Assembly: GCA_038496445.1 (NCBI GenBank)
Contig: JALMLS010000538.1
Span: 193,651 to 257,650, forward strand
Direction: 5' to 3'
DNA from: Trichosphaerium sp. ATCC 40318
Taxonomy: Eukaryota; Protista; Tubulinea
DNA: 64,000 bases
The notes under the pieces are model-generated. The model did no database searches, was not told the origin of the DNA, and worked only from the letters and a program-made list of their open reading frames with translations. Of the stretch, positions 1-64,000 are shown piece by piece (the stretch's first letter is position 1; every line of letters starts with the position of its first letter). The position numbers and the translations under genes are program-made.

Positions 1-132
1 ACAGCAAGTCTTGAAGAAAAAATTAAAGAATACTCGGCTACTTTACAACAAAAGCAACAAAGCTTACAGGCTATTACACACCAACTCCAGGTAAAGATTA
101 TGGAACGTCTAAATCAGCAAGGTCAAGTATAG
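1..132 (+). CDS. 3' end of a coiled-coil protein, possibly prefoldin subunit 5 (alpha type); truncated by window start
   Basis: Frame 1 reads TASLEEKIKEYSATLQQKQQSLQAITHQLQVKIMERLNQQGQV*. The pattern L..K......LQ.K....QA......KI resembles the prefoldin-5 C-terminal helix. Confidence 0.45.
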   Translation, partial: TASLEEKIKEYSATLQQKQQSLQAITHQLQVKIMERLNQQGQV

Positions 133-492
133 AAAAAAAGTTATGAAGCAAATAATAATAATAAAATATTGACAATCCCAAAAAATCGGTCACTTCCAGC
201 TTTCTCTGAATGGATACAGCAACCGCAGTCAAAATTTGTCTGGGTGTAAATGAAGGTATGGGAAGCTAATAATCAGGGGATTTTAGTCATGATTTGACAC
301 TTTGTTCGCTTGTAATCGTTTGAAAATTTTCGGATAAAACTTGTGCTTCTTTTTATTGATGATTGGCACAATCTGTTGAGAAAGGAAGTACCTAAATCAA
401 TTGTACTATTACCGTCAACACCTTTCCATATAACTAGAAGTTACCCATCACGTGCATGCAGCCCCATTGGAATTGTAAATAACTACAGCGAG

Positions 493-3111
493 ATGAACTT
501 TTTCACACCTTTGAAAGTATTGATACTCTCTTGTTTTTTATCCACCTGCTTTGGAGTATGCGTTCCTTACGTTATGAATGTAACAGGATCACCTAGTAGG
601 TGCGTAATCATGTTTACAGACACTTATTTAAACAAACCAACAACTACCCTTTTTGAGGCGTTTTGGTGATGTCTATCACTACTTATGTGCGTATCAAAGG
701 TGCGATACCATCATTGGAAGCAATCAACTAGTTTATTTGTCTGGAAATGATACTCAAGTGAGTGTACAAGCGTAAGTAATTAGTTTTAATTAACAACAAT
801 AAAAAAAGAGATCGCGTTAAACGTGTGAGGATTTATTCACACGTGACAGCCGCTTTTATTCATGAAAAAATAATTTACATCTGCATCACACGTGATAAGA
901 CACATAACGTTTAATACAAGTTATTATTGATCTATGAAGCAAAATACACGTGATTTTAAACAACATAAAAAAACATTGTGCAATTTTTATTTCCTACCGT
1001 TTTTGTGGGTGCGCTAACTTGCTCGCAGAGACCTTGATGTTGCTTTAGAAGGTATAGATATTTTGGATGTTGTTGGTGGAGCTAGCTGTAAGTTGTTTGT
1101 TGTTCTCTATGCTTGTCAATCCAGTTTTAAACAATGCAATGATTCGTACACCAACGGATTTATTTTACCCTGTGTTGAAACTTGTCATAATATTGCTATT
1201 CACTGCGAACCATTCCTGGCTTTTAGCTCTCTAGAACTTCCTGATTGCACAAATGAAACTCTAGTATCGGATTGCAATATAACACAAGCTGATAATATAA
1301 CAGGTTGAACACGACATTTTTTGAACAACAACGTTCTGACCTGTATAGTCGAAACTTTCAAGTGTCCTCCCAGATTATTTCGAGATGTCAAAAGTTCAAT
1401 GATTACACCTTGTACTATGAGAAGTGTAAAATATTATACTAAAAAAACACTCACCTAGACGAGGCACCATGCTGGACCTGTCCAGCTCCGGCATATTCAG
1501 GTACTAAAAACTCAAACTTTGTGGCTTTCTATTAAACGACCAAATTCTAGATTTCTCGACAATGCTTGTCAAATACTTCTCTATTGGTGTGTCTATTGGC
1601 GGGATGTTTGCTTCTCTATTTTGCTTCTTTGCTTTTGTAACAAGCAAAGAGTACGTATTGAACAATCGAATACAACTTGAATGAATGTTAAAAGACTTTG
1701 TTTAGGTTTAGAGCATTTCAAACACAATACTTCAGCATCTTAACAGCCGACTCCTTTATTACTAGTTTATGTGTTTTTACGTCTAGTATTTTTCAAGAAT
1801 TCTTTACGTGTGAGAGTAAAGCAAGATTAGCCCAAGCATGGCATTGGCCATGCACTATCCAAGGTCGCTTATCTAAAAGTGTTACATATTCTAATCTTAC
1901 TTTTTTCTTACTTTTCTTAGGTTTTTTGCTGATATTTGCTGGGAACCAACTCATATTCTCCTGGGTTTTGATGGCGTTTAATGGAGCATATATTACCCTT
2001 AGAGGAGTTAAGATGATTAGTGGCAAATACCCATTGAACTATAGAATTGTACAAAGTCATCTTTGGAAAACGTTTTAATTTGTTTGAAAAGCTATTGTTG
2101 ATGCTTTCGCTCTAGGCAGTTTACAGCCTTTTATGGGGAGCCCCTTTAATTTTGGCAGGTGGCGCCGTTGTTGGTGGATATATAGGAGGCATACCTGGTT
2201 TCACATTTTGCTTCAGTAAGTTGTAACGAAACCAATGTGTGCTGACTTAGCTCCCAAGTCACTGTACGCAACAGATGGGCACAGTGGGTGTTCTTTTTTG
2301 GGCCTATTGTACCTTGTTCTATTTTTGGTATTTGTAGTTTCTTGTACTTGATATACCACTTGTACAACATGGCAAGCAAAAAGGTAAGTATTGTTCTCAA
2401 CATTCAAAGCCTGGCAAAATTTCTGTCTCAGGACGTATCATAATGTTTAGGCTACAGTTTCTGCTAATGACTTCAAAAGGAGTAGAACTAGGAACCTAGT
2501 ACTTGTTCATGTTATAACCTATTGGATGATTATGACATACATTTTAATGTACACGTGATTTTTTTTTTAGTAGCTGTTTATGTTCTGTGATATTGTTGGT
2601 TCTTATCGTCCTATAGGTACCGGGTTTATATAGAATTAAATTTTATAGACGTTGGTAATGAATATATTGATTGCTTTCGGACAGCTGTAGACATAGATGT
2701 ATGCTTTCAAAATGAGAGCTTGAATATCCCAGCAACAATTATTTTTATTTTTTGCATTGGAGGTACTTTAACTCTTTTTGCAAAGTGCTCTAAGTCTTCA
2801 AATAACAACTAACATCATCAATTAATAACTCTTTTAAAAGGAAGCGGAATTGCCTTATTTTCAGCGTTCATGTTTATGCGGTGCGTTCAAAACAAATCTT
2901 CTTTTTGCTATTCAGGTCAAATTTAACATATCACAGTTCTTTTCGTCGACTAGTGGCAAGCTATTTTTCGGTGTTACAGCCTTATACAACATTTAAAAAG
3001 AAGGAAGAAGTATCTAAAGAACCAAAGTCTGCTATGACATCAAGTGGAGAAGAACTCGAAGGAAGAATAATAGAAATCCCTAAGGCTGGAAAACAAGCTT
3101 CTGTTGAATAA
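493..3111 (+). CDS. Frizzled/Smoothened-like (class F, Fsl-type) GPCR, multi-exon
   Basis: Signal peptide MNFFTPLKVLILSCFLSTCFG. Frizzled CRD spacing CKLFVVLYACQSSFKQC...LPCVETCHNIAIHCEPFL...LPDC. Linker CWTCPAPAY. Hydrophobic TM exons, extracellular CESKARLAQAWHWPCTIQG, polar tail ending at TAA 3111. The exon junctions I checked (5' half) join in frame with GT-AG introns. Confidence 0.75.
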
Positions 3112-3552
3112 AACAATGCAATAAGACTACGAAAAGTTAAAGCCTATATTTGATTACTTATTCAGTAAACAATGTTGGAGGTGTACAATACATCAATGAA
3201 ACAATATCTAAAACTGTAACTCCAGTTCATAAACATGAAACAAACTAAGCAATGCTTAAAAAGAACTGTCAAAACAAACAAACTAAAAAAGCACGTGTCG
3301 CTATTTTTGAAGAGATGGCCCGATGATGCGAAACAAACCCAATACTAACACGCTCGATTACACATACATTCTTCTTCCTGGACAATCACGAGAACGCTGA
3401 GACCAACACCAAAAAACACCAAGCCCGCTTATTTGGTGCGCAGTTAAGCCAGATCGTAGCTGAAAACATACTGCTGACTGTATTTTAGCAGCTGCACAGC
3501 GCATTGACAATAGTAGTAAAGGTGCAACAGTTTTAGATTATATTGTAACGAA

Positions 3553-4569
3553 ATGGAAGGAGAACACACAGAAAATACAAGTCGCAGCCTCATTACGCTC
3601 CCAGTTGAAGTAATAGTTCATATTCTTAAGCAAGGGACATACACACTCAGTTCAGCCCAGACTTGCCGCCTACTCCGAGATATTGTTCATAACCACGTGG
3701 GATATAATATAATCTATGTTAAAAGCGAAAGGGAAATGAAAGCGCTTTCAGGAACGCCTTTACTTCGAAACACTGAAATTTATTTTGGGTACGGGTTCAC
3801 TCCTAGTGACAGTCTCTTGCATTTACTTGCAGGCGTACATACAATTAGCTTATACGGTTGTAAAGGAATAACAGATGAGGGTATAAAGGCATTATCAGGC
3901 GTACATACTATTGATTTACGTGATTGCAAAAGTGTAACAGAAGAGGGTATTAAGGCATTAGCAGGTGTACACGAGATTAATTTATCAAGAACACAAAATA
4001 TGGTAACAGATGAATGTTTGAAGGCACTGTCAGGTGTACATACTATTAATTTATGTGGCTGTAAAGTGACATACAAAGGTATCAAGGCGTTAGCTGGTGT
4101 ATATGACATTAATTTATCACAAACAAACATAACAGACGAAGGTTTGAAAGTACTGGCAGGTGTACATTCAATCGACTTATTTGGGTGTAAAGAAATAACA
4201 GATGATGGCATCAAGGCATTGGCTGGCGTTCAAAGGATCCGATTGGTACGTACAAACGTTACAGATGAAGGCTTAAAGGCATTGGCTGGCGTGCACACCA
4301 TCAAGTTAGGATTATGTAAATTGATTACAGATGAAGGCATCAAGGCATTGGCAGGTGTATATGATATTAATTTAATGGCTACAAATGTGACAGATGACGG
4401 ATTGAAGGGATTGGCTGGTGTGCATTCAATCAACTTATTTGGGTGTAAAGAAATAACAGATGGCGGATTGAAGGCATTGGCTGGTGTGCACAATATCACG
4501 TTGACGTTTTGTAGAGCAATATCAGATGAGGGCATTAAGGCTTTAGGAAGTGCAAATATTACCATGTAA
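3553..4569 (+). CDS. F-box / leucine-rich repeat protein, intronless, 338 aa
   Basis: N-terminal F-box LITLPVEVIVHILK...AQTCRLLR followed by about 10 tandem 24-25 aa repeats LAGVHTINLxxxx(V/I)TDEGIKA. Confidence 0.9.
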   Translation: MEGEHTENTSRSLITLPVEVIVHILKQGTYTLSSAQTCRLLRDIVHNHVGYNIIYVKSEREMKALSGTPLLRNTEIYFGYGFTPSDSLLHLLAGVHTISLYGCKGITDEGIKALSGVHTIDLRDCKSVTEEGIKALAGVHEINLSRTQNMVTDECLKALSGVHTINLCGCKVTYKGIKALAGVYDINLSQTNITDEGLKVLAGVHSIDLFGCKEITDDGIKALAGVQRIRLVRTNVTDEGLKALAGVHTIKLGLCKLITDEGIKALAGVYDINLMATNVTDDGLKGLAGVHSINLFGCKEITDGGLKALAGVHNITLTFCRAISDEGIKALGSANITM

Positions 4570-5277
4570 CACTCTCAGTTGACTTTCTTCTATCAACTAA
4601 CCAAGGAACACTAACTATAGACGATGTTGTGAGGAAGACAAAAATGTCTTGTGGCTCTAGCGCAGCGCCAAGCATTTGTTATATTATACAAGAACACTTG
4701 GAAAATAAAAGAATGGTTTTTACAGTTTTTTTAAAAACAAATTGAAAAGGAAATTTTTGGGCGATTGCTGCTCGCCATGTTGTTTATGCTTTGTAGGTTT
4801 TTGTTGTTGTTGATTTATACGAAGTCAACTGAAGTTTACCCAAACGCCTGTAACGGAGTAAAACACGTGTACAGCCATAAATTATTTATTGTGCAAGAAG
4901 ACCAACGTAGATTTATCAAAATTAGTGCTAGTGAGATACACAGAACTTGCGTTGATGTGGAGCAATAGTTAGTCATGTGACTGGACAGTGAGAATATTAA
5001 TGTACTAAAGTAGACAGTAATAATACCAAAGAATCTCATTTGCACGTGTTTTGTAGTTTAAAAAGTCTTGGAAAAATGGCTGGCGTTTGTTTCGTTCAGC
5101 TGAAATTGGCTCATGCGAACCCCACTATGCCGAAACCTAGCGAATTTATAAAGAGCGAGAAATCGCAACAGTCTAAAGAGTGCATTAAGATTCAAAAAGT
5201 GACCCTTAAAAAAAACGAGTCAAGGCACTTTGAATGTGAAGGAGGTTTTATTAAAGCACTTTTAGAGATAAGTGCGC

Positions 5278-6024
5278 TCAGGTACAGGCACTACAATCCC
5301 CGTTTAGAGTTAGAGCAACACTCGAAGAAGTAAGTGGGTCGATATCGGCGGTGCCTTCCCAGCAGAAATGAAAAGAGTTGTAGATTTTTACTTCGGAGAA
5401 GTTCCAGCCATCAACATCAAAGACAGTCATCTCAACACTTTGAAGTGTCTTATCAGGATTTTTAACAGGTCCTACCATGTAAAATAGATCGCGAGCACCA
5501 ACTTGAAACTCATCATTTCGGGTATCCACAAGAGCATCGCTGTAAGGAGATGTTGAACTGTCGGTGTAAACGTATCGGTATTTAACTGGTGAATCTGTTC
5601 CATTGAACTGTCCGCCGTTTGTCTTCGTCATTATCATCGTTTCTTCGGATACTATCTTTTCGTATGTATCCCCACTTGCTCCGCTCGTAGCTGTCGTACA
5701 AGAAGTCATGAAAAACAAGTTACAAATACTGTTGAAGTAGCTGGTGTAGTAGCCACAGCGATCGTCTGAGTTGCAAAGTTGTTGGCATTGAGTCTTTGTC
5801 ACGGAAGTATCTCGAGTGAAGGTACATTCTCCAGGGCCACCGTGGTAGTTGCAGTGAGTTACCGTTGATCCAGGGACAGAACCATCGCATTTAACGAAGT
5901 AACCGGCATGCATATCCTTGCGACATCCGGAACAAGTCGAATGGGCGTTGGTGTAAAGGGCTTTGAAGTTGAATGCTATTGCTGATGATAAGCAAAGACA
6001 TAGAAAGATCGATGAATAGTTCAT
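5278..6024 (-). CDS. Secreted Cys-rich protein with PAN/apple-like and PLAT/LH2-like domains, intronless, 248 aa
   Basis: Signal peptide MNYSSIFLCLCLSSAIA. PAN-like CQQLCNSDDRCGYYTSYFNSICNLF. PLAT-like NDEFQVGARDLF...DGWNFSEVKI. Confidence 0.7.
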   Translation of the reverse strand: MNYSSIFLCLCLSSAIAFNFKALYTNAHSTCSGCRKDMHAGYFVKCDGSVPGSTVTHCNYHGGPGECTFTRDTSVTKTQCQQLCNSDDRCGYYTSYFNSICNLFFMTSCTTATSGASGDTYEKIVSEETMIMTKTNGGQFNGTDSPVKYRYVYTDSSTSPYSDALVDTRNDEFQVGARDLFYMVGPVKNPDKTLQSVEMTVFDVDGWNFSEVKIYNSFHFCWEGTADIDPLTSSSVALTLNGDCSACT

Positions 6025-7342
6025 AGTAAGCGAGAGAAGTTGTAGCTTTGTTGTTACTAGGTTTAGAGTAAATAACAATTATATAATTAGCTTAAACTGT
6101 TAGTTCAGACAGGCTGTGTGTACCACAAAAAGAGAAGGAAAATTTCGGGTTTATCACGTGGCTTTTGTCTCAGTAATATGACGATTTTGTCTTCATTTAG
6201 ATGAAGGATAGAGCGTAAAGAGGCGTTGAGTGAGTCAAAGAAAAAGAATCACAAAAAGTTTCTATTTTACCTAAAAATACAGTGTCATAAAAATATCTTG
6301 TGGAATCACACGAAACTTTCATAATATGTTCATAAAAATCACGTGTATGTCAACTAACTGTTAAAAAAATGATTTTAGAACAAAAAACACAATTTGTATT
6401 TTTTTTTGCGTTCCATTGTGATTCTTAGAACTGTTTTAGTCATGACGTGGTTTATTTTGATCGACCCGTTCCACTTTGTTTACACGAAGCTATAACCATG
6501 TTCTTTTGTTGACAGGCAAAATGAGAAAAAGCAAATCCGAACACACAACACGTTTATAGTGCTAGCAAGAAAAAATGTCGTTTCGTTATAGTAGCCAGTG
6601 TACTTGCCACAACACAACAGCGCTACTAGTTAGTGACACAATCTGGGTCCAGGCACTTTAGAGACACTGCAAAGGTAGTATTTGCAGTGCAGCACTGCCA
6701 ATAGCCATGCGAGTCGCACCAGTTTATAGCGTGGTTTGGATGTTGAAAAATCAAACTTTTTTGTGCAGTATGTGGGTGTTTGTAGACAAGCCTTTTCCAG
6801 ACACTAGTCATGACTTTGCAGCTTAGTTTTGACTACAGTCGCAGAGCACCGTATAAATTAAGTATGCTTCTTTGATTTGTGATTCAAGTTAGAGCGCTTG
6901 CAGCATACAGTGCTGTTACAGCCATTCGCTATCTCTACAACACAATCAAACGAAAAATCTGGTTTGATTCACTCAAACAAACCCTTTTGGCTCTTTCTGA
7001 CTTGAGCTTTCATACCGTTCAACTCCATGACTTTCTCGGAAGAGAGCCGCAATCCCATAGAATTTACCTTGGGATGTTGACACTCAACCACGAAATTCAC
7101 ACATGTGCTCTTAAAGCAAACTGGTCGACAAGTGCGTAGATTCCAACCAACTACCCAACTCAAAAAACTCAATCAAAGCACAACAGTTTTCTCATTAGAA
7201 CAAGAGCATGATAGATGCGTCTTATTCAATACTCAAAATCCAAAGTAACTAGACATAAGGTATTTTTTGTACAAAAGTTGTTGCGTTTTTATTTCTTTTG
7301 ATTTTGGTTTTTTTTTTCAACACAACATTGTTTATATGACAT

Positions 7343-10300
7343 TTAGTCATCATCAAGTAATACAGGCTCACCAGGTAATACAATATCACCATTGATACCT
7401 TCAACATCATCTAAGCGTACACTCATCTCCTCACCATCATCGTCATCATCATCATCAGACAACTCACCCAATGGGTCCAATTGAATATCGGCATCGGTAT
7501 CATCGTAATAAGTTTGTACTTTTACTCTGTCATATCGATTACAAGTGACACGCTTCCATAGCCATCTTAATACTTTTACTAAATCTCCTTGGTTACCAAC
7601 AGGTCCTACAGCCATCATGATAGCACTGAAAGACACCATAGAAGCAAAGAGACTTAATGAAAGCGTCAAAGATACAACCATGCCGAACTTTGCGAAAATT
7701 TGAAGTTTGCAAAATAACAACATGCTGCAAGCCAAGACAGTCGTCAACGCTCCACCTGTTACTGATCCTCCCATTCTACCTAAACTATAGCGCATATGTT
7801 TATAACGTAGGTGCATAGGTGAGATCGCTAAAGAGAAAAAACAGCGTCAGTATTTGACAATCAAAAAACCAGAAAAGAACAAAATTTAAACAAAGTGTAA
7901 CTCGAACGTACAAGCAAAGTTTGTATCCATTTTATGTGCATGAACTTTTGCGCAGTGACGTTGATGATGTGTATAAGCATCGGCCAAATGGAATACCTAC
8001 ACAACCGATTAAACAAAATACTCAAAAAAGAAGAAAAAATCAACACTTCAAAACATAGCTCAGGTGAAGTGAAGGCAGCTTTTGACTACTCTTTGTATCA
8101 TTGATATAAAAACTTACGTAATCAATAGATAACCCAACCAGTAAACTAACAGATACAGCTTCAATAGCACCAAGCTTCCATCCCATAATATAATAGATAC
8201 CAAGAAGTTCAGCGATATTAATACACAAAGTCAAGATGGCAACAATAGCTGTTCTCCAGTTACCCAAAAATACAAGTAAAGCAATAAGAGATACACCAAT
8301 AGATATAGCAATACCAAAAGATACACTATTAACAGCAGTGAACTCTGTTTGCATTTGTACCTAACAAGAAAAAGTCAAACAAAAGTCTTGGTTCGAAAAA
8401 AAGAAAAAGACTTCAGTCTTGAGACGTTACCCAATTGTTACCAGCGTCTACTGTCTGGAACGCGTTATTCATACTTGTAGGTGCTTGATCATTCATTTTA
8501 TTAACCCAAGCTTCCCATAATTTATAGTACTTGCGCTCTTCTACAGCAGAGGAAACCTTGGAAATTTTCTTGGAAAAAAAAGTCAATAAACAAGAGTTTC
8601 ATTTTTTAATACTCACCGTCCTGAAGATCATGCGTATCCAAGCGACACGTACAGGCTTCAAGTGATATGTGCTTTGACCGGCGTTTATAGCCTCAGCTTG
8701 TTTATATAGAGCATCTGTATCATTAAAACCGACGTCGTATTTGTAAGGATTATAAAGAAAGTTGAGGTGGTTATGATTTTCAACTTTACTTCTGACGTTG
8801 TATGCAAACATGAAACGAATCATATAATTCGTGAATGTTTTCCTTTTGATTTATAAAGTAAGTATAAATGTTATATGGTATGCCATACAAAATAAGTTGC
8901 AAGAAAAGGCCAAAAAACATCAACAACTTTTTTGGGAAAAGTCAAAACGTGATAAAAAAAAAGAACGCACTCGTTTTTGATTGGGAACCCCATGTTCTTG
9001 CTCACGATATACTTTTTGAATTCAGTCATAACGCATCTAGGCTTAGAATTCTCAGCAATCTCTGTATTTGCAAGTGTTTCCTCACAGACCTTTAAAAGAA
9101 ACGTAAGAAAAAACTCATTTCTTGTTTTGTCAAAATGTTTCTTAACACCGTACTTTGATGGCATATTCTTGTGCTCTTGGATCTGCTAGGTTAAACGATG
9201 TATCATATACAGGTTTACCCTTATCAGAAGCAAAAGGATCATTGATATCAACACCACTTCTATCAATACCATCTATACCATAGACAAGAGATACACGCAT
9301 CCTTGATGCGCTAACACCTTTATCTGGTGCACAAGCGTTGTTTCCACCACATACTCTGCAAACATCGTCAGCATCAAAACGTAGTAGACATGCAAAACGT
9401 GTATTGAATCCAAAAATAAACGCCAAAGAAGACGAGGAGAAAAGGAAAAAAATACATACCCGCAACCATCGACTTTCTTTCCTGAACCAGGAACACCATC
9501 ACAACCTTCAAGTCAAAATTGTCAGACTAAGTAAATCCATAGTAATATAAAAAATGAGTGGGTACCAATGTCTGAAGGCTTAGAAGTAGGTATAGGCACA
9601 GGAGGTGCTGTAGGGGCTATTGTAGTAGAACGTGTAGGCGACGCTGTCGTAGGCGGCGGTGTTATGACATGCGTAGGTGGTCGAGATGGTCTAGCATTCG
9701 TAGGTGCTTCTGTGACAACATGTGTTGGTGGTAGAGTAGTTCTAGGTGATGTTGTTGTAGGCGGCTGTGTAACAACGTGCGTGGGCGGTTTTGTAGTAGC
9801 AGCATTCGTTGGGGACAATGCAGTAGGTGGTTGCATAGTTACAGGTTGTGTAGAGGCTCCGGTCGTTGGTGAGGCCGTTGTTTGGGGTGGCGAGGTGACC
9901 GCAGTATGAGGTGCATGTGACGGCGTTGGTGTGGGCGTACTCGTTGGCGCTCGCGATGTAGGAGGCCTTGTTGGTGCTGAAGTCGTTGGTGGCAGTGTTT
10001 GAACAGGAGGATAAGGTGCTTTAGTAGGTGCTAAGGTAGTTGGCATCATAGACGCTTTTGGAGATATGTCAGGTGGCTTACAAGTACTTCCATCACCGTT
10101 ACAAACACCACATTTATCTCTAGAAATTACCAGTGAGCAAACAGGCAATTCAAAGTAAGAGTCTTATGGTTTCAGGTCCAAAAAAAAATTAAAGATAAAA
10201 AGGAAACGTACTTTCTTCCTTGTACTACTTGACCATCTATAAAAGAAAAGCATCCTTTAGGTACTTCACCACCACCATTATCACTTGCAGCTCTACAGAA

Positions 10301-13300
10301 AAAATCATTTAGATATAAAGCTATTGTTTAAACTGACACCCAAAAAAACAAAAAAAAATAAATCTTCGAATTGTACGTACTCTAATATGCCTTTAATGCC
10401 TCTGTTATCCCATTCAATAAATAGCTCCAGAGGGTTACCCTTAGGAAAGAATCGAAGGAGCTCAGATGATGTCTCTAACTGCGTTGAGAAACCTATAGAG
10501 ACACCGACTATTACGACAGTAATTGCAATAACAACCCATTTCATCTTTCTCAACATAGGTGAATACTTGTGAGTAAAAAAAGCCTCTGTTCCGCGCATTT
10601 TCTTTCCAGCAGCGTTACGTTGTCTACGCTTAACACAACAAGGTATTTGATCTTCAACCATCCTTTTACCCTTCTTTATAGACTTGCAAGGAGCCAACTC
10701 ACAACAGAACGGCTTTATCTTGCCTATGATTTAAATGTCAGACTCATGTTGTTTACATTGACCTAAAGGTCCTTATGACATACCTTGAACAAGAGGAAGC
10801 CAATAGCGTGCGTATACTGCCAGAACGACAGGAAACCAAGTGATTACAAAGCAATAATTGGCCATGACGAGAAGAGACATGTACCAACCGAAATCATGTA
10901 AAGCGGTAATTTGTGAAATGACATTTGATCCAAAAGCAGCCGCTGTTGTGATGGACGTTACTGGTACGTTAAGGGATACAAAACTGGTTAAACAAAGAAA
11001 GTAAAAAACAAAATGAGTTGGATACTAAACGTCGTCAAAGCGGCTTCTTTAAACGTCTGTGAGAGGCGTCTACGTAGGTCTTTTATGTCTTTCTTTTGCA
11101 TGAATGTGTCATAGAATATGAATACATCTAAAGCAATGTTAGAACAATGAAGCAAGGATAAAAATAAAAGAAAAAAATAAATGCAATAAGAGTAACATTC
11201 GTACCGTCTACGCCAATACCAAGAACAATAAATAATGATACTGCTGTGAGAACATTGACGTATTTAATCATTAGAATATAATGATAGATTAAAAAGACAC
11301 TACAGCATTGTTAGAAAAGAATTACAAAGAAAACAACCCTCCGAAATAAAATACATAAAACCTTTTTTCTCAACAAACAAAACAAGGTACGTACACAGGG
11401 AAAGAAGCTACAATATGGAGCAACGAAAATACTGTAATGAATATAGACGATGTATGCCACCAAATCAATACAAAAATAATAGCCAAGCTCACAATCTAAA
11501 CGAGAAAACAAACAAAATATTAGCCACATACAAAAAAAAATTCTTTAAAAGTATGACATACAGATATCTTGGCATCAGCGATGATATACTCCAATACTTC
11601 GTATTCAGTAATATAGTTACCTTATAACACCATTAATATGTCGCTAAACATGGAAATAACTGAAGCTTACCACCATGAAATACCATGACATTCAAGTCAT
11701 CCTTACGTTTATTTGTAAGTCCTTTCAAGTAATCAACCATTGTTGTATCCATCCATTTTTTAAATTTTTCGTTTTGTTCATGTCTACGATCAGAATACGA
11801 GGAATAACCAGCAAGTGGAAGACCAAACTTATAGTGAAGCCTCAAAATAGTACTAAACAATTGTCAGTCATTTATCATTAAAAAAACAGCAATAGATGGA
11901 TGCTAAGTATAGCAACGTTTTCAAGGACAGAATATTGTACCTGTATGGATGAGTCTTACTGAATTTTTCATCAGTATAAAGAAACATCCCGTTCACCAAG
12001 AGTTGGTTGACTACAATGCTTAAATCTCCGATTAAAGCACCTACACATGAATGTTAATCATTTAAAAAGCTATTATAGCATAAAGTCAATAAAGGAGGTA
12101 CCTTTGCCATCAAGAACAATATTATTTGTTTCAGCATTGTAAGAAGGGTAGAAATAAGGTATTATCGAGTCTAGGTTTATGTTAAGATTACTGAGGATGA
12201 AAGGATTGTACTGTATACAATCACTTACCACCAGGTATGCATGTCTTCGAACTTGTTGCTTTACAAAAATCTTTGAAGCCTTCAATCTGTGGAATCTCAT
12301 CAAAAACTTCTCTTGCGAATTTAATAATATCTTTATTGAAAATCGTTGCGTTTGGTGATTTATCCAGTGTCATAAACACAATATTGAGGTCCCAAGCACC
12401 AGCCTAAATAATGGGTATTAATATAGGCAATATATAAAATAACAAACAGTAACTGACAGGCTACATTAACAACAAAACAGGCTTTAAAAAAAAGTTGTCA
12501 TTTTTTTTTTTGGACGGATTTAAAACGTACCATTTGTTGGCCGTATTCTACATTACGTTTACTATGTAATGATTCAGTCAATCCATATTCAGATAGTTCT
12601 ATCCCTTCAGGAATTTCGCTGGACTAAAGTGCAACACAGTTATGAAATGAAGCAAAACTTTGCGACGTTTAAAATAATTCAGTGAAAAAAAATCAAAACC
12701 CCAAAAAAAAAAGGTACTCACCCAAGATGTCATTTCTCTTTTTGATGTTGGAGCTGATAAGAGTCTCTTTATTTTTTCATACGTTTCAGATATAGCAGCG
12801 CTGACAGAGTCAGCCCTTTGAGCAACAGGATGATCACGAACAGTGAACGCTAAATCAAGGATATCAGAAAAAACCACAAAAAAGTATTTGATTTCAAAAA
12901 AAAAAAAAAAAGGTAATCTTCTGGCTGTCTAGCTTCCCGGACGATTTCGACGTACATGCAATACCGTGATCAATAGTCACATTACCAAGAACGAGAGCAA
13001 CAAGTCCGCCAATGCACAAGGCGAGCTGTGCGCGATTAGTAGATAAAAATAAAGATAGATGTTCCGAAGTGCGATCAGTGGAGCGCCACGCTATTTTTTA
13101 GAAAGAAAAACGCCCGCCCGAGGTTTGCGGCACAAAAGAGATCAACAGTTACAAAAAGTTTGTCCGCTTTGCCATAGCGTTTCACGCCATTTATAATCGT
13201 TGTTTGAACGACGCTTACGCGTGTTAAAGGGAATTCGTACCAAAACTAAAAAACAACCACTAAATAGCGCGCAAGGAAAGCGAACGATCGCATTCGTGTA

Positions 13301-13570
13301 GAAGAGCGTCTTCTTTGAAGAAGCTTCAGAAGGGTCAGTTAGTTCCACCTCTTCGGCCGCTAGTAACGTTATTAGACCTCATAACAAATGGAGCACAGGC
13401 CGTCGTTTAAAATAAAACACTTTTATCAAAAAACTTGACGTGCCCTTTACAGTTTCATCCTCTGAATGCTCAAAATCAGCCATAGGTCCATCTTCTAGCG
13501 GAAGCGGTTCTAAGTAGTCATCGTCAACAAGCGAACGTCCTTCCTCAACAGAAGTTCCGTTCTCTGACAT
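7343..13570 (-). CDS. Dispatched-like (Patched/RND family) sterol-sensing-domain membrane protein, many exons
   Basis: TM4 motif LGIGVDDVFIFYDTF. SSD helix TSITTAAAFGSN...LHDFG. TM10 motif LGAIEAVSVSLLVGLSIDY. C-terminal GALTTVLACSMLLFCKLQIFAKFG...AVGP and an acidic tail. Confidence 0.85.
9580..10060 (-). repeat. Pro/Thr-rich mucin-like coding repeat inside the Dispatched-like gene
   Basis: Repeats such as PPTHVVTQPPTTTSP, PPTHVVTEAPTNARP and PPTHVITPPPTTASP. Confidence 0.85.
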
Positions 13571-13748
13571 GCCACAAGCCACGTTACGTTATATTTTTAT
13601 GCAAAACAAATAAACTGTTCATCCAAAACTTGGCAAATTTCCACGCGCGGTGAAATAACAAAAACAAAAAAAAAACGCTTCAGTTAGCGTTAAATCGCAA
13701 CGCAGTTCGCAAAAAACTTTATTTGAAAATAGACTAAGTGACATAGTC

Positions 13749-14910
13749 CTATTTTTTGTTATTAACCTTTATAGAAACAGCATCAACATCAATAATCATT
13801 TCATCTATTTCTTTATCCATGTCTTCATCAACAACATGCCATCGTTCACTTTTCCCTGTTTCCCCATTCCTTAGCTCAATCCAAAACTTCGAAATGACCC
13901 AATAACGTCCAAACGTCGTTGGCTCATGAGTGATTGCTTAAAAATATGTAAGTTCATGCCACAAGGATAACAAAAAATTATACAAAAACAATCACACATT
14001 TTAGGATCACTAACTTTCACGACATGTCCCGTGCGAACTGATTTCTTTTTTTGGTTTTTTTTGAAATAAAAAATGTCTAATTTCTCTCGCTTACCTCGTA
14101 TTATAACGTTTGCTGTTCCCTTTGATCCTATGATAGGAAACATATATGTCGACGCGATTACTGGACCAAGGCTTGTCATAAGCGTTGCTTCATCAACGCA
14201 CATTTTTTCAATGTTAGGCGTTGGAAAATTGCCAATTAAACGCTCCATTTCGACCCTACTTGTGTCAAAATTAATGCACGTCAATGTACTACGCACCGCT
14301 TATCTTCATAGAGTTTATCGAGTGCATTTGAAACCAATCTTGAAGACGCAGAAAGCGCAGAATTTCTTCTTACCCACACAACTAGTAAGACGATGAGTGG
14401 GAGCGTTGTAAACCAAGAAAAATGTAAAAGTACAATACCTACGAAAATAAAACCGCCAATCAAACCACCAAGGCCCAGTATAGAACCTAGAGTTCTCTTA
14501 GATGCGTAACACGCCTATAAGCTCACCCCATATTTTGAAAGGAATAAAATACATCAAAGTTCCAGTGAGAGTAACGACAGAAAGGTGAAAACGCACTGGC
14601 CACAGCTTTTCAGAATTAAATTACGGTTTAGGCTTAATAAACGCACCAATTCACCTATTCTCTTCCCCACTCGAACTACCCTTTCTGCAGCAGTTTCTTG
14701 TTTACCTGGCAGTAGTTGTGCGAAACGTGTCGCTGTGACTGGTAGGCACAAGCGCGTAACGCTGCGCCGAACAGTGCGGCGCTGTGTAATAGTGTTGTAA
14801 GCGTAGGAACGCACATTAACACGCCTTGAGCAGTGTTTTGGTTTGTTAGGCACAACAGCGACTCGAGGACAAGAAAGAGCGGACACAACAGTGCTACGCA
14901 TAAGGAACAT
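13749..14910 (-). CDS. Predicted mitochondrial membrane protein with a Coa1/Tim21-like C-terminal region, multi-exon
   Basis: Arg/Ser-rich presequence-like N-terminus MFLMRSTVVSALSCPR. Hydrophobic segments IGGFIFVGIVLLHFSWFTTLPLIVLLVVW. Motif TYMFPIIGSKGTANVIIRG. Ends EMIIDVDAVSIKVNNKK*. Confidence 0.5.
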
Positions 14911-14951
14911 CTCGCAACGCGTATATTACATAGTTTTATAGAGTCAACAAG

Positions 14952-14957
14952 TTTATT
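14952..14957 (-). terminator. Probable poly(A) signal (AATAAA) of the H2B variant
   Basis: AATAAA on the minus strand about 35 nt after the stop; no histone stem-loop nearby. Confidence 0.55.
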
Positions 14958-14992
14958 AATATGAAAGGGTTTACGGTAGGTTTTGTTCAGGT

Positions 14993-15361
14993 TTATTTAC
15001 GTAGTGCTGCGTGGCACTTGGTTACGGACTTTGTTCCTTCAGAAACAGCGTGTTTGCCAAGCTCACCAGGCAAAAGTAAACGGACAGCTGTTTGTATTTC
15101 TCTCGATGTGATAGTTTTCTTTTTGTTGTATCGAGCAAGGCGACCAGACTCAACGGCTAGTCGCTCGAAAATATCGGAGACGAAAGAATTCATAATAGCC
15201 ATAGCTTTGTTAGAGATACCGGCTTCAGGGTGTACTTGCTTTAATACCCTGTAGATATACGTTGAGTAAGATTCATAGTTCTTACGTCTACGGCGCTTGG
15301 TGCCTGCATTAGAGGAGGCAGCTGGAGTTTTTTTAGTCTTTTTAGGAGATTTGCGTGGCAT
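14993..15361 (-). CDS. H2B: Histone H2B variant with an SPKK N-tail and a divergent C-terminus
   Basis: Canonical H2B fold [16 protein letters not shown]...[16 protein letters not shown]; intronless. Confidence 0.97.
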
Positions 15362-15659
15362 GTTGCGGTTAGTGTTGCGCTTGTGATTTGTGGTTTGAAC
15401 AGTAACTTACAAAAAGTAACCGTTAAGCGAGATAATTAGGGCGGAAGTGACGGTTAAACACGGAGCAGACGTAGCTGCTCAAAACAACACAAAAAGAGAT
15501 AGTTTGTAGTTGCATAAAACAAAAGTACAAGTAGCCGTTAGGACAATGTTATCGAGATGTCCAAAAACGGTTTAAAAGACGAAAAAGTGAGGCTAGCGAC
15601 GGTTTAAAACGTGAGACGAAATTGAAAAGTTACAAGAGTTGAGTGTGTAGCGATGAGGA

Positions 15660-15675
15660 GGTGTTAAAAAACACC
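15660..15675 (-). terminator. Histone 3' stem-loop of canonical H2B
   Basis: GGTGTT-TTTT-AACACC: 6-bp stem and 4-nt U loop, 24 nt after the stop. Confidence 0.85.
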
Positions 15676-15699
15676 AAATTGATCATTTTAGAACAAGAT

Positions 15700-16062
15700 C
15701 TACTCAGCCAAAGAGGCGTTGTATTTGGTCACGGCTTTTGTTCCTTCCGAGACAGCGTGTTTGGCGAGCTCACCAGGCAAGAGCAAACGTACAGCAGTTT
15801 GGATTTCTCTTGATGTAATAGTTTGCTTTCTGTTGTAGCGAGCGAGGCGACCAGATTCGAGTGCGAGTTGCTCGAAGATATCGGAGACAAAAGAGTTCAT
15901 GATTGCCATGGCTTTGTTTGAAATACCGGTATCTGGGTGAACTTGCTTCAATACCTTGTAGATGAAGGTAGAGTAGGATTCGTAGTTTCTACGGCGGTTT
16001 GAACCTCCCTTGGAGACTTCAGCTGGGGCTTTGGTTGTCTTAGTAGATTTGCGGGCTGGCAT
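15700..16062 (-). CDS. H2B: Histone H2B
   Basis: Canonical H2B ending [15 protein letters not shown]; intronless; divergent from H2A. Confidence 0.98.
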
Positions 16063-16279
16063 TGTTTTGGTTTATCGTTATAGGTTGATTTGCTATTTGG
16101 CGCGACTTATGTTTTTTATAGTAGTCGAATCTGGTTGGTGGTTTTTCTCTAACTCTATTTCTGAAAACTCGCGAATTTTTCAAACCATAAAATTGCTGTT
16201 TGAAAAAAAATCACCAACCAGATTGGAGTTTGCACTTAACCGTTGTAACTCAATAGTACAAAATTAACAAACAACTACC
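16063..16279. promoter_or_regulatory. Bidirectional H2A/H2B promoter
   Basis: 217 bp between divergent ATGs. Perfect 13-bp inverted repeat AATCTGGTTGGTG (16128-16140) / CACCAACCAGATT (16212-16224). Central TCGCGA palindrome. E2F-like TTTGGCGCG at 16096-16104. Confidence 0.75.
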
Positions 16280-16681
16280 ATGTCGAAATCAGCAGGAAAA
16301 GGAGGAAGAAAAGCCGGTGACAAATCTCGTTCATTCAAAGCGGGCCTTACATTCCCAGTCGGTCGTCTCCACAGGCAACTCAAACAAGGACAATTCGCAA
16401 AGCGCGTAGGTATCGGTGCCCCAGTTTACTTGGCAGCCGTCCTCGAATACTTGACCGCCGAAGTTCTCGAACTCGCCGGTAACGCCGCTCGTGATAACAA
16501 AAAAGTCCGTATTGTACCAAGACACGTCATGTTGGCCGTTAGAAACGACGAAGAACTCAACAAGCTCCTCGGAAAAGTAACTATCTCCAACGCCGGTGTT
16601 ATTCCAAACATCCACACCAACCTCTTGCCAGAGAAACAAAAGAAGCAAATGGTTGAGAGTGGTGAATCCCAACTCTACTAA
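16280..16681 (+). CDS. H2A: Histone H2A with an H2A.X-like C-terminal SQ motif (ESQLY)
   Basis: [14 protein letters not shown]...[26 protein letters not shown]...[10 protein letters not shown]; intronless. Confidence 0.98.
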
Positions 16682-16709
16682 GCAACTAGCTTTTACGAGC
16701 TCAAAAAAT

Positions 16710-16725
16710 GGCTTTTTTTAAAGCC
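16710..16725 (+). terminator. Histone 3' stem-loop of H2A
   Basis: AAAAAAT-GGCTTT-TTTT-AAAGCC, 28 nt after the stop, matching the GGYYYT-TTTN-ARRRCC histone stem-loop consensus. Confidence 0.9.
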
Positions 16726-16937
16726 TCTTTCCCCTTGTAACTCTAATTTTAAACGTTTTGTACTCTGTAGCATAAATACTTCAAATTTTCAAAAAATCGC
16801 GGCAAATTGCGTTTAGTACTTTCGCTTTTCATATACTGCAGTAGTTTGCGCTTAGCTTTGTTTTTTACTACGCGTGTAAGTAGAAGATTGATGCCGACTT
16901 AAAAACGTTCTTTTGTGGTTGAATTTACAAGCGTAGC

Positions 16938-18766
16938 ATGTTGTGCCAGGTAGGGTACCCTGTTGAGCATATAACAGGCGTTGTTGACACGGGTAATGTT
17001 AATTTGTTTTCTTTTTGCGTACGCTAAGCCTGTGCGTAGTTGAGGACTACCAACTTGTCGTTACAGCGTCAAATTCGTCGCCTGAAGGCTCTGTAATTGA
17101 TGTGTGGGGTTGGCCGTATGTTACGTCAGACGAAAAGGTGCGTTTCAGCGCTATTTGGCGTTGTACTGTGTCATTTCTTACCATTTAATTTGTAGCCGCC
17201 TATTGTCGATCCTGTAGCTCACTATGTGGAAACTCGTGGCGCTATAACCTGTTTACAGGTACTTTTGGTATTTTACGGCTTTTATTCATCTATTATAGGG
17301 TATGCACTCTTCTGTGCGTACGCTGTTTCTCGTTGGGCTTAATTCTGGACACGTTATCCTACAAGAGCTTCCATTAGAAGATTTGGTACGCTTTTTATTG
17401 ATTAACGCGCTAATCAGCGACTCTAACGCTTATGTAGCACGTCAAAGAGTTGCAAAGTGAAAAATTACATAGTGCTGCCGTATGCGCAATGGATGTTAGG
17501 GTAGATAATAACGTTGGATGCTCTGCGGACGAGAGCGGCAAAGTAATCATCTTTGAGTTTCTAGATCATGGCGTGAAGCGTGGAGATGTTAGAGAATTTT
17601 TTTCAGTGGTTATGACGCTTGGTGCGTTCGTTTGGCTATCAATGCAGTGCTCTTTGGTCGTTTTGGAAGAGATTTTTTTCTTGTTTTTTTGTTTGTTTGG
17701 CTCGTTTTTTGGCTTACGTTGGGTTAGACGTCAGAGCACCTCCTCAGTGTATTCGGTTTATCAATAAGGATACATTGGCTATGTCTATAACGAATGAGAT
17801 TCACTTCTATGACCTATTAAATCCTAAAAAGCCTAGAGCGAAGATACACTGGTACTTTTTTTTTTTTTTTTCAAGAAGCGAATGGTTTTAATTTTTTTTT
17901 GTTGCTTCTGCTGGTTTTATTCACTTGTATGTTAGTGGTAATGACTTGAGTGACTGGGTTTGGTCTTTTGCAATACATCCTGATCGTCAAGATATCCTTG
18001 TTTCTGGTGCAGCCAACGGAAAAATAAGTTTGTTTGACACCCGAGATGCTACATTAATCAGAACACTTCCTTCGCAACATAACTCAATAGGTACGCACTC
18101 TTATTACTATACAGTGTTTAAAAACCCTCATACACAATATATGCCTATTGGCCTACGTTTTCAGGCGAGCCTGTGGGTCTAATCGTGACACTTTGTGTTT
18201 AATCAACTTTTTTTTTTTGACTTTGGCTTTTTTTTCTAGTGTGGGATGTTGCATTTTTCCATGCGTTCCCCGATAAGATTGTATCATGTAGTGACGATGG
18301 TTTCTTGATTTTATGGGATTTTAATAAGGAGCATGCGTTGAGGACTGCTGACCCTTTTAAAGGTGCTGTTGCACCACAAATTATACGAAAAGTGCTTATA
18401 AAGAATGGATTGCCTTTGAACGGTATGGACAGCGCTTGGTTTCCTTTTTGGATTTATGAAGTACTTATAATATGTTATTAGGTATATATGTACCGATGTC
18501 TCGTAATGGCATATGTGTAGCAGCAGAGCAAGGGTTGCTATTTCGAAACAACGTTTTTTGATTTTTTTTATTTGGTGTTGATATTCTCGATTTGTTGTAA
18601 ATTTGAAGAAAATAGAGAAGAATTCAAGATGCAACTCCTGTTTACAATTATTATTCTACTCTCAAACAGTTGAGCATTTGCTTCTGCAATAGCGAGAATT
18701 ATCAGCAATATGATTTCGTACTCTTACATTTTTAATTAGTTACATTGGCATTGTCGCCATGTTTGA
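16938..18766 (+). CDS. NUP43: WD40 protein, Nup43-like nucleoporin (3' end uncertain)
   Basis: SFAIHPDRQDILVSGAANGKISLFDTR...HNSI|VWDVAFFHAFPDKIVSCSDDGFLILWD matches the Nup43 blades HPNQQHVVATGGQDG and MWEVHFHPSNPEHLFTCSEDG. Confidence 0.7.
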
Positions 18767-18889
18767 GCTGCGTGTCAATGTCGCAACTTTTAATACGTTA
18801 CTTGAAATCGCCTTAACGTCTTCCAAGGTTAACATTTCGTGATCCTATGTTTCTCACTTGATGCTGCAGTGTCTGTACCGAGGATCAGA

Positions 18890-21184
18890 GATGGTTTATT
18901 TTGTTTCCTTTTTTATTGGTTTTTGAGATCGTCAGCTACTTTCAAGTCTTACTGTCACGCGAAGATATGAACGTTGCAACATATCTGGTTATTTTTCTTT
19001 CCGTATTCATTTACGTACAGGTATTAACTAGGATTTAAATTAACAAATTAAACAAAATAGGGAAGCACGAGTTATTTTGTTGGGAATGAAAATGTAATTA
19101 ATGGCTACCAAAAGGATGAACAGTATAATCTTGTAGAAAAAGTAGGATCTATAAACGGTATAGCGGCTACATCAAGTTATGTATATTGGACAGATAACGT
19201 ACAAGGTATTGTACGCAGGTAAGCCCCAGAAATAGGAATAACAGTCCTTCGTTTATTAGTTGTTCAAAATTTTGTTTTTTTTTTTGTCCCTACGCTTCGA
19301 CCCACGTGATTTTGATTTCTTTGGTGGTAGCACTCGTTTTCTTTTACACTTCGTAGTTTAATTACCATGTTTTTAATTTATTTTACACGTGGGGTTTTCG
19401 ACAAAATAGAATTTTTTTTTTTTGACTTTACTTCATTCGGCTGTTTAGTGCTAAAGCCAGTTGAGGTCAAATTTAAAGTTTGGAGATATAAAAACTATCT
19501 ACAAGTGCGCTTTGAGGGTATCTTGTGAGCTTGGTCCTATTGCCGCACGTGGTACCACCGCTGTGTTTACTGTTGGCGAAGGGCTATTTGTTTTTCGTGA
19601 AAAAGCATCTGAGGTAACACCTTTGGAGGGATTCAACACTGGAAGACTATTTACTGTTTATGGTACATACATATTTGTAGGTTTTCAATTTGAAATACAC
19701 AAAATTTTTGTGCTCCATAGAAGCAACTCAAAAAAGAAGCAATGTGTTTGTGGTCGGCTTCTAGCATTTTGCAAATGTGCTATTGCCAGCGCTTGTATCT
19801 ATAACCGAAAGGGTCACGCTGCTTCACAAAACTTATAAGGTTTTTACGTCCAAAGTTTTATCTTACTCTTGATAGATATTGCTTTCTTAGGAGAAAGCAG
19901 AATATTTTTAACATCGAATACACCTAATTATGCATTAACAACAATCACGTTGGATTCAGTTGATAACTTTAAAGTTGTTTACACAGGTACGTTTTGTACA
20001 CTGTGGTAAAATGTTAAGATCTCATTATTAGATACTCAGTTTTATGGTATTGCAATACAAGAACAAGAGTTCAAGATACTGTTCAGTAATAATGATATCG
20101 AGAGCGGCCTTATCAGTGGCACAATAGTAATATCAGACGATGGAAAAGCTGCGCAAATACTTGATACAACCACAAAACGATTGGAATTTTCTACATACAT
20201 CGCTTGGAGTATTACTTCAGGCGTTGTTTATGTTGCGCAAAAAAATTGTACTTTCCTTCTTTTTTTTTTTCTTCTTGTAAATTTATCTATGTTGACCTTT
20301 CTTTTTGTTTAGCTGTGTTAACATCCAACGGTGATAATGACTTCACAGATATTGATAGAGTACCTGGGCCAATGGCTATTTCAGGTAATGAACTAACATA
20401 GCTGTGATAAGTGCCTTGATTAATTATTGCTGTAGATGGAGTGTCTGTTGCAACACGTGCACCAACTACTATATCTCGTGTACCAGCTGTTGCGGTGGCT
20501 CCAGTGTTCGAAGTAGGTGTACCATCAGCGACTGCGGTATGCAAAACTACAGGTATAAGTGATGCAGAATGTGTTAACGGAAAGGTCCGTGTTGACAAAG
20601 ATGTTGTTATTGATGATGACACCGAAATTAATACAGACATAGAAATTAATGGTACGTACCAACCAGCGTGCGAGGTATTTTTTCTGATATGTTTTGTAGG
20701 CAACTTTACAATAACCAATTCAAATACTAAGTTGGTAATCAAAGACGGTGGCACGTTAAATATTTCTGGTTGTGCGGATTTCAGTGGTACTTTGGTTATT
20801 GATGGTGATGACTTTTCAGAGAGAGAAATCGCTACTTTTGACTGCCGTGGAAACTCGACGTTTGACGTAATAGAAGTAGCGTATGTGCTAGTCCCTATGT
20901 CACTTATATTTTAATAAGTTATTAGTAATGAAGATTCGTGCAAGGAAGTTACAGCCAGGCAATCGTATTCGGAGACAAAACTGACAGCTACTTTCATTGT
21001 CAGAAATGTATGTGGAGACGGTACTCTGGCTACTTGGCAGCTTGTTGTAATGATAATCGCTGTTACTGTTGTCATAGCTGGTGTTATTGGGGTAGCTGTT
21101 TTTATTTATATGAAGAAGCAAACTGCTAAGAGTGAGTTCATGCATCAAGTTGAAGAACCAATACAAACCGCACAAAAACAATAA
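18890..21184 (+). CDS. Type I membrane surface protein with YWTD-like beta-propeller repeats, a beta-rich juxtamembrane domain and one TM helix (start uncertain)
   Basis: Exon GSINGIAATSSYVYWTDNVQGIVRR. GGTLNISGCADFSGTLVI module. TM segment WQLVVMIIAVTVVIAGVIGVAVFIY followed by MKK; stop TAA at 21182-21184. Confidence 0.6.
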
Positions 21185-21366
21185 TTTCAATTCTCCATCT
21201 TAGTGTTGTTGAAACAGCTGTACTAAAGCACGTGATTCAAAGAGATTTTTTGGAAATAAAGGATGTTTACAAGGAATTTTGTTTTGATGAAGGCACGTGG
21301 GTATCACGTGCAAAATGAAAGGAAGTTAAGGAATTATTCTTTTATTTTATTTTTTCTTGTTTGAGT

Positions 21367-24300
21367 TTATCCAAACGCCACTGCAAAGTCGTTGTTTATT
21401 TTCAATTGTGTTAGTATTCCTTGAGATTCGAACTCATTAAAAAAAGACTTCCATGAGTTTTCAAGTAGTCCAGTAACTTCAGAAATCCTAAAACCAATCA
21501 TCAGTAAACATTTTAAAAGTGAACATAAATTTTGAAAACAAAATGTTCTGTTTGGCTCTAGAAGACTAGTGGAGGGTTAAAAAAATGAGACTTACCAAAA
21601 TTTTCCAGCTACTGCGTTAATAAAGACATCTTGAGCATCACTCTTCGCAGTATTTACAAGAAGCAAATCAGTGCTTGTCAACAGTGTATTGATATCCTTC
21701 AATGCGTTTATCCAAATATTTCTTCTGCACACAGAATTCAAACTGATACTCACTCCTTCAGCTGTTATCTACAACAAGATAAGAACGATATATCCTCTAA
21801 TAGCATTGGTTCTTTGCTGAAGGCTTTGCTTTGACAAATTTTCTAAAGGCACAAGATGCTTCACGTGGCCAAGAGATTTTGGACAAAAAAAAGTTGTTAA
21901 TACTTACCCTTTCATCTAACTTTAGGTTTCCGACTACAGTGCTTATAAAAGAGCATTCTGAAGAGAGTAGCATTGCGTTAAGAACATCAGTGTTGTGGTT
22001 TTTTAGGAAGAGCTAAGCAAGGCAAGTGTTAGTCAAACACGACGTTGAAATAAGTTGTTTTATAAATATGAATGTTTCACGCACTGAGTGAAGGACAGGT
22101 ATCGATGTAGAATTGTACATTGAAACAGCTAAATATGCGGCTTTTTGGTACACTTCTGGTATCTTACTACCACCGCTTTGTTCTTTCCAAAACATTGCGG
22201 AAACTTCTTTGATTATCGCGTCGGTACCTTCATTTTCTTAGTAAGTATTTTTCAATGTTTTTTCGAAGGGCCGAAAAAATCTCGGCATAGCTTGTTATTA
22301 CACTTACCAAAATAAACATCCCAGTAGTATATTTCTGATAGTAGAGATTCAGGTGTATTTTTATGGTTCATCATTGGTTTAAATGCAGTGGTGATAATCT
22401 AAAGTTCACGTTTAGAAGAAGTTTCAGAGAAAATCATCTTTTAACGTACTCTCGCATAGTATGGGAACGATGGTGTCTCGATCAATAGTGGGTGTACAGA
22501 TGCCCATTGTGATACCAATAGAGACCATAACTCAACATCATAGAGAGTTGTGACAACATTAGTTAATTGAACAACAGTCTCAACATCAACATGTCCTGTT
22601 TTCAAAAGGAAGAACATTTGACGGATGAGAAGCTTGTTCTGAACAACGTTTCTATTTTCAAGGTCACCGAAAATAGAGTCCCATAAATCAGGTGAATAGT
22701 TTGTCAACAAATATGCGCTCCAGTTGTAGTTACCTTGAGGACATAATGAGTTAGGATTTCGGAATTTTTTGTTTTGTTTTGTTTTGGACTCACCAATGAT
22801 CAAGTCGGCGTCTTCATTGATTTTTACAGTTATAGGGTCTTTACGTAATTCTATACTCTTATATTCAGTGCTAGGAGCACCTAGTTCACCGATTTGGAGT
22901 GTCATATTAACCCACCATGTTTGTCCTTCCAAGTACCTTCAAACGATTTGTTAGTATGTTTTGTCAAAAAAGACTTTTTTAACGGCTTGTACTTGGATAT
23001 AGGAGACTGAGATATCATTACACTTGTTTTAGATACAGTAGATATTGTTACTACTGGAAAACCTCGCTGATACATCCATGTACCTAAGTAATGAAATGAC
23101 ATCTTTGAAACACATTCAAGATTTTAAAAGAAAATGATTAAAAATCTTCGTACTTAAATCCTCCTTTGTAGTGCCGCCCATCACGTGTTGGAACGAGTCA
23201 AGAAGATCGTCTACAGTAGGGTTTGTATATTTATGAAGCTCCAAGTGGTGTGTCAAGGCTAAGAACAAGTTAGGCAAGTCAACGAATGATCGGAAAAAAA
23301 TCAGGTCAATTATTATATTACCTTTGTTCCAAGCAGCTTCTCCTTTTGTTTCAACAATATATTTGTTTATAGCAGCTCCTTTTCCATAAGCAATATTAGA
23401 GAATCCGTTCTGAGCTGATGATTGGCTACCAAGAACATCCTTTTCAGGCACAGAAAGTGCATGGCTTATACCTGTGGCACGTGTTAGTGACATATTTACA
23501 AGAACGCGAACAGAAGTGAAGCACAAGTTTTTGGATAAAGGCAAAGCATATTATCGAATAACAAAGGGTGAGTTGGTTACCTTTGTAGTCGATTTCCATT
23601 CCAGAGAAGAATGCAAAGTTAAAGAAACTAAGAGGGCTATCAAGGCTGTAAATATCCCATGTTGGATGAAGAGATTTTACAGATGTAAACTGAAGATATC
23701 TCGCGAATCCTTCATGCAAATACACTACGAGGTATCATTATTAGAGGGGTATGTTATATAGATTATATTACCTTCTGACCACCATGGCATCGTAACGGTA
23801 TCTCCGAACCATTGGTGAGACAGTTCGTGACAAGTAACCTGAGCGATGAGTTGTATTTGAGCAAGATTCGGATTTTTTGGATCAGTCAAAAGAAAGTCTG
23901 TAGCATAAGTCACTAATCCCCAATTCTCCATAGCATCATCTACTATTGCAGGACGGCAATGGCGTCAAGTTTCTTCATTGGTGACCAAGGAATAGGCGAA
24001 TATAAAGCTGAAAAAAAATGAACAAAAAAACAGGCTTGATTGACTCTGTCGTACGTGTGAAGTACTCAATGCATCCTACTGTTGATGCTAGTCCGAAAGC
24101 TCCAAGTTTTTTCGCATAGCCACCTGCGGGTGCGTATAGCCTGTAACGGATGTCTTTTGTTTGGTGCTCTATATACTCAAACTTTCCTATAGCAAATGCG
24201 ACGAGGTACACTGACATAGGCATTGGAGATTTTTCAAAAATAAACGTTGTAGTTCCAGCAACTTTTCTAATTTCTTGTTCCTTCGTGTTAAACAATGCGG

Positions 24301-25408
24301 TGTAATTAGTAGGCACTCTAATAATAGCTTGCATATGTGCTTTCATAGCTTAAAATAACAAGTTAGCGAGATACAAAGGTAAAGTCACAACAGCAGAGGT
24401 GAAAGGTTTTGTCACAAAGGCTAGAGTTTGTGGATCTATCTCTGTAGTAACTTGTCGTACCTGGTTCATCGAAACAAGGGAATGCCATGCGGGCGTATAT
24501 TGCTTCAAATTGAGTAGCATACATGTATTCAGATGAAGAGGCTCTTTTTTGTTTTTCTATTTTGTTGTCAATAATTTCTATTTTTATCAGGACAACACGT
24601 GCTTTCTCTTGGTTTATTTGAAGTCCCTGAATAATACGCCATTGCTTGCGTTGCTTCTTCGTCTGACATTTCATCGACGTCAATATCGGTAGAACTCTGG
24701 AAAAATCCTGTAGCGTTCTTGGTATTGATTGTGGCTAAAAATACAAGGTACACGTTAGAACTCATCGAAAGTTTTTCTTTTTTTTTTGTGACGCAAAAAA
24801 ATATCTTCGGACTTACACGTGAACGCAACGATCAATGAGGCAGTGCCTAATTTGATTGGATCCTTAAAAGATATAATAGCGAATTGTCGAATGTTATCAA
24901 GGTCAATTGACTCCGCAGTAATGTAAGGACCTCCTGGTTGATGTAATACAACGTCTTGAGCCAAAATCTTCGGACGAAGTCAGCTTCAAAAAGAAGGAGA
25001 ACAAAAAAACTGGTTTCCGGATCTTTTTCCGATTTTTTTGGAACGACGAATGGAAAAAACGATGTTCGTCTCGGATACGCCTTCTTTTGATGTTTTCGTA
25101 TACGTACAGTAAGTTCGCTTTGATGAAGTACGATACAAGTCGTTTCGACATGGACAGTGATGTTCAGCTGTATTACACCCTGGTACGTTGTGTCTGGGAG
25201 TTTATCTAGCGATAAAGTGATAGTATAGTCATCTGGTGTAACAGATAACGGTAATCTAATGTAAAATCAGTATTAGAATGGTCAGAACAACAGTAAACAG
25301 TTTCTGTAGTCTCACGTGCCTGTACGGAAGAGTTGTATTCATAATACACTTGCTTGCGCATAATAAAGCACATGAAAGTAGTATAATGACACAAAGAAGC
25401 TTTGTCAT
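21367..25408 (-). CDS. Secreted M1 family zinc aminopeptidase (ERAP/APN-like), multi-exon, with an apparent 1-nt frameshift at about 23951
   Basis: Signal peptide MTKLLCVIILLSCALLCA. Motifs YRLPLSVTP, ATQFEAIYARMAFPCFDEP, AMENWGL, HELSHQWFG...HEGFA (HExxH-x18-E), AYGKGA and WMYQRGFPVV. Confidence 0.9.
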
Positions 25409-26117
25409 TGTGGAGAAATGTCGTCAAATGTTTCACTAAATCTTACCGTTTAGGAGTTTGGACGTATTCGTTCAACTTGGCTTAACTGCGATCCGATCTA
25501 TATGCTTTCAGGCTTAGTGTTGTTGGCAGGTATGCCATATAATTGCATTAGCATAGTATGCAAATAAGGCATTCTTTTAGGGTCACGCTTTTGGTAATTA
25601 CTAAATTTAACCATAACAAAAGCAAACTAGGTGAAAAACTGTTATTACTTTATGAATCAATGTCATGTGGTGTACCTTGACGCGTTATGACTATGTCAGC
25701 GCTACTTAATAAACAGTTCTTTTAACCTATTTACATGTCATGCTAGCATATGTGCTTGTGCATACCCTTGTCAATGCGAGAAGACAGGATCTCGGTACTA
25801 ACTAAGTGAAGTTGTTTGCACAATTCCAACGAGTTAAAAGCTTGTCCAGCGTAGACAGAATGATCAAAGTAATCTATCACATGTTTGCTTGGTTGCAGAT
25901 GATAACAAATTGTTGAATATTATTTTACAACGCATGTACGCAACAGGTACAAAAACTTTGTTGTTTTTTTTATTGTTTGACTTATTTTCTTCCCGGTAAA
26001 CTCATGCGACGCCAGTCAAAGCAAAAGTAAAGCAATATCCTAAATATCTGCATTGAATTAATCACGTCTAGTAGCTACATACAAAGGACAAGTCATTTAC
26101 ACAAATAAGAAACGTGT

Positions 26118-26793
26118 ATGTTAATGATGCTTCAATATTTTCTTATTTGTGGGTTTTACTGTCTATTACTTGTAGTAGGATACTTAATAACGTCTAAAAG
26201 CAAGGTATGTATAAAAAACGCGTGTGGTTACTAACAACACTGAGTAGCTTAAGGATATAGTAAACATTGAGAAAGAAGCATGTTGCCGTCTATTAGACCT
26301 TCCAACAGAGCTACACCTTGATATTATTGACTTAGATTATGAAGTTTATGTAAAGTGGCCTCTTTTATCAAGACACAGTGCTATTACAACAAGGTTTGAT
26401 AGTAGTTTTAACAAGCATGGAAAGTGGTTAAAGCAATCAAAACTAGGCATCTACTGTGAACATTCTTGGAAGCATGGTAAACGTCATGGAGAACAAAAAA
26501 GAAGATATTCTAAAGACCGTATGCTTCAACAGTACAATTGTATAGATGGTAGCATTGAAGGAGAATTCAAGGAGTGGCATTACAATGGTCTACTGGCCAC
26601 ACAGAGCTATTTTAAAGGTAATAAATGGGAAGGCGAGTATAAAAGCTGGTATAGAAATGGTCAGTTGTACACACATAGGTACTACAAAGAAGACAAATTG
26701 GAAGGTGAATACAAATGCTGGTACTCAGAAGGACGATTGTGTAGACACTGCTTTTATGTAAATGGTGAACTACAGAGAATACAAAGAGTTTGA
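26118..26793 (+). CDS. N-terminally membrane-anchored F-box / MORN-variant repeat protein, 2 exons
   Basis: Exon 1 (26118-26204) is hydrophobic: MLMMLQYFLICGFYCLLLVVGYLIT. A 43-nt intron GTATGT..TACTAAC..TAG (26205-26247) joins in frame to the F-box-like LLDLPTELHLDII and MORN_2 repeats EGEYKSWYRNGQL. Confidence 0.8.
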
Positions 26794-27152
26794 TAGAAAA
26801 GGTAAATTGAATAGGCATTCTATTTATATATGAAGCGCTTGCCACACGATATCCAGAAAGAGTATTGTATTTCCAGATTTAAACAAGTCATTTCATCCGC
26901 CAAGGGCATAAATTCTTGTAAATCAAAAAATTAATTGGTTTTCACTGTTTTTTGTTTCTAAATACACGTGACAAATGAAATTGTCTAATTTTTACCTTAC
27001 CAATAAACCGTAAAAAACTTTCTTAATTTGCGGTATATCGCTAATGCATTCTAGGTTTCTTTTGACATTTCAGCTGTGGTTCTTTGTTAAGTCATCTCTT
27101 TCATGCAGTTAAAAACTAAGTTGAGAGCTGTTTGTGCGTAGTGGTGTCGATT

Positions 27153-29222
27153 ATGGCCAAAAACCTTTCTGGTGAGGTAATTTGTAACTGTTTAGCTACT
27201 TTTGATTGACTTTAGACAAGCATTAAACAAAGATTCATATTTTAGGACAACTAGGAACCAACTCAAGCGAAAATCAAGCCGATAATTAAAAACGACAATA
27301 TCAGAGCGTTTGACAAAATGGACACCGAAGACAAGAAAGGTGAGGCTTTTGTAGCACGTTTAACTCCATCTAACAGTATTTTTTTAAAGCAGCTTATGGA
27401 TACTCGTTTATGCGTAATATAACACCTGCAAAAGATAGACCATTGGTTTCTGTTTCAGTATCTAGAAAGCGTACAGTTGGTAATACTAAAGACGTACTAA
27501 AAGCGTCAACTACACTTGACACAATGTCAATGTTTGCAAGATTTTCATCAACCAATAAAAATGTCGGACCAAATCAAGTATCCGACAGAGATATGGCTTC
27601 TGTCACAATGTCACAGTTAACAATTGAGGATCAAGATAGAGTAAAACTTAACTATGACGCTAATGACGTATCTTCAAATGATGAAGATCAACGTGTTTAC
27701 CGTTACTACCAGTGGTGGGTAAGTAATATGAAATCAAGTTAGTAGATTTATGTTTTAACATTTCTTTTATTAAGGTTGATGGTATTGAAGAGTTTATGTA
27801 TATTCATACAATCCAAGATTGGCATCGTGTACAGAAATACCAGCTTAAAGTTTATTCTTTCGATGCACCAAGATTATGTACATACTGTTTTTTGTGTCAA
27901 TGTAACGCTCATGTCTGTTTCTCTTCAGCATTGAATTTTGAAGACATTTCTCCTCCTACACGGTTAGCTGAAGGATCATTTGTTAGTAAAGTATCCGAAT
28001 CCTCATCTATCGTCAAAGAGAAAGAACGTATAGGTATGTAAAAATCCATAAACAAAAAACCAGAAGAGCACGTGCTTATTGTTTTCTTTTACAAAAAAGA
28101 TGTCCGTATCAAAAAAGAACATGCTAGTAGAAATAATGTTGTTATTGTTGAAGGACTATGTAACTATTTACTTGGAGAGAATGGATTAGTCTATTTGGTC
28201 CCACACAATCGTTTTAGATTAACAGGAAGGGTACCTAACCTTAAACGTATTATTCAGATTGATGCAGAAGAAAGTCATGCTCTTGCTTTGAGCAAAGATG
28301 GCCAAGTTTTCGAATGGAGATCCCACCGTCTCGTTAAGTCTAATACTCCCGTTAAACTAAGTATTGGCTATTTCATTGTATCCATAGCTACAGGGTTAAA
28401 CTATTCAATGGCATTAACCAACAAAGGATTTGTTTTTTCTTGGGGTGATAATTCATTTGGTCAACTTGGCCACTCTTTGGATAAACCAACAGGAGTACCA
28501 ACAAAAATTCCCAACCTAGAAAAAGTTACTCAAATAAGTGGTGGAAGAGAAGATTCTGTTGTATTAATTTCGGATGGGTCACTTACTGTGATGGGCAGAA
28601 TTCCTGCTATCAGGGTACGCTATATCAAATTTTTCAAATTTGAACGCCAAGCTCCGTCAGGTTCTTCTCTCAAACGAGATTGGTTCGTATTCTAGTTTCC
28701 ATTCGCTGTTGAGATAAGCAAATGACTGCGCTTGGCAATGTTTAATTTGAAGGAAACGGTAACAACCATGAAATCTAAGTACTTTTTTTTTGTAGCATGG
28801 AAAAGGACGAACGTATTACAACACTTTTGATGGTGATAAGATAACACTTTTAAAGCATAACTTTGCTCTAACATCATCTGGAAAAGTATATGAAGTCACA
28901 ACATCAAAGAAAAAACTTATCAGTGGCAACCTAAAGGTAACAGATATCTGTGGAAGACAGACTCCTTATTTTTTGGTTAACAACGGAGACATTTATCAAA
29001 AACAGCAAAAGAAGGTTAAAAAAATATCATCTTCATCTCAACGTGTACTCTATCACGCTTGCTCAACAGTGTTTGTTTCCGATTCAAGGACATTGGTTTT
29101 GAATGCACAAACAGGGAGAGCAAAATGGATTACAGATCCTGTTAAATACAACCAATATCATTGAGACCCTGGTTGTTTTTGTCGTTGTCAACAAGGAGAG
29201 GTTAATAGGCGGTTCCACCTGA
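27153..29222 (+). CDS. RCC1-repeat-containing protein, multi-exon (3' end approximate)
   Basis: IIQIDAEESHALALSKDGQVFEW, IVSIATGLNYSMALTNKGFVFSWGDNSFGQLGH and VTQISGG. Confidence 0.75.
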
Positions 29223-30545
29223 CGGAGAGTTGTGTTAAAGGTTTTCGGTAACTGGTATAGTAAGTACTTGTACAATAAATAAACGCCAAAAGCGCCCAAT
29301 CATATTCTGGTACATGAACTGGCAGAAACAAGGTAAACAATGTTGAACGCTTGTTTTCAAGTTTCTCGGTTTTTTTTTAGTACACTAACGATGTTCTAAA
29401 GTACATAAACAAATTTTCAATTGAAAATCGTGTCTTTTAGCAATCTGTCAATAGCCGCAAATTGATTTGCAGAGGAATCCCCGGTAAGAGGGCATACCAG
29501 CATTGGTCGTGAGAAGCTGACATTTGGTGACTGAGGTATCAATTATTAGCGAGATTGAATTGATGGTAGATAGAAACGTGACCCATTGAGTAGGTACAAC
29601 TGCTGAGGAGTGGGATACGAAAAGATTCATTTTCTCGTCCTCGTTGTGGCCTTTAATAGCTTCAGTCTTCAAGAAAATAAACACCGTGGAGCTCGTTAAC
29701 AACGTGTTATAACAACTTTACTATTGGTAAACTAAACTTATGGGTGAATTGGGTTTGAGAAACAATCACAAAACACGTTTGTTTAGAAAATATGACTTTC
29801 TATCCTAAGTTAGCAATTTAAACGTGGTGTCAAGCGTTTGGAAAAGTATGAATTATGTAGCAATAGGGACACCGTAGTAAATAAGTTTTCTTGCTTATAC
29901 AGTTAGTGGTAATAGCCAACCAACAGATACCTACATACTTTTTTGTCAACTAAAATAATTTTGGATTCACATTAGCGCGCTCCCTAGTAACGCGTTAAAA
30001 ATGATGCTTTATGCTCACTACAAAAAAATACTACACTACTATCGTAAGGACAAGCGTGGTTCTTATATGTCCACACAGTATTGTAACGCGCAGTTACAGC
30101 GTAAACTTGCTGTAATATTACTACTGCAGGAAGAAATGTCCGAGGGTTGCGTCATGTGTAAACCCAAATCATGCGTTGTCCCTTTTTCTACAATAAAGTG
30201 ACTTTGTGAAGCTCCAAATCGATAAACTAGTCGAATTCTCTGTACTAGCGCAAAAATTCTCTACAAATGAAAAAAATGTGCTTCATTTTTAGTTCTTTTT
30301 TTTCATACATACCACGCCAATAACAACACTTGTATCGCTTTAGTTTCAAACAAGAGGTAACTTAGCTATAATTTAACCTTAAATTACCTTTTAAAGTACT
30401 TTTTGTAACCACGTGAATTCGTGACAAACCAGAGCGTTTTTTTTCTTCAAAACCGCGCAAATGTCTAAATTAGTTCCGTAAAGAATTCTGTCCTATTTTT
30501 TTTTCGATCACGTGACTAATTTCTAAATTTCTGCCCTAGTGAACA

Positions 30546-33500
30546 ATGTCAGCAGCACTATACTGCGGTGTTATGGTTGCTTTAGTCTTCTTTGTTTCGA
30601 GTTCGCTTTCCGCTTCAAGCGCTAGTCCTGATACTATCTTCAATTGTAACGTAACTGCTACTAACTGGGGCTGCCCTCCTACTGATTGGAGGAACAAAAC
30701 AATAACGCGAAACGGCGAAAGGGTGCAAGTACCAAACCGCTTAAGATGTGACACGAAACCCGAACCACTCATGAGTTGGGCGACAAAGACAGTCCGAACT
30801 GATGACTATATGGTCTTCGTTGGCGCAGAGGATAACCCACAGACCGAATATGTACCTGGGAGTATCATTGAAGTTACTGTACTTACCCTCAAGTACTGGT
30901 CAAAGTACAGAGGGTTGATGATGTGCGCTTTTCTATCTTTTTTAGACTTTTTTTCATTTTGCCCTTTTGGTTCCCTCTCCATACGTAACATTACTAATAT
31001 TGTCTTTAAGGTACGCCGAAGATTCGGACAATAATCACGTGGGTGAATGGAAGTTACCAGATGATTTCCCACGTGCGTGTGAACTTTGCGAGATTTTCTT
31101 TTTTGAATCAGTTTCTGTGTTGCTACTTTTTTTTCATCTTTTTATGATCACGTGACGTTGTATATGAACTTACGCGTGTATTTAGCCGTATTCCAGTTGC
31201 CTTGGGCTTCTGATCATCAAACTTGCGCTCAGACATTGATGCACGCAAGTGCTCAATTGAAGCCTTTGAGATCTACCATTTCGTTTGTTGCTCCGCCAAA
31301 GGGTACCGGAAAAATCACTTTCCGAGCACTCATAAAGAGCGGCGATGCCAACACTGGTGACTTCTGGTGGCCAAATATGGATGGCGACTTTACAATGACA
31401 GAATCAAGCGAATCTCTTCCAACAAACACTGGATGGTTCCAAACAGAGGTACTGTCCAGCAACCAAATATTATTGTCTTATTCTTTCAAAGGTTGGACAA
31501 TCTTGTACTGAGCGATGTGAGATGGAAAGTCTTCAATGTGACTTGGTTTCTTTGGAGAGTATAAACGGCATTGACGAGATTAACTCAGAATTGAAAGTAT
31601 CTGGATTTTTATGCAAGAAACCCTTCCTCAGTGGTTGCAGCGCTCTTGGTACAACACAAAGTACAGCAGGATTTTGTTACTACGATGATACAAGATGCGG
31701 AATGCAAGGTCGTTCTAATGATAGAGTAAGCTGTGACGCAAAGAGTACAAGTGATGAAGACGGGTATGTTTACTTTACGCTGCTTCTTTATTTTTCTAAC
31801 TTCTTCTCTAAGAATGCGATTCTGTCGATGCTTGGAAGCTACCTTAGCGCCAGTCACACAGGATAACACCACTGCACCATCTGATAGCGGTACTGGATCA
31901 CCAATCGACGATCCAAATGGCTCATCTTCATCCTCCCGACCAATCATCTCCGTTTTGTTGCTTTGCCTATGCACATTCGGTATTGCCTTCTTCACATCAC
32001 AAAACGGTCGCACTTCAACGCCATTTATCCTTGGACTATTACTTATTGCTCTCATCGCATTGCCTTCGGCTCACGGACACAACTGGGTCACAAGCATTAG
32101 TCGAACACCTCGTGCTAGTACAGAAACACCTTGTCCACCTAAAATTCAAGAGGGACCTCATGTTCAAGTTGGTCCTGGTCAGGAATTTGAACTAGAAAAT
32201 GTTCAAGGTCACGGAGGTGTATCTTACTTTGCTATTGTTCACAAGAAGAATGAGGATAAATTAAAACTCCACACAAAGAAGATGTTTGAAAAATACTTTG
32301 ACGAAGCGCCTGCATCAGCACTCTCAACACTTCGTGTTGTACACAGACGTTTTAGAAACCGCGATCCAGAAGATGGAGACTCCTTCCTGGGACCTGAGAT
32401 TGCCATAACGGATCCTGACTTTGTTCCTCGACCAGAAGCTTTTGGAGGATGGGGAGCTGAAGCAAAGTTGTTTCCATACAAACCAGAGTATCATCAAGAC
32501 AACTACGCTGAATACGAACATCCAGATATGCCTTGGATTGAAGGTGTTTTCAGAGGAAGACATTACACCAAGAGACCTGGAGATTCTGATGCTGTTAAGA
32601 TTAAGATACCTGATAGCTCTGAAAAGGGAAGGTACATCGTTCATTGGTACTGGAATGGATATCGTGACTGTACAGATGTTGACTACGTTGATCATCAAGT
32701 TGAGAATATTTACGGAATTAAAGAAAACGTGACATCATACACGTACGTTCTTCAACATATATAAATCAATCGTACTTATAAATGTGCTTAGGCGTGTAGA
32801 TCACTGCTTCTTCCCAAAGTACAGAAGTGCAGGAAGTACGAACTAAACTTTTAAATATCAATTGCTAATGCTGTTTTCTTTAGGATGTACAAAAATCTAC
32901 ACTGACTTGTCTTACTGCGCTCGAACATGTGGTCTAACGTGTTCTGGTATCGCGGTTATGCCTCTATCAGTTGCATCAAGATACGCAGAAGAAGCATCAC
33001 TGGTTCCTGATGGTTGCTTTGAAAACTTCGATAACTTCACGGCAATAGAAAACCCTGAAGATATAAACGTTTGTTTCTCTGTGCGAGGAAGAATACCTTC
33101 TGATACCTTTGGAGAAACAGAGATAGTCTTTGAGGATGACCCCGCCTATAGAGCCACATGTTATGTGAGAGGAACTGGCCGCGTATTTCCGGGATATGTA
33201 GCAGATACAGAAAAGGAGATACCATGGAGACATGGAGATAAATGTATCGACTGCAACACAAGAGAACTCAACAAAGACTTATCGTTGACGAATATACCAG
33301 CCTGGCCGCTCTCTGAAGATTGTATAAACTGCGACCTTGAACCTGTAGTAGTTAACAAGCCAAAGGTACCTGCGTTAATCAACAAACAGTCAAGTATGGC
33401 TTGTAACGGAGCAAGAAACGTTTGGACTCAAGTGAACGGAGAGAACCACTACAGTTGTAACGGAACAAGAGCTGAAGTTTCTAAGCTTTGTCATAAACAG

Positions 33501-33737
33501 CTTAGGTTCGACGGTAGAAGAGAAAAAACTGATGGTTTCTTCCCTTCAGAGTGTGCTATGGCTGCTAGCTTGGATCCCGAATGTACTGACAAGATTACAA
33601 TGTTCGATCGCAGCTTGACTTATGGTGGTGTACGTGCTGGCCAGTGCTATTGTCAGACAAAGGTTGAGTGTTGTAACGGGTGCTCATTGGTCGATAGAGG
33701 TACTGCCTATCACTATTATGATCTTGCGATGGTTTGA
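30546..33737 (+). CDS. Secreted/membrane multidomain protein: signal peptide, Reeler domain, Cys-rich domain, TM helix, internal signal peptide, LPMO-like His-brace domain, Cys-rich C-terminus
   Basis: Reeler motifs YVPGSIIEVTV..KYRGLMMYAE..VGEW..SFVAPPKGTGKITFRA. In-frame exons 30546-30922, 31011-31072, 31186-31448, 31492-31763 and 31813 onward. AHG|HNW, QGHGG and YIVHWYWNGYRDCTDV. Confidence 0.75.
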
Positions 33738-34485
33738 AGTCTTACAAAAACCCAAATTGGGAAATAAATATACTTATTATCGTTCTTGCGTTGTGTACCT
33801 CACGTAATACAAAACATAATTTAGTCTTCTATCGAATACTATGATCAACTTATTGTGTATTCAGCTTAACAATGAGTTATTTGTTATACACTTATAGACT
33901 TGCCGGTGGACACAGCAGAAGCTCTGAGGGTAAGTCAAAAAATAGTTCAAACTGAAATTATACGTGCACATTAATGAGTTCGACTGAAGAATGATCTAAA
34001 ACCTGTATGCAATAAGAGTACAAAGGTCATAGCATGTAGATAATGTATCATGTGTCATCAAGTGAACGTATGTTGGTACTTAAATAACGTTTTTTTGCCA
34101 ATCACGTGACGAGACTTTTAAACATGATCATAATTAAATTGTGCGTCAAACGTAGCGCGCTTTAAAATATCTATAATAATAGCGTCAATGTACATAAAAT
34201 GCTCGCAAAACAATGTTTTTATTTTGCTATTTTACTAACTTTTTACGAAACGAATTCTCGTCTTTGATATTACTCTTCTAGTCCATTTAAACTCTTTTCA
34301 ACGTACCTAGCGTTTTTTAAATTCATGTTTAAACTTAAAACAAATATATCACGTGCAAGCAAGCATTAAAAAAGAGTCCCTTGCGTTTACTCCAAGAATG
34401 CACGTAAAATTGCCTTAAAACAGAAATCTCGATTGTCGGTGATTTTTCTCGTGAAATAGACCCAAAACCGCAACTCAACAGCCTA

Positions 34486-36208
34486 ATGAAGTTCCTCTTT
34501 ATCATATTGGCGCTAGTGACCCTTAAAAACTATGTATATAGTCAAGAGATAGATTTGTTTACTGCCATCAGTACCGTTTCAGCAGGAGGCCCAGGTGCTA
34601 TTGAAATCGCAGAGGAGAGCGTAACAGACCCTGTATCAATAATAGGCGGTACTAGAATCCTAAGAGCTACACGTACTGCGTCTTCAGCGCCGTCTCTGAC
34701 CTTGCGTTGTGCTGCTATTGCAGGTTTTCTAGCCTACAGCGCAGATGTGACTGTTTCAGGTGAGTGTAGAGCTATATACGCTGGGGATGATGGTAACGGT
34801 TTAACTCCTACGAATTTCATACAGAGCGGATGTGGTAAGTGAATTCTTTTTTGTAAAGAACACTTTACTTCTTTTGCTAAACGGTTTTTTCTTTTTTATT
34901 AAGATTGTTGGAATCTGCACATGGTTGACACTGATAACGATGTTGTTCTTGAGTTTATTGCACGTAGTACACTTCAATCTGATCTTTTGGTATCCACCCT
35001 CCCAATACAGACGGCGGTTGTAGATCAAGATATTTGCTTCCCTTTTTCCGGGAACCGTACTGTTTATTCTTCTATTGACCATATTGAGATTGGCATTATT
35101 GGTAATAGGATTAATATTGATGCGAATATAGGATATTCGTGTTGTCAACCAAGACTATCCTGCTGGTAAGTGTTTTTTCCAACTTGTGTTTTTTCGTGAT
35201 AGTTTTTTTTTCTTTCTTGTTTTTTTCCAAAGCGTGTCTTGACTCGTTCTACCGCTAAAGTTTTGCTTCGTTAGGCATACTGTTACAGATTTGAACGACG
35301 TGATGGTTAGTGAAACAAATATTGGAGATACTATAAGATTAGGTATCATGTGCGAAAACTATGACTCGTTGCCAGAAAGCATAGAAGAATTTGAAATTTC
35401 TTTTGGTTTTCCGCAAACTATTGGTCGTATGGACGATACAACAATAACCTGTAATAGTGCGGTAAGTTCCCTCGAACAATCTCCAAATTCTCTAGGTCTC
35501 TAAGTTATCTTATACGTGTATCAGGCAATGAATCCAACAGTTACTGGGAATGCACTTACATTGAGTGCTATCTTAAACGAGAACGAATTAGTTAGCTGTG
35601 TGGTTGAAGTTGATTTGTTTGCTAATGGTATAGCGAATGATATTGCAGCTGATATTACGTCATTACGCACACCTGATGTCACATTCAAATCTAACGCCAA
35701 TATGAATACGTGAGTACCCAATATTTTTTTTTTTTAAGCTGACAGTTTTTGATAATATCTTGTTTAAGGCAAGGCACAGTTGATTTCTGCAAACCTCCAG
35801 AACCCTCAACTGTTGTGGTTGGAAATCCACCCACAGACGCACCTACTCTTCAACCTACACCTGAACCACCAACTGCAACTGCAGCACCTACAACTGAACC
35901 TCCAACAGGAACTCCAACAACTCTATCGCCAACTGAGCCAAGTCAACTAATTTGTATTTCACCTCGTATTATTGATGGCATGTGCCAGTACGTATTTCAA
36001 CAATGAAGACATTCCCATAGCTATATAGCCCTATACTCTATCTAATGACATTTCTAGGTGTCAAACATTCCCTTGTCACAGACTACCTGATAGTGATGAT
36101 ATTCAATGTGAAACAGAAGATTGGTATTGCTATTTCATAACAATGGCTCCTTCTTCAGGTTCCTTTAGAGTATCTTACGGAGGATTTGAATGTTTTTGTT
36201 CAGTGTAA
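34486..36208 (+). CDS. Secreted surface protein with an 'IDxF..IGGxR' N-terminal domain, an Ig/DUF11-like domain, a Pro/Thr linker and a small Cys-rich tail; paralog of the gene at 62098
   Basis: Signal peptide MKFLFIILALVTLKNYVYS, then EIDLF...SIIGGTRIL...GFLAYS, a PPTDAPTLQPTPEPPT linker, and a C-terminus GGFECFCSV*. Confidence 0.65.
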
Positions 36209-36534
36209 AATAAACGAAAAAAACAATACCAAACGAGTCACAGCACATTAACGGCCTTTCTTGACAAAAATGCTCAAGTTTGTATGTTGGCTGTAAAAAA
36301 GTTCGTGGGTGTATTTCTCATAGCGGTGAAAAGATTCCACGGTGGCTATGTGATTCACATGAATACGGTTCTGTACTACATGATTTAAAGGGCCGTCTAA
36401 GTAGACACAATGATCCAACAGTCAGCCACTGTGACTGGTCAATGTCTTTTTTTCAAGGAAAAGAATGCACTGATTTCTGTTAAGGCTTGTAGCGTATTCA
36501 TTCAGTCTTTTTTAACTCAACACAAGCACAACAG

Positions 36535-37534
36535 ATGGACCTCATATTCACCGTAGATGGCATGGAATTCATTGTAAAGCGCTTTGTACCTGAAAACTGT
36601 GTGCGTATAACGGCCTCCAAGTACTCCCTGGACTTGATGAACATGGACGATTCCTTCTAGGTGCGTGATTATCAAACGGTTTACGCAAACCATCTCATCG
36701 TTTCACACAGCCCAGCTAAAGAAAGGATCTAAAAAGTACGCTAATTTTCGCGTTTGTGGAACAAAGTGGGTTGTGGGAGATTGCGTCTGTTAACGCTCAA
36801 CAGCTCACTTTAAGCCTGCATAGAAAGACTGTGTCAGTAAACTTGGTTCTTAAAGCTGATTTACCAAGATTCAGCACGGACATCAAGAACAAGAACAAGG
36901 TACTATTAGTACAAAAAATGGAACATGCAAAGTTGCAAAAAAATATCACGTGATATCAAAGTAAAGTATTTTCTAGGTTTGGAGTTTGAATGTACTTGGT
37001 AACATTGCAACTATGAAAAAAGGACGTGAATGTACGGCTTCCTTGTTTTCCGAAGCTAATTTCGACCTTACAAGTAACTGACTAGTACCAGGTGTTGCTC
37101 TTCTCGAACCCGCAGTGTCAAAAGGCACAAAAAGTGTTGCCTTCAAGTACGTGTCATTTGAGATGATGACGATGCTAATAATCTTTCCAACAGGGTCCTT
37201 GACGTCTCACAGTCACTTAGACTAGGGATTGTACCTTGCGAAAAGTTCTCCTTGCAAAGCAGGCTGGGTAGTGAAGTAAATAGCAATGGTGTTGGTATCT
37301 TTATCTGGTGAAGTAATTCAAAACAAAATGATAACTACAAAATGCTACAGGGGAGAAGGGTTTAACAAGGGCGATATTGTTACAGTAACAATAGATATGG
37401 AAAACAAAAAGGTTTCTTTCTTGATAGGAGGAAAGCAGGTCAAAACCCCTCCTAAAGATCTAGGTGAAAAGTTCGACTCTTACTACTTTGCTGTGAGCGC
37501 TAATGACTCCTGTTCCTTACTCATTGTTTACTAA
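36535..37534 (+). pseudogene. BTB-like + SPRY domain gene with apparent frameshifts (pseudogene or assembly errors)
   Basis: SPRY motifs LRLGIVP and FNKGDIVTVTIDMENKKVSFLIGG...YYFAVS; BTB-like LDEHGRFLL. The frame breaks at about 36610 and about 37285-37305 with no room for an intron. Confidence 0.5.
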
Positions 37535-37992
37535 AGCAAAAAATCATCACTTCATGCCTGACTTAGCTTCTTTGCTTACAACTTTCACAAGTCTTTTTTT
37601 AAGGGTGGTGGCTTTGGTTTTTTTTAAAAGTGGTTTGGGTATGAGGCGGTAAAGGGACAATCATCAAAGATCAATCTTAACTGAGACCAGCCAAGATTAA
37701 AAAAATAGACAACGGTTCTTACATCCACCAGATTGGGTTTTTTTTGGGTTTTTTGGGTTTTTTTTGACATCGCGTCATAGCTAATACTCACAATTGTTTG
37801 CTGTAATAGTTGCAATGTACTATGTATGGTTTAAAACTATTTATTTTAGCTAGCACCAATACAATGTCTACAGATAAATAAGTGTCTAAGGCAGCTTGAC
37901 CAGAGTTTCAAACATTTCTGAAAGAAAACAGCAGCCACAAGACACAACGTCAATCCAAATATTTACATTGTTTTGTAGTATTAACACATAGG

Positions 37993-39240
37993 CTATAACC
38001 ACACAATAATTAACCAAACAATAGATGCTATTACTGCAAATACCGTCAATATTTTATATTCACGTGGGATATCCACCCCACTTTTGTCATGTCTTCTAAT
38101 ATACCAACAATAGCTCAAATCTATAGTATGAACACCTGCTAAAGCTGTAACACCAGCATCAGTAACAAGAGTACTACATAAATCTATTGTATGAACACCA
38201 GCCAACGCTTTAATTCCTTCATCTGTCACATATCTACAGAAACTTAAATTGATTGTGTGAACACCAGCCAACGCTTTAATTCCTTCATCTGTCACATATC
38301 TACAGAAACTCATATTAATGGTATGAGCTCCAGCTAAAGCTCTAATACTTTCGTCTGTCACTTTACACTCATTAACATTGATGCTATGAACACCAGCCAA
38401 GGCTTTAATCCCATCATCAGTCAATTGATCACAAAAAGCAACAGAAATTGTATGAACTCCGGCCAATGCTTTAATACCTTTATCTGTAGTATTTCTACAA
38501 CCGCTCAGATTTATAGTGTGAACACCAGCTAAAGCTATAAGGCCATCTTCTTTTACATTACATTCGCTCAAATCTATTGTATGAACTCCTGCTAAAGCTC
38601 TAACACCAGCATCAGTAACATGAGTACCACTTAAATTGATTGTGTGAACACCAGCCAACGCTGTAATTCCTTCATCTGTCACATTATTATACCGTAAATT
38701 TATTGTATGAACACCAGCCAAAGCTTTAATACCTTCATCTGTCACGTGTTTGCAAATACTCAAATCAATTGTGTGAATACCAGCTAAACATTTAACTCCC
38801 TTATCTGTCACGTTCGTTTTTGCCAATACAATCTTCCGTATTCCAGCTAATAGAATTAGATGATCATCAGTACAGTCATCAAGCTGAAGACTATTAATAA
38901 TCTTAAAGTTACTAAGATCAACTCCTTTCTCCAGATTCTGTAATTTGAGGTCAAATGCTCCTTGCAAGTACTGTAAGTGGTGTTGTCTTATACCAAATTG
39001 AATTATAATTCTATTTGAGTCTATGAGATGAGGTGAAGTTTTGTACAGTTTTATGAGCTTTTCTTCAGTTTCTATGATTATATCTCTTGTGTTTGCGTAT
39101 TGCAAGTGGTATTTTGCGATATTAGCAAACATTTTAGATGTATGCACTATAGAGTCCATAGATAACAGCGGAACATTGTGTAGTATATGAACAATAACTT
39201 CAACTGGTATCTCATCAAAGAATGCGCTGTTTGTGTTCAT
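37993..39240 (-). CDS. F-box / LRR protein with a C-terminal transmembrane tail anchor, intronless
   Basis: F-box FFDEIPVEVIVHILHNV, about 10 LAGVHTI(N/D)LS..VTDEGIKA repeats, and C-terminal ILTVFAVIASIVWLIIVWL*. Confidence 0.9.
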   Translation of the reverse strand: MNTNSAFFDEIPVEVIVHILHNVPLLSMDSIVHTSKMFANIAKYHLQYANTRDIIIETEEKLIKLYKTSPHLIDSNRIIIQFGIRQHHLQYLQGAFDLKLQNLEKGVDLSNFKIINSLQLDDCTDDHLILLAGIRKIVLAKTNVTDKGVKCLAGIHTIDLSICKHVTDEGIKALAGVHTINLRYNNVTDEGITALAGVHTINLSGTHVTDAGVRALAGVHTIDLSECNVKEDGLIALAGVHTINLSGCRNTTDKGIKALAGVHTISVAFCDQLTDDGIKALAGVHSINVNECKVTDESIRALAGAHTINMSFCRYVTDEGIKALAGVHTINLSFCRYVTDEGIKALAGVHTIDLCSTLVTDAGVTALAGVHTIDLSYCWYIRRHDKSGVDIPREYKILTVFAVIASIVWLIIVWL

Positions 39241-39605
39241 TATCAAGTTTACAAGGAGCTAGTTCCGATATAAAATAAAGAACCTTACAACAGCAAAGCA
39301 AGACAAGGTGCCACGTGCGTTTTGCTCCTTTGAACTACCGGAGTTGACTTGAAAAACATAAACAGTAAAAGATTTTACCTGAAATAACTATTATTAGCTT
39401 TTCAGAGAAACTGACTTTAAGCATCAAGAACGATAGCAAACATTTATTGTACCGTATAGCAGTAGTACACGACAACTGTAGGACTAACTTAATACAACAT
39501 TTTAAACAGCTACACTTGCAACAAAAAAAAAGTAAAAAAGAAGCAAAAAGATAACAAGACAGATTACTGTACAAAGTGGGGTTGCTTTTTTATGGAATTA
39601 AGTAC

Positions 39606-41245
39606 TTAACATTTTTTGGCTTGAGTATACTGTGTTATCCACCAATGTTTTCTAAGTTCAGCAAGAGATATACGCTTCTTTGGGTCAACGACGAGCAACT
39701 AAAACACGAGAAACAGTCAGTTAACCAGGTCACTGTAACATGCTTTTTTCTTTTGGTAATAAAACGTTTTACGTACCCTTTTAATCAAGTCTCTTGCGCC
39801 AGCAGGGAAGCCAGTAGGGAACTTATACCTATTATTTACGATAGCTTTTCTTGTTTCTTTTTCAGAATCAAGTTCAAAAGGAGGTGTTCCTACTAAGAAC
39901 TCGTATGCTAGTACGCCTAGATGCATGGTAAGATACCACCAAATAAATATCAATGTTGACGTACCCAAAGACCAAATATCACAAGTTTTGTTATGTCCAG
40001 CTTGCTGTAAAGGAATTTAGAGGATATTTTTTGAAAACAACAACATCAAAAAAAATTCTTGTATTTAGTAATGTACCTGAAGCATCTCTGGTGGAAGATA
40101 ATCTAGTGTACCGCAAAGGGTTTCGCGCCTTTTAGCATGGGAATGTACAGAGTATCCAAAATCAGCAATTTTTACTGTTCCATCTGCTGTAAGCAACAAG
40201 TTCTCTGGCTATAAAAAAACGATTTTTAGTTTCACGCTTAATTCCTTGAATAGTAAATCATTACCTTCAAATCACGGTGCGCAATACGTCTAGAGTGTAG
40301 GTACATAAGAGCTTCTGCTACTTGATCAATATACTAGAACGATGTTGAGTAAGACAAAGGAAACAACAAACATGAAACGTGTTATCCACGTGGTTTAGTT
40401 TTTTTTTTTTCAATTTTTTCTTTTTTTGGACCAACGTTTTAACAGGTCACCAATAACAATGAAGAAACAATAAAACCATTTTTCAATAAGACTACGCTAT
40501 GCGTTATAAATTGTTACCTTTGCAGATGTTTCAGCGTCAAATCTACGCTGCTTTCTAAGGTGTCCGTATACTTCTCCTTCTGATGCGTATTCTAGTATAA
40601 GGACAATCCTCTTGTCATCGTGAAACCATCCGTATAGTCTGATAAGGTTTTTATGGCGAATCTAATGATTAGAAGGTTAATCTCGATAAAACCTTTCGAT
40701 AATTTTTTATGATCAAAAATAACGGATAGTAGTGTATTAGGCTCTTACTGAGCGTAATATCACCTGCGGGGCTATTTTCGAAAGGATTTAAATCGTACGT
40801 TGGACATTATTTCAATTTCACGTCTTACGCTCTTTTCAGCCATATCGCGCATAATATCTGATTTAAAGAGTACTTTGAGTGCAACGATGAATTTGGACTT
40901 CTTTTCTCTAGCAAGGTAAACGTGGCCTAAATAGTATCAGGTTGCATGCACTAGAGTGTAGATGTTCGTACCATACTTTCCACGGCCTAATGGTTTGCCT
41001 ATATCGAAATCAGCAATACTCCACTGTCTTGGCTTTTGCTTCTCGACAGGTTGTCTCCTGTTCATTGAGTGTCCGCGCCGTACGTTTGGATGCTATACAG
41101 AATCAGAAACGGTTTGATGGATTGGCGGGAATCTTTTTAAACCGCTAACAAAGCGAATGCACAAACCAGCGCGGTTATAGACGCAACATGCAGTGTTTTT
41201 TTGTATTTAAAACTCTAGAATTACACGTACAGAGTTTTCTGTCAT
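39606..41245 (-). CDS. AURK: Aurora kinase, multi-exon
   Basis: [67 protein letters not shown] and [16 protein letters not shown]. Confidence 0.95.
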
Positions 41246-41538
41246 TATAATTGCAATAATACGTTTAGGATAGTTGTTAGCGTTATGGCGGTTACGAAGC
41301 TGAAAAAAAATGTACCATGGCTTAATAGCGTAAGCGAGTAGTTTTTTCCTTTTTCAGACGGTCTCCTCTACTAACGCCATCGATAATACACACATAGGTG
41401 CGCCAACATATGGTAACAAACATAGCGCAGTTGAAGAGTACAAAAGTGATTTTAAGCTATAAACTGACCATAAAGTTGAGCTCAAAATAAAACCGTTACT
41501 TTCCTATTTAACATGTTTATTAATTACGTTACAAATTA

Positions 41539-41601
41539 AATGACAGTGTCAACACTACTGCGCCTAATCAGGTTTAAGCAGTCGTGAATCATTTGGTCAT
41601 T
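41539..41601 (-). promoter_or_regulatory. SECIS element (type II) of the minus-strand GPx
   Basis: AATGAC..ATGAT-TCACGACTGC-TT-AAA-CCT GATT AGG-C-GCAGTAGTGT-TGAC..GTCATT. It has an AUGA/UGA core, a helix II, apical AAA, a mini-stem and a lower stem. Confidence 0.85.
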
Positions 41602-41636
41602 CAACAAAGTACGCTCCTAATTTTCACATTTTTCCC

Positions 41637-42756
41637 TTACTCAGCTTTGTCCAAGTCTTCTTTCATCTCCTTCAAGAGTTGTACTATCTTTGGTTGCATA
41701 GTGTTAGGGCTGGTTGCGGTACCATAGCGCTTGTAAGGGACGCCATTGTGATCGCATAGGAACTAGAGGAAAGTCATTAGCGCGACGAACAAAAACTAAA
41801 TGTCAATGACTAAATGCAAAGGTTTTGTTTGGAAGTCGCGAGACAGACGCCGGTCGGAGGGGCTCAATAATTTATATGGTATAGTGTACCTTTGTAAAGT
41901 TCCATTTAATTGATGAGGTAAGCATGCCTGACTTTTTAGAGCACAAGAATGCAAACAAGGGATCTTGATTTTTACCCTTGACATCGAGTTTATCAAACAT
42001 TGGGAATTTAACACCAAATCCTGCAACAAACTTTTTAATCTGCTCGTTACTGCCTGGTTCTTGACCACCGAACTATTAAAAAAAAAGAGGTGTTAATGAG
42101 AATGACGTTTTCGACAAGAAAAGAAGAAATGGCGGCTTACTTGATTGCAAGGGAATGCAAGCACTTCAAATCCTTCTTTGTGGTACTTTTCGCGCAACAC
42201 TACAAGCTCCTTGTAGTTTACTATTTGTTGTTAGTTAACTCATAAATTCTAATTCTCCGGTGACATAATGCGCCATAAGCAAGTATTGTAGTTGTAGGAG
42301 ATGCGTACCGCTTGTTACGCCTCACTTGGATGCGACGTTGACGACAACTGTCACTTTATTCTAAAAAACAGTTATAAAATAGAAAATAAGGTGGTAAATA
42401 GTGTAGCGGCGTCGAAGAGTTAATGAGAAGGAAAATATTTCGCCGACTTGTTTTTTGGATCAATTGTCGTTTCTGTGCCTTGAAGTCGCTCAAATCGACC
42501 ATTTCGCCATCAATGTTCTTAACTTTAAAGTCAAATATGCTTTTTGGTAGTTTCTAAGCAAACCGTTAATAAAACCAACTACTGCTTCGGTACCTGTTCT
42601 GCCGACGTAGAATAACGAAAAGCTGCCAGGGCAACGGCGGCAGTAGCGCCACCAACTATATGCGACACGCGTGTCTTCCTAACAGCCTCTAGTGCTTGAA
42701 TTAGCTTTAAATAAAACACATTCAAACGTACGGGCGGCGAACCGATGCAATAGCAT
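41637..42756 (-). CDS. GPX: Selenocysteine glutathione peroxidase (GPx4/PHGPx-like) with a predicted mitochondrial presequence
   Basis: VNVASK-TGA(42322-42324)-GVT, LAFPCNQFGGQEPG and KWNFTKF. N-terminus MLLHRFAAPLEAVRKTR. SECIS downstream. Confidence 0.93.
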
Positions 42757-43250
42757 GGTTTGCTGTAATTTAATAATTTCACAGTTTGTGGCTCCAACTT
42801 AACCAAAATTACCATTTGGCCAACTTTCATTCTCATTTCTTTCTTTGTCATATCCTACTCTTTGTGATAAGGTTAACAGTCAAATCATTGTTATTTGCAT
42901 CATGTACCAAGTGCACACTAACTTATAAAGAACCTAAAATGCAGTGAGCTCAGATGTCAATCCAAATTCTCACCTGCCTCTTCAAAGTACAATCAGTGCC
43001 ATTCCTTCTTCAACATACCATCGACATAACGCTCTTTCACTTCAGCAGTACCGCCCTTATCCTGTCTTGCAGTGGTACACAGCAAAGTTCGACTTCGGAA
43101 GATGGTTTTCCGATAAATGGTAAAACGTGTTGCAATATTTTCCTAGTTTCTGTAACGTCTCAATAAAATTTCAGTGAAGAGGTCAAACTACTTTTGTACA
43201 AGTCGTACAAATTACTCAAAAGTTGTACGTATGCACCACCTGTACCTGTA

Positions 43251-46142
43251 ATGTCCCAAAAACCTAAAACAAGGAAGAGAAAGCGCAAAGCAATCAAAAC
43301 ATGCTCTGCTTGTAGACAAAGACATGAAAAGTGTGATGGAGGTCGTAAATATGCGCCATAATATGCCCTATGCGACTGTAGTAGTTAAAGCCTACATTAG
43401 GAAGTCCGTGCGTTCCATGTTGGCGGATGAAGACGGAATGTGTATATCTAGCGCCTAAAAAGAGAGGGCCACGCCCTGGTATGCTTTATATATAATATGA
43501 TTTTATGGTAACGATGTTTGGCTAAATAGATTATTCAGGCTACAGAAAAAAGTACAAGGAGAAAATAGAAGAGCTGGAGGATATAATTAAAGAAAAAAAT
43601 GAATTATTAGCGCGTTTAACTGGGAATGATGTCATGGAAATACAAATGTTGTCTCCGTCTAATATAGGCGTTCAGCTGGTACGCTAGCATATTTATATTA
43701 AAAAAAATTCCGTTCCGCTCGGGCCATCGGCTAAACTAGTTTATGCAAAAAATCGTTAAATTCACCACGTGCTTGTTTTTTTTTTTTTTTCTGTTCAAGT
43801 TTGTTTATTCGTTTAGGTTAATGCTGGTACTGTCTTTGGTTATGTAAATGACTTGTATAACTACACATGCCAAATAACTGATATGGTTCTACCCATTGAA
43901 GTTGGTAGGGTATCATTATCTGTTGGTAAGATGGCCAGAAATCGAGAACGAAAAAACAATTTTATGTTTTTGTAGTAAAAAAATGGAAAGCCTTTTTCTA
44001 AATTTTTTTTTTGTTTAGCTTCTCCGAAGTCATTTCACGCTTATGCTACTGCGACATTTAGTGCATACCTGTCTGGTAATTTAAAGCAAAGAGAACAGCT
44101 CGAAAAGGTTGCTATTCGGTTTGGTCAAGAGATTGAAGGCGTCGTACATCCAAACGAAGCTGGTTTGTTATTTTCCTTTTTTTTTTTAGTCTTCTCACTT
44201 TTTTTTTCTCGTTTCACCTCGCTCTTACAATAAGCATTTAGGTGGACACCTTATACTTGGTATAATGTATTTCGTACAAGGCGACATGTTAAAAGCAGTA
44301 GCGCACACATCTAAAGCGAGCAAAACAGCAACAGCATTCAGAGAGAAGAACAAAGGCAAACATACCTTTTTTAATAATTTTTTTTCTTGTATTGACACGA
44401 AATTCTTGTGATTTATTTTAATTCAATTCTAATTATCTTTAAAATCAAACAGATCCTAGTATAAATGAGAAATACCTACTCGATCTCATCAAGTGGCACG
44501 ATTCGTTGAATAAAAACGCTTCAAATGAGATAAGAGATGAGATTACTGATGCGGTTTCTACAGCATTACTTGCTAAGTGTCATGGTAAATATTATAATAT
44601 ATATCCACGTTAAGGGAGGCATAACTAACGAATATTCTCTTTTTCAGGAGAAACATCTGAGCTATGCAGGATAGAAAAGAAACAACTGGTTTTCTTCCTT
44701 ACTTCCAAAGTCCTACTTCGTGTACGCCTTTTTTGTGCTTATCTAGTGCTATCACTATACTGACTACAAACAAGGTATCTACAGCACTTGCGAATGAAGA
44801 GACACTGACACCATCTGAACACACAACGCAAATGGTAGGGTCAACTGTCATTGTAATCCAAAAAAAGCTATTTTGCAATAATAACCACGTTTTTGTACTC
44901 TTTTCGAAAAAACACTCATCACGTGTAGTTGTATATGATGCAAGCAGATGCTCTAATATCGCCAGATCATGGCGTATATGCACCCGTCATGTCTTTAGTA
45001 ACAAAAGCTAAATTTCAGATGCTATGTGGGAACCGCAATAAGGCGCATGAAGTGCGTCTAGTACTGTTTAGTCGGATTTGGTTTTCTTTCGTATTTTTTT
45101 AATCGCTTTCTCACGTGACTTTTATAGTTTGCGTCTTCGGGATTGAATTTATTAAAGAAAATGAATCTACAATCTATGATTGGGTATATTTTAATGAACA
45201 GCTTATTACCCGTGCGTACAAGCGAAAAAATTTTTCAAAAAAAAACTGATCGTCCGTCTGACTTTCAATTTAGGTTTTTGCAATTATTGGTGCTCCTGAT
45301 GAGTTTATTGAGTGCTTTCAGTATATTACAGAGTCTTCTAAAAAGTGAGCACTAGTTGAATATGACAACATTACCGTACCTTCAAATCAAACGGTGGTTT
45401 AGCACTGACAGTATTGAAACAAAAATTATTAACTTTTTTTCGTTTAGGTGGCGGATAGCCAAGGTTGTAGTCAATGTACGGCTTTGTATTTCTTCTATGT
45501 CTTTGTCTAATATGCTGTAATTAGTTGTGGATGACTATGATAGATTGTGCTACAGGAGAAGCAACAGAATCAGATAAAAACACGCTAGAAACAGTTCAAA
45601 AAGCATGGCCAACTTATGCCCAATGGGAAGCTCAAAAAATTGTTGAGATGCTTCGTAAGGTTATTGATAATGGCTATAGTATTCAACTACCATATACAGT
45701 AAAGCATCAGTCGGATGTACAAGATGAAATGACTCAAGGACACAGTGAAACAAGCTCACCAAGTCTAAATAGAAATAACAATGATGGAACTTTTTTCATC
45801 CAACAACAAAACTCGGAGGAAGATTCCTTTGCTGATCATGATCGACGTGATTCCTTTGATGAACATGATCAACGTGATTCTGATGATACGAACCCTCCTT
45901 TAAACCAAAGTGTACTTAACATGCCTGTATCTTCTCGTACAGAACATAGTCGTGTACACGACGCAGAGGAGCTTTTATCTCTTCAAGATGATGATCTTTT
46001 GCCAAGTTTTTTTACTTCTGCTGGAGATTCTGGTATAAGAACTATGAATGTCCAGTCATTACAGGTACCTTCTTTTAACTTAGAAGAACCAAGATCAGAT
46101 TGGGCTGCTATGGCAGAGAGTCAGTTGAACTTTAATTTTTAA
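43251..46142 (+). CDS. Zn(II)2Cys6 zinc-cluster transcription factor, multi-exon
   Basis: RKRKRKAIKTCSACRQRHEKCDGG|SPCVPCWRMKTECVY..KKRGP, then a coiled coil (KIEELEDII) and an acidic C-terminal tail. Confidence 0.85.
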
Positions 46143-46691
46143 AGTCAATAAAAAAATAAGAAAAGAAGAAAAGAAAGAAGGAAAAAAAAAAGTACTTTTG
46201 GTGTAAAATAAATGTAGGTTGTATTTCAAACGTGATCACCGTTTTATCATATTGTTTGAATGTCTGGGTATATCTGTTCCTCGTGGTACTGTTATTCGCG
46301 TGTGCTAAGTACTTCTTACACTCAATTAAGGTAATCAATGCTATGTCATGTAGCACTCTTGGCATACATACTAAGCTGTCTTAACTATTAGTATATGCAC
46401 CACTTAACCGTACTAGGTGCAGTTAAAAGGTTTTAGGTATAAGGCGTTACATGAGAGAGGTAAGGAGAAACGGGTGATGTATTGATGTGGACGAACTTGC
46501 AGTTTGTGAAGTACATTCTTTGAACACACTTTAACACAAAAGATTGGTTTTACAGAACATTATTTGTAACTTCACTAATATGTACATATTAGTTTTTTCA
46601 AACCAAGTCAATATTTCTTCATTTACTTTGCGTTCTGTTGAATTTTCCAATATTGGTATCAAACTCACAACCCGTCTTTGAAACGCTTGTA

Positions 46692-47929
46692 ATGGCATAT
46701 ATAAACATCGTATACGTCATTCTATTTTGTACAATAACTAGCGCGGTTTGTTCTCTTCCTGACTGTACGGTCACGTGTTCTTACCGTCTAACAACTTATT
46801 GTAGATGCCCACACATGTACAGGCTCTTCCAATTGTACATCAAAGTGTCAAAGCGCTGGAAAGTGTCTAGGAAGCGCCAATAGTGCCAGAAGAAAGTGTT
46901 ATTGGTGCGGTTATCGGTTTCGCAGCAAAGATCCTTGTAAGAACCGTGGTATATGCGTTGGATGCTCAGATGAGTTTGTATGCATCTGTAAACCGGGGTT
47001 CACAGGCACATTCTGCGAGATAGGCCCAGTAAGCCGTTTTATGGACGTTTTCGTGTTTTTCTACTCATTGACACGTGATAGAAAGCGTATACGCTGAACA
47101 CTCAAGCTGAAGTACCAACGGCTACTTATAAGGATATAGTATATTGTTCCTCTTATGGATGTAAAAAACCTGAATACGAAGGTGATGTAGGACTTGTTAA
47201 AGCAACGTTACCACCTAAAGTTGTTCCAACAACTGAACCTACTGCATCGTTGGGATGTGGTGCGTCGTTTCGATCACCTGATGATCCAACTGAGAGGGAT
47301 ATGTGGCGGTTTGCAAATGATGCTAGATGTGACTATGGTCTTGAACCATTACCAATAGAGGATAGGTACACACTTTTTATTGATCATGTTTTTCTTTCTT
47401 GACACGTGTTTTAGACTAATGACTATTGCTCAAAATCATGCGAGGGATATGGGTATACGTGATTTCTTTGATCATGTGAATCCAGATGGGGATGACTCGG
47501 CAGTCCGCGCAGGACAAGTACACTATACTTTTTTAGCGTTAGGTGAAAACATTGCAGCAGGGTAAGATTTTGTTGTCCTTCTATGATGCTATAGGCGTAT
47601 TCACATATTATTACAGACTCCCGGATGCAAGAGCTACAGTCAACTCGTGGACTATGAGTGAAGGACATCGAGATAATTTGCTTGCAGGTACAAGTTGGTT
47701 TTTTTAGTATACTTGGAACTAGTACTGATTTTTTCTTTCAGACTTTACGGAGACTGGTGTTGGATACTTTCACATTATCAATAGTGCTCACCGATTCTAT
47801 TATGTCCAAGTATTTGGTACACCATTAAATTTAAAGAGAAATGTACCACACAATGATGTAATTACATACACAACGGGGACAACGTCAAGTTTCTATGTAT
47901 CAAAAAAAATAAAGCATTCCAATTTGTAA
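46692..47929 (+). CDS. Secreted EGF-like + CAP (SCP, bacterial YkwD-type) domain protein
   Basis: Signal peptide. EGF PCKNRGICVGCSDEFVCICKPGFTGTFCE. CAP motifs ANDARCDYGLEPL, AQNHARDMGIRDFFDH, GENIAAG, WTMSEGHRDNLL, ETGVG and YYVQVFG. Confidence 0.85.
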
Positions 47930-48473
47930 CATAATAATAACATATTTGTAAATTCGCCTGGGATTGTATTTTAATACTTGAGAGGCATGTATTGATGTCA
48001 AACACTATTTTGTACATTTGTTCCCGTTTTGAAACTCAAGCTCGTATTTTGGGTTGTTACTAATGTCGTGATGTTTTGTTAAGACTCAGGACGTGTTGTA
48101 ACATGGAGTTCATACAAAGTCAACATTAATTCTTAAATGTTGATGTAGTTACACGACACTAGCGTTAGTGTAGAGTAGTTGGAGACAGTTTTTCTTTGTT
48201 TGCAAGGTCAGTGGTAACATAGAATCAACAAACTTTGAAATGCATTGCCAGACTGGCCAACGGCTGTGCAAAGCAAGTTATAAACAAGGTTATTTTGTAG
48301 TATTTAGTACACACGTGTAGTAAAGATTCAACTTTTCCTTTTTTGCTGTCACAATGTACTTTTTTAGCAAGGATATAACAGTTCGTTTAGCGTTTATGAT
48401 CAACATTAAGTACCAAATAAATTTTCGCGAGCTTGTCCAGAAAAGCTACGAGTAAAAATTTTAGTAAAAGGTT

Positions 48474-48637
48474 AAAATCTGGTAGTATAAAGGAAGTACT
48501 ATGGGATCTCCCCACATAATCTTCGACCTGGAGGCACGGGATTATATATCCCATGTAGGGCGAGTGAGAACTCGGTTTGTTGTTGGTGTGGGGAGAAAAC
48601 ACTTCCACTTATACTTCCAATTATACTACCAGATTTT
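48474..48637. repeat. Nested inverted-repeat (foldback) element or long hairpin
   Basis: Perfect 17-bp IR at 48474-48490 / 48621-48637. Inner IRs GGAAGTA/TACTTCC and TCTCCCCACA/TGTGGGGAGA. Internal hairpins GGGAT..ATCCC and CGAGT-GAGA-ACTCG. Confidence 0.75.
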
Positions 48638-48804
48638 CCTAAAACTTCTAGACCTTACTTTAAGATATTTGGAAGTGTTATTCTATTAGAGTTACCCTCC
48701 TAAAACATGTGTAATAAAGGGTTATACGGTGGATAAGTAGTACTTGTTTAAGTCGGTATTAAATGAATAAAGGCAATCGAAATAAAAATCCAAGTTCTTG
48801 CATC

Positions 48805-50464
48805 ATGTCAAAGCTTCTTTTCGCGATATTACTTGTGTTGGCGCTTCTAGCCACCCTATGTGCCTGTCAGACAAGACCAGTAGCCCAAATCTATCCAAGT
48901 ATTAACGTTATGGATGTAAGCGTAAGGGAAACAGATACAATGTTCGCAAACGGTACTTTATGTATAATTATTTGGATAATTATGTCGACTTTCATTTAAA
49001 ACTGGCACATTTTTATTTGGGCTAAGAACTTTTGTAATGAATACCCTACGCCCACAGATAACTACAAAGCAAATGTTTGCTAAAAAGAAAAGTTTGTGCT
49101 ATAGCATAAAATTACGAGTTTTTGTGGGCCATTTGGTGGCAAGTCCATAAAAATAGTCAATTACGCACCAAGTGTTAGCGCAACAAGGGTTTAAGTTATC
49201 GTAGGCCTCTAGAAAACTCAAAATTTTATGCTCTTGTAACGTGCCTGTTTCAAATGATAGTCAACATAATGTTTTTACCAAAACACAAAGCACAATCTCA
49301 ACTCACGTGATGGAGACTAATTTTGTTGTATTATAGATGCCCTTTTTGGTGTAACATTTGCCTACAGTGGCCCTTCATCCCCTATTTTACGTACGTACAA
49401 AGTTTTACAGGCCGTCCTTTGTCTATCCAACATAGTCTTCAGAAAATAATTAAATCAACCAAGTCCAGTTCAAGGTCACCGTGATATTTTGTAATGAGGT
49501 TCTTTATGTAGTTCCTGCTGTCGACGGATCTTTTATTCTATTGCTAGATACAGACGCAGGAGTACTTATAGTGAAAATGCAGGATGATACTTTTGTTTGT
49601 TCGACCACCACAATGGCGATTTGAGTAATACTGAAGTAGGTGGTTTCATCGATGAAACGACGTTTATCACTTATGATGGAAATTCATTTTTCATCAACAC
49701 CATTGATACTTCCACTACCACGTGTGTGGTTACTACTTCACCATCATGTGGAACAACAGGTGGTGATGTGGGAGATGGTAAATGCATTTGTAGTAACTTT
49801 TTATCTTTATTTGCAAAAACCCACCTTTCTCTATTAACAACGTTTCGTTTTTAGTTGAGGTTGCTCCTGGTACATCATATGTTGTATATGACGATAGTAG
49901 CATGATGGGCAGAATCGCTTCATTCCCTACATCGAGTCTTGTTGCGGCTCCTTGTGATATAGACCTTACTGGAGTCACGAACATTGGTAATGAGATTACT
50001 CCTGAAGCTTTCATAATTGATCGTATTGATGATGATTTCTTGTATGTTGAAAACGGCGGGTTTTTTTCTGTGGCTTTGATGGGAGGTATGTTCATAAAAA
50101 AAAAAGTTGTGTTTTTGATTTAACCGCATGTTAGGCGCTCGAGCCATGTTCACTCAGTCTCCCCTTGGTGGTCAAGCTGCCTTTTATTCTGGATTCAATC
50201 TAGCTGTGCCTACAACTCCACCTCCATCAACGCCACCACCTTCAACTCCACCACCTTCAACGCCACCTCCGTCAACGCCTCCACCATCAACTCCACCACC
50301 ATCAACGCCACCACCATCAACTCCACCACCTTCACCTGCACCTCCAGTTTCTACATGTGTCAGCAAGCCGTACGACAATCATTTTAAAGTCCACCTTTTT
50401 TTCATTTGACCATTTTTAAAGGAAGATATCGATACGAGACAGAATCAAAATGCTTCGCCGTTAA
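48805..50464 (+). CDS. Secreted protein of unknown function with STPPP (extensin-like) repeats, copy A
   Basis: Signal peptide MSKLLFAILLVLALLATLCAC; exons collinear with the paralog at 54168. Confidence 0.75.
48979..49270. mobile_element. MITE-like non-autonomous element in intron 1 of copy A
   Basis: 32-bp imperfect TIRs (27/32 match) at 48979-49010 and 49239-49270. Inner IR at 49103-49122 / 49213-49232 (18/20). Absent from the homologous intron of copy B. Confidence 0.75.
50209..50346 (+). repeat. Coding 15-bp tandem repeat (STPPP)n, about 8 units
   Basis: TCAAC(G/T)CC(A/T)CC(A/T)CCN units; absent from copy B. Confidence 0.9.
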
Positions 50465-50794
50465 TTATTATAATCGTTGTATGATATTCATATCCTATAC
50501 AAGCTCTTACTTAGGACTACCTTAAGTTCTTTTCGTGTTCTTCTTATTTATCACTGAATTTAACTTTCATAATTGAAACCGGCCTGTTTAGTTGTTCCAA
50601 CAGATATATTTAAAATTGTCTTCGTTTATTCGGTAAAACAAGAAATGCACAACAATTACACTTTGAGAGTTAACAGATTTGACAGATCTCATTGTTTGCA
50701 ACTTCTTACAATCAGGCATGTCTTAACGAAAAAAGGAGTTTGTCTCTACAAAACCACGATAGAGACACCTCGTTGCAGCAAAGAATCACTACAA

Positions 50795-51502
50795 ATGTCC
50801 ATTATCAAGAACGCCTTCAGAAGCATCTTTTCAGCCATTTTCAGATGTACAACATCGGCAGATGAAGAACCGACGCTCGAAATGCAGCCACAGTTCCCTG
50901 GAGAGACTGATTACGAGATAATACAACGGTTGGTGACGAAAGAACTTGGAGAAAGCGTGATCGTTCCACTACCGGCAGAGGAACTGAAAAAGCCCGGTAC
51001 AAAGAAGAACAAGAAGAGGAAACCAAAACTTCGAAGTTCAATTCAAGCGCCAAAACGAAACCATCGACGAAAGCAGCATGACAAGGAGAAGAAGCAGCAT
51101 GCCAAAAAGAAGTCAAAGAATAGGCGCTACTTTCCTGTTCACGACAACACACCAAGGAATACAGATGATGCGCTGGCAAGGTTTTACGAGCGACAGAGGA
51201 TAAGAGAGGAAGCCAAGGTACAACAAGGTACGCCAAAAACAGTTTCTAGGGCAGAGTCACCTCAAGATGATCGGCACACTTCCTCCCAAATTCGACAAGA
51301 AAACCACCAGACCTCACAACAGCGCAGACGCAGGCGCAAGGGAAATAAGGTACGAGCAAGTAGTGGCGCTAACGTTTTACTTGAGGAAGAAGATTGCAGC
51401 GAAATTCAAGTTGAATCAATTTTCAGCAAGGAATTGCTCGCTCAATGGAAGCATGAATTCGAAGTTGAGGCTCTTTATGGCATGACTATGAAGAAGCCTT
51501 AA
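50795..51502 (+). CDS. Intronless Lys/Arg-rich hypothetical protein, 235 aa
   Basis: Long ORF from ATG 50795 with basic clusters KKNKKRKPKLR and QRRRRRK, followed by an A/T tract. Confidence 0.65.
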   Translation: MSIIKNAFRSIFSAIFRCTTSADEEPTLEMQPQFPGETDYEIIQRLVTKELGESVIVPLPAEELKKPGTKKNKKRKPKLRSSIQAPKRNHRRKQHDKEKKQHAKKKSKNRRYFPVHDNTPRNTDDALARFYERQRIREEAKVQQGTPKTVSRAESPQDDRHTSSQIRQENHQTSQQRRRRRKGNKVRASSGANVLLEEEDCSEIQVESIFSKELLAQWKHEFEVEALYGMTMKKP

Positions 51503-52630
51503 CCTCAGAAGCTTCAAAAAAGAAAATAAAATACCTTTTTTTTTTACCTTCTCTTTGGGTTTTTGTTCAGCTCTTTTGCTTTCTCTACGTTTGTTGAGTT
51601 TTTTCCACAGTATTGTTTACACGAGAACAGCAAATTGCTGACGTGCAACATTATCTGAAACGAAGTTTAAGCCTTGTTAGTTTTCCTTTACCTGCACACT
51701 GTTTCGTATTGATCATGTTCAGTACTTAGTATTCTACGCTTCATAGCGTGTGAACAAACCATTGAGAGTTCCCAGCAAGATCGCTTTTGTTGATGCAAAA
51801 CCAACGAAAAAGATCTTCAAAGCATCATCAATCCATTTTAGTACGCATTGCGAATCATAACAACGTATTTTGGAGTCAAAAAATGTTGGTGAAAAGCCAG
51901 TTTTTAAACGAGCGTTTAAAATGGCGCCAAAGCAAGAGGATCTCTTGTATTCAGTAGATAAACGCTTTGTACAAGAGCAAAGCTAACAGATATTGTCGAC
52001 GGTACGATCACGTTTTTTTGAACCAAAAAGGCAGTATCCGGTTTAAAGCGTCACCAACGCTATATTTCGTTTACGTTATAAAAATAAGGCATGTTTTGAG
52101 TGATAAGCACCTTAGGGAAGCGATTCCAGAAAGATGAAGCTGTTTTTGGATCAAACTACTCGGAAACGTCTTCCTCTACGCTAGTAACATACCTCACGTT
52201 ACTACATGGTTGATCATACAAATTCTTCGTTCTTAGGATTCCTAGCGAATTAATATCCATTGAAAATACAGATTAGTTTCATAATACGCCCAGAATACAT
52301 TGCACGCAAATGAATAAACCATTGTAAGTTGCATTTGAGGCTTTGTCGAATTTCACTTTTTTTCACTTTTCTTTCTCAACAAGCCACTCTATCGATTTAC
52401 TTCATAACTCCACATCTTAAATCTCAACTTCGAAATACGTATATATGCTATTAGTTCGACTTGATATGCTTCGATTACCCTGTACAACGCATTGGAGCGG
52501 TTTTCTCAAAAACCGTGGTAAACCACAATTTTTTTGCAACAAGAAATTACTTGGTTAAAAGGAAAATCGATTTTTTATCTAGTGGAAGCATACGAATACT
52601 ACAACTATAATATCTATACTTCTGCTTGAC

Positions 52631-52900
52631 ATGTCAAGACTACTCCGAGCAGTGCGAAAGTACGCTCGTAAAAAATACAATTCTCTCCTGGGCAGACCAT
52701 TAGTGATTAAAGTCACGGTCACAGTCCCTAAAAGCATCCTGGTTAATACCAGACCAGACTACACATACGCTCTGACTTGGGACCCACAGGTAGAAGACCT
52801 CTACTACCCACCTACAGGCGTATCAAATATCATAATGATATCCAGCTATGACATAGATCTAGCAAAAATGGCATTCGAAGGCGGAAGCCCAAGAATGTAA
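52631..52900 (+). CDS. Small intronless hypothetical protein (89 aa) with a basic N-terminus
   Basis: ATG-initiated ORF, richer in GC than its flanks, preceded by TATAAT and followed by an A-tract. Confidence 0.5.
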   Translation: MSRLLRAVRKYARKKYNSLLGRPLVIKVTVTVPKSILVNTRPDYTYALTWDPQVEDLYYPPTGVSNIIMISSYDIDLAKMAFEGGSPRM

Positions 52901-53086
52901 AAAAAAAAAAAACAAAAAAAAAACAAAAAAACAATTTTGCTACAACAAAGAGGTTGTAACCTTTTACTTGTATATCTAGTAAGCAATATGAATAAATTCT
53001 TTGTGATGTGGAAACGTACAAATACTAACTATTAAATTGATACTTATGGTTATAGTGTCGAGGCTAATTCTAGCAGTTGGTGATTA

Positions 53087-53790
53087 ATGTCATGGTCACA
53101 GTACCTTCAAGCATTATCTCAGACACTGAATCAAAAGAACCCAACACTTACATGTTCACATAGGACCCAATCATTGATTACGTATTGCTCCAATGGGTAT
53201 GGTGAACCACCATGCATAGATGAACGTTTAGAGCTGACAAGTGGCGAAGAGGTTTAAAGTAGTACACAAATAAAATACTGGAGTTTTTACTTTGTTCAAC
53301 TGTTTTTATCTAGACAATACGAATTCAAGACTCAATCAAGGGTGGACCCTTATACCTGTAGACGTCATTTTATAGCCAGCCACATGTCTCAAGTACCAAC
53401 ATTGTTGCAAACATAACTATAGCTAACAGTTTAGCTTTACACGAACTTTACCAACATAAGACTCGAAAAAATAGGACACAGTGGGCAGGAGAAGTCGTAC
53501 AATTTGATAGGTTTATTTCTACTGGAATTGTGGGTTTTTGGTACTAAGAGCCCTTAATGAATACGCCAGTATTCCACTCACAATTTGGGACTGCTTTAAG
53601 CTACGATATGCTGGTATTGCCGCTTACATCCTGTACAATGTACAACTCGTTTTTTTAGTGCACTAAAGACAAAACACTGCGACGCGGGCATTCTGTACCC
53701 AGCATTGACGCGAAAGCAAGGAGACACGGCAAGTATAACCAAGGCATGAGAGAATTCTCCAATTAGATTATAGACGCCTTATTGTTGATC
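53087..53790 (+). pseudogene. Possible degenerate profilin-like gene
   Basis: Starts MSWSQYLQAL (profilin N-terminus is MSWQxYVD). Later fragments ALKTKHC.AGILY and MREFSN*IID resemble the profilin C-terminus, but the frame is broken. Confidence 0.3.
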
Positions 53791-54167
53791 TGTAACGCCA
53801 CTGCATTACTCTGCGGTGTTTTAGAGGTAAATAAAATACAAGCTTTCACGTGCCCAAATAGTTGACAGATCTCCCAGAACTTACTTATTATTTCTTATAT
53901 TTAATTACTTGCTACAGACAATACTTCCAGATTTTCGAAACTTCTTCATATCTTACTTTTATGATTTAACTTGTTAGCGTACGTTTTTTCGATATTACAA
54001 CATTTTAAAATAAAACTTGTGATTACTTAATCTCCTACAAATTAGTCTTTGTTTTGTTCCTAAAACATGCGTTATAGAGGGTTATACAGTGGATAAGTAG
54101 TACTTGTTTAAGTCGGTATTAAATGAATAAAATTGGCAATCGAAGCAAAAAGCCAATTTCTCCCTCC

Positions 54168-55453
54168 ATGTCAAAGCTTCTTTTCGCGAGATTACTTGTG
54201 TTGGCGCTTCTAGCCACCCTATGTGCCTGTCAGACAAGACCAGTAGCCCATATCTATCCAAGTATTAACATTATGGAAGTAAGCATAAGGGAAACAGATA
54301 CAATGTTCGCAAACGGTACTTTTATGTTTAATTATTTAGATCCAAATCCAAACATAAAAATATTTTGGTCAAACCAAGCACAATCTCAAGTCACGTGATA
54401 AGTTTTAATTTTTTTTTTATTTTAGATGCCGCTTTTGGTGTAACATTTTCATATGCTACCCCTTCATGCCCTATTTTACGTACGTACCGAGTCTACACGA
54501 CATAACTACGCTATAAAATGAGTTTCGATTGTTTCATTTTGACTTCTTTATTGAAAAAAAGAGAAAGTCCAGTTCAAATTCACCTATAAGTCTCTCTAAT
54601 GTGTCTTTTATATAGTACCTGCTGTTGATGGATCTTTCATTCTATTGCTAGACATAGATGCACCTACACTTCGAGTAAGATCACAGGATGATACTCTGCT
54701 TTGTTCGACCGATTCACTAGCTGCCGATTTGCTTCTTACTTCAACTGGTGGATTCATAGATGACACAACTTTTATTACTTTCGATGGGCTGGACACTTTT
54801 TACATCAACGTTATTGATACGATGACATGTATGATTACTACTACTACGTCATGTACAACATCGGGTGGTACAGTTGGAGATGGTAATGAATGAATTTGCT
54901 GAAATTTCTTTTTTTTTGTTTACAAACTTAACTCCTTGGCGTCTTATTAACAACGTTTCGTTTTTAGTTGAGGTTGCTCCTGGTACATCATATATTGTAT
55001 ATGACGATAGTAGCATGATGGGCAGAATCGCTTCATTCCCTACATCGAGTCTTGTTGCGGCTCCTTGTGATATAGACCTTACTGGAGTCACGAACATTGG
55101 TAATGAGATTACTCCTGAAGCTTTCATAATTGATCGTATTGATGATGATTTCTTGTATGTTGAAAACGGCGGGTTTTTTTCTGTGGCTTTGATGGGAGGT
55201 ATGTTCATAAAAAAAAAGTTGTGTTTTTGGTTTAACCGCATGTTAGGCGCTCGAGCCATGTTCACTCAGTCTCCCCTTGGTGGTCAAGCTGCCTTTTATC
55301 CTGGATTCAATCTAGTTGTGCCTACAACTCCACCTCCAGTTTCTACATGTGTCAGCAAGTACGACAATCACTTTTTTTTTTTCATTTGACCATTTTTAAA
55401 GGAAGAGATCAATTAGTTTCACACAAGATAGAATCAAATTGCTTCACCGTTAA
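54168..55453 (+). CDS. Secreted protein of unknown function, copy B (paralog of the gene at 48805, lacks the STPPP array)
   Basis: Near-identical signal exon and 3' exons to copy A. Confidence 0.75.
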
Positions 55454-55730
55454 TTATTATAAGGTTGTATGATATTCATATCCTATACAAGCTCTTACTT
55501 AGGACTACCTTAAGTTCTCTTCGTGTTCTTCTTATTTATCACTGAATTTAAAGTTTCATAATTAAACCAAGCCTGTGCTTGCTTGGTTTTAAAAAAGCAG
55601 ACATTGCTTTATGTTCATAAATAATATTCTGTCAGCGCTCTTTGCAACGATCCTCAGTTCTCTGTAGGAATTCTTCTCTTGCACTGAGATGCAATAATAG
55701 TAGTGGCTACTACAACCGCCCAGAGCTTGT

Positions 55731-56600
55731 ATGAGAAGAGTCTTTAAGCCAGTTTTTTGTTCAGTTAAGCCTTCAAAACAGTTTACTGCTACAACGATGG
55801 CTAGCGTATTCGACTTTAAAGTAAAGAATATTGATGGCGAAATGGTCGATTTGAGCGACTTCAAGGCACAGAAACGACAATTATTCAAAAAAAACAAGTC
55901 GGCGAAAATATTTTCCTTCTCATTAACTCTTCGACGCCGCCACACGCATCTAACACCTTATATTCTATTTTATAACTGTTTTCTAGAACAAAGTGACATT
56001 GATCGTCAACGTCGCATCCAAGTGAGGCGTAACAACCGGTATGCTTAATTTAACCAACTGTTAGCTGTTTTTACGGAGAAATTCGTTTAGCTAACTAAAA
56101 CCATAGCAAACTACAAGGAGCTTGTAGTGTTGCGCGAAAAGTACCACAAAGAAGGATTTGAAGTGCTTGCATTCCCTTGCAATCAAGTAAGCCGCCATTT
56201 CTTCTTTTCTTGTCGAAAACGTCATTCTCATTCTCATTAACACCTCTTTTTTTTAATAGTTCGGTGGTCAAGAACCAGGCAGTAACGAGCAGATTAAAAA
56301 GTTTGTTGCAGGATTTGGTGTTAAATTCCCAATGTTTGATAAACTCGATGTCAAGGGTAAAAATCAAGATCCCTTGTTTGCATTCTTGTGCTCTAAACAT
56401 GAAGGCGTGTCTGAGAGCACTATTGGTTGGAATTTCTCAAAGGCACGGACAGGGAAAAAGACGTAAACGTTTCCATTTTTGACTGACTTTGATTCTAGTT
56501 TGTTTGCAATAAGAATGGCGTACCTGTACAGTTCTATGATACACGCGTTAGTCCGAGCGAAATAGAGCCAAAGATTGTTGAGCTCTTAAAAGACAAATGA
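55731..56600 (+). CDS. GPX: Selenocysteine glutathione peroxidase, second copy; possible alternative ATGs at 55731 (presequence) and at the MASVF Met
   Basis: VNVASK-TGA(56023-56025)-GVT, LAFPCNQFGGQEPG and GWNFSKF. SECIS downstream. Confidence 0.93.
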
Positions 56601-56654
56601 AGCCAGAATGGCTCTAAATTGCTTAAAAGTCCTTATACCGCATGCTTATGAAAC

Positions 56655-56714
56655 GATTTATGATATGCAATTGTTCAAACCCTAAACTAGTTGGGCACAA
56701 TCGCATTGATAACC
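56655..56714 (+). promoter_or_regulatory. SECIS element (type II) of the plus-strand GPx
   Basis: ATGAT-ATGCAATTGT-TC-AAA-CCC..GGG-C-ACAATCGCAT-TGAT. Confidence 0.85.
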
Positions 56715-57325
56715 TTTTATCTGTTTTGTAATCATTCACCGGCTTGAAGGAAGCCATAAGCAAGTCATATTAAACGTGAAACTGCGTTAGTACTGCTACG
56801 TAGTTGTATAATAAACAATGCGCAGTATTTCACGTAAAAATTAAATTCTATGCCTATTTTACCCTTTGTAGCGCTAAGAGACTGCGAAAGCTATTTCCTG
56901 GTTGCAGTTTCGTATCAACATTTCGAAACGTCGTCTACTCACGTACTTTTATCACGTTTCTATGGCTTGATTAGGTTGTATGTGTATATAAAGCGGTTTC
57001 TTGTTTCTCTAGAGGTGTTGTAGTTATTTTAAAAGAGTCCTCTGCCAAGTAGTTTGACTTTTTTTTATTTTTCGAAGCCCAGATTTTATTTACGTCACGC
57101 AACTAACGATAGCTGCTACTACGAACATACGAAAAGCTCACATAGTCAAGAGGTATGGGATAGTTGAAGGTCAAAAGCCATTCAAACCTGTTTTGCATTT
57201 CTCCTCGTTCTACTCGAACGTGCTTATGGCGTCATACTTGAGTCATAGCTGTGCTTGATGCAGCAGTGGTATTGGCTTGCGTTTTAATTTTAACCAAGAT
57301 GTAGAAATTGTTCGAGAGTTGAAGT

Positions 57326-60048
57326 ATGATCAAGCTCCCTACGTTAATCTTCATATTACACATCACAGTGCTCATCCCGGTTGCTATTGGATCGCTATCG
57401 TGGATTGAAAACGGGGCACCAGGTAATCCCTCTTTTTTTATGACATTTCCTATTCGTTTGTTATCAATAACCCCAAAGAACGCTTAAAATAATAAAAGAA
57501 CAGCATTTGAAATCTCGTGCTATGCAGTTTTAACGACTTTTCTCAGTTCATGCAAACGCTCCGTTTCTTGACTTTACAGGGGCGTCAGGTATACCAAATG
57601 GTACTTTAGAGGGTATTCTATGTAGCGCAAAACACGAGGTACGAAACAGTTTTAAATTTATTTTTAAATTTCGTCTGTACAGCGACTCTTAATGGTTAAT
57701 CCTTTGGTAGCGTTATGTATGTGCTAACGTGACGACAAAGATACTATTTGTTGAGTTTGAACAGGGAACAGTTGATAGAGTGCTTCGTCCTATAGTTGAC
57801 GAGCACGACAACTATGTAGCGATCATTTTAGGTTCAACCGACAGTACGCTTTTTTAGCTAAAACAATTTTTTTTGTTTTTTTATTTTTCGCTGTTTTTGC
57901 GACGTTTCGGGTCGTTGAACGGTTTGTTCGACTTTTTTGTGCACACAATTGTGCTTTCGTTTTTATTTACACTACTCCGCGGAGCAACACGTATTAGCAC
58001 GTGATCAAAAAATAAGTGGAACGAACTTTTTCTCTTTTTTTTTTTTGTTCTATTTTGTGGTTTTGCTTTACTGTTTTTAGCGAGTGTCGAAGTGATAATT
58101 TATTTTTTTAAATATTTTTATATAGTTGTAGAAGGTCGTGGGAGGTATCTATACGATACAGAACCAAGCAAGTTCACACCAGCGCCAATTTATGAAATAA
58201 ATCTTAAAGCGACAAATCAGTTGAAATCTCTCTTGGGTTCAGATTCTACGGTCAATATAACACTTACTACTGGAGGTAAACTACCACGCTTTTCCCTCTT
58301 TAAATAATGGGTTAATTCACACAATAAAAAACTGTTTAGATATCAACCAATGGAGCCAATTGGAAAGATCACCTTGGAGCTATTTACTTCAGATAGTTGC
58401 TATAATGCTACCTTCTCTTATCACATTATTGTTTGTATGCTTGGTTGCGTATTATCATTATTACTACCACGAGAACCATGTAATACTACCAAGAGTAGTC
58501 ATGGGACTACATATCTTCGCACTTTTATGCACGTGATTTTTTTTTAACTTGTTTCAAAAAAAGGCCACAAAAAAAAAACTAGTTTGAATTGGCTACTATT
58601 TTGTTGTTTCACAAAACGTTCCACTAACATTTTTCTCCGTTTTAGCTATTGTCATAATGTCGTCGGACTATTTATTTAGAAATTTCCTACCTGCTACTAT
58701 GGTTGTAGCGATGTTTGACATGTGTGTAGCACCAACAATAATAGGTAAAAACCGACTTTTTTTTTTCGTTCGAAAAGAATTGTATTTACGAGATTAATCT
58801 TATTTTATTCTTCTAGCTACTCTTCTAGTAACACTTGCATGGCAAGACGCATTAACTGATAGAGAATTAACAGTTAAAGCTTTTCTTTCAAGCAAGATGC
58901 GTATCGCTTTTTATTGCTTAGTGGCTTTCATGGCTACTGTTGCTGTAATGAGTGTTATGGCTAGGATATTCGTACAAGAGGTTATTATTGATTATGCTTA
59001 TGGCATGATATCAATACTTGTAGTCATAAGTACGCCTCTCTTTGATCTTTTTTTGGGTGCCGGTTTTTTTGTGTTCATTTGTGTTCCACTTTTTTTTTTC
59101 ACTTTTTCCGGAACATCATTTTTTGGCTTCATAGTTGACAAGTTGTATTTATTTTGTTTTCATCGTAGTGATGCTTGTTTTTAAATTCAAAACTGCGTAT
59201 GGTATTGGAAGTCAACTTGGAGGGTTTGATAAAACAAAAAATAGGAGTTCAAGAGAGTATATGCGTCGTGTACGTATTTCTTTTTAAAATTTCTTTTTTT
59301 TTTTTGTTTTACTTATTTAATTACTAGCTCATGTGGCGTATGATACTGGTTGGTACTGCATACTTTCTTTACATCATTGGTATGATTGTAATAATTTCCG
59401 GAGGAGTCTCAACACCTGCAGGTACGCCTTTTCGAACAAGGGCAACTGCGTTGCAATGGAAAAAAAAAAGTATTTACTTACATATCTTTTTCAGGGTTCT
59501 TTGCTACAGGCACTTTGATGTACACATCTGCGTCTCTTGTTGCTGTTGCACAGGTTCATACATTCTTCGTTAAGAGTAGAGAAATCAAGAGCTCAGCAAG
59601 CAGCTCAGGATCAAAGAAAACATCTTCTTTTTCGAAAAGAACAACAAGCGAGATAAGAAATGTAACAACAAGACATACTATCAAAGATCGTGTTATTACA
59701 ATGACAGAGGCACTTCCAGCTCCTGATCAAGGAGAAGTAATAACAAAGAGGAGTATCGCATTAAAAGCAGAACCAGAACATCACGGAGACCATGAGGAGC
59801 TATCTACGTCTTCAGGTCGCACTGAAGGTAGTATAAGTTCGGCGAAAGTATCAAATGCTGGTAACGGAAGTGGTGTCGTTTCGGATGCCTCTAGCTCTCC
59901 AGCACGTGCTTCTTTACACACATCAAGATCTAGTAGTAGAAAATCAAATAAGAAAAACGTAGAGTATGAGCTTAGTAGCCAGAACAGTGAAATTGATGAT
60001 GATGGAGATAATGACGACTCTGAGCATCTAGACGAGCAGACCTTGTAA
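57326..60048 (+). CDS. Signal peptide + PA-like ectodomain + multi-pass (about 7 TM) receptor-like protein with a Ser-rich cytosolic tail
   Basis: Signal MIKLPTLIFILHITVLIPVAIG. PA-like KILFVE..YVAIILG..PIYEI..VNITLTTG|DINQW. Successive hydrophobic exons. Tail encoded by ORF 59515-60048. Confidence 0.65.
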
Positions 60049-60199
60049 ATTTTTTTGTAGTTATAAATAAAATAAGAAAGTAATTTAAACTTGTTATGGA
60101 ACTGTCACATAACCCGGAGAAATAGGATGCCACCTTTGCCGAAGACAAGGACGATTTTTTTGGTGGTTAAGTTATTGTTGTTTGTTCTTAAGTCAGTTG

Positions 60200-60208
60200 T
60201 TTGGCGCG
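60200..60208 (+). promoter_or_regulatory. E2F-like site just upstream of the AMT1-like ATG
   Basis: TTTGGCGCG, identical to the motif in the histone promoter. Confidence 0.45.
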
Positions 60209-60217
60209 GTTTGACAC

Positions 60218-61805
60218 ATGGCAGAGTCAGAGTTAAAACTGTACCTACACGATGATGAGTACCAGGTTAGAGCATTTGAGCGTTCCAAACATAATTCTTG
60301 CATAGTTGCCAACGAATATAACACCTGAGGAGCTGACTCCTATAATTAACGATATACGAAAGGAAATAAAGACTCTAGAACGAGAATTAGGAAAAACTGC
60401 TCAATTAGAAGAAGGTGCGTTATAAACGCTCCCATTACACTCAAAAATGCGAAGATTACGAAGTTGAGACGTTTACAATCCCGCCACATTCCATACCGAT
60501 CAGATGTGATGTCAGACGATTTGACTGGGCTGTACGATAATGCGCTGTGCGAGGTTTTACTAATGTTTACGCAAGGCTCTGGCCGCAGAAGTACAATTTG
60601 ATGTAATAACTATGGATCCACCTTGGCAACTCGCAGGAAGCACACCCACGCGTGGAGTACGTATAAACGCTAAAGCTTTGAAAGATAACGGTTTTTTACG
60701 CATTTTTCTAATTTTTTTTCTAACAAATGTCATAGGTGGCAATCGGTTACTCAGCGCTTCCCAACCATGATATTGAGAATATTCCCATTCCAAAGCTACA
60801 GAAGAATGGATTTTTATTTATATGGGTTATCAATGCACGTTACACGTTTGCTACGAACCTAATGAAGAATTGGGGATACGAGTAAGAACAAAAGTGACAG
60901 TTTCAAGTGTTTGTTTTCGGATTTTTAAAAAAACTTTTGATAGTACGCTGATTAATGTTGTAGGATAGTAGATGACATTACTTGGGTAAAATCTACAGTA
61001 AATAGACGTATGGCGAAAGGTCACGGATTTTATTTGCAGCATGCAAAAGAAACTTGTCTCGTTGGTAAAAAGGTATGTAATCTCTACAATTCCCTTGCTT
61101 TTATGAGATTCTCTGGTTGAGTGAGTTTTCGTCTACTTGAATTTTTTCTTCAATGTATTTGTAGTGTTTTTCGTAGTAGTTGTGTATGAGGGCATTCATG
61201 TTCTGTTTCCACTCTGTTTTCTAAATCAATTTTGTGAGTTTTTTGAAGTCTACAAAAACCCTTAGCTCACAAGCGCTTCAGCGTCTCTTATGGCGTTTAA
61301 GGCAATGACCGACTCTGGTTCGGTTTCACTCAATGCTTGCAGCGCGTAGTGCAACTTGATAACTTGATGTAAATGCTCAACAAAACATTATCATTCAGTT
61401 ACACGCACGTATTTGCTTGTTTTTCTCTCCTAGAGCTATTATACTCGCTTGACTACGCGTTGCATTCATCTCTTTCTGCGTAAAAATTCGCTAAATTTTA
61501 AGCCGAATTTCGCAGTGAAAAGCAAAGCCAGTTGCCACCCAAAACCAGAGCAAATATTTTCCTTAATGGTATCATCGTTTTTCTTATTTTTAACGCACAA
61601 ATTATTACAGGGAAATGATCCACCTAACACACGACGTGGTGTTATGTCAGATGTAATATTTAGCGAAAGAAGAGGCCAAAGTCAGAAACCAGAAGAAATT
61701 TATGAGATGATCGAAAATCTCGTTCCTAACGGGAAATACTTGGAGATATTTTCCAGAAGAAATAACTTAAGAAACTACTGGTTTTCAATAGGGTTAGAAC
61801 TGTAA
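60218..61805 (+). CDS. AMT1: MT-A70 family DNA N6-adenine methyltransferase, AMT1/MTA1 clade
   Basis: IPIRCDVRRFDW, FDVITMDPPWQLAGSTPTRGVAIGY, GFLFIWVIN, WVKSTVNRRMAKGHGFYLQHAKETCLVGKKG and SERRGQSQKPEEIY..LVPNGKYLEIFSRRNNL, all characteristic of AMT1/MTA1. Confidence 0.9.
61101..61469 (-). CDS. Nested antisense 3-exon gene (90 aa helical protein) inside the AMT1 intron
   Basis: Exons 61469-61409, 61362-61271 and 61220-61101. Introns GTGCGT..AAG (46 nt) and GTGAGC..CTCAC..TTTAG (50 nt). The spliced frame is open from ATG to TAA. Confidence 0.75.
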
Positions 61806-62097
61806 TAATGTAAAATAATAAAAATAAAAACAAAAACAAAAACAAGGAAAACGAGTAGCGCGAAAGTATGATCTATCTACGCGTGTTCTGCCCTTGAAAG
61901 TAAGATTGTTTACGCCTTTAATAGCTATCAAAGGTAAACAATCTCAATACTTGGCGTGTGTGCACTGATTTGCAGTAAGAATCAGTTATCGTTGGAAGCA
62001 AAGCATAAGCGATTGTAGTGATGCTCATAAAACAATCACATCTTGCTGTTTAAGTTGTTAACTTCCCGCTTGAGATTTTTTGATTCAGATTGGCCTC

Positions 62098-64000
62098 ATG
62101 GCAACGTATCACGTAGTTCTGTTTGTATTAGTCATACTACACTCCTACGTACAAGCTGGGGTGCTAATCGACGACTTTAGTCTCAATAGAGATGTCTCAA
62201 TTAGCCGTCTATTAAACTTCTCGCAAGTTGTCGATACGCCATCGGACCACTCGTCTTTTATTGGTAATCAACGAACTATCTCCATGTCAAAGAAAGAAGG
62301 CTCATTAGGCGGTTCAATATCAATTGTTTTGGGCTATTTAGCTTTTTCTAACGATGTCCGCACCCAAGCAATTGTAGACATCGACTACAGAGATATTTCA
62401 GGTGATATAACACCATCGTTAGACTTTACAGAAAATGGAGCCGGTGCGTGGTTGCTCTTAGCGAAAAACTAAAAAATTACAGATTGACGCAAGATTTTAT
62501 TTTCGCGGTCACGTGATTTTTTTTTTCACAGTTTTTTTTTATTTTCAACACACGTGTTTTGACTTGAACTTTAATTTTATTTATTTTTCCCTTTTGTAGA
62601 TTGTTTCTTGGTTGATGTTCTTGCTTCTGATCAACTACACACTATTTCATTTATTGCAGATACACCAGAAGGACCACAAACATCAGAATTCTCATTTAGT
62701 TTCGGAGTGGAACCACCAGGAACAAGATTGTGCTTACCTTACGGAGGTAATTAGTGCCTTCTATTTTTTGATTAGTGGCTTATCCAAAACGATGTTGTAG
62801 GTGATTTACAAGCGTATGATGAAGTGACTTCTTTACATTTTAGTGATGAAGCAGACAGCAATGGTGTAGATGCTCTTTATGGATTTTTCTGTGTTGCTCC
62901 TTCAGTCAGTTGTTGGCATGAAATTTCTCCAAACGGATCTGAACCTATACTTGCCGGTGCGTGATAAGAACAAGTAAGGATTGTACAACACTTACAAAAG
63001 AGTTATAGGAGATACACTATCCGTGACTGTACACTGCGAGAACTTTGTTTCGCTTCCTCCAATGAACCAACCCCTAGATATCTCCGTTGAGTTTCCACCT
63101 GAAATTGGTACTATGGATCCTTCTACGTTCACGTGCTCCACGCCCGTAAGATTATAGTGCTACCATATACACTATTTAACGCAATTATTTGTAGGACGTA
63201 CCTACAATCACAGCAACGCCACAACGGTTTCTCGTGTCGACAGACTTGCTAGACAACACAACAATAACTTGCTCTTTCGATATTGATCTCATTGCCGCAG
63301 GCACTGTTGAGGGGTTTGCCGCTCGAGTCCTTAACACAAGATCGGGTTCTGTATCATTCTCAAACACTGGAGGTAACAGGTAATGAATTATAACTCTTAA
63401 ATTTGGAAAAAAAATTGACCAACTAATTAGAGCTGACTCAGTGGCCTTCTGCACTTTGGGTAACTTAACAAGTACCATTGTAGTACAACCTCCTCCACCA
63501 ACACCTCCAACAACTCAAGCTCCAACAGTACCAGCACCACCGACAACACAAGCTCCAACTACAACAGCTCCAACCACTGCGGCACCTACCACTGCAATGC
63601 CCACTGCTCCTCCTACCGAACCACCAACCACAACCCCACCAACTACAGAGGCGCCTGTAGTGCCTACTGCACCTGTTACGCCTACTACAAACCCGCCAAC
63701 CACAGAACCACCTACTACCGAGGCTCCTACTGAACCTCCAACGACACAACCTCCACCAACACTACCACCTACGACAAATCCTCCAACTACTCTTCCACCT
63801 ACGACATTACCACCAACAACACTGTCGCCTACAACAAATCCTCCTACTACTCTCCCTCCTACGACTTTGCCTCCTACGACGCTTCCACCAACAACACTGT
63901 CACCTACAACTCTACCTCCGACAACTCAAATACCAACGACCTTACCTCCAACTACAAGTCCACCAACAACTGAACCTCCAACGACTCAACCTCCAACTAC
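62098..64000 (+). CDS. Secreted mucin-like surface protein ('IDDF' N-terminal domain, Ig-like domain, long Pro/Thr stalk); runs off the window end; paralog of the gene at 34486
   Basis: Signal MATYHVVLFVLVILHSYVQA, then LIDDF...SFIGNQRTI...GYLAFS; similar exon layout to the gene at 34486. Confidence 0.7.
63480..64000 (+). repeat. Coding Pro/Thr repeat (PPTTx)n
   Basis: Many 15-bp units encoding PTTxP. Confidence 0.9.

Follow-up and report, generated by a model that had tools for sequence, protein, structure and literature searches.

A candidate antisense gene nested in the single long intron of an AMT1-type methyltransferase gene in a protist

Orphan and de novo small genes arise in non-coding DNA and are lineage-specific. 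Genes nested within the introns of other genes represent an ordinary and well-known kind of gene arrangement. An example is Drosophila 2mit, an opposite-strand protein-coding gene nested in an intron of timeless2, and intronic genes constitute ~6% of all D. melanogaster genes (PMC3786989). Transcriptional interference is possible for any nested unit that opposes its host, and such effects have been discussed (PMC3192792). In Tetrahymena, the AMT1 complex contains two small helical subunits, AMTP1 and AMTP2 (p1 and p2), which bind the N-terminal helix of AMT1; AMTP2 has been traced over residues 11-132 and forms a four-helix bundle (bioRxiv 10.1101/2025.04.24.650485).

The locus described here lies in a window of 64,000 nucleotides (the whole stretch of protist DNA that was analysed) and consists of an AMT1-type gene whose sixth intron carries, on the opposite strand, a candidate gene of three exons (Table 1). 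As in the case of 2mit and timeless2, a small independent unit with its own splice sites, here predicted, is contained wholly in one intron of a larger gene and runs in the opposite orientation. However, the host intron here spans just 538 nt in a compact genome, and the nested ORF, which is known here from sequence alone, is relative-free and truncated in a second copy of the locus. The candidate also resembles orphan and de novo genes as generally understood (rather than any named family) in its short ORF, atypical codons, lack of homologues, weak or absent purifying selection and absence of the sequence from relatives. In contrast to such genes, it has two introns, which would be unusual for a very young gene, and to demonstrate that it arose de novo would require the orthologous intron of closely related species. 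Like AMTP1 and AMTP2, the candidate product is small and mostly helical by prediction, and its host gene is of the AMT1 type, but exon-by-exon comparison detected no similarity to these subunits, and its length of 90 aa compares with residues 11-132 of AMTP2. The interpretation favoured here, which has about an even chance of being right, is that the intron houses a nested gene on the antisense strand, young and confined to this lineage, which encodes a small helical protein.

Table 1. Coordinates in the window of the host gene, its long intron and the parts of the candidate antisense gene.
Feature	Position	Strand	Details
Host gene	60218..61805	+	Seven exons, 254 codons/aa; MT-A70 DNA N6-adenine methyltransferase, AMT1/MTA1 type
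Host intron 6	61073..61610	+	538 nt, GTATGT..ACAG; the gene's only long intron
Candidate exon 1 (coding part)	61409..61469	-	ATG at 61469; in-frame stop 8 codons upstream
Candidate intron 1	61363..61408	-	46 nt, GTGCGT..CAAG; donor 7.3 bits, acceptor 3.0 bits
Candidate exon 2	61271..61362	-	One synonymous difference in the second copy, at 61274
Candidate intron 2	61221..61270	-	50 nt, GTGAGC..TTAG; donor 3.8 bits, acceptor 6.7 bits
Candidate exon 3 (coding part)	61101..61220	-	TAA at 61103-61101; 39 aa
AATAAA hexamer	61029..61034	-	66 nt 3' of the candidate stop, within host exon 6
Truncating site	61121..61123	-	C79 copy: 1-nt deletion at 61121 and substitution at 61123, giving TGA

The host gene had been labelled AMT1 in a preliminary description of this DNA, and the label is sound given that its last exon matches the Tetrahymena MTA1/AMT1 chains 7f4l, 7yi8 and 8xyl at E~1e-21, as against 1e-9 for METTL3, 3e-3 for MTA9 and 3e-2 for METTL14. 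By these values, which come from the comparison of a single exon, the encoded protein is nearest to AMT1/MTA1 among the four. In a Pfam search, the MT-A70 profile (PF05063) matches host exons 5, 6 and 7 with contiguous profile positions; the matches to exons 5 and 7 exceed the gathering score, and that to exon 6 has E=0.003. The catalytic motif DPPW is encoded at 60615-60626 in exon 4. Host exon 2 (60306-60414, + strand) encodes a helical-looking stretch, PEELTPIINDIRKEIKTLERELGKTAQLEE, which could be the counterpart of the N-terminal AMT1 helix to which the Tetrahymena subunits AMTP1 and AMTP2 bind.

The six introns of the host gene measure 40, 40, 44, 79, 82 and 538 nt, such that the sixth is 7-13 times as long as any of the other five. 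It splits the MT-A70 profile between positions 107 and 119, and its own splice signals score 8.4 bits (donor) and 6.7 bits (acceptor) in the splice model of the genome. With a modal intron length of ~50 nt in the same model, and 40-82 nt for the remaining host introns, the earlier remark that this intron is about ten times the typical size therefore holds. Within the 70-Mb assembly, the 538-nt sequence is found at two places only, namely here and in a copy of 99% identity. Two other kinds of occupant were considered for the intron and rejected. A known RNA (snoRNA, other Rfam family or tRNA) found no credible match, since Rfam searches at permissive E-values gave best values of E 1-7, far under the gathering scores, and a tRNA scan of the 538 nt returned none. 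A transposon or repeat origin was likewise discarded, given the two assembly occurrences and the presence of short imperfect repeats only, with no terminal inverted repeats. On its upstream side, the reading frame of the last host exon continues through 54 intron codons before a stop is met, which makes an ORF of 118 aa (61449-61805, + strand); this extension is probably due to chance, as the MT-A70 profile has no need for it.

Joining of the minus-strand exons across two GT-AG introns gives exactly the 90 aa of the preliminary description, whose start codon, intron lengths and stop codon are reproduced without change. The same description had called the gene invisible to the ORF track, and in the plain ORF list it is indeed present merely as separate fragments of 24, 30 and 32 aa. 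The candidate coding sequence (61101-61469) lies wholly within the host intron; the sole AATAAA hexamer is located in host exon 6. That hexamer is a possible, though weak, poly(A) signal of the candidate gene, given that at least one AATAAA occurs by chance in ~11% of 100-nt stretches of this genome. Candidate intron 2 contains a possible CTCAC branch site. An 18-nt inverted repeat with 83% complementarity, which may be a chance feature, pairs 61333-61350 in candidate exon 2 with 61452-61469 in the region of the candidate start codon. Protein searches, Pfam searches and folding were run exon by exon; structure prediction for exon 3 alone returns a single helix (pLDDT 94.6). A Pfam search with the three antisense exons gave a sub-threshold match to RskA_N (E=0.014 over 11 residues), which was dismissed. 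The predicted product would be a Lys/Glu-rich helical protein of 83-90 aa without detectable relatives, a description that shares the evenly balanced standing of the nested-gene reading as a whole.

If the nested gene is real, a short ancestral intron would have expanded in this lineage to its present 538 nt, and the opposite strand of the added DNA would encode a small, independent gene made up of three exons, with two introns whose lengths are typical. Its own promoter would be accommodated within the 141 nt between the candidate ATG and the host 3' splice site, and its transcript would end inside or just past host exon 6. The gene would be transcribed, spliced and translated, as well as young and weakly constrained. 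The nesting itself would be an accident of location, with no functional tie to AMT1 implied.

A serious, though less likely, alternative is that the ORF arose by chance in an intron lengthened through non-coding expansion or insertion, where stop-poor antisense pieces are joined by fortuitous GT..AG pairs and no protein is made. The base composition of the intron bears on this explanation: because introns are T-rich on the sense strand, this one included, the antisense strand is poor in T and in stop codons, and long antisense ORFs are favoured. The chance expectation was determined as the longest ATG-to-stop ORF with at most two introns on dinucleotide-preserving shuffles of the intron. Under the bare GT..AG rule, with introns of 40-70 nt, an ORF of at least 270 nt is present in 13% of shuffles on the same strand and in 41% on either strand, and a spliced ORF alone therefore means little. 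When the introns are required to be as good as those observed, however, the same-strand rate falls to just 0.5%, although even with this stricter demand such ORFs remain in 3.7-5% of either-strand shuffles and in 5.7% of windows of the reversed genome, or 4-6% overall. A fortuitous origin also fits less well with the length of both candidate introns, which lies at the mode of the genome distribution, and it leaves the long host intron with no other explanation, given that no RNA family, tRNA or terminal inverted repeats were detected in it.

The quality of the splice signals was judged with a model fitted by expectation-maximization (EM) to 254 kb of the contig, in which 153 pairs of neighbouring open frames with coding-like composition were used; the model is noisy and gives approximate scores. 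It was adopted in place of unique-solution intron mining, which had yielded 12 dubious introns only. In this model, the donor consensus of the genome is GTA[C/A]GT. Position +5 of the donor is a G in both candidate introns and in all six host donors, and in about half of donors genome-wide. The summed donor and acceptor scores of candidate introns 1 and 2 are 10.3 and 10.5 bits, corresponding to the 94.5th and 95th percentiles, respectively, of random GT..AG pairs. Measured against 65 confident introns, the candidate introns stand at approximately the 22nd percentile (the 22nd for intron 1). Taken together, the chance tests are suggestive: they favour a real gene without deciding the matter.

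Codon usage falls between the coding and non-coding distributions. With log-odds trained on long ORFs, the candidate ORF scores 0.012 per codon. Real 90-codon windows score 0.10 at the median and 0.001 at the 5th percentile, and open segments in mostly non-coding DNA score -0.026 at the 75th percentile and 0.074 at the 95th. The codon usage of the ORF is thus poor: among real windows it ranks at about the 5th percentile, and among non-coding open segments it falls between the 75th and the 95th, as would be expected of a fortuitous ORF; T occupies 0.14 of its third positions (T3), against 0.36 in real genes. A test of reading frame speaks against such an origin, as the proposed frame scores best of the three, a behaviour displayed by 50 of 52 real coding windows.

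The second copy of the intron is located at G000:C79:6723-7259. A constant offset between matching positions suggests that the contig carrying the window (C82) overlaps, at its end, with the beginning of contig C79; these contig ends look like two haplotypes left uncollapsed, and the two copies of the intron are accordingly read as alleles, a reading from the assembly alone and without proof. Across the wider region, positions 56300-64000 of the window, at the end of C82, are ~99% identical to G000:C79:1-9650 (locus L022) over at least 7.7 kb, and the global alignment of the two contigs breaks down upstream of ~56300. The intron copies differ at seven sites: two in candidate intron 2 (61239 and 61254), two upstream of the ATG, one in exon 2 and two in exon 3, with zero differences in exon 1. 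The exon 2 difference is synonymous (GCG>GCA). Those in exon 3 include a frameshift and together create a TGA, by which the ORF of the second copy ends after 83 aa (...VDEN) with a stop at codon 84; the same TGA was flagged independently in the search of the genome for paralogues. Up to codon 83 neither copy has a stop, the change in exon 2 being the sole one in this part, and an 83-aa product might still be working.

Across the two copies, there are 3 differences in the 273 nt of the ORF and 4 in the 265 nt of the rest of the intron, compared with 2 changes, both synonymous, in 765 nt of host coding sequence. The ORF therefore varies like non-coding DNA, with no sign of purifying selection in these small counts, and this variation, together with the frameshift and stop, counts in favour of a chance ORF. 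A calibration of the indels between the two copies using masks of 'long ORFs' was dropped, as 75% of the sequence falls within open frames of 60 codons or more, and such masks do not separate coding from non-coding DNA.

Searches for relatives of the candidate product gave negative results throughout, as would also be expected of an ORF formed by chance. Within the 70-Mb genome, no paralogue of candidate exon 2 or exon 3 is present. An exhaustive phmmer search with the 39 aa of exon 3 against 1.84 billion representative proteins produced zero matches at E<=1e-3; distant relatives could escape so short a query, whereas an identical sequence among these proteins would score far above the threshold. 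A phmmer comparison of exons 2 and 3 with all PDB chains, AMT-complex entries included, gave no match at E<=10, though sensitivity is low for such short queries. A metagenome scan with the last host exon recovered 80 AMT1-like loci, in which host exons reach 83-91% identity by local tblastn and the antisense exons find nothing better than E=0.07.

Both flanking exons are present in 76 of these loci, none of which has a long intron at the position of host intron 6. The junction is contiguous or interrupted by at most 30 nt in 69 of the 76, and the remaining seven have a gap of 36-111 nt. Among the larger gaps, those in L083, L088 and L089 look like GC-rich insertions that keep the reading frame, and not like introns. 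One environmental AMT1 relative, L031 (GC 41%), possesses a GT..AG intron of 96 nt (L031:690-785) at exactly the same codon position, while most other relatives have no intron there. Some 440 nt were added in this lineage, given the 96-nt length of the intron in L031; the position of the intron predates the lineage, and its length and contents do not. L031 also has the exon 5/6 intron position in common with the host.

The nesting is, on these comparisons, not a conserved feature of AMT1 genes. Coding conservation of the peptide was not found either, with the 76 loci lacking both long intron and peptide, exon 3 relative-free and the second copy bearing a premature stop. The suggestion that the intron encodes a real small protein consequently stands in part: the gene model is exact, its splice signals are better than chance and a protein-coding gene is the leading reading, but the proposal finds no backing in conservation and must accommodate a truncated second copy.

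Rather improbable, by comparison, is a real spliced antisense transcript that acts as an RNA or is mere noise, and whose ORF is incidental or weakly translated. Such a transcript would reconcile the good splice signals with the premature stop in the second copy and the non-coding-like diversity, and the intron folds slightly better than its shuffles, by a marginal degree (z -2.2 for the plus strand and -1.7 for the minus strand). However, when the two introns are taken as given, only 0.3% of shuffles yield an ORF of 270 nt across the three exons of the spliced RNA of 385 nt, and no Rfam family matches the sequence.

It is very unlikely that the nested product is tied to AMT1, whether as a transcriptional-interference regulator or as a small helical member of the AMT1 complex that has been retained at the locus: a lineage-specific accessory factor of 83-90 aa embedded for reciprocal or joint expression is thinkable because the Tetrahymena complex holds AMTP1 and AMTP2 (bioRxiv 10.1101/2025.04.24.650485), and the candidate unit does lie in opposite orientation within the host transcription unit, but the absence of PDB matches, the truncation of the second copy and the AMT1 relatives without long intron and peptide, which show that such nesting is not conserved in AMT1 biology, leave the regulator or partner proposed in the preliminary description unsupported. 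Opposite orientation by itself does not show transcriptional interference, which is not indicated here.

As a nested gene, if real, the candidate would add one more unannotated orphan micro-protein gene to the catalogue of this protist, and would illustrate how an ancestral intron that was short (96 nt in the relative) grew approximately five-fold together with a nested gene. Annotation pipelines would also profit from it, since short genes of several exons within introns escape them. It would bear on the mechanism of 6mA methylation only if a link to AMT1 were shown, of which there is no sign here.

Two further genes were noted in the course of the analysis. A second MT-A70 gene is present in the genome at G000:C183:91415-91585 (L029), with 39% identity to the AMT1-type last exon. 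Downstream of the host, a gene at 62099-64000 of the window (+ strand) has a signal-peptide-like N-terminus, MATYHVVLFVLVILHSYVQAG, an intron of ~150 nt near 62453-62600 and a long Pro/Thr-rich, mucin-like repeat that extends from ~63480 to the end of the window.
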